Positions 1-64,000 of a stretch of DNA of 64,000 bases are shown here, one piece after another. Both the position numbers and the translations under genes were made by a program. Within the stretch, counting starts at the first letter, position 1; each line of letters opens with the position of its first letter. The notes beneath the pieces were generated by a model. The model did no database searches, was not told the origin of the DNA, and was given only the letters and a program-made list of their open reading frames with translations. The stretch is from Candidatus Bathyarchaeota archaeon (GTDB lineage Archaea > Thermoproteota > Bathyarchaeia > 40CM-2-53-6), in assembly GCA_963733055.1 (NCBI GenBank), contig CAVTBR010000003.1:480001-544000 (forward strand). Direction: 5' to 3'.

Positions 1-1080
1 ATGAGCAACTATCACATGCTAAGTGAAATTCGGGAACAACCGGAAGCTTTCAAGAAGATATTCTCCGATACTAGGCCGCGGATCCAGCAGATCGCCCAGA
101 ACGCTTGGAAACTCAAGCATCCGTCGACATTTTTCCTCACTGGGTGTGGCTCGTCATACTACGCCGCGATGATTCCCGCCTTCTACTACGAGTACCTTCT
201 TGGACTAGACGCCCACGCAGTTCCATCATCTGAGTTTGTATGGTATTCGCCGGGCCCCGCCGCCGTCTCCTCCTCGATTCTAATCTCCCTATCGCGATCC
301 GGCAAAACTTCGGAATCTGTGGAAGCGATAAGAAAGGCGGTGAAGGCCAAGATTCCTACGATCGCAGTCACATCTGATCCCACTAGTACAATGAGTAAAG
401 AATGCGAATTCAGCCTGGACACGGGAGTGTCAAACGAGGAGAGCACCATAATGACTAAAACATTCACAGGAGGCGCGCTAAGTTCCACCCTCCTAGGCAT
501 TGAGTTCGCGAAACTCCACGCAACAACTCCTGATCTCACTCGCTTTGAAAATGAATTGGCTACTTTACCCGATGACGCTAGGGACGTCATTTCCACCGTG
601 GAAGATCATGTGAAAAAGAGCGCTGAATCAGCCACTGCCTCTCGTTTCATTTACCTCGGCTCAGGAGCCAACTACGCAGCCTGCCTCGAAGGAGCCTTGA
701 AACTTCGTGAGACATCGTATGTTGCATCAGAAACCTACCACACGATGGAATTCAGGCATGGCCCGTTCGCAGAACTCGAAAAGGGAATACAGGTGCTCTC
801 GGTGGTTCCCAAGGGCAGGAACATCTCTGAACAACTCAAGATACTCAAAGAGATCGAAGCCACGGGCGCCACTGTTGTCCCAATCTCAAACGAACCTGAG
901 GTTGTGAAAGACTTCAAGGCTGCGATTAAGATGCCCGACTCCATCGGATCAACATTTTCAGCTTTACTTTACATGATCCCCATGCAACTCTTCGCCTACT
1001 ACTACTCCGTGAAGAATGGTAGGAATCCCGATCAGCCACGAAACCTCACGAAATTTGTGACGACTGAGATTGGACAGTAG
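1..1080 (+). CDS. SIS-domain sugar-phosphate isomerase/deaminase (GlmS C-terminal/GlmD/FrlB-like, no glutaminase domain)
   Basis: EIREQP start, GCGSS, SRSGKT, LEGALKLRE, EFRHGP and NPDQPRNLTK motifs of the double-SIS fold. Confidence 0.9.
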   Translation: MSNYHMLSEIREQPEAFKKIFSDTRPRIQQIAQNAWKLKHPSTFFLTGCGSSYYAAMIPAFYYEYLLGLDAHAVPSSEFVWYSPGPAAVSSSILISLSRSGKTSESVEAIRKAVKAKIPTIAVTSDPTSTMSKECEFSLDTGVSNEESTIMTKTFTGGALSSTLLGIEFAKLHATTPDLTRFENELATLPDDARDVISTVEDHVKKSAESATASRFIYLGSGANYAACLEGALKLRETSYVASETYHTMEFRHGPFAELEKGIQVLSVVPKGRNISEQLKILKEIEATGATVVPISNEPEVVKDFKAAIKMPDSIGSTFSALLYMIPMQLFAYYYSVKNGRNPDQPRNLTKFVTTEIGQ

Positions 1081-1108
1081 AGCATTCCTGGCGCATGGGA
1101 AGTTTGGA

Positions 1109-1540
1109 TCATTCGCCCATGATCTGAACAGCTAAATCTCTGGCTTGAGGCCCATCCATTTCAACCAGGTACACGTGTTGCCTGGCGCCTAAAATGACCT
1201 GCCCCTCTTGGAGGGGAATCGTTACGCTTGCACCTAGAAGGCTTGCTCTGATGTGTGAGTAGGCGTTCACAGCCATCCTCCCATCTTTCCTGAACAGTTT
1301 GTGATGAGCATACGAATCATCTTCGGGTACCGCTTTCACCATAAACCTTGCAATATCCTTCTCCAGCTTCGGGTCGTCTTCGTTGATTGTGATCGCAGTG
1401 GTCGTGTGCAGCGTGAAGACATTGATGATTCCGTTTCGTACCTGGCTCATCTCCACCGCTCTTCGGATCTGATCAGTGATGCGGATCAGTTCGGTGGCCT
1501 GCTTTGATTTCACGAATATTCTCTCTACAACCGACCTCAA
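1109..1540 (-). CDS. yjbQ: YjbQ/UPF0047 family protein
   Basis: HTTTAITINE, Y-x-H, NAYSHIRASLLG and E-x-DGP motifs. Confidence 0.9.
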   Translation of the reverse strand: MRSVVERIFVKSKQATELIRITDQIRRAVEMSQVRNGIINVFTLHTTTAITINEDDPKLEKDIARFMVKAVPEDDSYAHHKLFRKDGRMAVNAYSHIRASLLGASVTIPLQEGQVILGARQHVYLVEMDGPQARDLAVQIMGE

Positions 1541-1554
1541 CTATACCCTGCCTC

Positions 1555-2400
1555 CTACACTTCTCCTAGGAATCTTTGCGCATTTTCTCCCAGAATAGCC
1601 TGCATCACATCGTCTCGCACCGGAAGGGTGGAGATTGCGTTGAACATTTTATTCATCTCGATTCGCGGATAATCGGAACCAAACATCAACTTGTCCCCCA
1701 ATGAGTTCTCTATCACGCGAGTGGATATGATGGAAGCAATTTGCCGCATATGTTCGACAGGTGTACCCGCATATGTCCCAGCAGTGTCAAGATACACGTT
1801 CGGGTTGCGAATAGCGACGGCCACGGCGTCCCAAAGCCACGGCCAACCCATGTGAGCTAAACAGATCTTAAGCTTCGGGTGTTTTCTTGCGATATCATCG
1901 AATATCAGCGGTTGATTTTGCTGTATCGAAAATCTGTTCGAAAATGTCATGCCGGTATGGATCGTGATCGGCATCTCAAGACTTTCCGCTTCCTTGTAAA
2001 CCTCTAATGCTGCCGGCCCTGAGGGGTCAAATTCTTGCAACGCTGGATTCAACTTCAAGCCGCGCAACCCCAACTGGTCTTTAGCTCGCTTCATCTCAAT
2101 AAGCGCACTCTGCTTCGAATCAGGGTCAACGCTTGCAAAACCAACGAATCGCCTTTTGTTTTGATTGACGATATTCGAAACTTCGTCGTTGGATGGCATC
2201 TTGGAGCCGTGAATCTTCTGGCAGTCGAGCGCGAATAGTACGGAGCGGTCGATTTTGCAGACATCCATTTCATCCAGTAAGGTAGATAATGGCTGGGGAG
2301 CAGTTCGTAAGTCGAATAGTTCCCTAGCGTCTTGCAATAGTTCCGGCCGACGGTCGGTGAGCTCCTTGACGAGCAGTGGGTGAACGTGAACATCTATCAG
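1555..2400 (-). CDS. Amidohydrolase_2 family metal-dependent hydrolase
   Basis: Frame stays open upstream of the track's TTG (2337) and encodes the metal-binding IDVHVH motif. CTG at 2400 follows a GAGGT RBS. GLKLNP, IHTG, LAHMG and FGSDYP motifs. Confidence 0.85.
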   Translation of the reverse strand: MIDVHVHPLLVKELTDRRPELLQDARELFDLRTAPQPLSTLLDEMDVCKIDRSVLFALDCQKIHGSKMPSNDEVSNIVNQNKRRFVGFASVDPDSKQSALIEMKRAKDQLGLRGLKLNPALQEFDPSGPAALEVYKEAESLEMPITIHTGMTFSNRFSIQQNQPLIFDDIARKHPKLKICLAHMGWPWLWDAVAVAIRNPNVYLDTAGTYAGTPVEHMRQIASIISTRVIENSLGDKLMFGSDYPRIEMNKMFNAISTLPVRDDVMQAILGENAQRFLGEV

Positions 2401-2456
2401 GATGAAATACCTCGGCTGAAGCTTCCGAAGCGGTTACGGTATTAACATTTCCATAG

Positions 2457-3405
2457 TTAATCGCGATAATATTTTTGTGAGATTGTCTCCGCCGTCTTCG
2501 CTCCGGGTATTGCTGTCATGCATCCGTACTTGGTAGTGCTGATTGCCGCTACAACGTTTGCGAAGCATGCGGTCTTTTCAACGCTCCATTTCTGGAGGGA
2601 GCCGAGGATGAATGCGGCATCGTAGGCATCTCCTGCGCCGATCGTTGAAACTACTTTCACCTGGTAAGCTCTGATTCTCCTGATGCGGTCTCCGTATCCC
2701 ACCGTACAGCCTCTGCGACCTAATTTGACCGCCACGATTCGTGGGCCATTTCTTAGAAGACTTTCAATCGCATCTTGTACGCGGTTTTTTCGGGAAATTC
2801 GTCTAGCTTCTTCTTCGTCTAGAAGCAAAACGTCAAGATGCTCGAAGGATCCCTTGAAACGGTCGACTCCAGTCCCCAGTGGCACTCATTTGAGGATCAG
2901 CGGACACCAAGAGCCCTTCCTTCTTTGCCATGTTGAATAGAGAGATCGCACCCTTGCCCCATAGGTTTGGGTAAAGTAGGTATCCCGCAAAATGGAATGC
3001 GCTGCCATTCGTAAGATCCCTTTTGCTGAACTCGTCTGGCCGCAGGGGCAGAATGTTTGAAACCACTGACGACTTGTTGCCGTCGTTATACACGATCACG
3101 GTCGATATCTCAGTCTCCGCGTCCCTACGGATGATTAATTCCTTAGTGGATACACCGCAACGATCGAGTCCGTCCAACACAAGTCGCCCCACGTTGTCGT
3201 TGCCAATTTTCCCCATGATGGAAGCGCGCCCTCCAAGTTTAGCAAAACATTGCGCAACGTATCCGGCGCTTCCCGCAGGGACAGCACAAGCCGCCTTCGC
3301 GGTTCCTAGGATAGACCAGCGTCTAGGAACTTGATCGACTCCCGCAAGTATGATGTCGAGAGCCACTTCGCCGAAAGTAATTAGGCCAGAAGTCGCCATA
3401 ACCAC
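2457..3405 (-). pseudogene. PfkB carbohydrate kinase split by a +1 frameshift near 2850-2862 (real or sequencing error)
   Basis: N-half (GSAG, GKIGNDNVG) is in ORF 2833-3405. C-half (VKLGRRG, STIGAGDAYDAAF) is in ORF 2457-2885. Removing one base joins them. Confidence 0.8.
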
Positions 3406-4506
3406 CTACTCTCGTGTCGTTACCTTCCGGATTACGTTGAAATGATCCGGGTTCAGTCCTTTTCTAACCGCAGCATGGTACGCGAGAAGCTCAAGTAAGG
3501 TTACACTAGGGAATATCGCTAGGACTTCATCCGTTTCCCCGTAGCTGATTGAGTTCATGTTTCTAACCTCACGTGGCGTGATCATGAGGACGTTGGCATG
3601 GAGGCGCTTCGTACGGAGTGCAAGGCGGTATTGAAGCTTTGATGTTCGCCCTCCGCCGAGGACGACTACGGTGATTTTCTTGGAAATTGCTTCAATTGGT
3701 CCGTGAGCAAACTCGCCTGACGACATGCCTTCAGCAGGGAACTTTGCCACCTCTTTCAAGAGAAGGGCACCTTGAAGTGCTCCAGGTAAACAAGGGCCAC
3801 GCCCGAGAATCACAGCCGCCTCACAACTGAGCAGCATGCTCGCCTGACGTTTTGCATTCTGACTCCAAGACTCCATGCTGTCATCCATGGCCCGAGTCAT
3901 TTGTAGTAACTTTTCAACAAGGGCATCCCGCTTTCTCTCGCTGTTTTGCCTGGTCTGTGCGGCGACTGAGGAGATGAGGCAATAGAGAATTGCCAAAGTT
4001 GATGCGAACGTTTTGGTAGAGCTTGCTCTTTCCTCTCCAGCATGGGTTACGAGAACTCGGTCGCTCAGTCTCGCTAGAGTGCTTCTGGGCTCGTTAGTTA
4101 CCGCAATGACAAAGTTTCCCTTCTTGTTTAGGATTTGAATCGCTTTAACCGTCTCTATGCTCTCGCCTGATTGTGATAATGCGACGGTAATTTCGTTTGT
4201 TGGAATTGTTGAGGGGTAGTGGATGAATTCGGAGGCGAGATGGTTCACCGGCGCGCTGTGAATTAGCTCTGTGAGCAGGTAGTTGGCGTATACAGAAGCG
4301 AAGTATGATGAACCCATTCCTATGAAATGGATTCGCTTTTTCCTCAGGAGACGTGCTACTCGATCAATCTCATTGCGCTCGGCTCCTATTGTGTTGCGTA
4401 TTGCAGCAGGTTGCTCGAGTATCTCTCGGAGAAGTGTGTGTTTGCTGCTGAACACCAATTGTTTGTCCTCGTAATCTTTCCAGGGCTGTCCACACAGTGG
4501 ACTCAT
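3406..4506 (-). CDS. SIS-domain sugar-phosphate isomerase/deaminase (paralog 2)
   Basis: EILEQP, GMGSS, SQSGES, STKT, GALLLKE and EFAHGP motifs; true start may lie about 20 codons further in. Confidence 0.88.
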   Translation of the reverse strand: MSPLCGQPWKDYEDKQLVFSSKHTLLREILEQPAAIRNTIGAERNEIDRVARLLRKKRIHFIGMGSSYFASVYANYLLTELIHSAPVNHLASEFIHYPSTIPTNEITVALSQSGESIETVKAIQILNKKGNFVIAVTNEPRSTLARLSDRVLVTHAGEERASSTKTFASTLAILYCLISSVAAQTRQNSERKRDALVEKLLQMTRAMDDSMESWSQNAKRQASMLLSCEAAVILGRGPCLPGALQGALLLKEVAKFPAEGMSSGEFAHGPIEAISKKITVVVLGGGRTSKLQYRLALRTKRLHANVLMITPREVRNMNSISYGETDEVLAIFPSVTLLELLAYHAAVRKGLNPDHFNVIRKVTTRE

Positions 4507-4549
4507 TCTTTATAGAACCCTTTGGAAGTGCTATTGGGTCTTCTTCGAT

Positions 4550-5650
4550 ATGAAAAGATCACATCTTGAGGATCTTCGTCAAAGATTGCTTGCGAAGTTA
4601 ACGCATCCAGAGGTCGATTTGGATGTTGTTACGATGCCCGACTTCTTCTTGGACCATTCATCGACCTGCAACTTCGATACACAACGCCTTACGAAGAGCA
4701 TCTTGGCGGTTGCAGCGAGGGGGGGTGGAGAAATCTCTAATGTTCCCCAAACGTTGGAAGTTGGAGGTAACGCGGCAATATGCACGCTTGCACTCGCAAA
4801 TTTAGGCTCCAAGGTTCATCCGATGATGAAGACGGATGCTCTTGGATTACAGCTAATTCGATACTTCTACGATACGCCCAAGATAGATCTTACCAGAATC
4901 AAACTAACTGGATCACTCTCACCTACGATTATTCTCGAACTTCGAAATCGGAACAGTTCAACCAACATCATGCTGGCTGATGCCTCAAACATCACGCCGT
5001 TTGGTTTTGGGGACCTCGATTCAGATGATCTCGCCATAGTCACTAGGGCTCGTTATGTATGTGTTTTCAATTGGCTTTACAACAAGAAAGGAACGGAGCT
5101 AGCCGAGAAGGTTTTCGAATACTGCCGCGCGAATTCGAGCGCACGTACTTTCTTTGATTCTTCGGACCCTCGGCCTAGGATAAAGGAACTCTCTGACCTG
5201 AATAGGAAGGTCTTGCGGAATGGGTTGATAGATATCTGGGGGTTAAACGAGAATGAGGCTTTGGTCTTCGCGAGATTGTATGATCGCAAATTAAAGCGAC
5301 GGTCGGATAATACTCCTTTGGCCGCCGGAAAAACGCTTAGTGCTAATACCGGAGCGAAAATCTACTTGCACACAACTGATTATTCAGCTTCAATTACAGG
5401 GGATGAGGTTACTCTCGTTCCTGCTTTTGGCATCGTGCCGAGACGAGGAACGGGCGCTGGGGATTCTTGGAATGCAGGAATAATGATAGCAGATGCTTTA
5501 GGTTTGACCGGGGAAGAGGGGTTACTCTTCGCGAACGCGGTGGCTGGACGCTATGCCACCCACACCAAACGCGTTTACTCAACCCTGCCAGACATAGTGA
5601 ACTTTCTAAGAGACCCTACTCTCAAACTGAAGCAAGTCAGAGATATGTAG
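4550..5650 (+). CDS. PfkB/ribokinase-family carbohydrate kinase
   Basis: GGNAA, NENE and GTGAGDSWNAG motifs. Confidence 0.85.
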   Translation: MKRSHLEDLRQRLLAKLTHPEVDLDVVTMPDFFLDHSSTCNFDTQRLTKSILAVAARGGGEISNVPQTLEVGGNAAICTLALANLGSKVHPMMKTDALGLQLIRYFYDTPKIDLTRIKLTGSLSPTIILELRNRNSSTNIMLADASNITPFGFGDLDSDDLAIVTRARYVCVFNWLYNKKGTELAEKVFEYCRANSSARTFFDSSDPRPRIKELSDLNRKVLRNGLIDIWGLNENEALVFARLYDRKLKRRSDNTPLAAGKTLSANTGAKIYLHTTDYSASITGDEVTLVPAFGIVPRRGTGAGDSWNAGIMIADALGLTGEEGLLFANAVAGRYATHTKRVYSTLPDIVNFLRDPTLKLKQVRDM

Positions 5651-5665
5651 GAAACTCATGAAACA

Positions 5666-6355
5666 CTAGAGACTCCCAACTAGTTGCAAAATCTCCGAGA
5701 GCTTGTCAACCTCGTGCCGGGCCTTAGATTCACTGGCTTTCTCTGATCGCGAATCTCCCCTGCGAAGACGCACCGGGATGAGATGGGCATCGTCCGCAAC
5801 TGCCATCTCTGTCTTGGGGTTAGTGCCGACGAAGATGGTCTCTGAACTGGGGACCCCGAGCAATTTAACGGCTCTCTCGATGACTTCTTTACTGAACGTA
5901 TCCAATCCCAGATCCTCTGAGATTACGACGGCGTGGAAGCAGTACTGTAGCCCCAAGCTGACGAGTTTCTGCCATTGCTTCACCGATTTGCCGCCGGCGG
6001 TACATCCAACTTTGACTCCCAGGTCCCTAAGTCGAAGGATTGTGGGCATGGTATCTGGGTATGGCTTAAGGTAAACCGGGTTAGTTTCACGGTAAGCCAC
6101 AACTCCGGCAGCGACGACGCTCGGATTCCACTTCAGGCCAAGTTTCTCCATTAGACTATCGAAGTGCTTGGTGTTATCGGGCCCAAGCTCTTTCACGATT
6201 TCCTCAAGCGTCCGATATCCAGTCTCCACGTCAACGGGGAGCCCCGCTTGTATCATGGCTCTGACAGCGCTTAACCGAGCATTAGTTGTCTGAAACGTCG
6301 CGTCGTAGAGAACATCGTCGATTCCAAATACAACCGCTTTCACTTTTGCCATCAT
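5666..6355 (-). CDS. HAD-superfamily hydrolase-like protein (archaeal TIGR02253-like) with degenerate catalytic motifs
   Basis: HAD fold pattern, but motif I is VFGIDDVLYD (nucleophile Asp replaced by Gly) and motif IV is FVGTNPKTE. Confidence 0.8.
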   Translation of the reverse strand: MMAKVKAVVFGIDDVLYDATFQTTNARLSAVRAMIQAGLPVDVETGYRTLEEIVKELGPDNTKHFDSLMEKLGLKWNPSVVAAGVVAYRETNPVYLKPYPDTMPTILRLRDLGVKVGCTAGGKSVKQWQKLVSLGLQYCFHAVVISEDLGLDTFSKEVIERAVKLLGVPSSETIFVGTNPKTEMAVADDAHLIPVRLRRGDSRSEKASESKARHEVDKLSEILQLVGSL

Positions 6356-7413
6356 TTCACGACCTTTGTTAGCTTGACCGGACTATCCGGGTTAAGTCCT
6401 CTTTCCAAAGCCGAGTAGAACGCGTACAGTTGTAATGGAATAACGTAGACCAGAGGAGAAAAAACCTCCTCGATATCTGGAGCGACGTAAATCGTGTCAA
6501 AGCCCTCTGCTTTAATGTCTTCGGACTTACGTTTTATCACTACCGTTGGAGCACCGAATTTGAGGAAGCTCTTTGCAAGCTGAGCTACTTGGTCACTTTC
6601 ATCGGGACGTTGGAGTAAGAAGACTGGCGTCCGAGAATCTACCAACTGCATAGGCCCGTGAAGAAACTCTCGAGTCGCAAACCCCTCCGCGTAGAGGTTA
6701 CAGCATTCTTTCAGCTTGAGAGCACCCTCCAGAGCAGTAGGATAATTCGGGCCACTTCCCAGCATGAAATGCAATTGCTTGTCAGCGAACTTTGACGCAA
6801 GGAATCTAGCTTGATCCTCGCTAAGCCTTAAGGTAAGTTGCATCTCATCCGCCGCTTTCCGCAAACCTCGCTCTAAGAGTTCAATGTTCTCGGGATGAGG
6901 GAGGATACGACGAACTAACTCCAGGACGAGGGCGTAAGCCGCAGCCAAAGTAGCTGTGTAACTCTTGGTCGCAGCCAACGCCTTCTCCTCGCCAGCCCTC
7001 CCAAACAATTGGAATTCGGTTTGTTTAGCCAAGCTACTTTGAGCTGCATTGGTTATGCCAATGGTTCGCATACCGGCGCTAGCCGCCGATCTAACCGCGG
7101 CCAATGCGTCAACGCTCTCTCCGGATTGCGAGAGGGCGACCACGACAGTACTTGTTTGTAGGTCTTGCTTGACCCAAGATGCGAACTCAGAAGCAGGCAG
7201 GGTGGTTGAGGAAACCCTTGCCAGTGCAGATAACGCGTAGTTTGCAGCCAAGCAGGCATGATAACTGGTTCCACTCCCGGTGAAATAAACCATGGTAATC
7301 TTGGGCGCATCCAATTCTTGCAAGACGCTTCGAGCTTGTGCGAATTCTTCCCGCAGCGTGTCGCCTACGGCTTTAGGTTGCTCGTGAATCTCCCTCAACA
7401 TGTTATGCTGCAA
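6352..7413 (-). CDS. SIS-domain sugar-phosphate isomerase/deaminase (paralog 3)
   Basis: EIHEQP, GSGTS, SQSGES, ATKSYT, LEGALKLKE, EFLHGP and NPDSP..LTKVV motifs. Confidence 0.9.
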   Translation of the reverse strand: MQHNMLREIHEQPKAVGDTLREEFAQARSVLQELDAPKITMVYFTGSGTSYHACLAANYALSALARVSSTTLPASEFASWVKQDLQTSTVVVALSQSGESVDALAAVRSAASAGMRTIGITNAAQSSLAKQTEFQLFGRAGEEKALAATKSYTATLAAAYALVLELVRRILPHPENIELLERGLRKAADEMQLTLRLSEDQARFLASKFADKQLHFMLGSGPNYPTALEGALKLKECCNLYAEGFATREFLHGPMQLVDSRTPVFLLQRPDESDQVAQLAKSFLKFGAPTVVIKRKSEDIKAEGFDTIYVAPDIEEVFSPLVYVIPLQLYAFYSALERGLNPDSPVKLTKVVK

Positions 7414-7560
7414 GGAACGGCCTACTGACCCTTCTTACTTCACCCACACCTTACCCGAACCTAGTTATCACCATTTTCGCGTTGAAGATTAATTGGTCAC
7501 TTCCACGACACTTTCACAACAGGGGTTCACTGAGTCGTGTTGGACTTCAGGGTAAAATCA

Positions 7561-8574
7561 TTAAGCTTTCTTCCGTTCTCCGTAAGTAGAGCGTAAGTAG
7601 GGGAGGACTTTCTCCTTGTACATTCTTATGGTCTTGATTTCGTCCGGGCTTGAGCTTTGGATGTAGATATGCTGAAACCCTATTTTGAGAAACTTCTCCA
7701 AGTATTTGATGTGATCTTCCGGATTAGTTGCTATCAGTCTATTCTCGGCAATCTGCTTGTCACCGACCAAGCGCCCCATTGCTTCAACTTCCCTGGTGTC
7801 ATAGATTCTCTGGCTAAACATGACTGGGAATAGGGATCCTCCCCAGTATCGTGACGCTTGAAGTGCTTTTTCGTAGTCTTCGTCGTAAGAGACGGCAATT
7901 TCAATGGCTTTGACGATTTTGCTTGAATCACGGCCTGCGGATTTTGCTCCTTCTTCCAGCGCGGGAAATACTACGTCTCGATAGTGCTCCTCTGGAGCGA
8001 GTAGCGTTAGTAGGCCGTCTGCGTATTTGCCGGCTATTCTTGCCACTGTCTTGCCACTAGCGGCTACGTAGATTGGAGGGGGAGAAGTCGGCTTCGTGTA
8101 TAGGTTCGCCTTGCGCAGCTTGAAGTATTTCCCTTTGAAGTCAACGATCTCTCTGGACCAGAGCGATTTCATTATCTGAATCGCCTCTTCGAATCTTTCC
8201 ACTCTTTCCCTGTACGAAGGCCATGGGCATCCGACTGGCATCTCGTTCAACGCCTCCCCGGTTCCTAATCCAATGAATATTCTCTCAGGATAGAGTGCTC
8301 GCATGGTGGCGAACGCTTGGGCTATGATCGCCGGGTTGTAACGGAGGATAGGACAGGTGACCGCCGTCCCAATCTCGACCCGTTTCGTGCGTTCCGCCGC
8401 GGCGGCCATCCAAACCCAAGCAAAACCAGCTGAAGCGTTATTGTGGGCCCAAGGGTGGAAGTGATCACTCGTCCAAATGGAATCGAAACCCGCCTTATCT
8501 GCTTCAACAGCGAAGTCAAGAAGCAGACCAGGTTGATACTGCTCGTGCTCACATGCGTAACCAATTTTTATCAT
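7561..8574 (-). CDS. F420-dependent LLM-class oxidoreductase, G6PDH (Fgd) family
   Basis: EHEQY, SDHFHPW, GTAVTCP..RY.PA.IAQAFAT and GLGTGEALNE motifs. Confidence 0.88.
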   Translation of the reverse strand: MIKIGYACEHEQYQPGLLLDFAVEADKAGFDSIWTSDHFHPWAHNNASAGFAWVWMAAAAERTKRVEIGTAVTCPILRYNPAIIAQAFATMRALYPERIFIGLGTGEALNEMPVGCPWPSYRERVERFEEAIQIMKSLWSREIVDFKGKYFKLRKANLYTKPTSPPPIYVAASGKTVARIAGKYADGLLTLLAPEEHYRDVVFPALEEGAKSAGRDSSKIVKAIEIAVSYDEDYEKALQASRYWGGSLFPVMFSQRIYDTREVEAMGRLVGDKQIAENRLIATNPEDHIKYLEKFLKIGFQHIYIQSSSPDEIKTIRMYKEKVLPYLRSTYGERKKA

Positions 8575-8687
8575 ACGATTCGATAGCAGTCACGCGAAGT
8601 TTGATAATAAGGTCGACGATTTCAGGGTGTTTTTTGCATTCGTCTCAATCCCTGAATACTTCAATCGAGAGTTACCTCGTTGATTCT

Positions 8688-9668
8688 TCACTTGACTGCC
8701 ATGCGCAGCCATCGATCGTTAGGCGGCAAACCTTCAGAGCCGTAACGGACTAGCTTCGTCGCAATCAGATATGCTCCCTTAACTGGTTCATCTTTGAGGG
8801 TTACGATACGTGCTCTGCGACATGTGTCCTTGATCATGAGGGTAAAGGGGTCGAGAAGGTAGCGGCCCGATTTGAAGCCTCCCCCAACCGTAGCAAGCTG
8901 AAAGGAGCGGTTCGTCATGTTCAGTCGTCTTGCTACTGTGATGGCTAACTCGGCAAGAGATGCTCCTGCCTCAGTCAAGATTCCTCTGCAGACCTTGTCT
9001 TTGCTCGCTGCCTTAGACACCAATGGAGCCAGTCGAGCAATCTCTTCGACGCTCAGTTTATTCGCATAGATAATGTCGAGAATTTCATCGAACCTCTTCA
9101 CTCTCAGTCTACGTTTCAGAAGAGTTGTCAGCCTAGTGGATTGTGTGCGTCCGTCCATCATTCTGAAGGCGATGGTGATCGCTTTCATTCCAATGTCGAA
9201 AGCGCTTCCTTTATCGTCAATCAAATACCCCCATCCTCCCACCCTCACGTATTCTCCAACTTGGTTGATTCCAGCCGCGAAGCATCCTGTGCCGGAGTTT
9301 ACAATTATGCCAGGTCTTCCCTGAGTTGCAGCATACAGAGCGGCTACGGAGTCGTGAATCACTACACTGCCCTCAGCCACATTTGCCCGCCGGACAAAAC
9401 GGCGAGCGATACGGAAGTCCTCAGCAGAGTCAACTGCCGCCAAAGCGACCACTGCGGTGGCGACCTTCAACCTACCGATACCCGCATGCTTCTTTGCTCT
9501 ATCAACAGCGGTCTTGATGGCTTTGCCTGCTGCAAGCTCACCTATGTTATGGTAATTTGAGGAGCCTGCAACTCCCACCCCCAGAACTTTACCAGTCCCC
9601 GTTCCAATCAAAGCAAGCGTTTTGGTTGCTCCGCCGTCAACTCCCACCACGTATGGATCATTGATCAC
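8688..9668 (-). CDS. BadF/BadG-type sugar kinase (N-acetylglucosamine kinase-like)
   Basis: GVDGGATKT, SGTG and GGWGYLIDDKGS motifs. Confidence 0.88.
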   Translation of the reverse strand: MINDPYVVGVDGGATKTLALIGTGTGKVLGVGVAGSSNYHNIGELAAGKAIKTAVDRAKKHAGIGRLKVATAVVALAAVDSAEDFRIARRFVRRANVAEGSVVIHDSVAALYAATQGRPGIIVNSGTGCFAAGINQVGEYVRVGGWGYLIDDKGSAFDIGMKAITIAFRMMDGRTQSTRLTTLLKRRLRVKRFDEILDIIYANKLSVEEIARLAPLVSKAASKDKVCRGILTEAGASLAELAITVARRLNMTNRSFQLATVGGGFKSGRYLLDPFTLMIKDTCRRARIVTLKDEPVKGAYLIATKLVRYGSEGLPPNDRWLRMAVK

Positions 9669-9815
9669 TCGAGCTCACATGCAGCACTCTAGTAGTCGCA
9701 CTGATATAACGCCGAACTCCTTCGTTTCTCAATTACTCGTGGAAATCGCCAGTCGTTCCATGAATAAAATTTCGCACGCTTGACATCTGGAAGAGTGACG
9801 TTTAGGACCTCGCAC

Positions 9816-10313
9816 TCAGCCGCCTATTTCCGCAATTGAGTCACCTTTGGTGACCCACCCTTCCGTTTCCACACTGGCATACCATCCCCTTCGCTTATAC
9901 AAGGCCTTGACGACATCTTTCTCCTTTCCAATGTTTGGAAGCGCGTATAGGTTGCTGCATGGATCACAAGGTTTGCTAATCCTGACCACGGCTTTCCCCA
10001 TTTGGTAACGCTTTCCGGGAACGAATGAAGCGTACGGAATCCCTTGGGTTGTGAAATTCTCACCTATATCTCCCGGTTTAATCGGCCAACCCTCCCCCTG
10101 TAGCTCCTCAATAGTCTCCAAGGGCATGAGCAGAATTGCCATCGCCAAATCATCGTGAGCCTCTTCATGCCTCCAGCGATTAAAGTCGCCATCTAACCCC
10201 GTTCTAGTGATTAGTGCCCGTGGCGTCGGGTATTTGGGAAGACCACGTTGTCCCGCCGTCTCTGGTTTTAGATTTATCTGGAATATCTTGCCGTGTACAC
10301 TCTTTGCGATCAT
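9816..10313 (-). CDS. MOSC domain protein
   Basis: GLDGD, PGDIGENFTT, PCDPC and RRGWYASVETEGWV..GD motifs. Confidence 0.85.
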   Translation of the reverse strand: MIAKSVHGKIFQINLKPETAGQRGLPKYPTPRALITRTGLDGDFNRWRHEEAHDDLAMAILLMPLETIEELQGEGWPIKPGDIGENFTTQGIPYASFVPGKRYQMGKAVVRISKPCDPCSNLYALPNIGKEKDVVKALYKRRGWYASVETEGWVTKGDSIAEIGG

Positions 10314-10489
10314 CTAGATTAGCGCGCTTCCGATTGATAGTGGTTCACTAGCGTGAACCCTAAAATGATTTTTCGTTTGTGCAAGTACATGCAGGGGCTT
10401 CAAGGTCCGTTAGGAAGATCAGAATTTTCAGGGCGCTTATGATTATCCGAGGCCGCAATTAATAACGTATAGACTGAAGGGTTAGCTAA

Positions 10490-10521
10490 AGTTAATAATA
10501 AATTGTTAATGTTTATTAACT
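10490..10521. promoter_or_regulatory. Inverted-repeat operator upstream of the metal ABC operon (candidate NikR-like site)
   Basis: AGTTAATAA-N14-TTATTAACT perfect 9-bp inverted repeat in the AT-rich promoter. Confidence 0.6.
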
Positions 10522-10569
10522 GAATTGTAGTAGAATAGGAAAACATCCCAACGAAGGTTGAATGAAAGA

Positions 10570-11529
10570 ATGGAAAGGAAATCAATGGGCATCGCAGCGG
10601 TATTAGTCGTTATCATTCTTGCAGCGGCAACCTTTGCAGGCCTATATCTCACAAACCAGAACCAGTCCACCCAATCAACTCAAACGACCCAAGCCGGCTC
10701 TTCTCAGGCTTCTAAGATATCGGTCGTCGCGGGCGAGAATTTCTGGGGTAGTTTAGTATCCCAACTGGGCGGTTCGCGGACTCAGGTCTTAAGCGTAGTT
10801 ACCGATCCCAACGCCGACCCCCATGAATACGAGAGCAATAGCCAAGACGCACAGGCGATCGCTAACGCTGGGCTTGTAATCGTTAATGGTGCAGGGTACG
10901 ACAACTGGGCACTCAAACTAATTGCCGCAAGCAACGCGCCGCATCAAGTAGTCCTGAACGTGGCCGATCTTCTCGGCAAGAAAGAAGGAGACAATCCGCA
11001 TTTCTGGTACAGCCCATACTATGTGAACGAGACAGTGAAAGCAATGTACATGGACCTAATATCCATCGATCCATCAGATATAGCATATTTCACACAACAG
11101 TATTCCAACCTTAATGCCTCCCTCGGCGTGTATAATTCCCGAATCAGCGAAATCCGGACACAGTTCGCAGGCACGAAAGTGGCGTCCACCGAGAGTATAT
11201 TCGTCTACTTAGCGGACGCAGCTGGTCTCGACGTCGTTTCTCCTCCGGCCTTCATGAACGCTGTCGCGGAAGGAAACGATCCGCCAGCCCAAAGCGTCGT
11301 GGAATTTCAGCAGCTGATCCAGAACGGAAACTTCAGCGTTCTCGTCTACAACGCGCAAACCGTAACACCGCTTACACAGAACATCAAGGCATTGGCTGCC
11401 GCGAAAGGAATTCCGATTGTCGCGGTAACGGAAACGATCCAACCACAAGACGTATTGTTCCAAGATTGGATGAACGCGGAACTGATAACTCTTCAGAACG
11501 CGCTGAACGCACAAGCCCTTGGGCATTAA
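10570..11529 (+). CDS. Zn/Mn ABC transporter substrate-binding protein (ZnuA-like)
   Basis: N-terminal TM anchor; ADPHEYE, NGAGYD and NPHFWY motifs. Confidence 0.9.
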   Translation: MERKSMGIAAVLVVIILAAATFAGLYLTNQNQSTQSTQTTQAGSSQASKISVVAGENFWGSLVSQLGGSRTQVLSVVTDPNADPHEYESNSQDAQAIANAGLVIVNGAGYDNWALKLIAASNAPHQVVLNVADLLGKKEGDNPHFWYSPYYVNETVKAMYMDLISIDPSDIAYFTQQYSNLNASLGVYNSRISEIRTQFAGTKVASTESIFVYLADAAGLDVVSPPAFMNAVAEGNDPPAQSVVEFQQLIQNGNFSVLVYNAQTVTPLTQNIKALAAAKGIPIVAVTETIQPQDVLFQDWMNAELITLQNALNAQALGH

Positions 11530-11555
11530 GAACGTGAGCTAAAACGGCAGATCAG

Positions 11556-12359
11556 ATTACGACCCCTAGCTCGACCCAGTCCGAGATTGTCACGGCCGAA
11601 AATCTTGTAGCGGGATACCCGGGAAAAATTGTCTGGCGGGGCGCCGGCTTCAATTTCGATCGCGGCGAACTCGTCGCCATCATTGGCCCCAATGGAGCGG
11701 GCAAGACAACGCTATTTCGCCTGCTTCTCGGCCTACAGCAACCTGTTAGCGGAACCATCAAGATCTTCAACGAACCCCCTAAACGGGGAAACCCACGCAT
11801 TGGCTATGTTCCTCAAAGGCACGTAATAGATAGCGAGACGAATGTCGAATGCCTTGAACTAGTCCACTTGGCATACTGCGGCCACCAATGGGGCTTCCAC
11901 TTATCCGCAAAGGCCGGACGCAAAGCCGCCCTTACAGCTCTCAAAGCGGTGGGAGCCGCAGAATTTGCACCTCAACCACTCAACGCTTTATCGGGCGGCG
12001 AGTTGCAACGAATATTCCTCGCGGAGGCGTTGGTAAGCGATCCGGATATACTGTTGCTTGATGAACCTTTGTCAAGTCTTGATATTCGGCGAGCGAAAGA
12101 ATTAGTGCAGCTGGTCAATGGAGTTGTACGATCGCGTAACGTGACCGCATTGCTGGTCGCGCACGACATTAACCCGCTTCTTCCATACCTGGATAAAGTG
12201 GTCTACATAGCAAACGGGAGGGTCGCAACAGGGAAGCCAAAGGACGTCCTTACCTCCGAGCGTCTTACAGCTCTGTATGACGTCCAGGTTGAAGTTATTC
12301 GTGATTCTAGAGGAAACGTTGCGATCATCGGCATTGAAGATCACCACGGAGACCCATAG
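11556..12359 (+). CDS. Zn/Mn ABC transporter ATP-binding protein (ZnuC-like); start codon non-canonical or uncertain
   Basis: Same frame upstream of the track start encodes Walker A GPNGAGKTT (11685) and IGYVPQ; LSGGE and LLLDEP follow. In-frame TGA at 11535 and no ATG/GTG/TTG before Walker A. Confidence 0.85.
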   Translation: MTTPSSTQSEIVTAENLVAGYPGKIVWRGAGFNFDRGELVAIIGPNGAGKTTLFRLLLGLQQPVSGTIKIFNEPPKRGNPRIGYVPQRHVIDSETNVECLELVHLAYCGHQWGFHLSAKAGRKAALTALKAVGAAEFAPQPLNALSGGELQRIFLAEALVSDPDILLLDEPLSSLDIRRAKELVQLVNGVVRSRNVTALLVAHDINPLLPYLDKVVYIANGRVATGKPKDVLTSERLTALYDVQVEVIRDSRGNVAIIGIEDHHGDP

Positions 12360-12361
12360 CA

Positions 12362-13264
12362 ATGGCCTTCAGCGCAAATTTACTACTCGACCTGCAACAG
12401 ATCTTCCAATACCAATTCATGCAGCACGCTTTCGAAGCCGGAACGCTAGTAGCGATCGTAGCCGGCATCGTGGGCTATTTTGTCGTATTGCGTCGTTCCT
12501 CCTTCGCGGCGCACGCACTCTCACACATCGGCTTCGCCGGAGCAGCGGGCGCAGTACTAGTGGGAGTTAGTCCTGTCCTCGGTTTGTTAGTCTTCACTAG
12601 CGTCGGTGGGATGGGGATGACTATTCTCGGCCCGCGAGCGTCCCATCGAGATGTCCAAATTGGCACCGTTCTCGCGTTCATGCTTGGACTTGGGGTTTTG
12701 TTCATTAGCCTCTATACCGGTTACGCGACGGAAGCCTACTCGATTCTTTTCGGAGAAATACTCGGCATCAGCAGCGTAGACGTCTTGGTGACGGCTGTTG
12801 CTGCGTTAGTAATTCTCTGTGCGGTTGCATTCGTATATCGACCTTTACTGTTCGCGTCGCTCGACGAAGACGTTGCGGAAGCGAAAGGGTTGCACATGCA
12901 TATGCTCGGAATCGTGTTCATGCTTCTGGTTGCACTTGCCACATCGATTGCCGTTCAAGTAGTCGGCGTACTTCTAATTTTCTCCTTGATGGTGACGCCG
13001 GCAGCGATCGCACAGCGCCTTGCCAAGAGACCTTGGCACGCCGTGGTACTGTCAGTAATCATCTCCTTGGGTGCCACATGGTTGGGTCTTTTTGTAGCAT
13101 TTTACGAACCCTACCCCGTGAGTTTCTTCATAACAACCATCGTGTTCGTCCTCTACTTGATTGTTAGATTCTTCCACCCGAGGATCAAGCCAATGAAAGC
13201 CCCGGAACCACACCTTCAGGACGAGCCAGCAGGCCAGATGGCTATGCCTCCAGTTGCGGCGTAA
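12362..13264 (+). CDS. Zn/Mn ABC transporter permease (ZnuB-like)
   Basis: HALSHIGFAG, LFGEILG and VVGVLLIFSLMVTPAA motifs; multi-TM. Confidence 0.9.
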   Translation: MAFSANLLLDLQQIFQYQFMQHAFEAGTLVAIVAGIVGYFVVLRRSSFAAHALSHIGFAGAAGAVLVGVSPVLGLLVFTSVGGMGMTILGPRASHRDVQIGTVLAFMLGLGVLFISLYTGYATEAYSILFGEILGISSVDVLVTAVAALVILCAVAFVYRPLLFASLDEDVAEAKGLHMHMLGIVFMLLVALATSIAVQVVGVLLIFSLMVTPAAIAQRLAKRPWHAVVLSVIISLGATWLGLFVAFYEPYPVSFFITTIVFVLYLIVRFFHPRIKPMKAPEPHLQDEPAGQMAMPPVAA

Positions 13265-13316
13265 CCCATCGGCGGCGATTTGTCATTCCGAAAACAAAAT
13301 AGACTTTGCTAAAGAC

Positions 13317-13356
13317 GTTAATAAGTTACCGCAGAATGTTCCTATTGATTATTAAG
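13317..13356. promoter_or_regulatory. Second copy of the operator half-sites, upstream of the NikR-like gene
   Basis: GTTAATAA (13317) and TTATTAAG (13349): same half-site as at 10490, with a spacer 10 bp longer. Confidence 0.45.
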
Positions 13357-13372
13357 AACGGAGGACGCCGGA

Positions 13373-13759
13373 ATGACCATAGTCAGCTTATCGTTTCCCG
13401 AAACCATGATCAACGAGATGAATCAAATCCAGAAGGAGGGAGGGTTCGCGGGTAGATCCGAACTCGTGAGGGCTGCCGTTAGATTACTGATCGAGGATTC
13501 GAAGGAGAAGGACAACCTTTCGGGTCACATGAACGCAATCGTTCTGGTGACGCATGACGAGTCCGACGAAGCGCCCGTAACCCGACTCAAACATGAATTC
13601 GAAGAAATCGTGAGGACACACATTCATAACAAGATAAGCAAAAGCAACTGCGTCGAACTTTTCCTACTGGAAGGGGACGGAAAGAAGATCGCCTCGATGG
13701 TACGAGAATTTCAAAAGGAAGACAAGCTGAAGAGCGTAAAACTGGTCGCAATAGATTGA
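13373..13759 (+). CDS. NikR-family ribbon-helix-helix metal-responsive regulator
   Basis: IVSLSF...RSELVRAAVR RHH domain; THIH...C metal site. Confidence 0.85.
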   Translation: MTIVSLSFPETMINEMNQIQKEGGFAGRSELVRAAVRLLIEDSKEKDNLSGHMNAIVLVTHDESDEAPVTRLKHEFEEIVRTHIHNKISKSNCVELFLLEGDGKKIASMVREFQKEDKLKSVKLVAID

Positions 13760-13860
13760 AAAACGAAAACTCATGCTCGACCATTTAGAACAATACGAAC
13801 GCAACAAGGAGAAACAGAATATGATCATATCCTTGCGCGATTATGACCATGATGCGTGGA

Positions 13861-14370
13861 CTATCTCGCTACTTGGTTCCTCTTGAGCCATTTGTCGTCC
13901 GCAAGAACTACCGAGGTTTCGATCTGGCGATCAGAGATAGACCAATACTCTCTCAAGAGCCGATCCTTTGTTTCCTTCGATACCTGTTTGAAGCCTTGAT
14001 TTCTGTAGAAACGCACCGCCCACGCTGCGTCCTCCCACGTGCCAACTAGAAAGGGACGAGTTGTCAAGCTGCGGAGATGCGTCAATAGCTGACTTCCGAT
14101 TCCACGATTCTGATGGCGTGGAGAGGTGTACGCATGCCGGATCAGACTGACATCCTTAACGTCCTGAATGCCCATGACGCCGAGTAGGGTAGAGTTCTCC
14201 TCGTACCCCCAGAACACCACGCCGTCGCTAATTTCGCCTCGAAGTTCGTCTTTCCCCATGTAGGGTTCTCTCCAACAATCCTTGGGGATAACTCCACGGT
14301 AAACTTGCGCGGATTCGTTAATTATTGTGTAGACCGGTTCGAAATCCTCATCCCGGTATTTGCGAATCAT
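13861..14370 (-). CDS. GNAT N-acetyltransferase
   Basis: HQNRGIGSQLL acetyl-CoA motif and AVRFYRNQGF; ATG at 14370 preferred over the upstream start. Confidence 0.85.
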   Translation of the reverse strand: MIRKYRDEDFEPVYTIINESAQVYRGVIPKDCWREPYMGKDELRGEISDGVVFWGYEENSTLLGVMGIQDVKDVSLIRHAYTSPRHQNRGIGSQLLTHLRSLTTRPFLVGTWEDAAWAVRFYRNQGFKQVSKETKDRLLREYWSISDRQIETSVVLADDKWLKRNQVAR

Positions 14371-14523
14371 TTCCAAACCGTTCCTGTTACTTTTTGGCTT
14401 TTTCTTTCTTAGCATCTTCGAGCATCTTGCTTTTAGCGAGTTTAGGGTTCTGGATGTACAAAATGATAGCATTGGCGTGACCGTGTCCCAACCCGCAGTC
14501 CGATTTCATCAAAATGGCTGCTT

Positions 14524-14938
14524 CTAGGTATGACGCTCTCTGCTTCTGGCCGAGGACGTGTTCGAAGAAACGGCGGCACGAACGAGAGCCTTGAAAGCCT
14601 TCTCGTTAATCTCGTCTCCTTCATGGATGACTAGTGCGCAGCGTGGCGTTGCCTTCGAGGCTGGCGTTGAAGACGCCTTTCGGGTCCTTGAGAGAAGCTC
14701 CCTTGGCGAAGGTCAGCCTCACGTGGTTCTTGTAGGTCTCCCCGGTGCAAATGATCCCGTCGTGAGACCATACCGGAACCCCGGCGGGGTTCGATGGCTT
14801 CCTCCATTTCACCTCCTCGACCACGCTGGGATCGGCTTGCTTGATCAGGGAACGGATGCGTGAGAGCGTCTTGCCGCGCCAGTCAGTAAGGCCCGCGATT
14901 TGCTTGTCAATAAGTTCGGATGGGTTCAGGTGTTTCAC
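14524..14938 (-). pseudogene. DUF1801/YdhG-like protein with a +1 frameshift at about 14640
   Basis: DWRGKTL..IR.LI..ADP.V.EEVKW and FAKGASLKDP motifs; the expected tail (IHEGDEINEKAFKALVRAAV) continues in another frame. Confidence 0.8.
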
Positions 14939-14957
14939 CGCTCCTATGAGCTATCAG

Positions 14958-15365
14958 TTAGGCGCCGGAACGAGCTGCCTTTAGCACGTAAGCTGATGCG
15001 AGAACGAAAATAGCCTCCAGCGTCTTGATGAGCACAACGGTCGGGAAGGGCGGGTGGGGCGGTACGCCGAAGATCGTTACTCCAGCCGCCGACAATGAGT
15101 AAATTACAATCGAGCCCAGATTGCCTAGGATCCCTAGTGCCAGGAGCGTAGGATTCTTCGATTTGAGAATAACCCTAATCCATACGAGTTGGAATAGGCC
15201 GAGCACGAAGAAGAAGATCTCGCCTGCGACAAAATTTTGACCAAAGTATCCCTCTGCTAATGCTGGTGCAAATATCAATGTGGGGAGGGCTGGCACCAGG
15301 TGGTAGAGGGCTGGGAAAACCAGGGCAGCCGCCCCAATACGCCTTATTGTCTTGACTGAAACCAA
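14958..15365 (-). CDS. Hypothetical 4-TM membrane protein
   Basis: Four hydrophobic segments; co-oriented with its neighbours. Confidence 0.7.
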   Translation of the reverse strand: MVSVKTIRRIGAAALVFPALYHLVPALPTLIFAPALAEGYFGQNFVAGEIFFFVLGLFQLVWIRVILKSKNPTLLALGILGNLGSIVIYSLSAAGVTIFGVPPHPPFPTVVLIKTLEAIFVLASAYVLKAARSGA

Positions 15366-15444
15366 TACGCTAACCTTCTTCTGTGGCGCTCATGGCCGCC
15401 CGGGTTGGTCTTTTCTTTGTAGTAGTCGTTTATCTACGCAAAAT

Positions 15445-15834
15445 CTAGTATTGCAGTTGTGTTATCTGTATCAGGTTGCCGCATGTGTCATCAAGTACGG
15501 CGATAGTAGATCCAGTCACTTTTGTCGGCTCCATGGTAAACTTCACGTCAAGTTTTTTCAATCTTTCATGCTCTTTTTTGATATCGTCTACGAAGAATGA
15601 TGACGCTCGAACACTTTGCTTGAAAATTGCTTCCTGATATGCTTCGGCTGCTGGGTTACTATTTGGTTCGAGAACCAATTGTGTGCCGTCTTGGTCTTCT
15701 GGCGATACGACGGTCAGCCATCTGTAATTTCCAGCAGTAATATCCATCTTTTTTACAAAACCCAACTTCTCAGTGTAGAACCTCAGGGCCTTGTCTTGAT
15801 CGTTTACGAAAACACTGGTCAGCTTGATCTTCAT
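15445..15834 (-). CDS. VOC/glyoxalase family protein
   Basis: V.DQDKALRFYTEKLGF and DDTCGNLIQI motifs. Confidence 0.9.
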   Translation of the reverse strand: MKIKLTSVFVNDQDKALRFYTEKLGFVKKMDITAGNYRWLTVVSPEDQDGTQLVLEPNSNPAAEAYQEAIFKQSVRASSFFVDDIKKEHERLKKLDVKFTMEPTKVTGSTIAVLDDTCGNLIQITQLQY

Positions 15835-15965
15835 TTTGACATCTCGCTCCCATCCCTATTAGTTCTGCTTCCTTGTGGGATTTTGTACAGAATATCCGAA
15901 TGGATGTTCAGGCCGATGTTGCTCATACAATCACACTTTAATGCATGGAGATTATGATATATATG

Positions 15966-15997
15966 CTTAACTTCTAAGATACTTAGACTGTAAGATA
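15966..15997. promoter_or_regulatory. Tandem MarR-type operator boxes
   Basis: Two adjacent CTTA-N5-TAAGATA boxes at a 16-bp period, between the divergent VOC and MarR genes. Confidence 0.6.
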
Positions 15998-16000
15998 AAA

Positions 16001-16483
16001 GTGGATGGAATTATGTCAAACGTTCCAGAGAAAAAGCAGTTACTCCAGGCATTCAGAATGCTGAGTACGCAGGCAATCATGCTACATCAAGCAGTTGCCG
16101 ATATGCTGAACCTGAATATTACGGACTACAAGTGCATGGATCTGATTGCTCGTCTTGGGCCGATGACAGCAGGTAAACTTGCGGAGCACTCCGGCCTCAC
16201 AACTGGCGCCATAACCGGTGTAGTAGACAGGTTAGAAAAAGCTGGGTACGCAAATCGAGCCGACAATCCAAAGGACAGGAGATCGATTATCGTTGAATTG
16301 ACTTGGAACAAGAAGAATCAGAAAGCATACGAAGAAATATTTCTTCCATTGGAGCGAAAAGTAGAGAAACAAGCTTCTTCCTACACCACCAAAGAACTCT
16401 CACTATTCATTGAACTGATACACAATACAGCAAAGATCTTGCATGAAGAGACCATTAGACTAACCAAGAAATCGGAGAATTAG
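16001..16483 (+). CDS. MarR family transcriptional regulator
   Basis: TAGKLAEHSGLTTGAITGVVDRLEKAGY...DRR wHTH. Confidence 0.9.
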   Translation: MDGIMSNVPEKKQLLQAFRMLSTQAIMLHQAVADMLNLNITDYKCMDLIARLGPMTAGKLAEHSGLTTGAITGVVDRLEKAGYANRADNPKDRRSIIVELTWNKKNQKAYEEIFLPLERKVEKQASSYTTKELSLFIELIHNTAKILHEETIRLTKKSEN

Positions 16484-16503
16484 TGAAATTTCATGGTGAT
16501 AAT

Positions 16504-17091
16504 ATGAGCGCATCCGCAAGAGAAAGGACAGAGTCAAAAGTACTTGCTACTAAAGTAACTAGTGATGAAGCCTTTGCAAAAGGCACTGAATGGAGCCAAA
16601 GAACTTTTCTTTACAAAAATGCTACTGAAAGCATAAGGGCTGGAAGGCCCTTGGCCGCGGGCCTCTACTACCACAAAAACGGCAGGGGCATTGTTAGCAT
16701 CTTTTCGGGCATCGAGGGCGGCTTTCGTGCGCGGGTGGTGCAGGTTGACAATGCCGGAAACTTGAGCTTTGCAAAGAAGAAAGTAGGTTCAACAGATCCT
16801 CCAACTAAGGTCGAAGAAGCCGTAGATAGAGGCAAAAGACTTGCAGACGCATCAGAAGTGCTTGCAAACACCGCATTCTTGGAGGCCAATCCGGGAGAAC
16901 TTATTGTATTCGGCTCCAAAAATGCAACAGCATTGACTGGAGGAAAAGAGATTGAAAAAGGATATTATTTGACGGTTCATAAGAAAGCCAAACTAAAAGT
17001 CCTGCTTGCCGAACAACTAACAGAAAAAAGAAAAGAAGTTGCTGAGTTAGAAAGGAAACTAGAACAGGCAATAAAAGCCGATTTCGATTGA
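16504..17091 (+). CDS. Hypothetical protein with C-terminal coiled coil
   Basis: Open frame of about 195 codons with protein-like composition; no recognised motif. Confidence 0.6.
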   Translation: MSASARERTESKVLATKVTSDEAFAKGTEWSQRTFLYKNATESIRAGRPLAAGLYYHKNGRGIVSIFSGIEGGFRARVVQVDNAGNLSFAKKKVGSTDPPTKVEEAVDRGKRLADASEVLANTAFLEANPGELIVFGSKNATALTGGKEIEKGYYLTVHKKAKLKVLLAEQLTEKRKEVAELERKLEQAIKADFD

Positions 17092-17102
17092 ACCCACGAA
17101 AG

Positions 17103-17122
17103 TGGTGGGGCCGGTCGGACTT
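17103..17122 (-). repeat. Degenerate tRNA 3'-end fragment (att-like site 1)
   Basis: TGGTGGGGCCGGTcGGAcTT matches the 23169/47885 repeat at 18 of 20 positions; minus strand ends ...CGGCCCCACCA. Confidence 0.65.
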
Positions 17123-17262
17123 AATTGGAATTCTCGGTGGGGCTACCTATGAAACGCCCCATTCTGAGTCGTTTTCTTGAGTCCCAGCAGATACATGCGA
17201 TTAGTCTTGGGTCGACTCCGACGGTCTAGATCGTTGCCGCGATTCGGTGTTCGATGGGCCGA

Positions 17263-20200
17263 CTATGCTGAAAATCTTCTCTGCGCTTTCTCTAGGTCAC
17301 GTTTGGCTCCCAGTTTCTGGAAGATTTCCGCGGCTTGGTCTAAGCGTTTCTTTGATTCTTCCGGGCTCGTTTGAGCTATGGCTTCGGAGTAGGCTCTGAG
17401 AGCTTTAGCGTGGTAGTATGGCCATCCTGCCTTCTCCCATAGGGCTAAGGATTTTGCAATCGACTCTTCTGCCCTCTCTCGTTCACCAGCTGCGAGGTGG
17501 ATGATTGCTTCTGCTTGCGCGCTCATGGCTAGGCCCGCGTTGCTGCGCAATTGCTCCGATAGTCTCGCAGCCCACTGACTAGCCTCTCGTGCCTTATCCA
17601 GTTCCTGAAGTTTCGAGTACATTTCGGTAAGGTGAAGTAATGTCTCGATGTGCAGAATTGGCTGGGAGCTGAATTCCAACTTTCTGAAGGCGTTGACAGC
17701 GATTTCGAAGTGTTGCCTAGCCTCCACCTCGCGCCCCTGCTCTTCCCTAAGCAACCCCAACCCGACATGCAGGGGCACAACGCTTCCGATCTTGGTGTCA
17801 TCCTTCATCGACTCAAGGGCCCGCTCAAAATCCGCTCCCGCTTTCTGCAAATCTCCCATACCGAGCAGCAGAAAACCTCTCTTTATTTGGGCAAGTGCTT
17901 TGGTTGAGAGGGGCGTCCCGAGCCGTGCAAGGATTTCAAATGATCTTTCAACCTCACCTAGAGCGGCTTTCCAATCCCCTATGAAGAAGTCGATTTCAGA
18001 CAGCCTCAACCACGCTGAAACTTCGTAGATGACGTGGTTTATGCGCTTGCATAGTTCAAGTCGTCGAACGGCGAACTCTCTTGCCTTTGCAAGATCCCTC
18101 GGGTATGTATAGAGACCTAGATTTAGCAGACAGTAAGACGCCTGCGCGAATAGTTCGTGCTCCTTAGAGATTTGGAGGGCCTTTTCTAGAAGAGGCAGAC
18201 CTTCGTCTACCCGGCCCGTATCTGCAAGATAACCGCCTTTAGTACCTAAGCCATCGGCGACGGCTACGAAATTGCCACTCTTCTCGCCCGCATCAATGCC
18301 TTTGTCAATCCAGCCAACCGCTTCTTGGTATTCATCCAGTAGACCTAGCCAGAAGGCTAAGCGCGAGTAGATTGATGCGGCTTCAAAACTATCAGGATCA
18401 CTCTCCACGTATTTGAGGGCTCGTCTAGTGACTATGATTGCCTCCTTGGCGCCGATCGTAGGCCCCTTCGCATCGTAGATTGCATCTGAAGAATCGGCGC
18501 GTATCCGTGCGCAAGACTTGTAATCGTGTAGCCTCTCGAAAAGTGCAAGAGCCTCTTCATAGCGGACTGTGCTCTCTTGCGCATCCCCGGCGAAATAGTA
18601 GGCGCCACCAAGTTTTTCCAAGACAGATGCTTTTTCTTCGTCTCTTCCTCCCTCTAAGTCGAGGAGTTCGAGAGCGCGTTTGTAATCGGTAACTGCTTGG
18701 TCATATGCATGGATCGAAATGTTTCTATCGCCAGCGATGATTGAATACCTGGTGCAATGTTGCGTGTCGCCAGCATCATAGTAATGACTCGCGATGGCCT
18801 CCGCGTGCTGGTCTAAGTTCGTGGCGTAGATTTTCTCCATTGCTTCAGCGATTTTCTGATGGTATCTCCCGCTTCTAATCTTGCTCAGGTTGCCTAGCAT
18901 CAGTTCCCTGATGCGGCTATCGACGAACCTGAAGACGCCTTTCTTGCTAGGTTCCTCGATAAGCCTAGAAGCAAGAGCCTTCTCAAGGCGATCAAGCAGC
19001 AGATCCTCCTCGACTCCGGACACTTCACCAAGAACATCGAAATCAAATTCAAAACCAATTACGGACGCGACGACCATAGTGTTCAAAGTGTCAGGATCAA
19101 ACTTCTTGATCCTTGATTCGAGGGCAGCTTTGACGCTCTTGGGAACAACCAGTTCTTGGATCGGTTTTCTTTCCCATCCTTTGTCGCTGCGGTATATAGT
19201 TCCGTCCTCTACTAGTGACCGTAGAATCTCTTCGACGAAAAACGGATTGCCGCCGGTGCGTTGGTGAATCAGGTTGACGAGTTCTGCGCTGACGCTGGGT
19301 TCACCGAAAATTTCCGTCACCAGCCTGCCGGACTCTTCAAGCGTGAGGTTCTTCAATGAAATGTTTTCGAGAACTCGTTCTCTGTTTAGTCTCATCAGGC
19401 TTTTCTCAAGCGGGCTGTCTGCCTCTATTTCTTCGGTGCGGTAACCACAGATAGCTAGGATTCGTAAGTTGCCCGTGCTCCTCACGAAATACTCCAGAAG
19501 GTCTATTGAAGCCTGATCTGCCCATTCCATGTCGTCAAGCAGGACCAGAAGTGGCTGTTCCTTAGAGACTGCAATCAGGAATTGTGTTATCGTTTCGAAT
19601 AATCGAATCTTATCCTGTTGTTCACCAATCGATTTCACGGGAGGAATCGTGCCGAGTTTGACCGTAATGTCCGGCACCAATCTCGCTAGATCTGCAGGGT
19701 TTCCCGCTATCATTCGGCGAAGGACCTCGCTAGGCACGCTGGCGACGTATTCGCGCAGAAGCTCAACCCATGGAGAATAGGGAACTTTATCCTCGGTTCC
19801 CCTGCCTGTGAGGACCGAGGCTCCTTCGGACTGCGCGTATGAGGTCAACTCACGAAGAATACGACTCTTACCAGCACCAGCCTCCCCATGGATAACAACT
19901 ATAGAGGATTTGCCGGCTTGAGCATCCTGAAAAGCAGACCTGAGCCTGGACAACTCTTCATCACGCCCCACCAAAGGTGTGAGCCATCGTGGTTCTCTGA
20001 ACGCCACTGGTCGAGTAAGCTGGGGTTCAGGACCGGCTTTCTCGGCCACAAGTCCCTCTAGGAGGAATTCTCTTTGGGACACTTCGATGCCATGGGCCCA
20101 CTTGATACGTAGGAATTTCCCCAATCGTCCCTCAACGTCCTTCTCGAAAACTTCTATGTTCACATCGAATAGGTCTACGACCGCCTGCGTTTCCTCAGGG

Positions 20201-20712
20201 GCGTGCATGTACGGGTTGAGAATTGCTAGAGTTGTGATGCCTCTTGAACGGAGTCTCTCCAAGAGTTCGTTGAGCCATTTCCTCGTCTGAAGCGCTTTAT
20301 GTCTCAGCAATATGTCTGAGAGAATATCCAATGCGACCCGTTTCGGCTGAATGGATGCTAATGCTTCGTTGATTTGAAGGTTCAAGTCGGTGAGGTTCTC
20401 GATGCCTTTACCTGGCACGATACCTCTTGCGGGCGACACGGGTTTGTCGCTGCAAATCAGACTTGACCTGCCGTCGGCCGCATCTTGCGCGATCGGTTGG
20501 GCAGTTGAGAGATTGCGACATATCAGCAAGCTAGGCTGCTCACACTTCAGAAAGTTAGCCAGCAGAATTGGCATTTCGTCGCTTGCCGGCGCGTTCAGCA
20601 CGACCATAGAACCATTAAGGAAACCTCCCTGTAGGGCCTCATCCAGCCTACCGTAACCGGTCGAAACCTTATTCCCTAAACTTGGCATAGGCGAGGGTGT
20701 CTTCTCAGTCAA
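17263..20712 (-). CDS. STAND-type AAA ATPase with TPR repeats and an N-terminal degenerate KaiC/RAD55-like domain
   Basis: STGYGRLDEALQGG N-terminus; LVGRDEEL, GEAGAGKS, LLDDMEWAD and TGGNPFF motifs; TPR-like C-terminus. Confidence 0.85.
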   Translation of the reverse strand: MTEKTPSPMPSLGNKVSTGYGRLDEALQGGFLNGSMVVLNAPASDEMPILLANFLKCEQPSLLICRNLSTAQPIAQDAADGRSSLICSDKPVSPARGIVPGKGIENLTDLNLQINEALASIQPKRVALDILSDILLRHKALQTRKWLNELLERLRSRGITTLAILNPYMHAPEETQAVVDLFDVNIEVFEKDVEGRLGKFLRIKWAHGIEVSQREFLLEGLVAEKAGPEPQLTRPVAFREPRWLTPLVGRDEELSRLRSAFQDAQAGKSSIVVIHGEAGAGKSRILRELTSYAQSEGASVLTGRGTEDKVPYSPWVELLREYVASVPSEVLRRMIAGNPADLARLVPDITVKLGTIPPVKSIGEQQDKIRLFETITQFLIAVSKEQPLLVLLDDMEWADQASIDLLEYFVRSTGNLRILAICGYRTEEIEADSPLEKSLMRLNRERVLENISLKNLTLEESGRLVTEIFGEPSVSAELVNLIHQRTGGNPFFVEEILRSLVEDGTIYRSDKGWERKPIQELVVPKSVKAALESRIKKFDPDTLNTMVVASVIGFEFDFDVLGEVSGVEEDLLLDRLEKALASRLIEEPSKKGVFRFVDSRIRELMLGNLSKIRSGRYHQKIAEAMEKIYATNLDQHAEAIASHYYDAGDTQHCTRYSIIAGDRNISIHAYDQAVTDYKRALELLDLEGGRDEEKASVLEKLGGAYYFAGDAQESTVRYEEALALFERLHDYKSCARIRADSSDAIYDAKGPTIGAKEAIIVTRRALKYVESDPDSFEAASIYSRLAFWLGLLDEYQEAVGWIDKGIDAGEKSGNFVAVADGLGTKGGYLADTGRVDEGLPLLEKALQISKEHELFAQASYCLLNLGLYTYPRDLAKAREFAVRRLELCKRINHVIYEVSAWLRLSEIDFFIGDWKAALGEVERSFEILARLGTPLSTKALAQIKRGFLLLGMGDLQKAGADFERALESMKDDTKIGSVVPLHVGLGLLREEQGREVEARQHFEIAVNAFRKLEFSSQPILHIETLLHLTEMYSKLQELDKAREASQWAARLSEQLRSNAGLAMSAQAEAIIHLAAGERERAEESIAKSLALWEKAGWPYYHAKALRAYSEAIAQTSPEESKKRLDQAAEIFQKLGAKRDLEKAQRRFSA

Positions 20713-21109
20713 TTATGAGGCCGCTCAACTCACATCATATGAATATTTACAGTTTTACCGAGGCTGAGAAACCAAAACCTTCCAGTTCCGCGAGCTTGGG
20801 ATGTGCGAACTCCATCGGCACGATTAACAGGACGTCCTTTCACTGCTGACATGAGTGAACGATCTGCTGAAGCATTCAGCCTACATTGATTCAAGGGGTC
20901 TTCGAGGATAAGTCTGTCTTACTTCTGAGGTGAATCTTGAAACTTCGTATTTTCTCAGTTTTGCCTTCGACCATGGGCCCTGAAGAAATAGTCCGGTTCG
21001 TCACATGTACCCCTGTAACGGCCCATAACGAAACTGACCATAAGCCACATTAACTGAACGGCGTAGGCAGGGTTGTGGGGTTTGGCTGCTGTGTCAAACT
21101 AGAGTAGGC

Positions 21110-21970
21110 TTGTTCTTTCTCAGCCTGCTGTTACTGTTAATGTTCGTATCGTTTAACGTGATTCGACCTGTATACAGCACAGGGTTATCTGTAGACGGGT
21201 CTGGTTCAAACGCTTGCACTGGGACATCGTGTTCTGTATTGGCCTTCGGAACCAGTAACCCGAATGATGTTATAATCGTCTTTGCGGGCACCATTACGGG
21301 TCCTAGTATCACATTCTTCACCCCAACGGATAGTCAGGGGCATCTAAGTTTCACGTTGAGGAAGTCCACCCCAGTATCCGCTGGAGTGATGAGTGAATGG
21401 TGGGCTATAGCCACCCCAACGCTTTCAGGAGATACGATAACAGTTACTGCTTCAGGCAACTCATTCATTGCGTTGCAAGTTTGGGGGATGAACGGGGCGA
21501 ACACTGCGTCACCATTCGACCCCTCAGCAGGAGTGCCTGCGACTAACAGCGGCACAGTCCCTCCCTGCGGTTCTGGTTCTTGCTCAGATTCGATTAGCGT
21601 AACGATTTCTTCAACCTCAAATGCTAACGACGTGATACTCGGTATGGTAGCCGATGATTTCTTCTCGGACACCTTGACGGCTGGTTCAGGTTTCAGTCTG
21701 ATAGCCGTCCAGAACGGCGGGACTGCTGCTGAGTTCAAGGTTGTGTCTACCACACAGAGTGGTCTATCCGTTTCCTTCACCATTTCCCACCAGGATAGTG
21801 AAAGTGGTGCCAATTGGGCTATGATTGGGGACGCCGTGCAAGCTCCAGCGGTAACGTCAACCACGACTACGAGTGCGCCTCCTATCCCAGAATACCCCTA
21901 CGGCCTAGTGTTGCTGGCAATCTTATTGGTTATAGGATATGGGTTAGTTAGGCGTAGAATTAATTACTAA
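21110..21970 (+). CDS. Secreted Ser/Thr-rich surface protein with a PEF-CTERM sorting signal
   Basis: Signal peptide; C-terminal IPEYP + TM + RRR. Confidence 0.8.
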   Translation: MFFLSLLLLLMFVSFNVIRPVYSTGLSVDGSGSNACTGTSCSVLAFGTSNPNDVIIVFAGTITGPSITFFTPTDSQGHLSFTLRKSTPVSAGVMSEWWAIATPTLSGDTITVTASGNSFIALQVWGMNGANTASPFDPSAGVPATNSGTVPPCGSGSCSDSISVTISSTSNANDVILGMVADDFFSDTLTAGSGFSLIAVQNGGTAAEFKVVSTTQSGLSVSFTISHQDSESGANWAMIGDAVQAPAVTSTTTTSAPPIPEYPYGLVLLAILLVIGYGLVRRRINY

Positions 21971-21977
21971 ATTATGA

Positions 21978-21995
21978 TTGGGCCTGACGGCCCAA
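21978..21995. terminator. Hairpin between convergent genes
   Basis: TTGGGCC-tgac-GGCCCAA. Confidence 0.5.
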
Positions 21996-22010
21996 CGATC
22001 TTAACGCAGT

Positions 22011-22493
22011 CTAGGGTTTATCGTTTCGGGTTCGGCGTCTAATGACGCCATATGCAATCATCACGGAAAATGCTAGCACGGCTAGGCCTAAGGGGTATTC
22101 AGGAATAGTCAATGGCACCCCAAGAATAATCACCGTTGTAAGACCAATGACGACGAAAGTTGCAGGGCTGCTGGCGGTATCCGTTGAGCACGTTGTAGTA
22201 CTCGACGTTACTTCAGTAGAACTGAGTGTGGAGACGGCGCTCAACCCAGGGACCTGCGTAGTCGTAGTTGTCACTGTGGTCCCTGAAGTCACAGTAATTG
22301 TTGCGTAATTGACCGTAATCATTGATGCAGGGAAGGTAACTGTTGTTGAAACGAAAGTCTCTGTTGTTGCAGGGATAGTTATGATAGTAATTGGAGGGCA
22401 CGGGCTAGCATTGACGATTATGGGTGTTGCCAAGGCTAAGACGGTTGCCATAAGCAAGGCATACTTGACCCAAGCCGTTCCAAATCTCATCAA
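22011..22493 (-). CDS. Thr-rich secreted protein with a PEF-CTERM sorting signal
   Basis: Signal peptide; Thr-rich body; IPEYPLGL + TM + RRR. Confidence 0.75.
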   Translation of the reverse strand: MMRFGTAWVKYALLMATVLALATPIIVNASPCPPITIITIPATTETFVSTTVTFPASMITVNYATITVTSGTTVTTTTTQVPGLSAVSTLSSTEVTSSTTTCSTDTASSPATFVVIGLTTVIILGVPLTIPEYPLGLAVLAFSVMIAYGVIRRRTRNDKP

Positions 22494-22677
22494 ACGAACC
22501 CGACGGTAGGTCAGGTGCGAGAAGGTAATAAGACCTTGTTCGAACCTCGATATCGAATTACGACTCGGACCAGTAAACGTTCCCTTAGCAGTTCGGAGTT
22601 ATCGCTAGCCTGGGAATATTTTACCAAAATCAGCTTGGCCTTTCAGGCCACAGGCGAAGGCCCTAGACGGACATAAT

Positions 22678-22707
22678 AAAGAAAGAAAATTAGGGCGGTT
22701 ACCGCCC
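22678..22707 (-). terminator. Hairpin plus T-tract terminator of the 26-aa ORF
   Basis: GGGCGG-taa-CCGCCC followed by TAATTTTCTTTCTTT on the minus strand. Confidence 0.6.
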
Positions 22708-22720
22708 AAGTTTAGTAGCC

Positions 22721-22801
22721 TTATGCTACTTGTTCCTCTTGTCGAATGTTCTTGTCGTGCTCCTTACCTAAACCCATCTTAACTTTCTTTTTCGGCGCCA
22801 T
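22721..22801 (-). CDS. Small 26-aa protein MAPKKKVKMGLGKEHDKNIRQEEQVA (not in the ORF track)
   Basis: GGAGGTG RBS upstream of ATG, TTAAATA box at about 22852-22858, terminator immediately downstream. Confidence 0.6.
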   Translation of the reverse strand: MAPKKKVKMGLGKEHDKNIRQEEQVA

Positions 22802-23168
22802 CTCTCAAACACCTCCAACAATCAACTAGAACCGTTGTACCTCCGACTAGGTATTTAATGTGGGTTGGAGGGGAAGTCGTAAAGGGTAATTATACTCCAT
22901 TTCTACCTAGTAGAATGAATGGGCCTTACGGCCGTATACACTTGGAGTCGGTCCAACGACGCAGCCCGATAGTATCTTATTCACTACCCCTACACTTTCT
23001 ATCCAGTAGGACAGTTAGTGTCTTACATTGTCCAAAAGTGGTGGCATGAGTTCGGCTTTTGGTGACCTCTCTGGGGCCTCAAAGTTCCCGTCCCAACCTT
23101 TTTTGGCAACTCTATTAGATGAAAAGCAAATGTGGCGATTTCGCTTAGTACTGGGGTCGGTTCAGTGA

Positions 23169-23195
23169 ATGGTGGGGCCGGTGGGATTTGAACCC
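23169..23195 (-). repeat. tRNA 3'-end duplication (att site 2)
   Basis: 27 bp identical to 47885-47911; minus strand GGGTTCAAATCCCACCGGCCCCACCA; no 5' tRNA half. Confidence 0.9.
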
Positions 23196-23264
23196 CCGTT
23201 ATCGTAGGGTTCGATAGCCTTATTTGCACCATCCGACGATAGCCTTTTGCGGAGCTAAACCCTC

Positions 23265-24650
23265 TTGCCGTACAAGAACATGGAGAGTCATCTCAGTAAA
23301 TGTGATGAACCGTGCGTTCAGGATTGGATTCGCAGTCTTAACCCGAACTCGAAGAGTTACGCATACTATTTCCTTCGGTACCGCACTAACGTCATTGAAC
23401 GGAAGTTCTGGAAATCGGCTCAGACGATGCTAAACGATCACAACAAATGTATGAAGTCAAGGGACAAGAAAATCCAATACATGCATTTGGATAGGGTCAT
23501 AAATTACGTCACAGGCTTGCGGACCGGGGTTAGTGACAAACGAAACACTTGGTGTGCAATCCGCAGCTTCTACGAACACCACCGAGAGGACCTCCAGTCA
23601 TTACGCAAGACCGATTCAAATAAGATGTTCAGAAGGAGCAAGCTCGACGAGGAACGCGTCTATGAGGAGCAAGCATTAACTCTTGAAGAAGTTCACAAGC
23701 TAATACTCAACGCACCGTTGCCCTACAACCATGTTTTCACGGTCATGCTCCAAGCAGGCATGGCTGAAGCAGAGTTCGAGCAATTCAACTCCGAAGTGTG
23801 GAAACAGATCGTTGACAAACTGGATAGCCCGGAAGCTATCGAAATTCCCCTACTCAGATCGAAAGTGAGCCGCGGCGGAAAGCTAGTGAAATTCTCCCCC
23901 TTCATCAGCAACGACGCCAAGAAAGCTATTAAGGATTGGCTCAAAATGCGTCCGCAAGCAGTTGATCCATATCTCTTCGTAACTTGGCGGAAGGGAGGAG
24001 GAAAAAACCATCTCACTGGAGCCTACGTGCCGGTCACCGGCGAACTAATCATCAAACAAATTACGAAAATCGCAATGCGCATTCGGCTGATCACAAAAGG
24101 CAACCATGGAGCAGCAAACCGGTACCACGTACACGAACACGAATTCCGAGACCTATTCCGAACCCTGTGCGATATGCATGGGGTAAAACATATTGGAGCT
24201 GAGTTCATGATGGGACATTCAATTGACTCGTACAGGAAAGCACATCTGTATAATATTGACTTCTACCGGGACGAATACAAGAAGATCGAACCATATCTGA
24301 ACGTCATAAGCAACCCCCCCGGTTCACAGAACATCCAACTCTTCCAGCAGGAGAACAGAAGAACGGCAAACCGACTATTCCTGCTAGCGCTACACTACAG
24401 CGAACGGACAATCAAAAAGATTACAAGAGACTGCCCCGGCGACGACTTGGCGAACCTGCCGAAAGATGAAATGGAAAGGTTGTCCGAGAGAGCAAGAAAC
24501 AGATTCGGCGCCACTCCTGCCAAGCCAAAACCCAGGCGACAGAGGTTCGTGACACCACTTGAGGGCAGACGCCTAGTTGAGAACCAGGGCTGGAATCTTG
24601 TGCGCAAGGATTCCGACGAGTGGCTAATCAGGGAGCCGGAGCCAACATGA
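23265..24650 (+). CDS. Tyrosine recombinase/integrase
   Basis: HEFR (H-x-x-R), MGH..DSY and R-x-K motifs; lies 70 bp from the att site; box I reads QAGMAEAE. Confidence 0.85.
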   Translation: MPYKNMESHLSKCDEPCVQDWIRSLNPNSKSYAYYFLRYRTNVIERKFWKSAQTMLNDHNKCMKSRDKKIQYMHLDRVINYVTGLRTGVSDKRNTWCAIRSFYEHHREDLQSLRKTDSNKMFRRSKLDEERVYEEQALTLEEVHKLILNAPLPYNHVFTVMLQAGMAEAEFEQFNSEVWKQIVDKLDSPEAIEIPLLRSKVSRGGKLVKFSPFISNDAKKAIKDWLKMRPQAVDPYLFVTWRKGGGKNHLTGAYVPVTGELIIKQITKIAMRIRLITKGNHGAANRYHVHEHEFRDLFRTLCDMHGVKHIGAEFMMGHSIDSYRKAHLYNIDFYRDEYKKIEPYLNVISNPPGSQNIQLFQQENRRTANRLFLLALHYSERTIKKITRDCPGDDLANLPKDEMERLSERARNRFGATPAKPKPRRQRFVTPLEGRRLVENQGWNLVRKDSDEWLIREPEPT

Positions 24651-24857
24651 CTACAAACCCATCTTATCCAGAAGCCCGTCGACAAGTTTCCAATACATCT
24701 TGACCTTTGTGTAGGACTCGACAGTCAACGGCATCGTGTCTGGCTCCTTCTCTAACATTTTGAGAAACTCCGCGTCCGCTGACGATCCTAGCCGAGCAGA
24801 GACCTTTGCCGCCAACTTCTTGATCTCGATGAGGCTTACCGCGTCGTCACCAGGCAC
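24651..24857 (-). CDS. Small hypothetical protein
   Basis: 68-aa helical ORF abutting the integrase stop codon. Confidence 0.55.
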   Translation of the reverse strand: MPGDDAVSLIEIKKLAAKVSARLGSSADAEFLKMLEKEPDTMPLTVESYTKVKMYWKLVDGLLDKMGL

Positions 24858-24878
24858 GAGTCGTTCACCCGAAATGGC

Positions 24879-25484
24879 TCAATTCTTTTTCCTGTGAGGA
24901 TTCTTTCTTATGTTCTCTATCACTTTCATTTCCTCAAGCTTCGCGTTGAGCAACGAACTCACCTGTTCGCTGTTGACTTGCGAAAGGTCGCCTAGCATGC
25001 TGATTTCAAAGTCAGAATAATGCACTGCTCTTAGAAACGCACTAGCAAACTCCTCCCGTAACCGGACCTGTTCAAACTCCTTTGGGGATATCCGATAACG
25101 CTGCAGAGCCTCCGCAAGTCCGTCCACGTTGGTTTCAAACCAGTCGCTCTCGGAGGTGGCTGTGAATATTTTTGCCCTAAGGCGCACGGAAGAGAGAATG
25201 GAATCGGGATCCTGCGAAGTATCGCCGATTCCCGAAGGATATAGGACGGCTACGGCGAACGATTCCACACCTTCTTTGATGCGCTCCCGGCAACTCTTCT
25301 CCAACGATTCGACGGCGTTTCGCGCACTAACGACCTTTCCCTCCAGAAGAAACTTGGCTCCCGATGAATCTGTAACTACGACGTCGGGTAGCCTATGATT
25401 GTCGGTTACGGAAACGATCTTCTGCCCCGAGAGGATCTCAGCGAGCCTGGCGTTGAGAACCTCTTCGCGCAACGGGCGACCCAC
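24879..25484 (-). CDS. PD-(D/E)XK nuclease-like protein with an integrase-like C-terminal tail
   Basis: LPDVVV...LLEGK motif; tail FLRAVHYSDFEI..LGDLSQV resembles the integrase tail. Confidence 0.6.
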   Translation of the reverse strand: MGRPLREEVLNARLAEILSGQKIVSVTDNHRLPDVVVTDSSGAKFLLEGKVVSARNAVESLEKSCRERIKEGVESFAVAVLYPSGIGDTSQDPDSILSSVRLRAKIFTATSESDWFETNVDGLAEALQRYRISPKEFEQVRLREEFASAFLRAVHYSDFEISMLGDLSQVNSEQVSSLLNAKLEEMKVIENIRKNPHRKKN

Positions 25485-25519
25485 TCGATCAGTCCCCGGT
25501 CCGTAAGACGCGGCAGGTA

Positions 25520-25741
25520 CTATATACCGTTACCGAGATGCAATAGACAGCAAGCCATGCAGGCGCAACCCGCAATCAAGTCGAACATGGAAGCAAGCAC
25601 TCCGGAGTCATCGGAGGGATGATTGTTCTCGCTGAGTCGGTACAAGGATGCGCCGCCTTCGTAATCTCGTTGGACAACTGCATTCATATCAGGTGATATG
25701 ACGAATACCGTTGTGTCCGTGACGGTCTTCGGTGGTTTCAT
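25520..25741 (-). CDS. Small hypothetical protein
   Basis: 73-aa ATG ORF in a co-oriented run. Confidence 0.4.
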   Translation of the reverse strand: MKPPKTVTDTTVFVISPDMNAVVQRDYEGGASLYRLSENNHPSDDSGVLASMFDLIAGCACMACCLLHLGNGI

Positions 25742-26046
25742 TTGGTTAGGTTACTGCCAACTGAGACCAATTTTGCCGGATTGGTCCTGGAGCGCACGCT
25801 TCATGTAATCGCCTCGCTATGTCGCATGCCAACTAGGTCTTTAGCCAACAGTGTTTCGAAAACTGTTGGAAAACGCATCTTAGGAAATACTTCGCTCTGT
25901 TGTTGAAGTATTCACCTGGGTAGATGCGAAGAGACTCAAGCGTACACACTATTCCAAGAAGGATGATACAAACACCCAGATCGCAGAAAGCACTCTATTG
26001 GTCAGAATGACTCCTTGTACCAAACGTCGAATTTTGCATACTACCA

Positions 26047-26934
26047 TTACCCTTCATTTTTGTCTGTGATGAGCCTGTGCTGTTTCGGGCTTCTTTTAGA
26101 CTGTGTGGTTCGTTTCTTTTTGTTTTTCGTCTGTTCAGATTCATTCTTGTCACTTCTTGGAGTTGTGTTAGGGCTTGGTTGAGTGAAGCATTCCCGTATT
26201 CTTTTTTCTGCAAGCTCGCAGTATCTCTTCTCCGTGTCATAGCCCACGTAGTGTCTGCCAGCCTTCAGCGCTGCGATGCAGGTCGTACCACTTCCACAGA
26301 AAGGATCCAGAACAACGTCCCCCCTGAAGGTGTAGAGTTGAATTAGACGGCGCGGCAGATCCTCGGGGAACGGGGCGGGGTGACCTATCCGCTTGGCAGA
26401 AGCGGTATGAATCGACCAGATGCTCTGCGTGTATTCCATAAGCTCGGCGTCGGTAATCGTGCTTTCTCTATTCTCTGCGTTTCTCTCAGACAATCCCTTC
26501 GAGAACACGAGTATCCATTCGTGTACGTCTCGGAGTACTGGATTAGAGGCACTTTTCCAACTCCCCCATGCGGTTGAGACCCCGGCGCTCGCTCCCTTAT
26601 TCCAGATGAACTCTCCTATCATGTCGAATCCGACCTTGTCCATTATTTTGGTAACATAGTTGGTGAGCGGGATGTACGGTTTTCGTCCGATGTTTGCCAT
26701 ATTTATCGCCGCCCTGCCCCCGGTCACCAAGACCCTGTACACCTCATTCATTATTCTCTCCAGAAGCCCCAGGTACTCCTCCATGCTCAGATTCTTGTCA
26801 TACTCCTTCCCCACGTTGTAGGGAGGCGACGTCACAGTCAAAGCAACGCAACTGTCCGGCAATTCCTTCATGTTCTCGCTCGACGAGCAGAAAATCCTAT
26901 CGACCACCTTCTTGGGCAGCGGGTTCTCCGTCAT
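26047..26934 (-). CDS. Beta-class N4-cytosine/N6-adenine DNA methyltransferase
   Basis: VTSPPYN, HPAPFP and VLDPFCGSGTT motifs; ATG at 26934 overlaps the upstream TGA. Confidence 0.92.
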   Translation of the reverse strand: MTENPLPKKVVDRIFCSSSENMKELPDSCVALTVTSPPYNVGKEYDKNLSMEEYLGLLERIMNEVYRVLVTGGRAAINMANIGRKPYIPLTNYVTKIMDKVGFDMIGEFIWNKGASAGVSTAWGSWKSASNPVLRDVHEWILVFSKGLSERNAENRESTITDAELMEYTQSIWSIHTASAKRIGHPAPFPEDLPRRLIQLYTFRGDVVLDPFCGSGTTCIAALKAGRHYVGYDTEKRYCELAEKRIRECFTQPSPNTTPRSDKNESEQTKNKKKRTTQSKRSPKQHRLITDKNEG

Positions 26935-27323
26935 CAACCACAACTCCACACTGCTTTTCCGGAGAGACCAGAGACAAGTTCGAGAGCGAGCTTTTCCCGC
27001 GCCGTACCAAACGAGTCGATCATCTCGACGATCTGCTCCAGGCTCGGCGTCCAACAACTCGTCCGATCCACGATGAAAGGGTAACCTAAACTCGGCATTC
27101 TTACGCCCGTTCTCCATTTATGCAATAATATGAATGGAGCCCCAGATGATAATTCATCTGGTCCCTTCGGCCCTTCCGTGTGACCTTTCAAATCAACACC
27201 TAATTCCGCGTGAGTCATAGGGCGAAATCTGACGTCAGTAAGAGCAAGGTTCTCCCCCCCATTAAGGCGAGGCGGCGGAGAGTGCAAAAGTGACCAGGGG
27301 CAATTTTGTTGACGCTCAACCAA
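26934..27323 (-). CDS. Hypothetical protein translationally coupled to the methylase (start uncertain)
   Basis: TGATG stop/start overlap with the MTase. Confidence 0.45.
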   Translation of the reverse strand: MVERQQNCPWSLLHSPPPRLNGGENLALTDVRFRPMTHAELGVDLKGHTEGPKGPDELSSGAPFILLHKWRTGVRMPSLGYPFIVDRTSCWTPSLEQIVEMIDSFGTAREKLALELVSGLSGKAVWSCG

Positions 27324-27480
27324 TTCAGAGCAAACGAGAACGAGCTTATCGCCAATTCCTAGATTTGCTGAAGCAACCGATCATACAAACGCAACGTGAA
27401 TACCTAGATTCTTGAAAGGCAGATGTCCGATGGCTCGCACATACGAAATTGATTAGAATGTCTGGTGCTACCACACCCAT

Positions 27481-28260
27481 ATGACGCATGGATTTGTGAC
27501 TGTGCATCTGGACATTCAGGCACCATGGGACTTTGGAGACCTATGGTTGGCGTCGCTCAAAGCAGCTGTCGAGAAGGTTTTCCAAAACAGGGGCGACGTC
27601 TATGTGATAATAGAGAATGACCCGAAAGCAGATTATGTGGCAATGGGTGGCCTCAAGAGGGGGATGCCGATTCTTCACCTCAATTACGAAGAGCGTTCCA
27701 CTTTCGAGGAGATGCTTCATTCATACCTTGAAGCGGTCCTTGAACATGAGAGAGGTCACATAGACTGTTACAACATAATGCTCAAGCATGATCAGCTTAG
27801 TGCGCCTAGGCTATTCATAAGAAAAGAAGGTAAAACTACTTGGGGAGAGCATACAAAATCCTTCACAAATTTTCTCCGAGATCTCCTGAAGGATGTCGAG
27901 GCCAACTGCCTAATGGAGCCTACATCCTTATCGAAGTACTTGGAGTTTGAATCCGTCAAAGTACTGAGAGCTTGGCGTATGTTTCAGGTTCATTCCAAGG
28001 TCGAAATAATCTTACTGCTCGCTTACATCGAAACGTGCGCAGAGATGGGTAGAGTTCCCGTGCCTAGCCAACTATCTGTCTGGGCCGAGTCGTTGCCAGA
28101 AACGACCGAGGACCGTTTGATTCATACCCAGGCTCAGAGAGTCTTCCGTGCTGTATGGAACGCCGTCAAAGCCAAAAAGCAAACAGTTGATGTCTTGGAG
28201 GAAACGGGTAAACTAAGTGATTTATGCTTCCAACTGTCTGAACCCAACTTCCAGCTCTGA
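27481..28260 (+). CDS. Putative zinc metallopeptidase-like protein
   Basis: HERGH (HExxH) with a downstream D..A helix. Confidence 0.6.
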   Translation: MTHGFVTVHLDIQAPWDFGDLWLASLKAAVEKVFQNRGDVYVIIENDPKADYVAMGGLKRGMPILHLNYEERSTFEEMLHSYLEAVLEHERGHIDCYNIMLKHDQLSAPRLFIRKEGKTTWGEHTKSFTNFLRDLLKDVEANCLMEPTSLSKYLEFESVKVLRAWRMFQVHSKVEIILLLAYIETCAEMGRVPVPSQLSVWAESLPETTEDRLIHTQAQRVFRAVWNAVKAKKQTVDVLEETGKLSDLCFQLSEPNFQL

Positions 28261-28408
28261 CTTCGGGAGAACTTTCAATTGCTCCGCATCTTCGTTTCCG
28301 TGCTTTCCCGAACCGCCCCGAGTTCTAGACCAATGTAAGTATCGCAGTATGTTCTCCAAGGCAGCAAAATCAGAGCTAAGCTAATAGTATGAACTATAGT
28401 TCTTACAG

Positions 28409-28942
28409 ATGCCTCCGCAGTTAATTACAACAGTATGGACGTCGTGCAGAATGACGACCACAACTAGCTCAGGTTCCAATTTCGGGCCGAAACAGACTAT
28501 TGTAATGGTGATGCTTTTCTTATTCTTAGTCTTAATCTCGATTTTTACTTCTTCTCTTGGGTTCCCTGGGGGGAGGCTCAAACAACCTTCGAATTTGATT
28601 GCAGGGATTCCGTTTCTTGGGATTGCAATCGTATCTCTTGGGCTTACAGCGGTCACGGTTCTAACTGTTCGATCGAACATGAAATTAAGTCGGAAAAGAC
28701 GATGGTTGAATAGACTGGCTAGCGCTTACGCCTGGACAGGCGTCTTAGTTTTTTTCGGCGCTTGGTTTCTCTACGTCAAGGGGTCAGTTATCGGACTGCC
28801 GATTTCAGATGTGGGGATGGTTGTGTTGAACGCATTTTCTGTTATCTGCATTTTTGTCCGATGGGGACTTCGAAGAATAGCCGCTAGCTTAGACCTAGAC
28901 CTTTCGCGGGCTCGATTTACGAGGGGAAACACTAGATCTTGA
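28409..28942 (+). CDS. Hypothetical 4-TM membrane protein
   Basis: Four hydrophobic helices; lies directly upstream of the ATPase. Confidence 0.65.
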   Translation: MPPQLITTVWTSCRMTTTTSSGSNFGPKQTIVMVMLFLFLVLISIFTSSLGFPGGRLKQPSNLIAGIPFLGIAIVSLGLTAVTVLTVRSNMKLSRKRRWLNRLASAYAWTGVLVFFGAWFLYVKGSVIGLPISDVGMVVLNAFSVICIFVRWGLRRIAASLDLDLSRARFTRGNTRS

Positions 28943-28963
28943 TATTCGATAGCGGGGAGATTA

Positions 28964-31843
28964 ATGGGGTATGTGTGTAAGGGCGTAAAGCCACCTTTTC
29001 AGCAGCCAAGGATGGAGTTTCAAGCATTAACGAGCCTGGCAAGCTCTCTCACATCCGCTGGCAATGCTCGTAGTTATGAGGTTTGGTGGGACCGGGCTAC
29101 CAAAGACCTTCACATAGTCGCCGCCGATTTAGAGACCCGAATTGGAAACTATGAAAGACAACTGGAAGCCGCCTACCCATCAATTGCTTTCTACCCTTTG
29201 CCTACCTACCCTGCATGGCTTAGCAAAATCTCTGATTCGAGATTTGTTCAAGCTTACTTCAAGAAGGGCCTGATCTTCACCAAACTGGTGTTCGAAGGTA
29301 AGGGAAACCCGGTAGATCACGTCCTCGAAGCTATCCAGACTACAGATTTCGCTTGGGCCCAACTGGTCTGGCGTGAGAGCGATTGGCATCGCCATGCGGT
29401 TTCACTCTCGACGGCTCTGCGGAGTGAAATTGATCAAGCAAAGCTTGAGGGGCTGAATGAGAAGTCACTAGTACAAATAGGTCCCCAAATGGCCGACGAA
29501 ATCTTGGAGAAGTCGCTAGCGAAGAACATACGTGCTGAATTTAGATTCCTTTGTTCTGGTTCAAGTAACTCGCTTAATGCTGTCGTAAACTCATTGTCGG
29601 TTTTCCAAGGAAGATACGATCAATTAGCTGGGAATGTGTCAAACGTCAGTCCGTCAATCCTTCGGATGTTTGTCGAGAGAAGTTTCGGCAATCACTTCGA
29701 CGATACGCTTAGAGATTACCAGAAGACTTTCTTCGAAAATCGAACGGCTCCCGAATTCCTTCTGCTTACGCCAGACGAACTTGCGTCCTTCTTGCAGTTG
29801 CCAGTCACGAGTGGGTTGCGATTTGTCAAATGGACACGGGCAAAATCTCTCCCGACAATTTCCCCACCCTCCCAACAAGGAGTTCTTTTGGGTTATCAGA
29901 AATCGACGCATCTCCCAATTCGGATAGATTTGAAGGACCTATCGAGGCACACTTACGTCGTTGGCGGCTCAGGAGTCGGCAAGACGACACTCATTCTCAA
30001 CGTTGTGAAGCAGCTTCGAGAATCAAAGACACCTTTAGCGATTCACTTTATTGACCCGCATGGTGACGCATCAAACAAGCTTCTTACCATATTGCCGAAT
30101 TGGGAAGGCGTAACTCTACTAGACCCTACCACAACCACCTTCGCGATAAACCCGCTTCAACTCCCTGCGTACAGATCGCCCGAGGACCGAGAATTCAAAG
30201 TAGAGTGGGTGATCGGCGTTTTCATGCAGATGCTTGAAGCACTTTTCGGCGTCACAACAGTGAAGATGCCACGCCTCACGTTCATTGTCGGAACCAGTTT
30301 ACGTTACCTATACAAAATTACTGACACTCCGACAATGGTCGATCTTTACGCCGTACTTCTCGCCTTACGTGACAGAGATAGACTAAATCAAATTCTCGAC
30401 CAGATGAATGTTGATGATGCTGAGATAACTTCGACGTTAGAGTTCGCAACAAAGTTGCCTGCAGATGCCGTCTTCGCAATCCTAAACAAGATCGGAACAT
30501 TCACTTCCAACCCTTTGCTACGAAAACTCTTCTGTTCTGCACAACCAAATGTCAACTTTGAAGAGTTAATCAAACCTGGCCGTCTTGTGATATGGCGGCT
30601 AGCCAAGGATAGAGTCCCACCTAACGTTCTGATCATGTCAATGAACACGATCGTCCTCACGTTATGGTTCGCTGTTCTCTTCAGAGCCCGCGAATTAGCC
30701 GAAGACCAGCGTTCACCAGTCGTAACGATAGTGGATGAATTTCAGAACTTAGAGGAACTCGCCCTGCTAGATGTGATTCCGAGCGAAGCTAGGAAGTACG
30801 CCATGCCACTCTTCCTGATTCACCAGAACCTAGCGCAACTCAATCTCCAACGTAGGGAAGCAATTCTCGCTAATTTTGCGACGAAAGTTATGTTCCGTCT
30901 GGGTGGAACCGACGCATCATCTTTGGCTGCCGATCTTGATCCGATCAATGCGAAGGAATTAGCCAGTCAGCTTGCGACCTTGGCTGACTTCAATGCACTA
31001 GTGAGGCTTAGAGTTAAAGGGCAAGAAGAGCAGGTCGCTCCCTTCCACTGTTTAACTCTCCCCGATCCACCAACTGTCCAATCACCCGATAGAGTCCGAC
31101 AGTTTGAAGGAAAGATGCGCCAGGAGTTTGGTGCCCCTGAAAGCATCGAGGGTTCCCTAATTGAGAACGCTCTTGAAAGGCGTTGGATCAAACTCTTGAG
31201 TGAACCTCTCCCAGACCCGCTGACTTTCCAGGTACTCGAGACGGTCGTGGCGTTGGGGGATGACGCCTACGCCAAGAAGATAGCTGAAACTCTATCGAAG
31301 GACCGTAGTCGAATCATCTCACCAAAACTAGACGAACTCGAGAAGACTGGTTTCCTAACGTCTGAGGTGGCGACCGAGAGAACCACCCCGGGGAGGCCAC
31401 CAACGATTTTCTCTGTAACCTCAAAGTCCAATGGACTCCTTCTCATGGAAGGCACCGCAGACATGCTCTTAGATGCTCACATGGGCGGACAGGAGGCGAT
31501 CGCGCTCGGCTGTGAGGCGGTGAAACATTATAGAGCGAAAGGATGGTACGTGATTATTCCCCGGCAAGGAGGCACGCTGAGGAAACCAGACCTCGTTACG
31601 ATACCGTTAACACACGATGGGGAGTGGGATCTTCAACGTGCTGTCGCTGTCGAAATTGAAACTCTATCAGAGCTGTCAACACATCCCGAGCAAGTCAAAA
31701 TCAATATGTCCAAGAACTTCGACGTCGGATTCGCATTCGTTGACATTTGGTGCCGTAAAGAGTTCTCTGCAACCCTCGATAACCTTTACAAATCTCTCCC
31801 GCTTGAGAGACAGGAAAAAATCTCAGTAAAATACATCGAATGA
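28964..31843 (+). CDS. TraG/TrwB/HerA-like (DUF87) ATPase with C-terminal wHTH and PD-(D/E)XK-like domain
   Basis: HTYVVGGSGVGKT, IDPHGD, IVDEFQN, EARKY and HQNLAQL motifs; C-terminal KPDLV...AVEIET. Confidence 0.85.
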   Translation: MGYVCKGVKPPFQQPRMEFQALTSLASSLTSAGNARSYEVWWDRATKDLHIVAADLETRIGNYERQLEAAYPSIAFYPLPTYPAWLSKISDSRFVQAYFKKGLIFTKLVFEGKGNPVDHVLEAIQTTDFAWAQLVWRESDWHRHAVSLSTALRSEIDQAKLEGLNEKSLVQIGPQMADEILEKSLAKNIRAEFRFLCSGSSNSLNAVVNSLSVFQGRYDQLAGNVSNVSPSILRMFVERSFGNHFDDTLRDYQKTFFENRTAPEFLLLTPDELASFLQLPVTSGLRFVKWTRAKSLPTISPPSQQGVLLGYQKSTHLPIRIDLKDLSRHTYVVGGSGVGKTTLILNVVKQLRESKTPLAIHFIDPHGDASNKLLTILPNWEGVTLLDPTTTTFAINPLQLPAYRSPEDREFKVEWVIGVFMQMLEALFGVTTVKMPRLTFIVGTSLRYLYKITDTPTMVDLYAVLLALRDRDRLNQILDQMNVDDAEITSTLEFATKLPADAVFAILNKIGTFTSNPLLRKLFCSAQPNVNFEELIKPGRLVIWRLAKDRVPPNVLIMSMNTIVLTLWFAVLFRARELAEDQRSPVVTIVDEFQNLEELALLDVIPSEARKYAMPLFLIHQNLAQLNLQRREAILANFATKVMFRLGGTDASSLAADLDPINAKELASQLATLADFNALVRLRVKGQEEQVAPFHCLTLPDPPTVQSPDRVRQFEGKMRQEFGAPESIEGSLIENALERRWIKLLSEPLPDPLTFQVLETVVALGDDAYAKKIAETLSKDRSRIISPKLDELEKTGFLTSEVATERTTPGRPPTIFSVTSKSNGLLLMEGTADMLLDAHMGGQEAIALGCEAVKHYRAKGWYVIIPRQGGTLRKPDLVTIPLTHDGEWDLQRAVAVEIETLSELSTHPEQVKINMSKNFDVGFAFVDIWCRKEFSATLDNLYKSLPLERQEKISVKYIE

Positions 31844-31979
31844 GTCCGCAAACATAGATAGTGTTGGACAACTGTGCCGGCTTTAGTTCTCTCAGAATAG
31901 CGAAGCTAGTTACAAAGCCTTAGAGTATTGGACATTGCACAACGAGGTATCTCCGTAGAGGAGTCAATCCTGACTCACT

Positions 31980-32114
31980 CTAGTGAAGTGGCTCTCGGTG
32001 CATGACCTCGAATTCGAACTTGAATCTCACGCTCTCAAGCCAAAAGCTGTCTCCCACGGCAAAGTCATCGGAGTTAATCGCTTTCAAGAACTCTTCCAAA
32101 GTTATTGTAATCAC
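31980..32114 (-). CDS. Small 44-aa hypothetical protein (not in the ORF track)
   Basis: GTG..TAG frame MITITLEEFLKAINSDDFAVGDSFWLESVRFKFEFEVMHREPLH, with a TATA-like element about 28 bp upstream. Confidence 0.4.
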   Translation of the reverse strand: MITITLEEFLKAINSDDFAVGDSFWLESVRFKFEFEVMHREPLH

Positions 32115-32203
32115 CCGACATAGCACTTAACACTTACACGTTCTATATCTTTCGCTCAATCTGTTTTACCCAATAGGATGATGACAGCGTAACCTGCAGC
32201 CCA

Positions 32204-32690
32204 TTACTCAGAGCTACTTTTCTTCATCCGATAAAGTTTGCCGACAAGCTCAGCTCCACCGCTGAATTTTAGTTCGTTATTCTTTAGGCTAATCAAGCCT
32301 GCGTTCACATATTTTTTCGTCCAATCGACGAATGCTTCTCTGTCGTATGGTGTTTTAGGAAATTGTCTCATCCACCATTCTTTGAAGGCATCCTCGTATT
32401 GGACGTCAGAGGTTAGCTTGTTCAACAAATTAGCTGAACTAGCCTCACTCGTTGCTACTGTTGCTTGTCTAGCCGCTTTAACCTCTGGCCGATTTTCAAT
32501 GAATCGCTATCCCTCCGACCCACGGCCCAAACAATATGCTGAAAGCGGCAGGTCCGAAGACTTGTGGCCAGTACCTAACCCCAAAGAGGACTACCGGAAA
32601 CACCGTGAAAAATGCACCCATGCCCGCGTACACAACTGCATTTACTGCCATCAACACGAATTGTAAAGGGAAGGATTTTGAGCGGCTCAA
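32204..32690 (-). pseudogene. Chimeric remnant: 5' fragment of an ECF-transporter S-component-like gene joined to the 3' end of an unrelated gene
   Basis: GVRYWPQV..PAAFSILFGPWVGG stops abruptly at about 32500; an unrelated open frame with no clear start begins there. Confidence 0.55.
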
Positions 32691-32850
32691 CCGAAAAATT
32701 GACCTCTTAACTTCCGAATGATTTTCGAGCTGCTGACGATATATGATTTAGGGTAAGCTCAGGTTTACGATTCCTCGCAAACGTGTGAGCGCGGGGAGGT
32801 GAAGGAGGAACTAGCTGGATAACAGACTTATTGAGAATGCGATTGACCAA

Positions 32851-33186
32851 TCATTTTCTAAGTAGAGCCAGAATGATCTGGATTACTGCAAGCGCAGCGA
32901 GAATCCATGTTACCCTTTTGAGTCCGACAGTCAAGTCACTCAATCTCTGCGACTCTAGGTTTAGTGAGTCTAGTGAATCTATCATACAGTACTCACGCAG
33001 GGCCGCAATTTGACGTCGCAGGTCATCGAGTTGGGTCTGTAGAATCTCTTTACCCGACTGTTCCATAATCACTGGCAAGCCTAGTAACCCCTTTTGCTTC
33101 ATTAAACTGAGTACCTGCGCTTCTTGCTCTATCAATTTGTATAGTTCATCGCGTGCGTTTTGAAAGGAGAAGTTCGTGGTATTCAT
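32851..33186 (-). CDS. Coiled-coil protein with a C-terminal TM anchor
   Basis: Heptad-rich body and hydrophobic C-terminus. Confidence 0.6.
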   Translation of the reverse strand: MNTTNFSFQNARDELYKLIEQEAQVLSLMKQKGLLGLPVIMEQSGKEILQTQLDDLRRQIAALREYCMIDSLDSLNLESQRLSDLTVGLKRVTWILAALAVIQIILALLRK

Positions 33187-33558
33187 GTTTCTTCAACTCG
33201 GCCTACGCTTTCGGATTAGCTTTGTTTTAGCATTTACGTGTTTTGAATCAACTTAGCCAGTTGTCAGTCATCCCTCTAACTTAGCTACACTGGTAGGATT
33301 CAGCAGCTAGGCTCATCTCATCGGAGTTTCATGCAGTTCAGGTTCGGAATGCCAATGACAGTTAGTGCTGTAAGAGACGACAACAAATCTGAATGGTCCT
33401 TGAGAGCTACGTTTTTGATGTGCTAATCGTGAATCGTATCGACGGTTGTTGTCTGAAAGTGTAATTGTACACCTGAACTCTCTGCCTGGAGTTTACGCTA
33501 GCCTTTCTACTGAACGAAAGCGCTCACTTAATGCGGATGTGAATGAATCAGACTCGTA

Positions 33559-34749
33559 GTGAAGAATCGTGAGAGATTCTACATGGAGAACAACAAACTC
33601 ACCATCATGAAGGTGCTTGCATTACGACCTCGTGATGCTAGAGGCGATGGCTGGGCATCCGGACAAGAACTTCAAAACGCAACTGAACTCTCGCCCAACG
33701 ATATCAATGACGCCGTTATCCTATTGAAAGACGGAGGTATAGTTGAACTAGAGAAACAACTCGGAACGGCGCCCTTCCGCTTTCATGCGGTCACTCTAAC
33801 AGCCAGAGGAAGAGGCTACTGGGAGAAATTGCAAGTAAATTCCCAGAATGAATTTCCTCGCACATTACAAAACGCTCCATATCGGTTGTCCCAAACTCCT
33901 AATGACACAACTGAAGATGAAAAATTCATGCGTGTGGCAATCGAGCTATCCAAGCAATCCACACCTGAGGACAGCAGGCCACATCCTAAAGTCGGTGCAG
34001 TTGTAGTCAAGAATGGCGAGATATTAGACCACGCGTTTTGCGGTGAATATGCTCAAGGAGATCACGCTGAATATACTCTGCTTGAAAGAAAACTTGGAAA
34101 GATGGACCTGACGGGTACAACGCTTTACACCACTCTTGAACCTTGCACACTTCGAGGCCACGAGAAGATGCCTTGCGCCGACAGAATCATACAGAGAAGA
34201 ATCGGCAGAGTTGTGATAGGAATGCTTGATCCCAATCCCAACATTCAGGGCAAGGGCTTGTATAAGTTAGACAAAGCGGGCGTGAGAGTACAACTAGCGG
34301 AACGGCTAAGTCGCGAAATTAAGGACATCAACAAAGAGTTCATAGCGGCTCAAGAAGGCACTCCAACAATTAACATGGCAATACCTCAGACAAAAATTTA
34401 CGAGGACTTAGCAAACATTCTAAGTCGGCTGGTACTGCGATGGCAGAGTTACAAAGACGAATTACCAAATGTGAAGTGGACGCCCGAAGCTGTTGAAGAG
34501 ATTAAAGAGAAGTTCAGTAGCGATAAAGAGGATCTTCTTAATTTATTATCCCGCTCGCCAGAGATCGATTTAAAGGTCAAATCTCAAACGAAAACAATCA
34601 TAAGTCAAATTGATGGGTTCATATTTTTTAAAATCAGTTTCGAGATACCCCCCCAGAGACACGAGCAACTTCAAAATTTCGAGTATAAGGCAGAACAGGC
34701 GGCTGACGCCGCTCAAGCTCTACACGATTGGTTGCGGACCGAGAAGTAG
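33559..34749 (+). CDS. wHTH + RibD-like Zn-dependent deaminase + helical domain protein
   Basis: PKVGAVVV, DHAE, TLEPC...PC and DPNP motifs; no RibD reductase domain. Confidence 0.8.
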   Translation: MKNRERFYMENNKLTIMKVLALRPRDARGDGWASGQELQNATELSPNDINDAVILLKDGGIVELEKQLGTAPFRFHAVTLTARGRGYWEKLQVNSQNEFPRTLQNAPYRLSQTPNDTTEDEKFMRVAIELSKQSTPEDSRPHPKVGAVVVKNGEILDHAFCGEYAQGDHAEYTLLERKLGKMDLTGTTLYTTLEPCTLRGHEKMPCADRIIQRRIGRVVIGMLDPNPNIQGKGLYKLDKAGVRVQLAERLSREIKDINKEFIAAQEGTPTINMAIPQTKIYEDLANILSRLVLRWQSYKDELPNVKWTPEAVEEIKEKFSSDKEDLLNLLSRSPEIDLKVKSQTKTIISQIDGFIFFKISFEIPPQRHEQLQNFEYKAEQAADAAQALHDWLRTEK

Positions 34750-34818
34750 TCGTAATAGGGCTTCGCTGCTAAAATTGGATACGCATCACGAAGGCTTTCC
34801 TTGCGATCACGACAGCGC

Positions 34819-37242
34819 TCATAAACGCCGAACAAGAATTGCACCCACTATAGACAACACAACTACCAGAGCTGCTAAGGCTATCCAAGATGATGAATTG
34901 ATCCCGGTAGATGCATAGGGTGCGACCATTTGCGAGAATGACTTGGAGAAAGTGATGGCGCGTGTTTGAGTATATGGAAGACTCACAGTCGAAGCATACA
35001 TCGTGGTATATCTTGATACCAAAATGTAGTTCCTGCACGATTCGTTCTGACGATTCGTTTGGCAGGTTGTCGTAGTTGAGCTGGCCATTAGGACGGACTG
35101 TTGGATAGGAGTGGTAAATGATGTGGCGGTAAAGTACGATGTTGAAACATTCACTGTTGTCGATACAGAAGTAATTGTCGGATAGCTCATCAGAAATGTG
35201 CTAAGAAATGCGACGGCAATAATAAGGAGTGATAAGAGGTTGGCAGATTTTTTCTTAGGCCGAGTAATCGTTGCAGTCTGCGGAATCGACATGAGATTTC
35301 GCAGCCTATAGACGAGAAGAGTAAGACCAATTCGGCCGTCCTTTCTCCAGACGCGCCGTTTCTTTGCGTGAACGCATCGTGAGTGCATGTCTCCGATCTC
35401 TGTTTTAACCATCGATTCGCCAAGTCGAATTGTTTGACGACACCCCCGACACTTGGAAGGATTCATAGCGCCGAAACTCGCCGTGCCATGCCATGGCGTC
35501 GAGAGTATCCGTACGGGTACCGGATATGACCTGTAAACCGCCCCGAAGTAAGTCAAGACCAAACCCAGGATTACAAGGATAAGCAGGCTCGGGATAGCTG
35601 CAACAGCGAGGATGGCTGAAATTACGGCAAGCAAAAATCCTGTCCAAAACACCTTTGGACTTGCCACTATTGGCCTGACAGAAGGTTGAATTGGGGGTGG
35701 AGAAGACGGGACAGTGGCGTACAGTTTCTGAAGTGCATCCGCCTGCTGTCTACTCAGGACATCAACTGGGTGTTGAGGTCTCGATACGACAATCTGTTGT
35801 GGTCGTCCTGGTTCACACAGAGGGCAGAAGTAACGATTAGATTGTAGATCGTAGGTTAGTCTAAAATTATGGCGCAAGCAAACGAGTTGCTGATGATCCA
35901 CGAACGTCGATGAAGGTGCAGCTGCCTTCTTTTGCGAATTGACGCACCTAAGGGCCTCCTGTTTGTCCTGAAGAGGCTGAATCTGTGACGGAATATCCAC
36001 AACAATCTGTGGTCGACCTTTGTATTCGGTTATCATGCCGGTAACGCTGACCCACTTGTTTACAAATGACTCCGGTCTGATACCGCCCGTTTGCATCATG
36101 TCCAGTACGTCAGCCCAGATGACCAGATAGAACGCTCCCTTGCGCCAATCTCCGAAGTTAAGGAACATGTACGGTTGATTTCGCCGAGTCACGTCTCTCT
36201 TGTAGTTGGTGACTTGGCCGACGATTTCTAGCATCTCTCCGGTTCTTGAAACAATCGTGTTGGTTTTCTCAGCAAGTATAACTTCGTACTGAGAAATGTA
36301 CTCTATCGGCTTGCGTACCGTCGGGATCGGTCGAACTCTGGCAGGCGGCTTTGGCGGTACGTAACTCGGAGAGATGAACTCCGATAGTGAAGGGATTTTG
36401 TCGTAGTCTAAGAAGCAGATGGCCTCAAACTTCTCTGCAAGCGCTCTTACCGCAGGGATTCCTTTCAGGTCGTTTATTAGAGGAGAAGACTGCGGATCGA
36501 GGAAGTCCTTTCTTTGGAATAGTATGTTTTCTCCGTCGCTATATTTTCTCCAAAGCGCGGGCTTTGCTGCAACCGCTTTAAGTCCTAGGTAGATGACGAT
36601 TGATGGAAAACGGTCCATCCGGGCCGTGGGAGCGGCATTGGATCTATCTGGATGAATATAGTTCAGATGACCGAGTACCTTCGTCGGAGATTTTGAAAGC
36701 TCGGGCAAGTACATGCCGTCATAATCTATCAGCGTGAGAGACTTGCTTCTCACCATGATGTTTCCGTGTTGAAGGTCACCGTGAGCAACGCCAAGTTGTT
36801 CAAGACGATTGACGATTCTTAGGAAGTCGTCCGCAAGCCATGTAATTTCATTCGGTTTCGCGAGATTGCGTTCGATATGGAGATTCAGAACATCCCCGGA
36901 GAGCCATGGCATTAGCAATATGGGGTATAGGTTTCCGCCGACACGTATTCCTTCTATCTGAAGACTGGCTTTGACGAACGTCCCGTCTGCGTTCTTTTCT
37001 AGGAACCGACTAATCGCGTCGTACCTGAATTGCAGGTCTCCAACTTCTCGATAGAAGCATCGAACAGCCCAATTATCACTTGCTCGAGAAAGGTGGTAAA
37101 TCAAAGCGAAACCGCCGGTCTTCACACTGGGCAAGCCAAGTGGATTTGTCTCGACTCGACAGGTTTGTAATTCCTGGTCCTTGAAGGCATTTTTGGGATT
37201 CTGTACTGCGAGCTGGTATTCGTCGAGCCTTGGTAGTCCCAA
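34819..37242 (-). CDS. Ser/Thr kinase of TerY-P type fused to OB-fold, Zn fingers and TM helices
   Basis: GGFALIY, AVRCF, HGDLQHGNI and LIDYDGMY motifs; OB-fold; CxxH/CxxC and CxxC/HxxC pairs; several TM segments. Confidence 0.85.
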   Translation of the reverse strand: MGLPRLDEYQLAVQNPKNAFKDQELQTCRVETNPLGLPSVKTGGFALIYHLSRASDNWAVRCFYREVGDLQFRYDAISRFLEKNADGTFVKASLQIEGIRVGGNLYPILLMPWLSGDVLNLHIERNLAKPNEITWLADDFLRIVNRLEQLGVAHGDLQHGNIMVRSKSLTLIDYDGMYLPELSKSPTKVLGHLNYIHPDRSNAAPTARMDRFPSIVIYLGLKAVAAKPALWRKYSDGENILFQRKDFLDPQSSPLINDLKGIPAVRALAEKFEAICFLDYDKIPSLSEFISPSYVPPKPPARVRPIPTVRKPIEYISQYEVILAEKTNTIVSRTGEMLEIVGQVTNYKRDVTRRNQPYMFLNFGDWRKGAFYLVIWADVLDMMQTGGIRPESFVNKWVSVTGMITEYKGRPQIVVDIPSQIQPLQDKQEALRCVNSQKKAAAPSSTFVDHQQLVCLRHNFRLTYDLQSNRYFCPLCEPGRPQQIVVSRPQHPVDVLSRQQADALQKLYATVPSSPPPIQPSVRPIVASPKVFWTGFLLAVISAILAVAAIPSLLILVILGLVLTYFGAVYRSYPVPVRILSTPWHGTASFGAMNPSKCRGCRQTIRLGESMVKTEIGDMHSRCVHAKKRRVWRKDGRIGLTLLVYRLRNLMSIPQTATITRPKKKSANLLSLLIIAVAFLSTFLMSYPTITSVSTTVNVSTSYFTATSFTTPIQQSVLMASSTTTTCQTNRQNESCRNYILVSRYTTMYASTVSLPYTQTRAITFSKSFSQMVAPYASTGINSSSWIALAALVVVLSIVGAILVRRL

Positions 37243-37968
37243 TTATTCCACTCTCAACATGAGAATTGTGACATCATCATTACGCATAATTCCCGAACCC
37301 CTAGCCGAAGATAACCAAGCGAGGAAAGTTTCAGTGTCAGCGAAAGACGCGATTACCTCCCAGGGGAATAGGCCCGCATTTAGCTCATGCAGGAACCATT
37401 GAGCAGCGGCGTCGGTCATCCAGAAGAAGAGGTCTCCGCTCGACCATTCTCCCCTCGTGGATTTTATGGAAGGCATCTCTCTCTCGCTGCGTCTGCTGCA
37501 TATCAAAGGAGGGGTTGACCCAAACTCCTTCTCATCGCTTATGGGAAAGCTAACAACGCCTGTTGGCTTTTTCACGAAGAGGCATGAATCACCCGCAGCG
37601 ATAGCCTCCCAGCTACCATCTTCGCCAAAGCATGTCCCGAGAAAGGTCGCGAAAGCACCACGTTTTCTCTTTTCCTCCGCATACCACGGGAGCGTCTTCG
37701 GATCGACTATCCTGCGCCAGATTCTTGCTCCTTTGTTTACCGCTTTCTTGAAACGTTCGTCGGCTGGCAGGCCGGAATTGACAAACGCTGCAACAAGGAC
37801 GCTGGCCCAGAGTGATGCGAAAGAACTCTCTGTTGCACCATCGGAAATCGCTACGCTAAGCCTTTCGGAAAGTAGTTCCCCTGAAAGAGACGGCTCGGAA
37901 GCGTCTTCGTATTCCGATGGTTCATTTCCCTGTTTCTGGGATTTGAAGACGCTCAGACTTGCCTTCAA
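37243..37968 (-). CDS. PP2C-like phosphatase (TerY-P triad)
   Basis: K.G....YED, AISDGATES, GDSCLF, MTDA and RNDDVT motifs; TTG start 2 nt after the vWA stop. Confidence 0.88.
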   Translation of the reverse strand: MKASLSVFKSQKQGNEPSEYEDASEPSLSGELLSERLSVAISDGATESSFASLWASVLVAAFVNSGLPADERFKKAVNKGARIWRRIVDPKTLPWYAEEKRKRGAFATFLGTCFGEDGSWEAIAAGDSCLFVKKPTGVVSFPISDEKEFGSTPPLICSRRSEREMPSIKSTRGEWSSGDLFFWMTDAAAQWFLHELNAGLFPWEVIASFADTETFLAWLSSARGSGIMRNDDVTILMLRVE

Positions 37969-37969
37969 T

Positions 37970-38815
37970 TTACCGTAAGCTGGTTGGGCGCGTTCCAATA
38001 TCTACGAAATTGATAAGCTCGACCATACCTGCATTGAAGACGAAACCACGAGACCCCTCCGAAACAGGCACCCCCTCCTGTTTTGCAGCTGCGACTATAT
38101 GTGGAGGCAGGGAGCTAGAAATGCGGAAGAGCGATTTAGCAAACTGGTCCGGAAGAGCGTCATTATCTGGAAAGAGAATTGGTGCGGCACGCTGTGAGGA
38201 TAGATGAACGTTGAAAAGCAGCGTGTTTCCGTCCGTACTGGCGATGGCCCTTAATTCGTCCGCGGCACCAGTAGGATCACCGTCGGTGGCTTCTCCGTCC
38301 GTTATATTGATGATAATTGGCGGGAAACATGCAGGATGTTCCGCAACCCATGGCTGTAATAGGACTCTCGCCAACCGTAGGGATTCGCACATCGGGGTTC
38401 CACCATTGGCAACGGGATCGAACCAAACCGGAAACTTAACTTTCTCCTCAACAAGACCGCCGGCCCCATCTTGCACTTTGCGAGTACGGTCTTCAACGCG
38501 TAAAGGAGAATTGGCTAGTTCGCTAACTGAGACGATTTGACGTCCGGAAATTGCGCCACCCAATCTCGGACCTACGTCACCCCCATAACCGATCACAGAA
38601 ACGAAATAATAGTCCCTGACGCCCTCGGACTTCGTGCATTTTATCACCAAGTTACTCAGAAGTTTGTTGATCGCGTCAGATGCGCCGTCAGCTTTTTTGA
38701 GCGAAGCCTCGCCGCCTCCGAACGGGTCAGCCATTGAGCCGGATTGATCCAGCAGAAAGACGATGCAACTAGGATTAGTACGGCTAATTTCGGCTTCGTA
38801 AGTCAAATTGATCAC
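37970..38815 (-). CDS. vWA (TerY-like) domain protein
   Basis: LLDQSGSM MIDAS motif, GGTPM and ITDGEATDGDP. Confidence 0.9.
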   Translation of the reverse strand: MINLTYEAEISRTNPSCIVFLLDQSGSMADPFGGGEASLKKADGASDAINKLLSNLVIKCTKSEGVRDYYFVSVIGYGGDVGPRLGGAISGRQIVSVSELANSPLRVEDRTRKVQDGAGGLVEEKVKFPVWFDPVANGGTPMCESLRLARVLLQPWVAEHPACFPPIIINITDGEATDGDPTGAADELRAIASTDGNTLLFNVHLSSQRAAPILFPDNDALPDQFAKSLFRISSSLPPHIVAAAKQEGVPVSEGSRGFVFNAGMVELINFVDIGTRPTSLR

Positions 38816-38908
38816 GCCTGATGGACGCCCTTGCAGCCAGATGCTATTTAGAATTTGCTAGTTCCGGGTCATTCGAGTTAATCGAGCTTCCTCAGGACCC
38901 TGGATTCT

Positions 38909-39190
38909 TCAGCGGTCGAAATTGGTAGGAATCACGATGTCTCCTCCTTCACCGGAGACTATCACAGCGGTGTGGGTTCTTTCGATACCTTCAATCGGTT
39001 GAATCTTCCTTATTACAAGATTTGAGAGAGACTTCATGCCAGACATCTCAAGATATGCGATCACATCATAAACTCCGGTAACAGCGCAAGCCCATTTTAC
39101 GCCGTTGATTTCTCCGATTGATTTCGCAACATCATAGGCTCTTCCTAGCTTCGACTGTACCAAGACAAATGCCCCAACCATACGAATCAA
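38909..39190 (-). CDS. Stand-alone Lrp/AsnC ligand-binding (RAM) domain protein
   Basis: AFVLV...VTGVYDVIA...IEGIERTHT. Confidence 0.85.
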   Translation of the reverse strand: MIRMVGAFVLVQSKLGRAYDVAKSIGEINGVKWACAVTGVYDVIAYLEMSGMKSLSNLVIRKIQPIEGIERTHTAVIVSGEGGDIVIPTNFDR

Positions 39191-39919
39191 CTATGGTGAC
39201 TTTTTCTTTCCGTAGAGTTTATCGAGAGTATTGGCTTCTTCTCGCGTTAGCACCCCGTCGGTATTCAGAATTTGACCCGGCGGAGGAGCCGAATATCTTC
39301 CAGGAGAAGCAGAGCGAATTAACTGCTTAGGTTGCGGACCCCATAGGCTCGCAAAGACTCCCATTTCTGTTTGTACCTCTGAGAGAACAGTTTTTTCCTC
39401 TATCAGCTCGATGTTCCTATTCATTCCCGAGTATGTTAGATTAGCTGACCCAACAAACGCGATCCGTTGGTCTACAATGTATAACTTCACGTGAACTAGC
39501 TGACGTATGGAAAGCACCTTAACAAAGAGTGGAATACTGCTGGCCTGTTTGCGCGTTAAGTTTTTGACAAGAGTGGCTGCTATGGCCACGACCGCAATTA
39601 CAACTAGCGCAAGACCTGCGTAGCTAAGGATGAAGGCCCCCACGATGCCGATGAACAAAGCCAGAATGAGGTAACGCCAAGCACGGCGGCTGAGGCTGTA
39701 AACAGATTTTTGCCCGAGCATACTCAACGCCTGTCTATGTCCATGTCCACTGGAATCGGAGGTTACCAAACAAACTACGATCCCTTGCCTCGCTTTGGCC
39801 AAGAGAAGTCGTGCATATTCAGGAGAGAGGTAGGGCGAAACTATATCGAGTGACTTGGTGGCGCTGCGAATCGAAGGAAGCACATACTGTCCTACGATGC
39901 CGCTATGTACGAGTCCCAC
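39191..39919 (-). CDS. Single-HKD phospholipase D/Nuc-like protein with a two-TM insertion
   Basis: LDIVSPY, HVKLYIVD...GSANLT..G...N.E; a hydrophobic hairpin splits the domain. Confidence 0.85.
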   Translation of the reverse strand: MGLVHSGIVGQYVLPSIRSATKSLDIVSPYLSPEYARLLLAKARQGIVVCLVTSDSSGHGHRQALSMLGQKSVYSLSRRAWRYLILALFIGIVGAFILSYAGLALVVIAVVAIAATLVKNLTRKQASSIPLFVKVLSIRQLVHVKLYIVDQRIAFVGSANLTYSGMNRNIELIEEKTVLSEVQTEMGVFASLWGPQPKQLIRSASPGRYSAPPPGQILNTDGVLTREEANTLDKLYGKKKSP

Positions 39920-39967
39920 GAGCGACCAACTCTCAGGCTGCGAGAGATGGACCGCTGACGATTTATC

Positions 39968-40405
39968 TCAAGAGCATGGGAATCCTTGGTAAGCTACTTC
40001 AATTTGAGATGGGCTGCTTACGATTATCTCAGGCGCACCATTGTAAAGTTGAACCATACCCGTTATACGAACATCTTTGTTAAGATAAAATCCTGTTATC
40101 GAACACTTGAAGTTGCCAGCGTCGCTTGAGAACACTACGCCGTAAAAATATCCTTGGTACGGGTAATGGAAGTCTAGGAAAGAGGTGCTGCTGTAAGAGG
40201 AATAGTACGTGTAAACAATTGTTCCTTCGACGGCAACGGTTTGACCAACGTAATTACTTGCGTCTGTCCATGAGACTACCGATGCTGTGGGAGTTTGCCA
40301 CTCGGCGCTTTGAGCCAACCCGTAAGGCGCTATAGCAACAGATCCGCATAGCCACACAAACAGAACCAATACAGGAACTAGCAACTTTCTATAACGATTA
40401 GTCAA
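39968..40405 (-). CDS. Secreted OB-fold protein
   Basis: Signal peptide; VGQTVAVEGTI...FLDF...NKDVRITGMVQLYNGAPEIIVSSPSQI. Confidence 0.75.
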   Translation of the reverse strand: MTNRYRKLLVPVLVLFVWLCGSVAIAPYGLAQSAEWQTPTASVVSWTDASNYVGQTVAVEGTIVYTYYSSYSSTSFLDFHYPYQGYFYGVVFSSDAGNFKCSITGFYLNKDVRITGMVQLYNGAPEIIVSSPSQIEVAYQGFPCS

Positions 40406-40636
40406 CTGCCAAAACCAAGGTAAACTCTCTAGTCACCTTAGAGTTAACACTTGTGAAGCTAACCCAGTTTCAGTTAAGACAGTCCGTCGCTTGTTACGTT
40501 GTGTGTTAACTAGGGTTCTGCCTCTACGAAACCTATGTTCTGTCGTACGCGTCCGTTAGAAAATGAATAGGAATCATGTGGCGCGTCTAGGGGGACACAA
40601 ACGGCTGACTGTAAGCATTGGCTATTCCTAGCGCTC

Positions 40637-41086
40637 TCAGACGCTTCCGAGGATAACTTGACCATATGGTGTAGTGATGACGGCTTGGACGCTGTGTCCT
40701 GCCCCGTTAGCAGGAAAGTTGACAGAAATCTCGGTTGTGACGGAGTTGCCCGCTGTGATGACTGCTTGAGGAGATAGAGTATTGCCGGCAACTTGCGTGC
40801 CTGTGTTATCGACCACGCTGACTGTCAGTTGGATTAATGTAACGTCGAAACTGTTACCATTCGTAATCTTTACTTCGTACAAGGCTTCCAATGTTCCCGT
40901 ATTATAACTCGCCTCCCAGTGGACAATCTTGATGGCGGCTCCTGCATTTGCGAGGTTTTGTAGAGACGAAGCCTGATAGTAGAAGTATCCCAAACCTCCA
41001 AGCGACACTGCAAGAAGGATAATCAAGACCAAGACAATCGGAGTCACGACAATCCGAGATTTACCTCGCACGTTTCGGTTTGCCAT
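40637..41086 (-). CDS. Membrane-anchored beta-sandwich (Ig-like) protein
   Basis: N-terminal TM followed by a beta-rich domain (VKITNGN). Confidence 0.65.
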   Translation of the reverse strand: MANRNVRGKSRIVVTPIVLVLIILLAVSLGGLGYFYYQASSLQNLANAGAAIKIVHWEASYNTGTLEALYEVKITNGNSFDVTLIQLTVSVVDNTGTQVAGNTLSPQAVITAGNSVTTEISVNFPANGAGHSVQAVITTPYGQVILGSV

Positions 41087-41196
41087 GACTTATCTCATGA
41101 GAAATTCCTCGTATTTAACATCTAACGCATCAAAGAGCACGAAAAAATACAAAGTCTTAAGCGCAGTGAAACCGTCCTCCTAGTTCGGCCTTTGGC

Positions 41197-41859
41197 TTGA
41201 AGACCGCAATCATTAGTTCGATTATCGTTTTCGTCATCGCATTAGTTCTTCTAGCTGCACCTTGGTATCCATCCGTGACGAGTCGGAATGTGGCTGAGTC
41301 TTTCACGTACACGTACCAAGTTCCAACCGTGACCTACCAATCTGAAAATGTTTACACGCTGGCAGAACCGATAACTCTCCAAGGCTTCTTTCAAAGCGGG
41401 GCGACAGCCAGTCAAGTTTACCAAGACTTGGGAGATGTTGCCCTTCAAGCTAACTCGTCAGTGACGGTAGATGTTAATCAATGCCAAAACTGTGACCTAG
41501 GTATATCGAAAGATTTCGGGGATAAGGCGACTGTTTACGCTGTCTCGGGCTCTTCTTCCTCTGGAGAGTTCATAGTTCCAGTTTCGGGTCAATACAAAAT
41601 AGAGGTAGATAACCTTGGAACTGCACCAGAGGTAGTAAGCTCGATCGTGATGACCGAGAACGTATCGCAAGCTAGTACGCAGACGGAATTGGGTTACAAC
41701 ACTATAACGGTTGCTCGATACTCGGTTGTGGCGCTCGCTCCCAATCTCATTCTTGGAATCCTGCCCTCTCTGATTGTTCTCGGTGTGATCGGTCTTGTCG
41801 TGGCAATCTTGGTTCTCTTCGACCGAGGAATAATTGTCATGGATACCCGTCGCCGGTAA
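41197..41859 (+). CDS. Two-TM membrane protein with an extracellular beta domain
   Basis: N- and C-terminal TMs, Thr-rich stalks, GQYKIEVDN. Confidence 0.7.
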   Translation: MKTAIISSIIVFVIALVLLAAPWYPSVTSRNVAESFTYTYQVPTVTYQSENVYTLAEPITLQGFFQSGATASQVYQDLGDVALQANSSVTVDVNQCQNCDLGISKDFGDKATVYAVSGSSSSGEFIVPVSGQYKIEVDNLGTAPEVVSSIVMTENVSQASTQTELGYNTITVARYSVVALAPNLILGILPSLIVLGVIGLVVAILVLFDRGIIVMDTRRR

Positions 41860-42466
41860 GGAATTCCCTTTGTCCGGTCCGACAGAAATCAAGCCAAGAG
41901 GAGGAACCCATCCGTTCAAGGTTCGTGAGGCAAAAGCTAGGGATGCGAACAAATATTTCGTTAGGCTTTGCAGTGATGATTTCAATGTCCTTCTGGAAAG
42001 GGAAGGCGTGCAAAATTTCGGAACCGTCCGAGACGCACCAGTTTGCATTCAATCGAAGGAATACAAACGTGTAGTTTTGGCTAAGCGACCTCTATGCACG
42101 GACAGTCAGGACGATCTGAAACCTGGGCAAATACGTCTCAATTGGGATCTCAGGAGAGACTTGGGGAATTTGACGCTTGGTTCAGAGGTCGAGGTTCAGC
42201 CCCTCCTCTCCTCCTGCGCTCTCCTCTCATGTTATGGAAAATGTAGGCTCGCATGGAACCATCTTAGGCATTGCCCCATCGCCGCACACAGGTTGTTTCC
42301 GACGTTGCTCTGGGTAGTTGTTCCGACGATGCTGACATATCTCACGGTATCTGTCTTTGTGCCATGCCTTAAGTCGCTGATGGTAGCTTTAGCCTTAGTA
42401 TTCACCGTAATTGCTGTTCCCTATTCTAGCTATACTACCGTCACATCAGAATCGGGGGCAGTTTGA
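41834..42466 (+). CDS. Hypothetical membrane protein
   Basis: 210-aa ORF with two C-terminal TMs. Confidence 0.5.
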   Translation: MSWIPVAGKEFPLSGPTEIKPRGGTHPFKVREAKARDANKYFVRLCSDDFNVLLEREGVQNFGTVRDAPVCIQSKEYKRVVLAKRPLCTDSQDDLKPGQIRLNWDLRRDLGNLTLGSEVEVQPLLSSCALLSCYGKCRLAWNHLRHCPIAAHRLFPTLLWVVVPTMLTYLTVSVFVPCLKSLMVALALVFTVIAVPYSSYTTVTSESGAV

Positions 42467-42732
42467 CTTATCTAGCCCAGACACGAAAGACACGGGAGTT
42501 CGTGTCCCATTACCAGACGGCTTGAGCCTCTGCTACTCAGCGTTTACGCTTTACGAAGACGGGCTTATCCAAAATAACCCATCGCTGATCGCAGAAGGCA
42601 ACGCTTTCGTTAACCAAGCGACAGACGAATTTAACACCGCTACATCGATCCTTAATTCAACAAGTTAACTCCAATCAGGTTCCCCGTAAATTCAAGCGTG
42701 ATTCTATGCGAAAAAGTTGTGAGGTACTTTAG

Positions 42733-42963
42733 ATGGGTGAGCCGACAGTTTCATCTAAGCCGAAATCAAATCTGCCTTTTACTATCGCTTCAATCGTAGT
42801 GTCCATTGTCGGCACGATATCACCATTTGCATTCTTGAACCTAGTCGGAATTCTTCTAGCAGGATTCGCTATCTATCGCTCTCACCAAAGTAAAGGCGGT
42901 TGGATTGCATTAGTTCTTGGCGTAGTCCTATATGTTGGGTCGAAAGTACTGATTCTTCTGTGA
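42733..42963 (+). CDS. Small membrane protein
   Basis: GAGGT RBS, ATG, hydrophobic helices. Confidence 0.6.
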   Translation: MGEPTVSSKPKSNLPFTIASIVVSIVGTISPFAFLNLVGILLAGFAIYRSHQSKGGWIALVLGVVLYVGSKVLILL

Positions 42964-43034
42964 AATCGAATAGATTCGGGGGTCGCTTGCATTTTTACGC
43001 AGTCAGGAACAGAAACACGAAGGCTCCCGACAAA

Positions 43035-43928
43035 ATGAGAGATTACAACAAAGTATTCGCAGTTATCGGCGTCGTGTTGCTGTTTGCTGGCATACTGGTT
43101 TTTGGATATGTTATTTTGCCAAGATCAGCACCAGGGCCACCGAGAGGAACCATATGGATTTACACTTCAGATCTCTACAGCGGGTCTAGTGATATTCCGA
43201 ACTACAAGATCGAGGACGTTTATCTCACTCTCGTCGTTTGGCCTAATGCAAGCGGAAGACTAGACCTCGAAATTGCTGTTTCGGTCTTTTCGCAGAGTAA
43301 ATTTGGAATTGGAATCGTGCAACCGTTTTCGGTTGTCAGAAGCTATCCATTGGATAACACAAATGAGCCGAACCCGCCGCGTACCGTCAGAATAGCGTCA
43401 ACGGGGGAGTACCTGACATCGATCTGGCTCGATCCAAAGTTTGGGTACAGCACCATGGGATTCGCGGTGGTAATATCAAATCCTTTTGCCAATGATGAGC
43501 TGGGGAAACGAGTGAGTTATCTTTCTTTCTTTAGAAATGGAGATGTATCCAGCAATCAAGAGATTGCAACGCTCACAAGTGGACTGGACCCGAGTCCCGT
43601 TCTCAATTTTGGTTCAGTTACGCTTACAGTAAACTTTCCGACAGCTTGGTACTTGTCGCTCACTGAAACGCTCCCGACGCCTGACAAGGCATTCTCTGCG
43701 GAAGATTACAATGCAGCATATTGGCAGTTGGATCTGAAGCGTCCTCCGGTCAATGTGGCTGAGACCATAACCGTGACCATGAATGTTCCATCTGAAAGCG
43801 CTCAGAGAGATTGGCTGAACTTTTTTGGAGGAATTGCAACGGGCACCGGAGCCGGCATGTTTACGACCGCAATTCCCAATGTACTGGAACAGCGTGCGAG
43901 ACGACGAATTCCTGAATCCCAGCGTTAG
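43035..43928 (+). CDS. Two-TM membrane protein with a large extracellular domain
   Basis: ATG before an N-terminal TM; C-terminal GIATGTGAG TM. Confidence 0.7.
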   Translation: MRDYNKVFAVIGVVLLFAGILVFGYVILPRSAPGPPRGTIWIYTSDLYSGSSDIPNYKIEDVYLTLVVWPNASGRLDLEIAVSVFSQSKFGIGIVQPFSVVRSYPLDNTNEPNPPRTVRIASTGEYLTSIWLDPKFGYSTMGFAVVISNPFANDELGKRVSYLSFFRNGDVSSNQEIATLTSGLDPSPVLNFGSVTLTVNFPTAWYLSLTETLPTPDKAFSAEDYNAAYWQLDLKRPPVNVAETITVTMNVPSESAQRDWLNFFGGIATGTGAGMFTTAIPNVLEQRARRRIPESQR

Positions 43929-43956
43929 CCACCTACCGTATTTTTTTTGGTATAGC

Positions 43957-43985
43957 TGGTGCGGCCGCCTGGATTCGGACCCGGG
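43957..43985 (-). repeat. Degenerate tRNA-Gly-like 3'-end fragment (att scar of a different tRNA)
   Basis: Minus strand CCCGGGTCCGAATCCAGGCGGCCGCACCA = T-arm + acceptor CGGCCGC-A-CCA; no 5' half. Confidence 0.6.
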
Positions 43986-44202
43986 AGTGTGTCGGCATCC
44001 GTGGTGCTAGCGCCGCAAATCGAGCCACTGATCTACTGGCTTTATGTTTTCGAATAAACCTCTCTGAATGCAAACGCTAAAGGGAAACCGTGCCTATTAC
44101 GTAGCTGAACGGAGTTCAGAAGAACGTTGTCTTCACCTGACCTCTCTCAATTAGTGAAGACCCACCACGTATACGCAGTGAGTCCCTTCGGATCCACTTG
44201 AT

Positions 44203-44230
44203 GTTGGACCTAGATCCATCTAGGTTCAAA
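44203..44230. repeat. Xer/dif-like 11-6-11 recombination site A
   Basis: GTTGGACCTAG-ATCCAT-CTAGGTTCAAA with inverted arms. Confidence 0.65.
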
Positions 44231-44235
44231 GCACA

Positions 44236-44580
44236 CTAAGCGGAGATATTATTCTCGACTTTGGACAAAAACGCTTTGAAAATTGCGCGCGAGGTCACGG
44301 GCATTCTAAGTAGCGTCACTTTTGTGGCTTCGGCAATAAGGGGAAGCGCTTCTCTCTTGCAACGAAGTTTTACGTCAAACCTTCTGGGCGCTACTTCAAA
44401 AACATCAACGTGTATGCTGTCTCTCGCGTCTTGGGTGACTCGTGCGTCAGGCAAAGCCTTAGCTTGTGCCTCGATCTGCTTGGCCCAGCGTTGAAGGCCC
44501 TCTAGCGTTAGACCTTCTTTCATGTCCTCAAGTTTTCTTTGAGTTTCTTCGAGACCTCTTACTTCTATTCTAATTCCCAA
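44236..44580 (-). CDS. Hypothetical protein inside the dif-flanked module
   Basis: 114-aa TTG ORF; N-terminus IEVRGLEE..RKL is reminiscent of HK97-gp10-like proteins. Confidence 0.6.
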   Translation of the reverse strand: MGIRIEVRGLEETQRKLEDMKEGLTLEGLQRWAKQIEAQAKALPDARVTQDARDSIHVDVFEVAPRRFDVKLRCKREALPLIAEATKVTLLRMPVTSRAIFKAFLSKVENNISA

Positions 44581-44602
44581 GAATCTTCCCTACTGTATGC
44601 AC

Positions 44603-44849
44603 TTAGGCTCTATCGTGTCGTGGCGTGATACCAGGATAACGGAAGTCTCCGTCGTGGCCGCAATTCAGGTGACAGTCCTCCTTGCCTCCGGTACAGAGAA
44701 CTACCATGGTGCGCTTCCCAGCTACCTCTTCCGGGATTGGCGCGGCTGCGCTCCCAGACGAGTTCCTTGCCGCAACACTCGCAGCGACCTCCTGCCCTAA
44801 TCCAAGCCTGTTCTATTTCCTGCTGAGCGAAGTCATAGTCGTCGGGCAT
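44603..44849 (-). pseudogene. HNH-like Zn-binding endonuclease, frameshifted at about 44700
   Basis: GRCECCG...WEAHH in one frame, VVLC....EDCHLNCGH in the next. Confidence 0.65.
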
Positions 44850-45001
44850 AGACTTGTCCCCTAATTGACCTAAAGGCTTCCTCGATATTTGAGCAATATA
44901 TCGAGCTGCATAAGTTTCACAGTAGTTTCGGTTTTGCCGACAACACTTTCATCGCGAAAGATGCTGTGGCTTGCTCGGTTTAAGAAAGCGGTTCTCGTTC
45001 G

Positions 45002-45029
45002 GTGGGACCTAGACTCAACTAGGTTCAAA
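45002..45029. repeat. Xer/dif-like 11-6-11 recombination site B
   Basis: GTGGGACCTAG-ACTCAA-CTAGGTTCAAA; arms match site A at 21 of 22 positions, spacer differs. Confidence 0.65.
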
Positions 45030-45700
45030 GTACACCGAAATGGCAGTGCATTTCGTGTATCGTAAACGAAGAGCCTTAAGAATTATCGAGTAGTAGCCTA
45101 TAATCTCCTCCACAGGCTAGCGACAGCTTCTCCGTCAACGACAGCATTCCTCGCCCTGACACCGTTCAAGTTGTGACAGGCAATCCTCGAAAATATCTCC
45201 TGATTGCCCAGGTTCTCTAACCAGTTATCGATCTCTTCACAATGACCAAAACATCGGAGCCGTCGCTAAACCCCTCTAGCACTGCGTACCAATTGATGTG
45301 GTCTGGATCATAGTTTCCTTGCGTTGTGGTGAAAACGTATTTTTTTTCAGCTTTCCTTGCGAACGTTTGTTATAGCTTTCCTCATCAATTATGCTAACCT
45401 GTTCAACATTCGCTAAGTCGCCTACCCTAACAGTTGCGAACTTGTTATGCATCTCTTGGACCGAAGAAGAGTAGCGGGAGTGTGCGTTTAAGGTAAGCGC
45501 AACCACTTTGAGTCAAGGGAACCTACATCTCCTCCGTAGTTAGATAGATTTGCGCTCACCCACTGTAATCTAGTTCTGCAGTGACTGCAGACGCATCACG
45601 TTTTTGTGAGGCTATAGCATACGACATAATCAATCTGAATTGCACCGTGAGTGATCGAAAGTTCTTTGTGTCTCTCTCGGCAGCAACGACTGGTTCGCGC

Positions 45701-47408
45701 TTGAAGACTGCAAGAAGTCCGCTTATTCTCTTACTTTTGCTCACGCCTATTGTCGCAATACTGCAGGTTAATTCTAACTCGATATTAGCCTCATCACCAC
45801 AGGCACAAACTATTGTCTCGCAGAATCAATTTCCCTCAATGACTACCAGCACGACAACTCTGCCAACTCTAACGACGACAACGACGACCACTACCTCTCA
45901 GACTAGCACTACATCGACAAATGCTACGCTACCCAGAGTTACTCCTATAGCTCCCCCTAATGGAACGGTCCCGACTACCACCACAGCCTACGCCTCACTC
46001 GGCAACAGATGGTGGATTATCGACTATTGGAGCCACCTGCAAGGATCATTCTCCGGTTATAGCGCTACCTTCACCGCAGTGCCTAACACTATCGGGAACT
46101 GGGCAAGCGGCGAGTTCATCATGGTCCTACCAATAAACATCGCATATGGTCCAGATTCCAACAATTGTGTTTGGTTTCAATTCGACATTCAATTCAATTC
46201 GCCACCCTTGGTACCCGTCGAGTGGAACATTCAGAACAATAACTGTCCTGCCTCGTCACCCTCAGACTTCCAAATGACCAATATTCCGATTTCATATGTG
46301 GTTGGGCATTCTTACATCGCTTCAATGTCGCCATCCTCCATTTCTCCGCCTCAGGTTACATTCTCGATCACTGACACTACTACTGGCGCTTCTTGGGCGA
46401 TGACATATTCGGTTCCAAGCACATCTGTCGTTTACAATTCCATTACCTTTTCCCCTGCAAGCGCCGTAGAAGGCGCAGCCTTCTCGTAAATCCCCATCCT
46501 ACACCAACGTTCCATATTTCCCCTTCACAGTTCAACATGGACAAACAGCGATCAGCCATGTCGTGACAGCGAACTCTGGATTCAATCCTCCGACAACAAT
46601 CAACACCTATCACGCTCAAGGAACGAATCTAGGTACCTGGAATTGGGCGATGGAAGGAACTCCTGCCATAACATCAACAGACAAAACGACCTACGTTCAA
46701 GGTGATACAATTCAGTATCATGGAACAGGCTTCACGTCTTTCGGCGCAGTTGAAGCGTGTTTGACATTGGACATCGTTTTTGTAAGATGTTTTGCAAATG
46801 AGCCGAACTCAGATCTTTTTGGGAACGTGGCAGGCTCACTCAACATTGCGACTGATTGGACTACTGGACAGCAAGAGTTGTGGCTTTACGATGTGGCGAC
46901 TGGTACCCAGTCGGCAGGCGTTCCGCTAACAATCACGGCGTTGAATAACCAACTCGTGGTTTGGTTTGACTCATCTCCTCAAGTCAAGAGTTCGAGTCCT
47001 TGCGGCTACCTGTTTGGTGCTATGGCGCAGACTGCTTCTGGGTTGTTGGTAACAAGTTTGCATTGGGACTTCGGGGATGGTTCAACCCTGGACGTGCCTT
47101 TCTCTGCTCAAAGTCGGATTAGCGATAACGAATTTCACAGTTACTCGAACAATGGAACCTACATCATCACGGTTACTGCTCAGGATAATGCAGGAAACAG
47201 CGGCACCGCTACTGTGACTCTGCCTAATGCTATTTCCGTCAGTTGTGTTCCCGAATTTCCGAGCGTGACGCTTTTGCTTCTCCTTACGATGGTTATAGCA
47301 GTTGGATTCACTTCTTTTAGAGGCAGCAAAGCGTCAAAGGTTCGTCCGTTAGTTCGTCGTTCGTTTTTTGTGAGAGTGAGTCTGCTGGCGCGCAGAGGTT
47401 CTTGGTAA
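45701..47408 (+). pseudogene. Secreted PKD-domain protein with PEF-CTERM, split by a +1 frameshift near 46487
   Basis: Signal peptide and Thr-rich N-half; second frame is open across the junction and has WDFGDG, H.Y...GTY.ITVTA.D and VPEFP + TM. Confidence 0.75.
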
Positions 47409-47461
47409 CTTACCGTTGGCTGTTTTGAACAGTTAACTAGCGTCGGATTGCAATCTTCCAG

Positions 47462-47815
47462 CTAGCTTACGAGAGGACCGCCGCATTGGTAACAATACCG
47501 ATGCCACCTTTCACGCGGAGCATTACAACGATGGCAGTAGGGTTTTCGTTCTCTCCAACGGGACCATTCAGACGCCATGATTCCACCCACCGCACTCGCG
47601 CCAACTCCAACGAGAAATTCAGTTACGTATGGTGGAGGCGGATAATAGAACGCAGGATTTTGTGGATTAGAGGAAGGCTGAATTATAGCGTTCCCGCATA
47701 TTCGGCAAAAGCGGTCATAATATTCTAACGAAGTATTGCATACTGGACAAGTTTGCATGTCAAGACGTGGATGGATTGTTCTTTTGTGCATTTTGGAGCC
47801 CTGACGGTAACTCAC
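47462..47815 (-). CDS. Double zinc-ribbon protein
   Basis: CPVC..FCRICG and CHRC..YCYQCG with a central hydrophobic segment. Confidence 0.7.
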   Translation of the reverse strand: MSYRQGSKMHKRTIHPRLDMQTCPVCNTSLEYYDRFCRICGNAIIQPSSNPQNPAFYYPPPPYVTEFLVGVGASAVGGIMASEWSRWRERKPYCHRCNAPRERWHRYCYQCGGPLVS

Positions 47816-47884
47816 ACAAAATCTACGAAAAACAGCTCAAAAACACGGCAGAACGCAACAAAAAATGGCATCGAACCCGACGAT

Positions 47885-47916
47885 ATGGTGGGGCCGGTGG
47901 GATTTGAACCCACGAC
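47885..47916 (-). repeat. tRNA 3'-end duplication (att site 3)
   Basis: Minus strand GTCGTGGGTTCAAATCCCACCGGCCCCACCA with an intact T-arm but no 5' half upstream. Confidence 0.9.
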
Positions 47917-47991
47917 GTTTCCGAAGCACGATTGGACGAACCAACGTCATCAGATTGGCTCTTTCGCAAACACGAATCTTCGGATGTCATT

Positions 47992-48645
47992 TCACGCATC
48001 ACTGTGATTACTTGCCTTCTTTCTTAATAATATCCTCCTTTGCTCTTTTTGGAATCGAGAAAGGCGCGATCTTACTCCTGCTTCCGCTTTTTTCTTTCCT
48101 TTTCCAGTCACCGGCCAGGAGTATCGATGGGAGCCGACCCCAATCTCAATCTGTGGGTAATCAGAAAATCTAATCGCCTTAGTGTCTAGATCGTACGCAT
48201 CCTGAAGAAACACCGCATGTTCTTTTACCTCATCTAGGTTGCAACCAGTTATGCGAGCAACTTCGGCTGCGAACTTTTCTAAAGTAGGCAGCTTGAGTTC
48301 ATATTTCATGTAAAGTATGCTCCATAGCTCAACTTTCATAGCGGCCTTACCCAAGGCCTGTCTCTGCTCGCTGGGATTTCGTGCCGTCAAGATTTCCTTA
48401 CCCAGTTCAGAAATTGCGCTTCCGCTTTTTCCTCTGTATTCGAGTAGTCCGTATTGGATTAGGTCAGCATGCTTGTCGTGATAAGGCCCGCTCATAAACC
48501 CCTTATGATCCATCAAATCCGCGAGATCAGGATTCCTCGAAGGATGCGGAATGACTTCGTAACCGTATTCTCCTTTGATCGTTTCCAGATCAATGACAAT
48601 ATTTTCCAACCGAGTTATTGGAATTCGAAATCGCCTTAATCGCAT
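47992..48645 (-). CDS. Hypothetical wHTH-like protein
   Basis: DLIQYGLLE....ISELGKEIL wing pattern. Confidence 0.6.
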   Translation of the reverse strand: MRLRRFRIPITRLENIVIDLETIKGEYGYEVIPHPSRNPDLADLMDHKGFMSGPYHDKHADLIQYGLLEYRGKSGSAISELGKEILTARNPSEQRQALGKAAMKVELWSILYMKYELKLPTLEKFAAEVARITGCNLDEVKEHAVFLQDAYDLDTKAIRFSDYPQIEIGVGSHRYSWPVTGKGKKKAEAGVRSRLSRFQKEQRRILLRKKASNHSDA

Positions 48646-48780
48646 GAGACCACATGCTTCGCCAGATGAGAGTCACGACAAATCAAATAAGATTATTCCG
48701 CCGTAGATTACCTTTTTTCGACAAAAATCAGTAACCTTACTGTTTCTTGGCAGTGACGCCTAAGTTGTCCTGAAGGCTCA

Positions 48781-50355
48781 GTGTATCCAGTGAAAGATAT
48801 GAGTGAAAATGTAAACCTCGAATTCACAGAGAGCGAACCTAATCCTGACATGAGAACAGAGTTCAACGTGGGTTCTAATCGTCATAGAATAAAGTTTGAC
48901 AGAGAAGCTTCGACGTTAAGGTCACCCGTCACAATCACCAAGTCCCTAATTCTGCACCCAGTCCAGTTGTGTACTGAGGTGTTAGATTCCCAAGAGAGTG
49001 TAACTGGAGTAAGAGACGGCATGTTTCTTCTGTGGAATAAGAAGGGAAAAAGAGGATGGTCCTTCGTTGACGGAGGCATTGTGACAATAAATGAACTTCG
49101 TTTCGACGTGGGTGAGATTTACCCACTCGATTCCATGGCAACGCCGAGGTTGGCTCAAAGATGGAGGGACGGAGAAACCGTTGACATGATGATAGAGTAT
49201 GAGAAGAATTTAGACCAAATCTGTCAGCGAGTCGAATTTCCTACTGAAGCATCCTCGCATATTGCGACTCTGTACCGGATTGGAACACATTTCCACCCCG
49301 CATTCAATGCTTTTCCATTTCTAGATTTTGTGGGTCCACCCGCATCAGGAAAGACAAAGGCGAATTACACGATTGCTGCTGCTACACTGCATCCCTTGTT
49401 GACACCGAACCTAAGCAATGCTTCCTTCTATTATTGGCGGCAGGCCACAGGTTGCACGCTGGTTATCGATGAGAAGAACCTTTCCAGCAGGTACGACGAT
49501 GCAATAGCAGACTTGGTAAACTCTGCCTACAAGAGAGGAGGAAAAGTATCGCGAGTAATGAAAGACTCCTCGGGCCAATTCAAACCGAAGATCTTCTCAG
49601 TTTACGGTCCCATTCAGTATTCGGGGGCTAGAATTCTACCACAGATGATGAGCACTCGTACACTGACTATACCTATGAAGAGAACCCTGAAGAGTGCCTA
49701 TTCCAGTTTCGATGATCTCCTCCCTGATTCCCCAGAAGCAGTTGAACTTAGAGAAAGTTTGTACCTCGCTAGATTATGCCATGGCTTCGAAGCATATGAC
49801 ATCTACGAATCCATCAAACCTACAGATTTTGGTCTAAGAAACCGCAAATGGGAGCTTGCACGCCCATTGCTGACTGTGGCTATGCTTATTGACAAAGAAC
49901 TGATCAAGTTCGTCTTGGATTTTTTCAAGCAATCCAAAGAAGAGACCGCGGATATCAGTGACAGAGACGAGTTCAAGGTCTTATCAATACTAAGTTCGCA
50001 GGTTGCTCAAGCAGACTGGCTGGATAGAGGCCTGCCTGCAAGTGACATAGCCAATAGAGTTGCATCTCAATTTGATGAGAGTCCATATGAATGGCCCTCA
50101 AAGAGGGTTCTACGGGCCTGCAAGCTACTTAACATTAGGACATACATGGCGAAGGGCAAAAACAACATACGACTGTTGAAATCACAAATTGAAGACCTTT
50201 CTTCAAGATACCTCGAAAATCACTCTACCCCATCTACCTACTCTACCCCGACCGCCTCATTTTGGAATAATGTAGAGAGGGTAGATCAGGTAGAGCAGAT
50301 TTCACAGCAACCCCTCCATTCTCGATTGTCTCAATTAATGAACGGTAGGCGGTGA
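48781..50355 (+). CDS. P-loop NTPase replication protein (DUF3631/primase-helicase-like)
   Basis: GPPASGKT Walker A, LVIDE Walker B, STRTLTIPM arginine-finger region; iterons in its 3' end. Confidence 0.7.
   Translation: MYPVKDMSENVNLEFTESEPNPDMRTEFNVGSNRHRIKFDREASTLRSPVTITKSLILHPVQLCTEVLDSQESVTGVRDGMFLLWNKKGKRGWSFVDGGIVTINELRFDVGEIYPLDSMATPRLAQRWRDGETVDMMIEYEKNLDQICQRVEFPTEASSHIATLYRIGTHFHPAFNAFPFLDFVGPPASGKTKANYTIAAATLHPLLTPNLSNASFYYWRQATGCTLVIDEKNLSSRYDDAIADLVNSAYKRGGKVSRVMKDSSGQFKPKIFSVYGPIQYSGARILPQMMSTRTLTIPMKRTLKSAYSSFDDLLPDSPEAVELRESLYLARLCHGFEAYDIYESIKPTDFGLRNRKWELARPLLTVAMLIDKELIKFVLDFFKQSKEETADISDRDEFKVLSILSSQVAQADWLDRGLPASDIANRVASQFDESPYEWPSKRVLRACKLLNIRTYMAKGKNNIRLLKSQIEDLSSRYLENHSTPSTYSTPTASFWNNVERVDQVEQISQQPLHSRLSQLMNGRR
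50223..50297. repeat. Putative replication origin: 3+3 inverted iterons
   Basis: TCTAC at 50224/50233/50242 and GTAGA at 50272/50281/50290, at a 9-bp period around a partly AT-rich spacer. Confidence 0.65.
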
Positions 50356-50361
50356 TCGTTA

Positions 50362-51324
50362 ATGTGCCCTGCGAAGCAATTGCTAGAAGTAACAGAAATT
50401 CAGTCTCCCGTACGCGAGCAAGTGGGTCCCTCACGCGCAGTTTCCAAGATCATTTCATTCGGGCTTTGGATGCGCAGCCAAGGGTACAAGGACTCAACCA
50501 CATATGGTGCTGTTGCCGCCCTGAAGGGGATCGCCAATAAAGTTGACTTGTTTGACACCGAAGGTGTGAAGCGATATCTTGCAAGCGCTCAACTCAGTGA
50601 AGGCCGTAAAGAAAAGATTACAGACGATCTGGCGCGTTTCTACAACCATGAGACCATCTCCTTTGACAAACCTCGCTACAAACGGATTGACAGACTGCCA
50701 TTCATCCCGCACGAGGCAGAGATAGATGGCCTCATAGCGAACCTAGGCAAGAAAACATCAGCATTCCTGCAGGCAATTAAGGAGACTGCGGGCAGGCCTG
50801 GTGAGGTATGGCAATTAGATTGGCGCGACATCGACATAACCAACAAATCATTGGTACTCACTCCACTAAAAGGATCGAATCCCAGACAAATCAGGATTTC
50901 GGACAACCTGATCTCAATGCTGAACAGATTGCCTCGATCCTCTGAGCATATCTTCCATTCCGAGAATGCTGATCTCATAGGCAGCCTCTGCAACTTTCGA
51001 ACCTGTTTCGAGAAACAAAGGCGGAAAGTTGCTTTAAGGCTCCAAAACTCTCGCATTAATCAGATAACTTTCAAAACTCTGCGGCACTGGAAGGCTACAA
51101 CGGAATATCACAAAACCAAAGACATACTGCACGTAATGCAATTGCTTGGCCACAAAAATATCAAGAACACCCTAGTCTACACTCACTTGCTAAACTTCGA
51201 TTCTGCTGACGACTGGATCTGTAAAGTTGCCAGTTCACAGGCAGAAATTCAATCACTCATCGAGGCTGGTTTCGAACATGTCCTTGCAAAGGAAGGTCTT
51301 GAATACTTTCGAAAGAGAAAGTGA
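50362..51324 (+). CDS. Tyrosine recombinase/integrase
   Basis: ETAGRPGE, K, KTLRHW and LLGHKNIKNTLVY motifs. Confidence 0.92.
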   Translation: MCPAKQLLEVTEIQSPVREQVGPSRAVSKIISFGLWMRSQGYKDSTTYGAVAALKGIANKVDLFDTEGVKRYLASAQLSEGRKEKITDDLARFYNHETISFDKPRYKRIDRLPFIPHEAEIDGLIANLGKKTSAFLQAIKETAGRPGEVWQLDWRDIDITNKSLVLTPLKGSNPRQIRISDNLISMLNRLPRSSEHIFHSENADLIGSLCNFRTCFEKQRRKVALRLQNSRINQITFKTLRHWKATTEYHKTKDILHVMQLLGHKNIKNTLVYTHLLNFDSADDWICKVASSQAEIQSLIEAGFEHVLAKEGLEYFRKRK

Positions 51325-51336
51325 GGAGGTGAGATT

Positions 51337-51705
51337 ATGCAATTTCAGAATGCGAAACTAGAAACCAAATTAAGTGAGAGGTTTAAGCCGCCTGTCACCG
51401 CCGAAGGCATCTACACTATAGATGGGGTAAGAGAAGGGCCTCTGAGAGCCCGATATCCATCAATTGTAATGGAACTCACTAGCAATAATGCTGGCACCAA
51501 ACACCGTATGCTTGTTGCGTTGCCGAATGATATGGATGAGATTAGTCCATACACAAATTTCGGACGCTTGATAGAAGCGTTCGGCTTTGATAGCGAAGGC
51601 TGGCTCGGTAAAAGAATTGAGATCAGAATAGACCAAAGTCGTAAGAAACATATCTATCCAGCAATTAGCGAACAAGCTCCAGCCCCGATCTCTGAGCCAA
51701 CCTGA
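51337..51705 (+). CDS. Hypothetical protein
   Basis: GGAGGTG RBS, ATG; beta-rich, possibly OB-like. Confidence 0.65.
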   Translation: MQFQNAKLETKLSERFKPPVTAEGIYTIDGVREGPLRARYPSIVMELTSNNAGTKHRMLVALPNDMDEISPYTNFGRLIEAFGFDSEGWLGKRIEIRIDQSRKKHIYPAISEQAPAPISEPT

Positions 51706-51787
51706 CTGTTAAGAGGTTAAGTGAGAAGGCGATGGGATTTTCAATTATGTAATTTTCCCTTCTCTCCTCCTTTTTTCTTTGAATAAT

Positions 51788-53287
51788 TCAAAATAACCTC
51801 TTGCTTCTCCTCCTCGTTGGTATGAGGTTAATTATGATCAGGAGAAACATTATCACTGTAGCAGTAGCCTTCAGGACTCTCTTTGCTGTTTCCCACTTTC
51901 GTCCACTCTGCTCCAATGAGGCGCGATCCTGGTCTTCCTCTGCCCACAGGTTTGACTCATCTTTGAACTGGGTCGCCCAATCGTTGCCCTGCTCCTTGTC
52001 GGGCTGAAATGCCGAGCATTTCATACATCGAACTGCATCTATGGCCATTGCTCTGTCGCAGTCAATACACTGCTTCGTAGGTTGATCAGAAACGAGCTTC
52101 CGCGTTGTTTTCTGAAGTTTCTGCTCTTCGAGTGCGCATCCCTCACAGAGATATCTCTTAAAAAACACTCGCCTTCGCGTCCAATGCGTGCAGTTTCGAC
52201 ACATGGTTTTCCCGCAACTCCGGCATTCGTAACCATGTGATTTTCCCTTGTGGGTTGTATTTCCGCAAGAATTGCACAGCAATATTTCTTCTTGGATCGG
52301 CTCGTTGCAGATCCGACAAATTGCAAGTGAATTTTCCAGAAGAAACAATTCTTGAGGTTTCTCTATAACTGTTATTCTGTACCCCTTAGAAAATGCAAAG
52401 TATGAAATGGACCATTGTGGGACGTAAACCCTCTTAAAATCCCGTAGGTCTATATTCCTCCCGCTAGGAGTACAGACTCGCGTATAGTGCACGTTATTAC
52501 GACCGTTCCATCCGACTTCCTGCGAATGTTGTTTGGCAATAGCGTCAACTATTCTATGTGCGACTGTTTTTCGATCTAGTTGGAACGAGCCACGCCTCGC
52601 CTTATCAGACTTCGACAGCCTCGAGTGTTGCAGAGTAGGGGTATTTCTCAGAAAATTCGCGAGGTCTGCGCGGATCGGCATGCCAATTCCGGATAGTAGA
52701 AGTTCTTGATCATCCAAATTGATGGAATGAATATGGTACGTGTGCGTGTTAAAATCCTGATGAATATCGTACCGGATGCGGTACATGGGTAGTAAAGTGA
52801 GTTCGGTCTCCAGCAATCCCAATAGACTACTCACAGATTTGGGGCGGCTCAATATCCGCGGCTCTGCAAACATAGAAATAGCCTCCTTTGCCACATCTTT
52901 TCGATTCGAGACAGGATAATAGAAGAATCCATCGGAGAATTCTTGGGAGGTCCGGGTTTGTCGATGGATCCGTCGAGATACTGTTTTCTCTCTTCTCGGG
53001 TTCTCCGTTTCTCTTCTTCTTTTCTTCTCTTCCGATTCTCTGTAAGTTGTCCCGTCAAGTGCGTGTTCGGATTTGAGAGTTTCGTCATATTCGTTGCGTC
53101 TCACGGGATCTGACAAGACTTCCCATGCTTTGTTGATGCGCTGTGCCATTTCATTTGCAGATGGGCTCTTGTTGTGATCGGGATGATAGGCTAGGAGCAT
53201 TCTGTTTCGTTGCAGTTTTATTTCATCAATTGTTGCCTCTGGGGCGACACCTAAAAGCTCATAGAAATTTACAAAATCGTCAGTCAA
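51788..53287 (-). CDS. DnaJ-domain protein fused to a multi-Zn-finger region and a C-terminal TM
   Basis: FYELLGV..YHPD..INKAWEVLSDP..R.EYD J-domain; six or more CxxC pairs. Confidence 0.85.
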   Translation of the reverse strand: MTDDFVNFYELLGVAPEATIDEIKLQRNRMLLAYHPDHNKSPSANEMAQRINKAWEVLSDPVRRNEYDETLKSEHALDGTTYRESEEKKRRRETENPRREKTVSRRIHRQTRTSQEFSDGFFYYPVSNRKDVAKEAISMFAEPRILSRPKSVSSLLGLLETELTLLPMYRIRYDIHQDFNTHTYHIHSINLDDQELLLSGIGMPIRADLANFLRNTPTLQHSRLSKSDKARRGSFQLDRKTVAHRIVDAIAKQHSQEVGWNGRNNVHYTRVCTPSGRNIDLRDFKRVYVPQWSISYFAFSKGYRITVIEKPQELFLLENSLAICRICNEPIQEEILLCNSCGNTTHKGKSHGYECRSCGKTMCRNCTHWTRRRVFFKRYLCEGCALEEQKLQKTTRKLVSDQPTKQCIDCDRAMAIDAVRCMKCSAFQPDKEQGNDWATQFKDESNLWAEEDQDRASLEQSGRKWETAKRVLKATATVIMFLLIIINLIPTRRRSKRLF

Positions 53288-53292
53288 TTATA

Positions 53293-53580
53293 TCATCGAA
53301 GGAAAAACCGTTTTCGCAGCATGATAAGGAAGTCTAGGAGCTTTGCACTTCGTGAATTGAAGGCCCAGTCTGTGGCAATGTGCAAAATCGCTGCCACACC
53401 TGCGCCTTTTTCCTTGGAAGCTGCTCTCGCAACGAGGACCGCGGTAATAGGGTCATGGAATAGAATTCTGTGTTTGGGACCTAGAAACTTGTACGGATAA
53501 TCTATGGCGCTGTGCACCTTGTTATGTGGTTTTCCAAGGACCCGCCGCGTTATCTCCCTGTGAACGCGATGGCTCGGCAT
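53293..53580 (-). CDS. His-rich putative metal-binding hydrolase-like small protein
   Basis: MP...H...VH..ID.P....G..HR..FHD...LH...D pattern. Confidence 0.6.
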   Translation of the reverse strand: MPSHRVHREITRRVLGKPHNKVHSAIDYPYKFLGPKHRILFHDPITAVLVARAASKEKGAGVAAILHIATDWAFNSRSAKLLDFLIMLRKRFFLR

Positions 53581-53653
53581 GTAAGGATTCACGGCCTTTA
53601 GTTGCCTATGCTCAAACTTATGTTCTATCATAGATGAGGCATTCACTTAAACT

Positions 53654-53667
53654 ACATCATATGATGT
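53654..53667. promoter_or_regulatory. Perfect 14-bp palindrome between divergent genes
   Basis: ACATCATATGATGT, next to a TTAAA box. Confidence 0.55.
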
Positions 53668-53686
53668 GTCATAGTTCGAGTACCAT

Positions 53687-53890
53687 TTGACTAAGGAACT
53701 GAGCAAGAAAACCTTGGAATATCTACGAAAACAGGATTGGCCTGTAACAACTGAGATGGTAGCGAAGGAGTTGGGAGTTTCTTGGAATACCGCGCAGCTG
53801 CAACTCTACAAGCTTTTCGCAGAAGACCTCGTAAAGATGAAAAGGGTACCGCTAACATTCAGAGCACATAATCACCTAATGAACCAGTAA
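53687..53890 (+). CDS. Small wHTH transcriptional regulator (possibly 3'-truncated)
   Basis: TTEMVAKELGVSWNTAQLQLYKL. Confidence 0.7.
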   Translation: MTKELSKKTLEYLRKQDWPVTTEMVAKELGVSWNTAQLQLYKLFAEDLVKMKRVPLTFRAHNHLMNQ

Positions 53891-53938
53891 AATGTCATCA
53901 CGTGCCTTCTGAGCACCAGGGGCACCGGTGGATTGATC

Positions 53939-53966
53939 TAGATTGCTTTAGAATGGGAATAGGAAA
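53939..53966 (+). repeat. 28-bp imperfect direct repeat, copy 1
   Basis: TAGATTGCTTtagAATGGGAATAGGAAA; 25 of 28 identical to 55617-55644. Confidence 0.7.
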
Positions 53967-54277
53967 ATGCCCGCTTTACGTTCTTTACTCGCTTAGGAAA
54001 GCAGGAAGCATCCTTGAGTGTCACGCGGACATCGAGCAGGACGCTGTGGAATGCTTTTGTGTTTATTTACTCCTTTTCTAGTTCTCTTATTCACTTATGA
54101 GGCTTATCGGGGAGGGCTAAATTGTGCTCCTATATACATAGGTGTAAGCTCCTTTACAGGATCGGCGGTCGTGGGATCAAGCAATTCCGTGAAGGCGCGT
54201 TCTGAAGTTCTTTTCCGACTGCGTGGACGCAGAAGCCAAATCTCTCCTTAACCAACCCTTGTCTCGTCGATTAGTAA

Positions 54278-55024
54278 ATGTCAGTTGAGCAAAAGTCACC
54301 GTTAGACGGACTAATCGAAGTGTTGCGTCTAAAAGAAACGTCCAAGATTACCAAGAAGGCTGACGGGTTCGATAAGTGGTTTAATTCCTATGGCAACATT
54401 TTCGTGGAAATTTTGGCCGCATTCCGAGGCACGTCCTACTACCAGAAAAATAGGAAAATCCTTGACAATTCCTTGGTCTTCGGAAGATTCGTTGAGCTTC
54501 ATAAGAACCTGAATTGGATATTCGTCTGCGTTCTCTCTGGGAGTTATCACTCAGCCATTCGAGAGCTGCGATTTGTTCTCGATTCCATGCTTCAGGCATA
54601 CTATTTGGACAAGGAACATCCAGCAGCGGACGTCCCCTGCAAGTTAGAAGTACTTCGAGAGATCGAGCGCGAACGCTTTGGTTCAAGGATAATCGAAAGA
54701 ATTGCGGTGCAAGATAAGGCCGCTATTCGTGACTTGTACCATGAACTTTCACAGTTTGTTCACAGCTCATATCAAGAGATGAAGTCAGTCTTGGATCAAG
54801 GTCTCATTATGGACAGAGTGACCTTCGACTTTGACCAAGCATCATTCGACTATTGCAGAGTTCTAACAACTAGAGTACTTGATGTCTTTTTTCTACTCAC
54901 ATTACAGAATTTCCCAGAATTAATCGGCCAAATCAAGTCCGAAACGCAGACATCTCTTGCTGATGGATACTTACTGAGCCTGAATTACATTTCGCAAGGA
55001 GAAAAAGAGAAGGAAAAAGTCTAG
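54278..55024 (+). CDS. All-helical HEPN-like (DUF5677-like) protein
   Basis: A...LR..LD.....YL and LYHELSQFVH motifs. Confidence 0.6.
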   Translation: MSVEQKSPLDGLIEVLRLKETSKITKKADGFDKWFNSYGNIFVEILAAFRGTSYYQKNRKILDNSLVFGRFVELHKNLNWIFVCVLSGSYHSAIRELRFVLDSMLQAYYLDKEHPAADVPCKLEVLREIERERFGSRIIERIAVQDKAAIRDLYHELSQFVHSSYQEMKSVLDQGLIMDRVTFDFDQASFDYCRVLTTRVLDVFFLLTLQNFPELIGQIKSETQTSLADGYLLSLNYISQGEKEKEKV

Positions 55025-55067
55025 TTCCAAGAATCTGAAGCGTATACAGGGATTCTGGACCCAAACT

Positions 55068-55520
55068 TTGATGACTCCAGTTACGAAGGACGCGACTCGG
55101 CGCCTACGCAAAGGATTGCATATGGAAAAAGGCCCACCGGGCTTAACGGTCAAGATAGATTTTTTTGACCTACGACGCAAGGATGAGGATCTCGGTGCTT
55201 TCATTCTAGAGGTTCAAAATGAAGTCGGTCAATTCGGATTAGCCTGGTTCTCCATCTACGGCAACCTAGATGAAAAGGATGGTTTCAAGATCGAAGCAAA
55301 ATCCGCCGTACTGTGGGACATGATGATCCACCAAGAGGAATGGAGAGGCAAAGGAATTGGGTCCGAATGGCTTGGGGTTATGAAAGAATATGCCAACTGT
55401 CGGAGAGCGCAAAGATTCTATGCGCACAATGTCCAACCCGAAAGTGAAAGATTCTTCACTAAGGCGGGTTTCACTCCTACGGACGATAGAGATTGGTGGA
55501 TAATGAAAGAGTTCTCATAA
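55068..55520 (+). CDS. GNAT N-acetyltransferase
   Basis: EWRGKGIGS and FFTKAGF motifs. Confidence 0.8.
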   Translation: MMTPVTKDATRRLRKGLHMEKGPPGLTVKIDFFDLRRKDEDLGAFILEVQNEVGQFGLAWFSIYGNLDEKDGFKIEAKSAVLWDMMIHQEEWRGKGIGSEWLGVMKEYANCRRAQRFYAHNVQPESERFFTKAGFTPTDDRDWWIMKEFS

Positions 55521-55616
55521 CGCCCGACTTTCTCTCCATGAGGCACACTGGAGTCATCAAACCAGTAAAGTGCCGTCGCGTTCTTTCTGAGTAGTGAGAA
55601 CGGAGATCCGATCAGT

Positions 55617-55644
55617 TAGATTGCTTGTAAATGGGAATAGGAAA
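55617..55644 (+). repeat. 28-bp imperfect direct repeat, copy 2
   Basis: TAGATTGCTTgtaAATGGGAATAGGAAA. Confidence 0.7.
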
Positions 55645-55774
55645 GATGTTCTCTTTTTCGCTTGGGAGGCTTACAAGCTTCGCTGGAAGTGCAACAGTTA
55701 TAGTTGTTTCCTGGCTTATATCAAAGGAGATGGACTCCGGCGAAATGCATTAGGCAACTTGATGCTATCCGAAT

Positions 55775-56383
55775 CTACATCGGCCATCCAAAGGCGATGT
55801 TCATGATTACTGAGACAATTATCCAAAGGAAAGTTGTGTAGATTGGGTACGCTAACCGCTTTCTACTAGCAGGGCTGGGATTACGCCATGTCTTCGCATA
55901 GCCATAGATTCCCCATAGGGCTATGCCTACATTCATTGTAAAGTATGTTCTTCCCACATATGTCACTGATGTCAAGAATCCCGACACAGCACTAATCAAG
56001 CTGATAGTTCCAACCAAAGTAAGTTGCATTAGGGATTTGAATGGCAGTATGTCGCTTTCGCTGAGTCCAGTTCGACCAAATCGTCTGACATAAAAGCCCG
56101 CTACAAAAAGTGTCTCCGAACCTAGAATGAATGTGCCAGCAACCGCTATCAGAGTAACCACCCACAGAATGTCCCAAGGAAAGGCCAGTCGGTCTAGGTG
56201 ATGAAGGAAGTAATCGGTAACGGCTGAGACCGCATAGAAACCGCAAGAGTAGATGAAGTATTCACTGATTGGTCGAAGGCCTTGTAGAGTGGGATTCCTT
56301 TGCAAGAGAAGTGGACCGTAAGCTAGCCACGCCGAAAGTGCTATTCCACCGAAAATTAAGATTACGTCAAAGAAGGGAACCAA
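55775..56383 (-). CDS. Polytopic membrane protein
   Basis: About 6 hydrophobic helices. Confidence 0.65.
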   Translation of the reverse strand: MVPFFDVILIFGGIALSAWLAYGPLLLQRNPTLQGLRPISEYFIYSCGFYAVSAVTDYFLHHLDRLAFPWDILWVVTLIAVAGTFILGSETLFVAGFYVRRFGRTGLSESDILPFKSLMQLTLVGTISLISAVSGFLTSVTYVGRTYFTMNVGIALWGIYGYAKTWRNPSPASRKRLAYPIYTTFLWIIVSVIMNIAFGWPM

Positions 56384-56527
56384 TCATGCTCAACGCGAAT
56401 GGCCACTAGGAACTTTGCTTAGGAGATGGGCCATATATTATCTATGATGAGGCTTTACGATCCTTTAATCCAGAACGCAAAAGAGTAAAGCAAGGCGTTT
56501 TAAGTGTTCAAAGGCACAGCTGGTTTC

Positions 56528-57565
56528 ATGGGAAAATTCCAGTTTACTCCTGAACAGGTTGAAGACCTGAAATCATGGAAGAACAGTCTGACTTCAGAGA
56601 AGGCTAGGAATTGGGCAACGGAGGAGGACAAAGCTGAGATCGAAACATCGAAAATCCTGAATGACAAAGCCTTCATACAAGGACAAGATTTTACAGCTGA
56701 GAAACTTGACGAACTATTTTCAGATATGAAATGGTTCTCCGCAAACAGAAACTTGACGAACCTCTTATACCGCAAGAATACTCTTGAGGAATTCAACCGA
56801 GCACTTAGAAACCTAATCCATGGAACAGAGCCTTTCCCAAAGCGAGTGAACGGATTTTTCAAACTGAAAGGAATAGGTGTCCAGACACTGTCTCAATTCT
56901 TGGTTGCCGCTGATACGAGAAAGTACGCATTCGTAACATCTCAAACCAAAGATACTCTTTCTGTCGGCTCGGATCAGGATGACGTGGCGCTCTCAGACGC
57001 TCTTGGGACGTTTGGCATAGCTAACCAGGATGAATATCTTGATAGGACTTTGGATTACTTGAGAGACTGTGTCATTTTCCAGTCAGTCAGGGACCTGTTG
57101 GGTTTGGACAAGTATACACAGGTAAACAATCTTCTCTGGTTCGAGTTCGATAAGGATGACGAAGGTCCAGAAGAAGTGATAAAATCCTACGGATCCATCT
57201 CGATCGAGAAGGATCTTAGGAATTTCCTGGCGGACAACATATCGATAGTTGAGAGGGGGTTGGTATTGGTGGGGAAAGAATTCGATACGGGAGAAGTCGG
57301 GAGGATAGATCTTCTCTGTAAGGATAGAAAAGGCGACCACGTGGTGGTTGAATTGAAGAGAGGAAGAACGAACGACGAAGTTGTGGGCCAGACCTTGCGA
57401 TATCTAGGTTGGGTGCAGAAGAAGATGAGCACGAAGGCTAGGGGCATAATTATCGTCAATGAGCCAGACGAACGGCTGGGATATGCACTCAATCCTCTGA
57501 CCAGTCTAATTGAACTGAAATTCTATAAAGTAAACTTTGAACTAAGAAACAAATTCGGAACTTAG
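56528..57565 (+). CDS. NucS/EndoMS-like (DUF91) PD-(D/E)XK endonuclease with an N-terminal helical domain
   Basis: EKDLRNFL, GRIDLL..D....VVVELK and GQTLRY motifs. Confidence 0.85.
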   Translation: MGKFQFTPEQVEDLKSWKNSLTSEKARNWATEEDKAEIETSKILNDKAFIQGQDFTAEKLDELFSDMKWFSANRNLTNLLYRKNTLEEFNRALRNLIHGTEPFPKRVNGFFKLKGIGVQTLSQFLVAADTRKYAFVTSQTKDTLSVGSDQDDVALSDALGTFGIANQDEYLDRTLDYLRDCVIFQSVRDLLGLDKYTQVNNLLWFEFDKDDEGPEEVIKSYGSISIEKDLRNFLADNISIVERGLVLVGKEFDTGEVGRIDLLCKDRKGDHVVVELKRGRTNDEVVGQTLRYLGWVQKKMSTKARGIIIVNEPDERLGYALNPLTSLIELKFYKVNFELRNKFGT

Positions 57566-57585
57566 CCTCAGCGAACAGCGATACA

Positions 57586-58344
57586 ATGACATTAATTGTA
57601 ATTGTTTGCGTGCGCGAAGGAATAGTGATCTCAAGCGACAGTCGCGAAATGGCAAACGCGACCTTACATGATGATGAAGGGCCATACAAAGGCGTCCCCA
57701 AGAATATATCAATTGTTCACTCGGACTCAACGTCGAAGATATTTCTGGCACCGAACAACATCGGTATCGCACAACACAACGCTTCTGAAATTGATGGCGT
57801 ACCGGTATCTGAGTATATCGAATCGTTCATTTCTCAAAAACTCGTCGACGGAAAGACGGAGATCGATGAAATCCCTTCTATGTTGATAGATCATTTCAAA
57901 GGTGTAGCAAAGAAGCCTGCGATTTTCTTCTATGCTTGCGGCTACAAACGATCCGGAGATGGCAAAGTCGATCCACAGATATGGCACATTGACCTCCAAC
58001 ATGCAAAGTTTGAGAGAGCCAATCCTCCAAACACCTTCGGTGCGTCATATGCAGGAGAATCAGATATCATTATGCGGCTGACTAAGCCGGTCGCGACATT
58101 AACTAAAGAAGGTAAAGTTGAGACAAAATTCGAACATTGGCCTATCCAATGGCAATCTCTTCCACTGCAAGACGCAATTGACTATGCAATGTTTGCAATT
58201 CGTGTCACTGCGGGTATGATGAGATTCCAGATTAGATCTAAGTCTGTGGGCGGTCCGACAGATGTTCTTGTGATAAAACCTAAGGAAGCGATTTGGTTTG
58301 AGAAAAAGGAACTGAATGCGGGAGACCTACACAAGAGACCTTGA
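57586..58344 (+). CDS. Proteasome-beta-like NTN hydrolase
   Basis: M-T start, GIVISSDSR, SKIF and VGGPTDVLVI motifs. Confidence 0.7.
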   Translation: MTLIVIVCVREGIVISSDSREMANATLHDDEGPYKGVPKNISIVHSDSTSKIFLAPNNIGIAQHNASEIDGVPVSEYIESFISQKLVDGKTEIDEIPSMLIDHFKGVAKKPAIFFYACGYKRSGDGKVDPQIWHIDLQHAKFERANPPNTFGASYAGESDIIMRLTKPVATLTKEGKVETKFEHWPIQWQSLPLQDAIDYAMFAIRVTAGMMRFQIRSKSVGGPTDVLVIKPKEAIWFEKKELNAGDLHKRP

Positions 58345-58516
58345 GAGAACTGCTCCAGTCAGTGTCCATCTCTAGGGAAAGGACAATTTCCGACGCTTGG
58401 CCGAAAAGCGAATAGCGGACAGATGAGTTTCCACAGCATGGGTTTGCACTCAGCGGGAAAATAGTAAGTATGTCTTGCAGTTGTACATCCTAGTCTTGAA
58501 TCCTAGGGTGAAGTAA

Positions 58517-60063
58517 ATGGTTCAAAAGGACAAAGACAACAATCAATCCAACGGAGCTACTCTCGGATTTGAGAGAACGCTCTGGCTAGCTGCCGATAAA
58601 CTACGAAGCAACATGGACGCCGCCGAATACAAGCACGTCGTGCTAGGACTCTTGTTTCTGAAACACATCTCTGACGCTTTCAATGAATTGCACGAAGAAC
58701 TGAAAAAAGATCCAGATGCGGATGCCGAAGACATTGATGAGTATACTTCTAGAAGAATTTTCTGGGTCCCGCCGCAGGCTCGATGGGATTACTTAGCAAA
58801 GAATGCTAAGAGGCCCGACATTGGAATTATCATTGATGAAGCGCTCGACGCTATCGAGAGAAACAACGCGTCCTTGAGAGGTGTTCTCGTCAAGAATTAC
58901 GCAAGACCGGGGCTAAACAAACAGAGGTTAGGCGAGTTAATCGACCTTATCGGAACGATCGGCTTGGGCGATAAGGAGAGCAGAAGCAAAGATGTCCTTG
59001 GGAGAGTTTACGAGTATTTCTTAGGGCAATTTGCGGATGCAGAAGGCAAGAAAGGAGGACAATTCTACACCCCCAGAAGTATAGTCCAGCTTCTAGTCGA
59101 GATGTTAGAACCATTCAAGGGCAGGATACTTGATCCTTGCTGTGGTTCCGGGGGATGTTTGTTCAGAGCGAGAAGTTCGTTGAAGCTCATGGAGGCCGTA
59201 TTACTGACGTTTCTATTTTTGGAGAAGAGAGCAATCAAACCACTTGGCGCTTGTGCAAGATGAACCTCGCTATTCGAGGGATCGACTCTAAGATCGATTG
59301 GGGAGATTCATTTCGGGATGATCAATTCAAAGATTTGAAAGCCGATTTCATCCTCGCGAACCCACCGTTCAATGACAGCGACTGGGGAGGACAACTGTTG
59401 CAGGATGACGTGAAATGGAAGTTTGGAATTCCTCCAATCGGTAACGCGAATTTTGCTTGGGTAGAACATTTCATCCATCATCTTTCCCCTGTCGGTATTG
59501 CTGGCTTTGTTCTTGCCAACGGCTCTATGTCTTCCAATACGTCAAACGAAGGAGACATTCGCAAGAATATTATCGAAGCCGACTTGGTTGACTGCATGGT
59601 AGCTCTGCCGCCGCAATTGTTCTACAACACAATGATACCCGCCTGCCTCTGGTTCGTGGCACGCGACAAAAAGAATCACAAGTTTAGAGACCGGAGTCGA
59701 CAGATTCTCTTCATCGATGCACGCAACCTGGGGATGCTAGTTGATCGAACGCACAGAGAACTCACCAAGGAGGACATCGCGAAAGTTGCGGACACCTATC
59801 ATTCGTGGAGAGGAGAAACTGGCAACAAGTATCAGGATATTCTCGGATTCTGCAAATCTGCCAGTCTCGACGAAGTAAGGAAGGAGCAATGGATTCTCAC
59901 GCCTGGAAGGTACGTTGGAGCAGAGGAAGAAGAAGACGACACGGAACTATTCGATGAGAAAATGAAACGTCTGACATCCGACCTTTCAGCCCAGATGAAG
60001 AGCTCCCAAGAGTTGGATGCAGAGATTAGGGGTAATTTGGAACGGATCGGATATGATGCTTGA
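58517..60063 (+). CDS. hsdM: Type I RM methyltransferase subunit, frameshifted (-1) in the G5 run at 59150-59154
   Basis: [23 protein letters not shown]|MF, ANPPFN and LTPGRYVG motifs; adding one G restores the frame. Confidence 0.9.
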
Positions 60064-61036
60064 GCCAAGAACACTAATCATACTTGATACAAACAAAGTA
60101 AGAGCCAACTTCGAGTGGGAGAGAGATTATTCCAGCTTCGAGCCAAAGGGCGATTTGATCAAAATAATCGACTGGATCGAACAGTATAGACTACAAGGTC
60201 TAGTTGCAGTAGGGCTTCCGGAAATAGTTGTGGAAGAGTTTGTTACTAACAGGTGCGAGAATTTCGACAAAGAACTCGACCGCCTGCGGTTGAGTATCAA
60301 AAAACTTGGCAATTTGTCTTGCTGCGATTTTTCGCGAATCGTGTTGCCAACCGAGCATTTTGATTATCGGCAGTTCGTCAAGAACAAGATAAACGAATTC
60401 ATGGGAACGAAACCGTTTCTCATTATCCTGAAACTTGACGAGGAGAAGGATAGCAAGACCTTGGAGACAGTTACGAAGAAAGCGATCTTCAAGGCGAAAC
60501 CATTCGATGATGACGGAAGAGGATTCAAGGACGCACTGATTTGGGAGACGATCTTAAGTTTCAAAGATATGAACGTGTATCAAAATGTCTTTTTGCTGAC
60601 TGAGGATCACGGATTTGACTTTCTTGAGAAAGAATTTGACAGAACGTTTGCAAAAGATCTGCTTCTTGAGTCTGACACAACGATCTTGACCGTTGAATTG
60701 GAGAAAATCTATGGACTGTACGTTCATTATCCGGAACTCGTCCGTTACCTGAAAACCGAATATTTCAAGTCGAAACTGTCAGAATATCTGGCTGACGAAC
60801 TCGAATTCGATGTAGTCAACTTTGAAGTCAGGCGCATCCTTGCAATAACCGAAGCAACACAAGAGGATTTGAAGAAATTCGACCTTTCCGATGCGTACAC
60901 AGATGATGATCTAACATCATTGAAGAGAGTTGATTTTGCCTTCGAAAATAGCGGACGCGAATTCAGCGCCTCGATGGTCATTGAGCCTGCCGCCAACGAA
61001 ATAATCGCACTCAATCAGGAAGAGGTCAACAAATGA
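60053..61036 (+). CDS. PIN-domain protein inserted in the hsd operon
   Basis: [22 protein letters not shown] and LLTED acidic tetrad; overlaps both hsdM and hsdS. Confidence 0.8.
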
Positions 61037-62331
61037 AAACAGAGAATATGTTCAATCACACTGAAGTAGGAATGATTCCTAAAGATTGGAAAGTGTCTAA
61101 ACTCGGTGAAGTCGCGGACATCCTAACAGGATTCCCATTTCCAGGAGACAAGTATTCGAACAAAGGAATAAGAGTGGTGCGAGGAGAGAATGTTTCGATA
61201 GGGTTTCTCAGATGGGGCACTGAAAAAAGATGGAATCATAGCCTTGAGGGTCTAGAGAAATATCGTCTCGCGGACTCTGACATCGTTGTTGGTATGGATG
61301 GCTCTAGGGTCGGCCAAAACAGAGCACAGATTAAGAATACCGACTTGCCATTACTGCTCGCTCAGCGAGTTGCTAGAATACGTGCGAAACCGCCGTTAGA
61401 GCAAGGCTTCTTGTATTACGTTATATTCAGCGACAAATTCCCATCTCATGTTGAAGCTGTAAGGACTGGAACTTCTGTTCCGCACATAAGTTCCAAACAA
61501 ATAGGTGAATTGACTCTAGCAATACCGTCTCCCTCTGAGCAACATCTCATCCACAAGATTCTCTCTGATCTTGACTCGAAGATTGAGATCAGTCAACAAA
61601 TGAACGAAACACTTGAAGCTATAATTAGAACTATTTTCAAACATTGGTTTATTGACTTTGAGTTCCCGAATGACAGAGGAGAACCTTACAAATCGGCTCA
61701 GGGAGAAATGACTTACAATGAAGAAATAGAGAGAGCGATTCCAAAGCGATGGAAACTCGGAACCTTAGTGAACTTCTCGGAACTTAATCCTGAGAACTGG
61801 TCGGAAGATAATTCACCAAAAGAAATTAATTATGTTGATTTGTCGAACACGAAGTGGGGAAAAATAGAACAGACCCAAGAGTACCTGTGGAAGGATGCAC
61901 CAAGTCGGGCTCAAAGGATACTTCGGCCCGGCGACACGATTATAGGAACCGTTCGTCCTGGAAATGGCTCCTTTTCGTTAATACTTGAAGAGGGGCTAAC
62001 AGGCAGTACCGGCTTCGCAGCGCTTCGACCGCGCAAGAAAATGTATGAAGAATATGTTTACATGGTTTCGACCGCTCCTGAAAACATAGCGCGGCTCTCT
62101 CGTTTGGCAGATGGCGCTGTGTATCCTGCTGTACGGCCTGACATCGTGCTTGCAACTCGTGCAATTTTGCCGCCCGAGTCATTGATAGAACGTTTTGCAA
62201 AGTTGGTTCATCCGATGATGACTAAGATTGCGCACAATACTAGAGAATCTCGAATTCTTATTGCTCTTCGGGATTCTCTTTTGCCAAAACTCATGTCGGG
62301 GAAGATTAGGGTTCATGTTGAGGTCGAATAG
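61033..62331 (+). CDS. hsdS: Type I RM specificity subunit
   Basis: IPKDWKV..LGE, P...EQ..I..IL..LD.KI and LRDSLLPKLMSG motifs; two TRDs. Confidence 0.92.
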   Translation: MKTENMFNHTEVGMIPKDWKVSKLGEVADILTGFPFPGDKYSNKGIRVVRGENVSIGFLRWGTEKRWNHSLEGLEKYRLADSDIVVGMDGSRVGQNRAQIKNTDLPLLLAQRVARIRAKPPLEQGFLYYVIFSDKFPSHVEAVRTGTSVPHISSKQIGELTLAIPSPSEQHLIHKILSDLDSKIEISQQMNETLEAIIRTIFKHWFIDFEFPNDRGEPYKSAQGEMTYNEEIERAIPKRWKLGTLVNFSELNPENWSEDNSPKEINYVDLSNTKWGKIEQTQEYLWKDAPSRAQRILRPGDTIIGTVRPGNGSFSLILEEGLTGSTGFAALRPRKKMYEEYVYMVSTAPENIARLSRLADGAVYPAVRPDIVLATRAILPPESLIERFAKLVHPMMTKIAHNTRESRILIALRDSLLPKLMSGKIRVHVEVE

Positions 62332-62333
62332 CG

Positions 62334-64000
62334 ATGCCGAAAGCCATACACGAATCAGATGTAGAAGAAAATGTTCTCAAAATTCTTGGAAGCCTGGAGT
62401 ATGAAATCATCAGAGGAGAGAATGAGAATTACCTTCCTGACGGACGTTACGCACTTAGGGCTAGTTTTGCAGATGTCGTCATAATAGAAAGGCTAAGGAA
62501 TTCGCTCAAGAAAATCAACCCATTTGCCGCCGATTCGACAGTTGAGCAAGCGATAAAACAGATATTGCGCACTGAAAGCCAGAAGCTGATAGCGGATAAC
62601 GAGAGCTTTCACAAACTGCTTGTAGACGGGGTAGACGTTCCGATCCAGTCGGAAGGTGAAGAAAGGTATCAGAAAGTTTGCCTCTTTGATTTCAAGAATC
62701 CTAAAAACAACGATTTCTTGGCAGTCAATCAGTTCACGGTAATCGAGAACAATGTCGAGAGACGGCCCGATGTCATTCTGTTTGTAAATGGGATTCCGCT
62801 GCTAATACTTGAGCTGAAGAATCCGGCTGACGAGGACGCCACCATCTGGACAGCGTACGACCAGTTTCAGACCTACGAAGATCAGCTTCCTTCGTTGTTC
62901 AGGTTCAATGAGATTCTAGTGATTAGCGACGGCATAGAGGCAAGGACTGGCACTATAACCTCTGAAAAAGAGAGATTCATGCAGTGGAAGACAATAGATG
63001 GAGAGAAGCCGAAGAAAGGTCTGACAGAGATCGAGATTCTCCTTAGGGGAATATGTGATAAACGCAGGCTTCTAGACATCGCGAGAAATTTCATAGTATT
63101 CGAAAAGGAAAAGGAAACTAAGAAGAAGTTAGCTGCTTATCATCAGTACTGGGCCACAAACAAGGCAGTAGAATCGACAGTAGCGGCGAGGAAGGGAAAC
63201 AAAAAGGCGGGCATAGTATGGCATACGCAAGGCTCGGGTAAATCGCTGACGATGATTTTCTATTCGGGCAAGCTCGTAAGAGAACTGGACAACCCTACTC
63301 TCGTTGTACTGACTGACAGAAACGACTTGGACGATCAGCTGTTCGGCACTTTCGGAAGATGCCAGGATATTCTGAGACAAAAACCAGTACAGGCTGATTC
63401 GAGAAAAGCGCTTCGTGATCTTCTTAGCGTCTCCTCAGGCGGCATAGTGTTCACTACAATACAGAAATTCTTTCCCGAAGGGGATAGGGAAAAACATCCT
63501 CTCTTGTCGGAGAGAGACAATATCGTTGTCATCGCTGACGAAGCCCACAGGAGTCAGTATGGGTTCTCCGCAAAAATTCTGAACAAGAAGGACAAGTCGC
63601 TGATAACCTATGGCTACGCGAAGTACTTGAGAGACGCTCTCCCGAATGCATCGCTTATTGGATTTACAGGGACCCCCATCGAAAAAACTGACCGTTCCAC
63701 TCCTAGAGTTTTCGGGAAATACGTGGACACCTACGACATTGAGCAAGCCGTGCATGACGGTGCTACCGTTACAATATTCTACGAAAGCAGACTTGCTAAA
63801 CTGGAACTCAAGCCCGAAGAACGGCCAAAGATAGACAAAGACTTCGAAGACGTGACCGAAGGCGAAGAGGTAGAAGGCAAGGAGAAACTGAAGAGCAAAT
63901 GGTCAAGAGTTGAGAAAGTCGCTGGTTCGACAACAAGGATTAGCAGAATAGCACAAGACATTGTCAACCATTTCGAAGAGAGGATTTCAGCGCTAGAGGG
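62334..64000 (+). CDS. hsdR: Type I RM restriction subunit (partial, runs off the window)
   Basis: ATG at 62334; in-frame RRPDVILFVNGIPL..ELK, WHTQGSGKS, DEAH and GFTGTP motifs. Confidence 0.93.
   Translation, partial: MPKAIHESDVEENVLKILGSLEYEIIRGENENYLPDGRYALRASFADVVIIERLRNSLKKINPFAADSTVEQAIKQILRTESQKLIADNESFHKLLVDGVDVPIQSEGEERYQKVCLFDFKNPKNNDFLAVNQFTVIENNVERRPDVILFVNGIPLLILELKNPADEDATIWTAYDQFQTYEDQLPSLFRFNEILVISDGIEARTGTITSEKERFMQWKTIDGEKPKKGLTEIEILLRGICDKRRLLDIARNFIVFEKEKETKKKLAAYHQYWATNKAVESTVAARKGNKKAGIVWHTQGSGKSLTMIFYSGKLVRELDNPTLVVLTDRNDLDDQLFGTFGRCQDILRQKPVQADSRKALRDLLSVSSGGIVFTTIQKFFPEGDREKHPLLSERDNIVVIADEAHRSQYGFSAKILNKKDKSLITYGYAKYLRDALPNASLIGFTGTPIEKTDRSTPRVFGKYVDTYDIEQAVHDGATVTIFYESRLAKLELKPEERPKIDKDFEDVTEGEEVEGKEKLKSKWSRVEKVAGSTTRISRIAQDIVNHFEERISALE

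Follow-up and report, generated by a model that had tools for sequence, protein, structure and literature searches.

Direct repeats in a Bathyarchaeia genome as probable attachment-type sites of integrases that target tRNA-Glu

What are two short inverted repeats, placed in the same direction around two small genes, in the genome of an uncultured member of the Bathyarchaeia? The window, that is, the whole stretch of DNA analysed (64 kb), contains 34-nt direct repeats at 44203-44236 (site A) and 45002-45035 (site B), whose starts lie 799 bp apart and which are identical at 29 of 34 positions (85%). Each site contains inverted 8-nt arms and a 6-nt spacer. Within each site the core arms are inverted at seven of eight positions (GGACCTAG versus the complement of CTAGGTTC); drawn as 11-nt arms around the 6-nt spacer, the inversion holds at 9/11 positions in site A and 8/11 in site B. 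The 11-nt arms of the two sites are identical at 21 of 22 positions, three of the six spacer bases differ (ATCCAT in site A, ACTCAA in site B), and G(C/T)ACAC comes next after both. The first-pass annotation had described such an 11-6-11-type pair, with the same distance, arm and spacer counts and shared G(C/T)ACAC, and the sequence agrees with it on these points.

44203..44236, minus strand: site A, reading on this strand (the tRNA-Glu sense) GTGTG-CTTTGAACCTAG-ATGGAT-CTAGGTCC then AAC
44996..45035, minus strand: site B (repeat proper 45002-45035), reading GTGTA-CTTTGAACCTAG-TTGAGT-CTAGG then TCCCACC
45036..45066, no strand assigned: second hairpin, adjoining site B, with a 10-bp stem, one bulged base and a 6-nt loop

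No second hairpin like that of site B was found beside site A. The 20-base core, GGACCTAG-N6-CTAGGTTCAAAG, has exactly two matches in the window with up to three mismatches, compared to 0.00 in 100 dinucleotide-preserving shuffles. In the whole genome (three contigs, 2,884,337 bases), sites A and B are the only mismatch-free matches; the remaining matches carry two mismatches on a 16-base pattern or four on the 20-base pattern, which is the control or chance level.

The pair had initially been labelled as a Xer/dif module, that is, as a dif-like pair acted on by the host XerA. The inverted arms, the 6-nt spacer and the direct pairing around genes do resemble those of a tyrosine-recombinase site, but this geometry is common to many tyrosine-recombinase sites and is not specific to dif. 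The label draws on the 11-6-11 layout, which can be drawn with the 9/11 and 8/11 inversions given above, and on the best NCBIfam match of an integrase in the surrounding island, which is the XerA model, at 63 bits. Against it, the XerA model NF040815 gave six matches in this genome, which is 96% complete, the best at 70.4 bits, compared to a cut-off of 220 bits that was passed by 4 of 14 control genomes. In related genomes the motif, within two mismatches, was present in 4 of 22 same-genus genomes (absent from 18) and in none of 38 genomes of other genera, and its two copies here lie 799 bp apart, rather than one per chromosome. In relatives the motif is joined directly to the 3′ end of a tRNA (see below). 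The orientation also differs, since the sites bounding pdif modules are placed in opposite orientation (XerC/D versus XerD/C) and alternate, whereas A and B are direct. Among the papers listed for pdif or dif modules and archaea, all concerned Acinetobacter. An archaeal dif module was a tempting but wrong label, which has been removed; we consider the reading extremely improbable.

The surroundings of the pair direct attention to a tRNA gene. The locus in the window lies inside an island of ~50 kb downstream of an intact tRNA-Glu gene, within which three further tRNA-Glu 3′ fragments, all co-oriented with it, and two or more integrases are found.

C3:546744-546926 (window position 66744-66926, outside the window), minus strand: intact multi-intron tRNA-Glu(CUC) gene
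C3:545946-546686, just outside the window: second integrase, 58 nt downstream of the intact tRNA-Glu gene
50362..51324, plus strand: tyrosine integrase inside the island (Pfam Phage_integrase, E 1.6e-15)
47886..47916, minus strand: tRNA-Glu 3′ fragment, matching the intact gene over all of its 31 nt
23170..23212, minus strand: tRNA-Glu 3′ fragment with a degenerate palindrome in front of it (AACCCTA - 7 nt - GGGGGTT)
17103..17118, minus strand: most distal recognised tRNA-Glu 3′ fragment, 15/16, with the 'AATTAAGT' junction type

The tRNA-Glu gene, the three fragments and sites A and B share the minus strand. No 5′ acceptor strand was found upstream of the fragment at 47886..47916, and the junction type of the most distal fragment was also found in four other genomes (G015, G018, G019 and G004). 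A search of the window against Rfam returned nothing at gathering scores; at E up to 10, the sole match in the near region was the tmRNA model, on the tRNA-like 3′ end at 47886. The genes between the two integrases are typical island cargo, including type I restriction-modification, a STAND NTPase, a TraG/HerA-like ATPase, a DNA methylase and a PLD nuclease.

Between the sites themselves, a hypothetical gene and an HNH-like gene had been reported; both open reading frames are present, but the HNH-like gene is frameshifted. No integrase is encoded within this unit.

44236..44580, minus strand: 114-aa ORF, putative Neck1 or tail-completion (HK97 gp10-like) protein (PHROG phrog_5)
44603..44849, minus strand: small Cys/His-rich HNH-like gene, frameshifted (ORF 44610-44849), from alignment with the G018 homologue
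44070..44190, no strand assigned: ~120-nt repeated element between site A and the tRNA-Gly fragment
43957..43985, minus strand: tRNA-Gly 3′-end fragment, 28/29 compared with two intact tRNA-Gly genes elsewhere on the contig

The stop codon of the 114-aa ORF abuts site A. Its product matches phrog_5 with an E-value of 6.8e-6 over residues 1-62 and has no match in Pfam; a paralogue at C3:18555-18893 (37% identical) reaches 21.0 bits with the Pfam model HK97-gp10_like (PF04883), just below the cut-off of 21.4. A search of 5.8 billion protein clusters gave a single relative of the 114-aa protein (60% identity). The frameshift of the neighbouring gene is seen against an intact 90-aa homologue in G018, whose residues 4-53 correspond to one reading frame (within 44610-44849) and residues 56-90 to a different one (44606-44710). 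The case for an HNH protein is weak, PHROG 1571 being matched at E 0.0075 over 19 residues, and neither the ORF nor the intact homologue matched Pfam, even at E up to 1. In G018, the intact gene lies ~90 nt upstream of a tRNA-Glu 3′ fragment. Such cargo, HNH-like plus Neck1/gp10-like, fits the tail end of a decayed virus-like element. Beyond site A, the ~120-nt element ends, on the plus strand, with a tRNA-3′-like AGTCCCTTCGG stretch; it has three copies in G018 (76-86% identity) and occurs on several peat-metagenome contigs, where its flanks are different. No 5′ half of tRNA-Gly was found beside the tRNA-Gly fragment.

Loci carrying the motif outside this genome were obtained from an exact-pattern scan (13 metagenome contigs) and from a scan of one genome per species across 185,579 species (two loci); removal of three duplicates from these 15 left 12 distinct loci. 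The perfect conservation of the arms among the metagenome loci is circular, because these loci were found by the exact pattern. At 8 of the 12 distinct loci, the motif runs straight into the final 16-17 nt of tRNA-Glu, the right flank matching the tRNA-Glu 3′ 16-mer CCCACCGGCCCCACCA at 12-16 of 16 positions. The tRNA-Glu link of sites A and B rests on these relatives, where the block is better preserved. Site B keeps its first 7 nt, beyond which the likeness ends abruptly (8/16 compared with the 16-mer), and site A, a CTAG-armed palindrome, has lost nearly all of it, with 3-4 nt left (4/16 for the right flank).

The motif is also a boundary between unrelated stretches of DNA. Among the 91 pairs formed by 14 sites, three share flanking sequence, each on one side, and the homology ends at the motif (L021/L027, left 188 versus right 11; L023/L031, left 11 versus right 82; L027/L030, left 12 versus right 30). 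No second site was found near the motif in any of the 15 outside loci (12 distinct), with flanks of up to 2 kb, so a close pair such as A and B is unusual for the CTAG-armed variant. The motif joined to the tRNA-Glu end was seen in none of 105 genomes of the order, and the motif was not detected in viral contigs in three scans; thus, no free element carrying it is known. No consistent neighbour gene emerged among 30 ORFs of 11 loci, and integrases did not occur near the motif consistently across the loci. At one locus (L030), a tyrosine-recombinase-like C-terminus was identified by visual inspection only; Pfam and NCBIfam gave no match for it, and it has no relative in this genome. A same-sense ORF ends no more than 150 nt upstream of 10 of the 14 motif sites.

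A palindrome at such junctions could be something other than a recombination site, namely an operator for a mobile-element regulator, or an RNA or DNA hairpin (for example a 3′-end stabiliser), carried at the ends of elements. Perfect arms and a semi-conserved spacer (NTGRRT on the tRNA-sense strand) suit a sequence-specific dimer, site A directly follows a stop codon, and both hairpins fold better than shuffled sequences on the plus strand (z of -3.5 and -3.8). This alternative leaves unexplained both the fusion to the tRNA 3′ end and the break of flank homology exactly at the motif, on either side. It also sits poorly with a single arm change, G to T, at L022/L030, which is not compensated, and with the flanks of the hairpins: no U-tract follows those of sites A and B, and a scan for intrinsic terminators had neither site among its predictions. 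Extended outer stems can be drawn at A and B; in a flank-only shuffle test, the stem was significant at site A only, one of 14 sites, which counts against a hairpin function and led us to drop attC-like folding as a general feature. An operator or hairpin is judged quite unlikely.

The fusion to tRNA-Glu invites another reading, in which the motif would represent the 3′ portion of an intron within the T-loop of a tRNA-Glu variant, and the repeated block would be intron plus 3′ exon, copied at each integration. This genome does contain a tRNA with a T-loop hairpin intron and a regular bulge-helix-bulge (C2, ending at 239164), and some loci have a left flank with a faint likeness to the variable loop and T-stem of tRNA-Glu (6-8 of 12 positions). 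On neither strand does the motif allow a bulge-helix-bulge to be drawn, however, and a 5′ acceptor strand or 5′ exon was found within 400 nt in 0 of the 15 loci. The lack of the joined motif in the 105 genomes of the order counts against the intron as well, as do the intact tRNA-Glu genes of G000 and G015, which have an uninterrupted T-arm. ARAGORN, with introns allowed, found no tRNA at the loci, and T-loop intron and split-tRNA readings were rejected on these results. An intron origin appears very improbable. Ends of the IS200/IS605 type were dropped on inspection (neither a Y1 nor a TnpB gene is present, and the hairpin directly adjoins the junction). Neither a model aligning the spacer with the tRNA-Glu T-stem nor several inversion or footprint models for the origin of the palindrome reproduce the observed junction.

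Comparable arrays occur in the genus. Co-oriented clusters of the tRNA-Glu 16-mer were found in 7 of 23 same-genus genomes, and many of the fragments carry a palindrome of two 7-nt arms with a spacer of 5-7 nt. Of 28 occurrences of the 16-mer in array stretches of five genomes, 8 are preceded by an inverted 7-nt copy of the 5′ arm of the T-stem (at most one mismatch, spacer of 5-7 nt), compared to 0.16 expected from shuffles; at the two intact tRNA-Glu genes this copy is absent. The arms covary (AACCCAC/GTGGGTT, TACCCAC/GTGGGTA and AACCCTC/GAGGGTT), and the ACCTAG/CTAGGT of the window would fit as one more compensated variant, in which the flanking GAACC...GGT is unchanged. This variant differs from the common type in its arms, CTAG in place of CCCAC/GTGGG, and in its junction, where the palindrome abuts the T-stem 3′ strand (CCCAC) with no T-loop between; a T-loop-like TTCAAAG is found on the other side. 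In the common type, the spacers show no match with the variable loop of the tRNA-Glu(CUC) of the host. Fragments also bracket one- or two-gene units in G019, G004 and G015: a HicB-HicA pair (702 bp), a PIN pair (817 bp), a ParE pair (1057 bp), a methyltransferase (1208 bp) and a CitMHS transporter (1573 bp), three of the five being toxin-antitoxin pairs. In G015, a fragment is directly followed by an integrase.

Taken together, these comparisons favour, with a probability of roughly 65%, the reading that sites A and B are attachment-type (att) sites, in a CTAG-armed variant, of tyrosine integrases directed at the tRNA-Glu 3′ end, and that they bracket an integrase-less unit, probably a relic. 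As expected of att sites, they share the orientation of the target tRNA gene and of the other 3′ copies in the island, integrases are placed at element ends in that island (58 nt from tRNA-Glu, and at 50362-51324 in the window), and the motif bounds unrelated DNA, with one-sided homology in all three of the flank-sharing pairs. Tyrosine recombinases usually act on a core of this layout, an inverted repeat around a 6-nt spacer, and in the better-preserved relatives the repeat stands directly against the tRNA-derived block. According to the available portion of one source (PMC8371274), tRNA genes are the usual targets of archaeal integration, tandem integration occurs, and the core is formed by inverted repeats flanking an overlap region. 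Weighing against the reading are the reliance on relatives for the tRNA-Glu link, the lack of a close pair at any outside locus, of a known free element and of an integrase consistently placed by the motif, the junction layout peculiar to this variant, and the common-type spacers, which do not match the host variable loop. By this model, an integrase would bind the palindrome and exchange strands in or beside it. Repeated integration downstream of the single tRNA-Glu gene would have built the island, each event adding a site, so that co-oriented sites would accumulate with cargo in between; the 0.8-kb stretch from B to A would be one integrase-less unit, with its frameshifted HNH-like and Neck1/gp10-like genes. 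Judged from its sequence, the A-B unit is probably an inactive relic now, because the spacers differ at three of six positions and the tRNA-derived part is almost gone; the spacer differences, together with the frameshifted gene, argue against present-day excision between A and B. A cassette mobilised by an element integrase, which the first-pass annotation had offered as a fallback, is close to what the tRNA-Glu fusion, the flank breaks and the arrays suggest.

A more active version of such mobility has also to be weighed. Units of 0.7-1.6 kb without an integrase, each closed by a palindrome and tRNA-3′ site, may be cut out as circles and taken up at the tRNA-Glu array through integrases that resident elements encode, in a system resembling integrons or CIMEs, with A-B as one cassette. 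CIMEs are cis-mobilisable elements of Streptococcus, a bacterium, and consist of integrase-less, att-flanked remnants. The small units between tRNA-Glu fragments, with their toxin-antitoxin pairs, would suit such a system, as would the shuffled flanks around the motif, the ORF ends upstream of most motif sites and the covarying arms, which point to selection on the sites. In addition, a 202-aa ORF (window 16483-17091) shows 95-98.6% DNA identity across three species, compared to 67-70% for neighbouring DNA, and stands at different places relative to the fragments; the limits of this identity, however, coincide with the ends of the ORF and not with att sites. Decay of larger elements that keep addictive toxin-antitoxin pairs would equally yield small units. 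For the A-B unit, the spacer mismatches and the frameshift count against activity, and no high-identity copy was found in 40 relatives. No excised or deleted form was seen in the assembled contigs of four runs, which covered a share of at most 0.16 of the stretch, in scattered short pieces. The integron integrase model reached at best 58 bits (TIGR02249, on the island integrase), compared to a cut-off of 265. An active system of this kind is considered unlikely, if far from negligible. Somewhat broader, and still a tentative suggestion with the odds clearly against it, is that the genus keeps a tRNA-Glu-anchored platform on which integrase-less units of 0.7-1.6 kb, with a covarying palindrome and tRNA-3′ site at the end of each, are captured, shuffled and exchanged between species by resident-element integrases. 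Such an arrangement would be integron-like but based on tRNA attachment sites, with A-B as an old cassette. The units seen that such a platform would include are toxin-antitoxin pairs, transporters and virus-derived genes.

With the att-site reading preferred, uncultured Bathyarchaeia can be described as carrying recombination sites derived from tRNA-Glu in dense arrays; the palindromic cores of these sites covary, and some of the sites enclose one- or two-gene units. If these units are self-mobile, they would represent cassette capture in archaea without an integron integrase; if they are immobile, the arrays would provide a natural set of sites for defining the cores of an uncharacterised group of archaeal integrases.

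Several known systems share parts of this organisation. Integron cassettes are likewise arrays of short, mostly co-oriented units with imperfect palindromic ends, in which toxin-antitoxin genes are common, but no integron-type integrase was found here (58 versus 265 bits) and the array is anchored at a tRNA gene instead of attI. Their attC sites are 57-141 nt long with R and L boxes, whereas the sites here are 34-50 nt long and form one simple hairpin. The pdif modules of Acinetobacter plasmids are also small units, often toxin-antitoxin genes, with short recombinase sites in varying contexts; A and B differ in being direct and not alternating, in lying in a chromosomal tRNA-linked island and not on a plasmid, and in having no link to Xer. 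Archaeal chromosomal dif/XerA, in the available portions of PMC2958812 and PMC8371274, offers an imperfect inverted repeat, a 6-nt spacer and a tyrosine recombinase as the likely ligand, all of which resemble A and B; the latter, however, are neither single-copy nor conserved in the genus, no XerA-class recombinase was found, and their relatives are fused to a tRNA 3′ end. The closest likeness is to the tandem (accretion) arrays at tRNA genes, as outlined in the accessible part of PMC8371274, which likewise combine an intact tRNA gene with co-oriented 3′ copies, integrases beside some copies and cargo-only units elsewhere, and a core of inverted repeats. Compared with these, the units here are very small (0.7-1.6 kb) and numerous, and the sites in the window, although without nearly all of the tRNA block, have kept a perfect palindrome.

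A direct-repeat search of the window recovered two 34-nt copies, 85% identical and 799 bp apart from start to start, exactly where the first-pass annotation had placed sites A and B, and the observation of paired sites is confirmed. The sites and their surroundings are as follows.

Features in and next to the window
43957-43985: tRNA-Gly 3′ fragment, right beside site A
44070-44190: repeated element of ~120 nt, right beside site A, ending in another tRNA-like 3′ end
44203-44236: site A
45002-45035: site B
50362-51324: tyrosine integrase
17103, 23170 and 47886, all minus strand: further copies of the tRNA-Glu 3′ end, none with a 5′ half
C3:546744-546926 (own contig), minus strand, 2.7 kb past the window end: multi-intron tRNA-Glu(CUC) gene
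58 nt downstream of the tRNA-Glu gene: start of another tyrosine integrase

At each site, 8-nt inverted arms with one mismatch, able to pair as G-T, enclose a 6-nt spacer, and the sequence bears out the earlier statement that the spacers of A and B differ at three of six bases. With up to three mismatches, the 20-base core was matched twice in the window, compared with 0.00 matches in 100 dinucleotide-preserving shuffles. No third copy was found in the whole assembly (three contigs, 2.88 Mb, with the window at C3:480001-544000), where all other matches required two mismatches to a 16-base pattern or four to the 20-base pattern, the level of controls or chance. Scanning of this and related genomes, as proposed in the first-pass annotation, located the motif in same-genus genomes and, in the own assembly, only A and B. 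Site B, but not site A, is immediately adjoined by a second hairpin (45036-45066), with a 6-nt loop and a 10-bp stem that contains one bulged base.

The consensus scanned against three public collections was built from the two window sites plus two near matches, each in a same-genus genome. It matched only those same two genomes in a one-genome-per-species collection (185,579 species) and 13 times in metagenome contigs; viral contigs gave zero matches, and no motif-bearing free element was found. Removal of three duplicates left 12 distinct outside loci, and in 8 of them, read as on the window minus strand, the final 16-17 nt of a tRNA follow the right arm without a gap, with 12-16 of 16 positions identical to CCCACCGGCCCCACCA. 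Arm conservation among the metagenome loci is circular, as they were retrieved by exact pattern. The tRNA end is that of the tRNA-Glu(CUC) gene; identity with the host tRNA begins at about T-loop position 60, with the palindrome upstream. Of this block, the 7 nt at its start survive in site B, which then diverges abruptly, and 3-4 nt survive in site A. The examined flanks of the metagenome loci contained no second site, and none of 105 genomes from the order has the motif joined to a tRNA-Glu end.

In seven of 23 same-genus genomes, co-oriented copies of the tRNA-Glu 16-mer cluster on a single contig. Array stretches from four relatives (G004, G015, G018, G019) and the own genome (G000) contain 28 occurrences with up to three mismatches. 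In eight, the T-stem 5′ arm is preceded at a distance of 5-7 nt by its own inverted copy (7 nt, at most one mismatch), where shuffles predict 0.16; five more have such a copy with two mismatches, and the two intact tRNA genes have none. The arms covary (AACCCAC/GTGGGTT, TACCCAC/GTGGGTA, AACCCTC/GAGGGTT). Since the outer GAACC...GGT of the relatives is also present in GAACCTAG / CTAGGT(C) of the window, and the inner bases differ complementarily on both arms, the window motif can be read as a CTAG-armed variant of their palindrome. Such an inverted repeat, with 6-7 nt between its arms, symmetry under selection and a position at the boundary of integrated DNA, has the standard core layout of a tyrosine recombinase site. 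Passages of a review state the same layout for archaeal integrases and for dif (PMC8371274). Spacers of the common type, with CCCAC/GTGGG-like arms, do not match the tRNA variable loop. In the window variant, the palindrome directly abuts CCCAC without an intervening T-loop, and a T-loop-like TTCAAAG lies inverted on the other side, a layout that no model considered reproduces.

When 14 sites were compared pairwise over flanks of 250 nt, only three of the 91 pairs shared a flank, each on one side only.

Flank scores of the three pairs of outside loci
L021 / L027: left 188, right 11
L023 / L031: left 11, right 82
L027 / L030: left 12, right 30

This one-sided sharing has the appearance of a site-specific recombination junction; readings of the motif as an operator or an RNA hairpin are hard to square with these flanks. 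At locus L022, in the genome G016, the motif adjoins a cas4-cas1-cas2 adaptation module, ~180 nt from the cas1 end.

The intervening genes of the island encode type I restriction-modification, a NucS-like nuclease, a STAND NTPase, a TraG/HerA-like ATPase, a DNA methylase, a deaminase, a kinase/phosphatase/vWA set, a PLD nuclease and secreted proteins, which is island-type cargo. Together with the integrases, the tRNA-Gly fragment and the repeated element, this cargo places A and B within a stack of integrated-element junctions. The element at 44070-44190 has three copies in G018 (76-86% identity), recurs with different flanks on several peat-metagenome contigs, and ends on the plus strand in AGTCCCTTCGG, resembling the 3′ exon of the T-loop-intron tRNA described next; it may be the conserved arm of another attachment site. 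On another contig of the own genome (C2, ~238940-239164), this multi-intron tRNA missed by ARAGORN has a 25-nt hairpin intron in its T-loop, with a regular helix-bulge-helix-bulge-helix splice motif (UUCA/UGAG central helix, AAA and AGU bulges). The 3′ exon of this tRNA recurs 12 kb downstream with no 5′ half (C2:251389-251404), suggesting a further integrated element. Within the island, 33559-39919 encodes a cytidine/dCMP deaminase-domain protein, an 807-aa protein with a weak kinase match, PP2C-like and vWA-like proteins and a PLD-family nuclease, and looks like a defence-type gene set, with matches mostly under curated cut-offs.

The two ORFs reported between A and B are present, both on the minus strand; the one called HNH-like is broken, and that label is weak. 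Residues 4-53 of its intact 90-aa homologue in the same-genus genome G018 are found in one window frame and 56-90 in another. In G018 a tRNA-Glu fragment follows ~90 nt downstream of the intact gene, which therefore recurs at such junctions. Two other genes appear similarly split into overlapping ORFs, hsdM (type I methylase, 58517-60063; 58517-59263 and 59137-60063, both matching N6_Mtase) and a PfkB-family kinase (2457-3405; 2457-2885 and 2833-3405); as with the HNH-like gene, frameshifts or assembly errors are possible. For the other ORF (114 aa), the match is to PHROG family 5 (tail completion / Neck1; E 6.8e-6), and 5.8 billion protein clusters yielded a single relative (60% identity). 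A paralogue on the same contig falls slightly below the cut-off of Pfam HK97-gp10. This paralogue (137 aa, 37% identity, C3:18262-18893) immediately precedes an intact tRNA-Gly gene with several introns, mirroring the window order of Neck1-like gene, site A and tRNA-Gly 3′ fragment.

Some neighbouring tRNA-Glu fragments in the relatives' arrays also bracket very small units, and the 0.8-kb A-B unit fits their size class.

Small units between tRNA-Glu fragments
G019: HicB-HicA, 702 bp
G019: small ORF and PIN protein, 817 bp
G004: LCM-type methyltransferase, 1208 bp
G015: CitMHS transporter, 1573 bp
G015: ParE and small ORF, 1057 bp

These units favor an active cassette platform, the most far-reaching interpretation compatible with the evidence, as does a 202-aa ORF (16483-17091; no Pfam family) whose DNA is 95-98.6% identical among three species (G000, G015 and G018), against 67-70% for neighbouring DNA, and whose side relative to the closest tRNA-Glu fragments varies. 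However, its identity drops sharply at the ORF ends rather than at att sites. Together these features suggest recent transfer of a single gene. Present mobility of the A-B unit is opposed by the spacer differences, the almost complete loss of the tRNA block, the frameshifted cargo gene and the absence of a high-identity copy from 40 relatives. Contigs from public sequencing, each with a low share of the stretch, contained no joints. An active platform is unlikely. We favor, with a probability of roughly 0.65, the reading of A and B as attachment-type sites of tRNA-Glu-targeting integrases, lying in an accretion array and bracketing a small, probably dead unit.

The Xer/dif reading of the first-pass annotation did not hold. 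The NCBIfam XerA model (cut-off 220 bits, exceeded in 4 of 14 control genomes) found six tyrosine recombinases in the genome, the best at 70.4 bits. The motif, with up to two mismatches, is patchy in the genus (4 of 22 genomes) and absent from all 38 genomes of other genera; a reversed control pattern gave one match. Among the literature matches listed for pdif or dif modules in archaea, only Acinetobacter work appeared. An archaeal dif module was rejected on these scores and on the arrangement of the sites: chromosomal dif is present once per chromosome, whereas A and B are two copies in tandem, and the sites of pdif modules alternate in orientation, whereas A and B are directly oriented.
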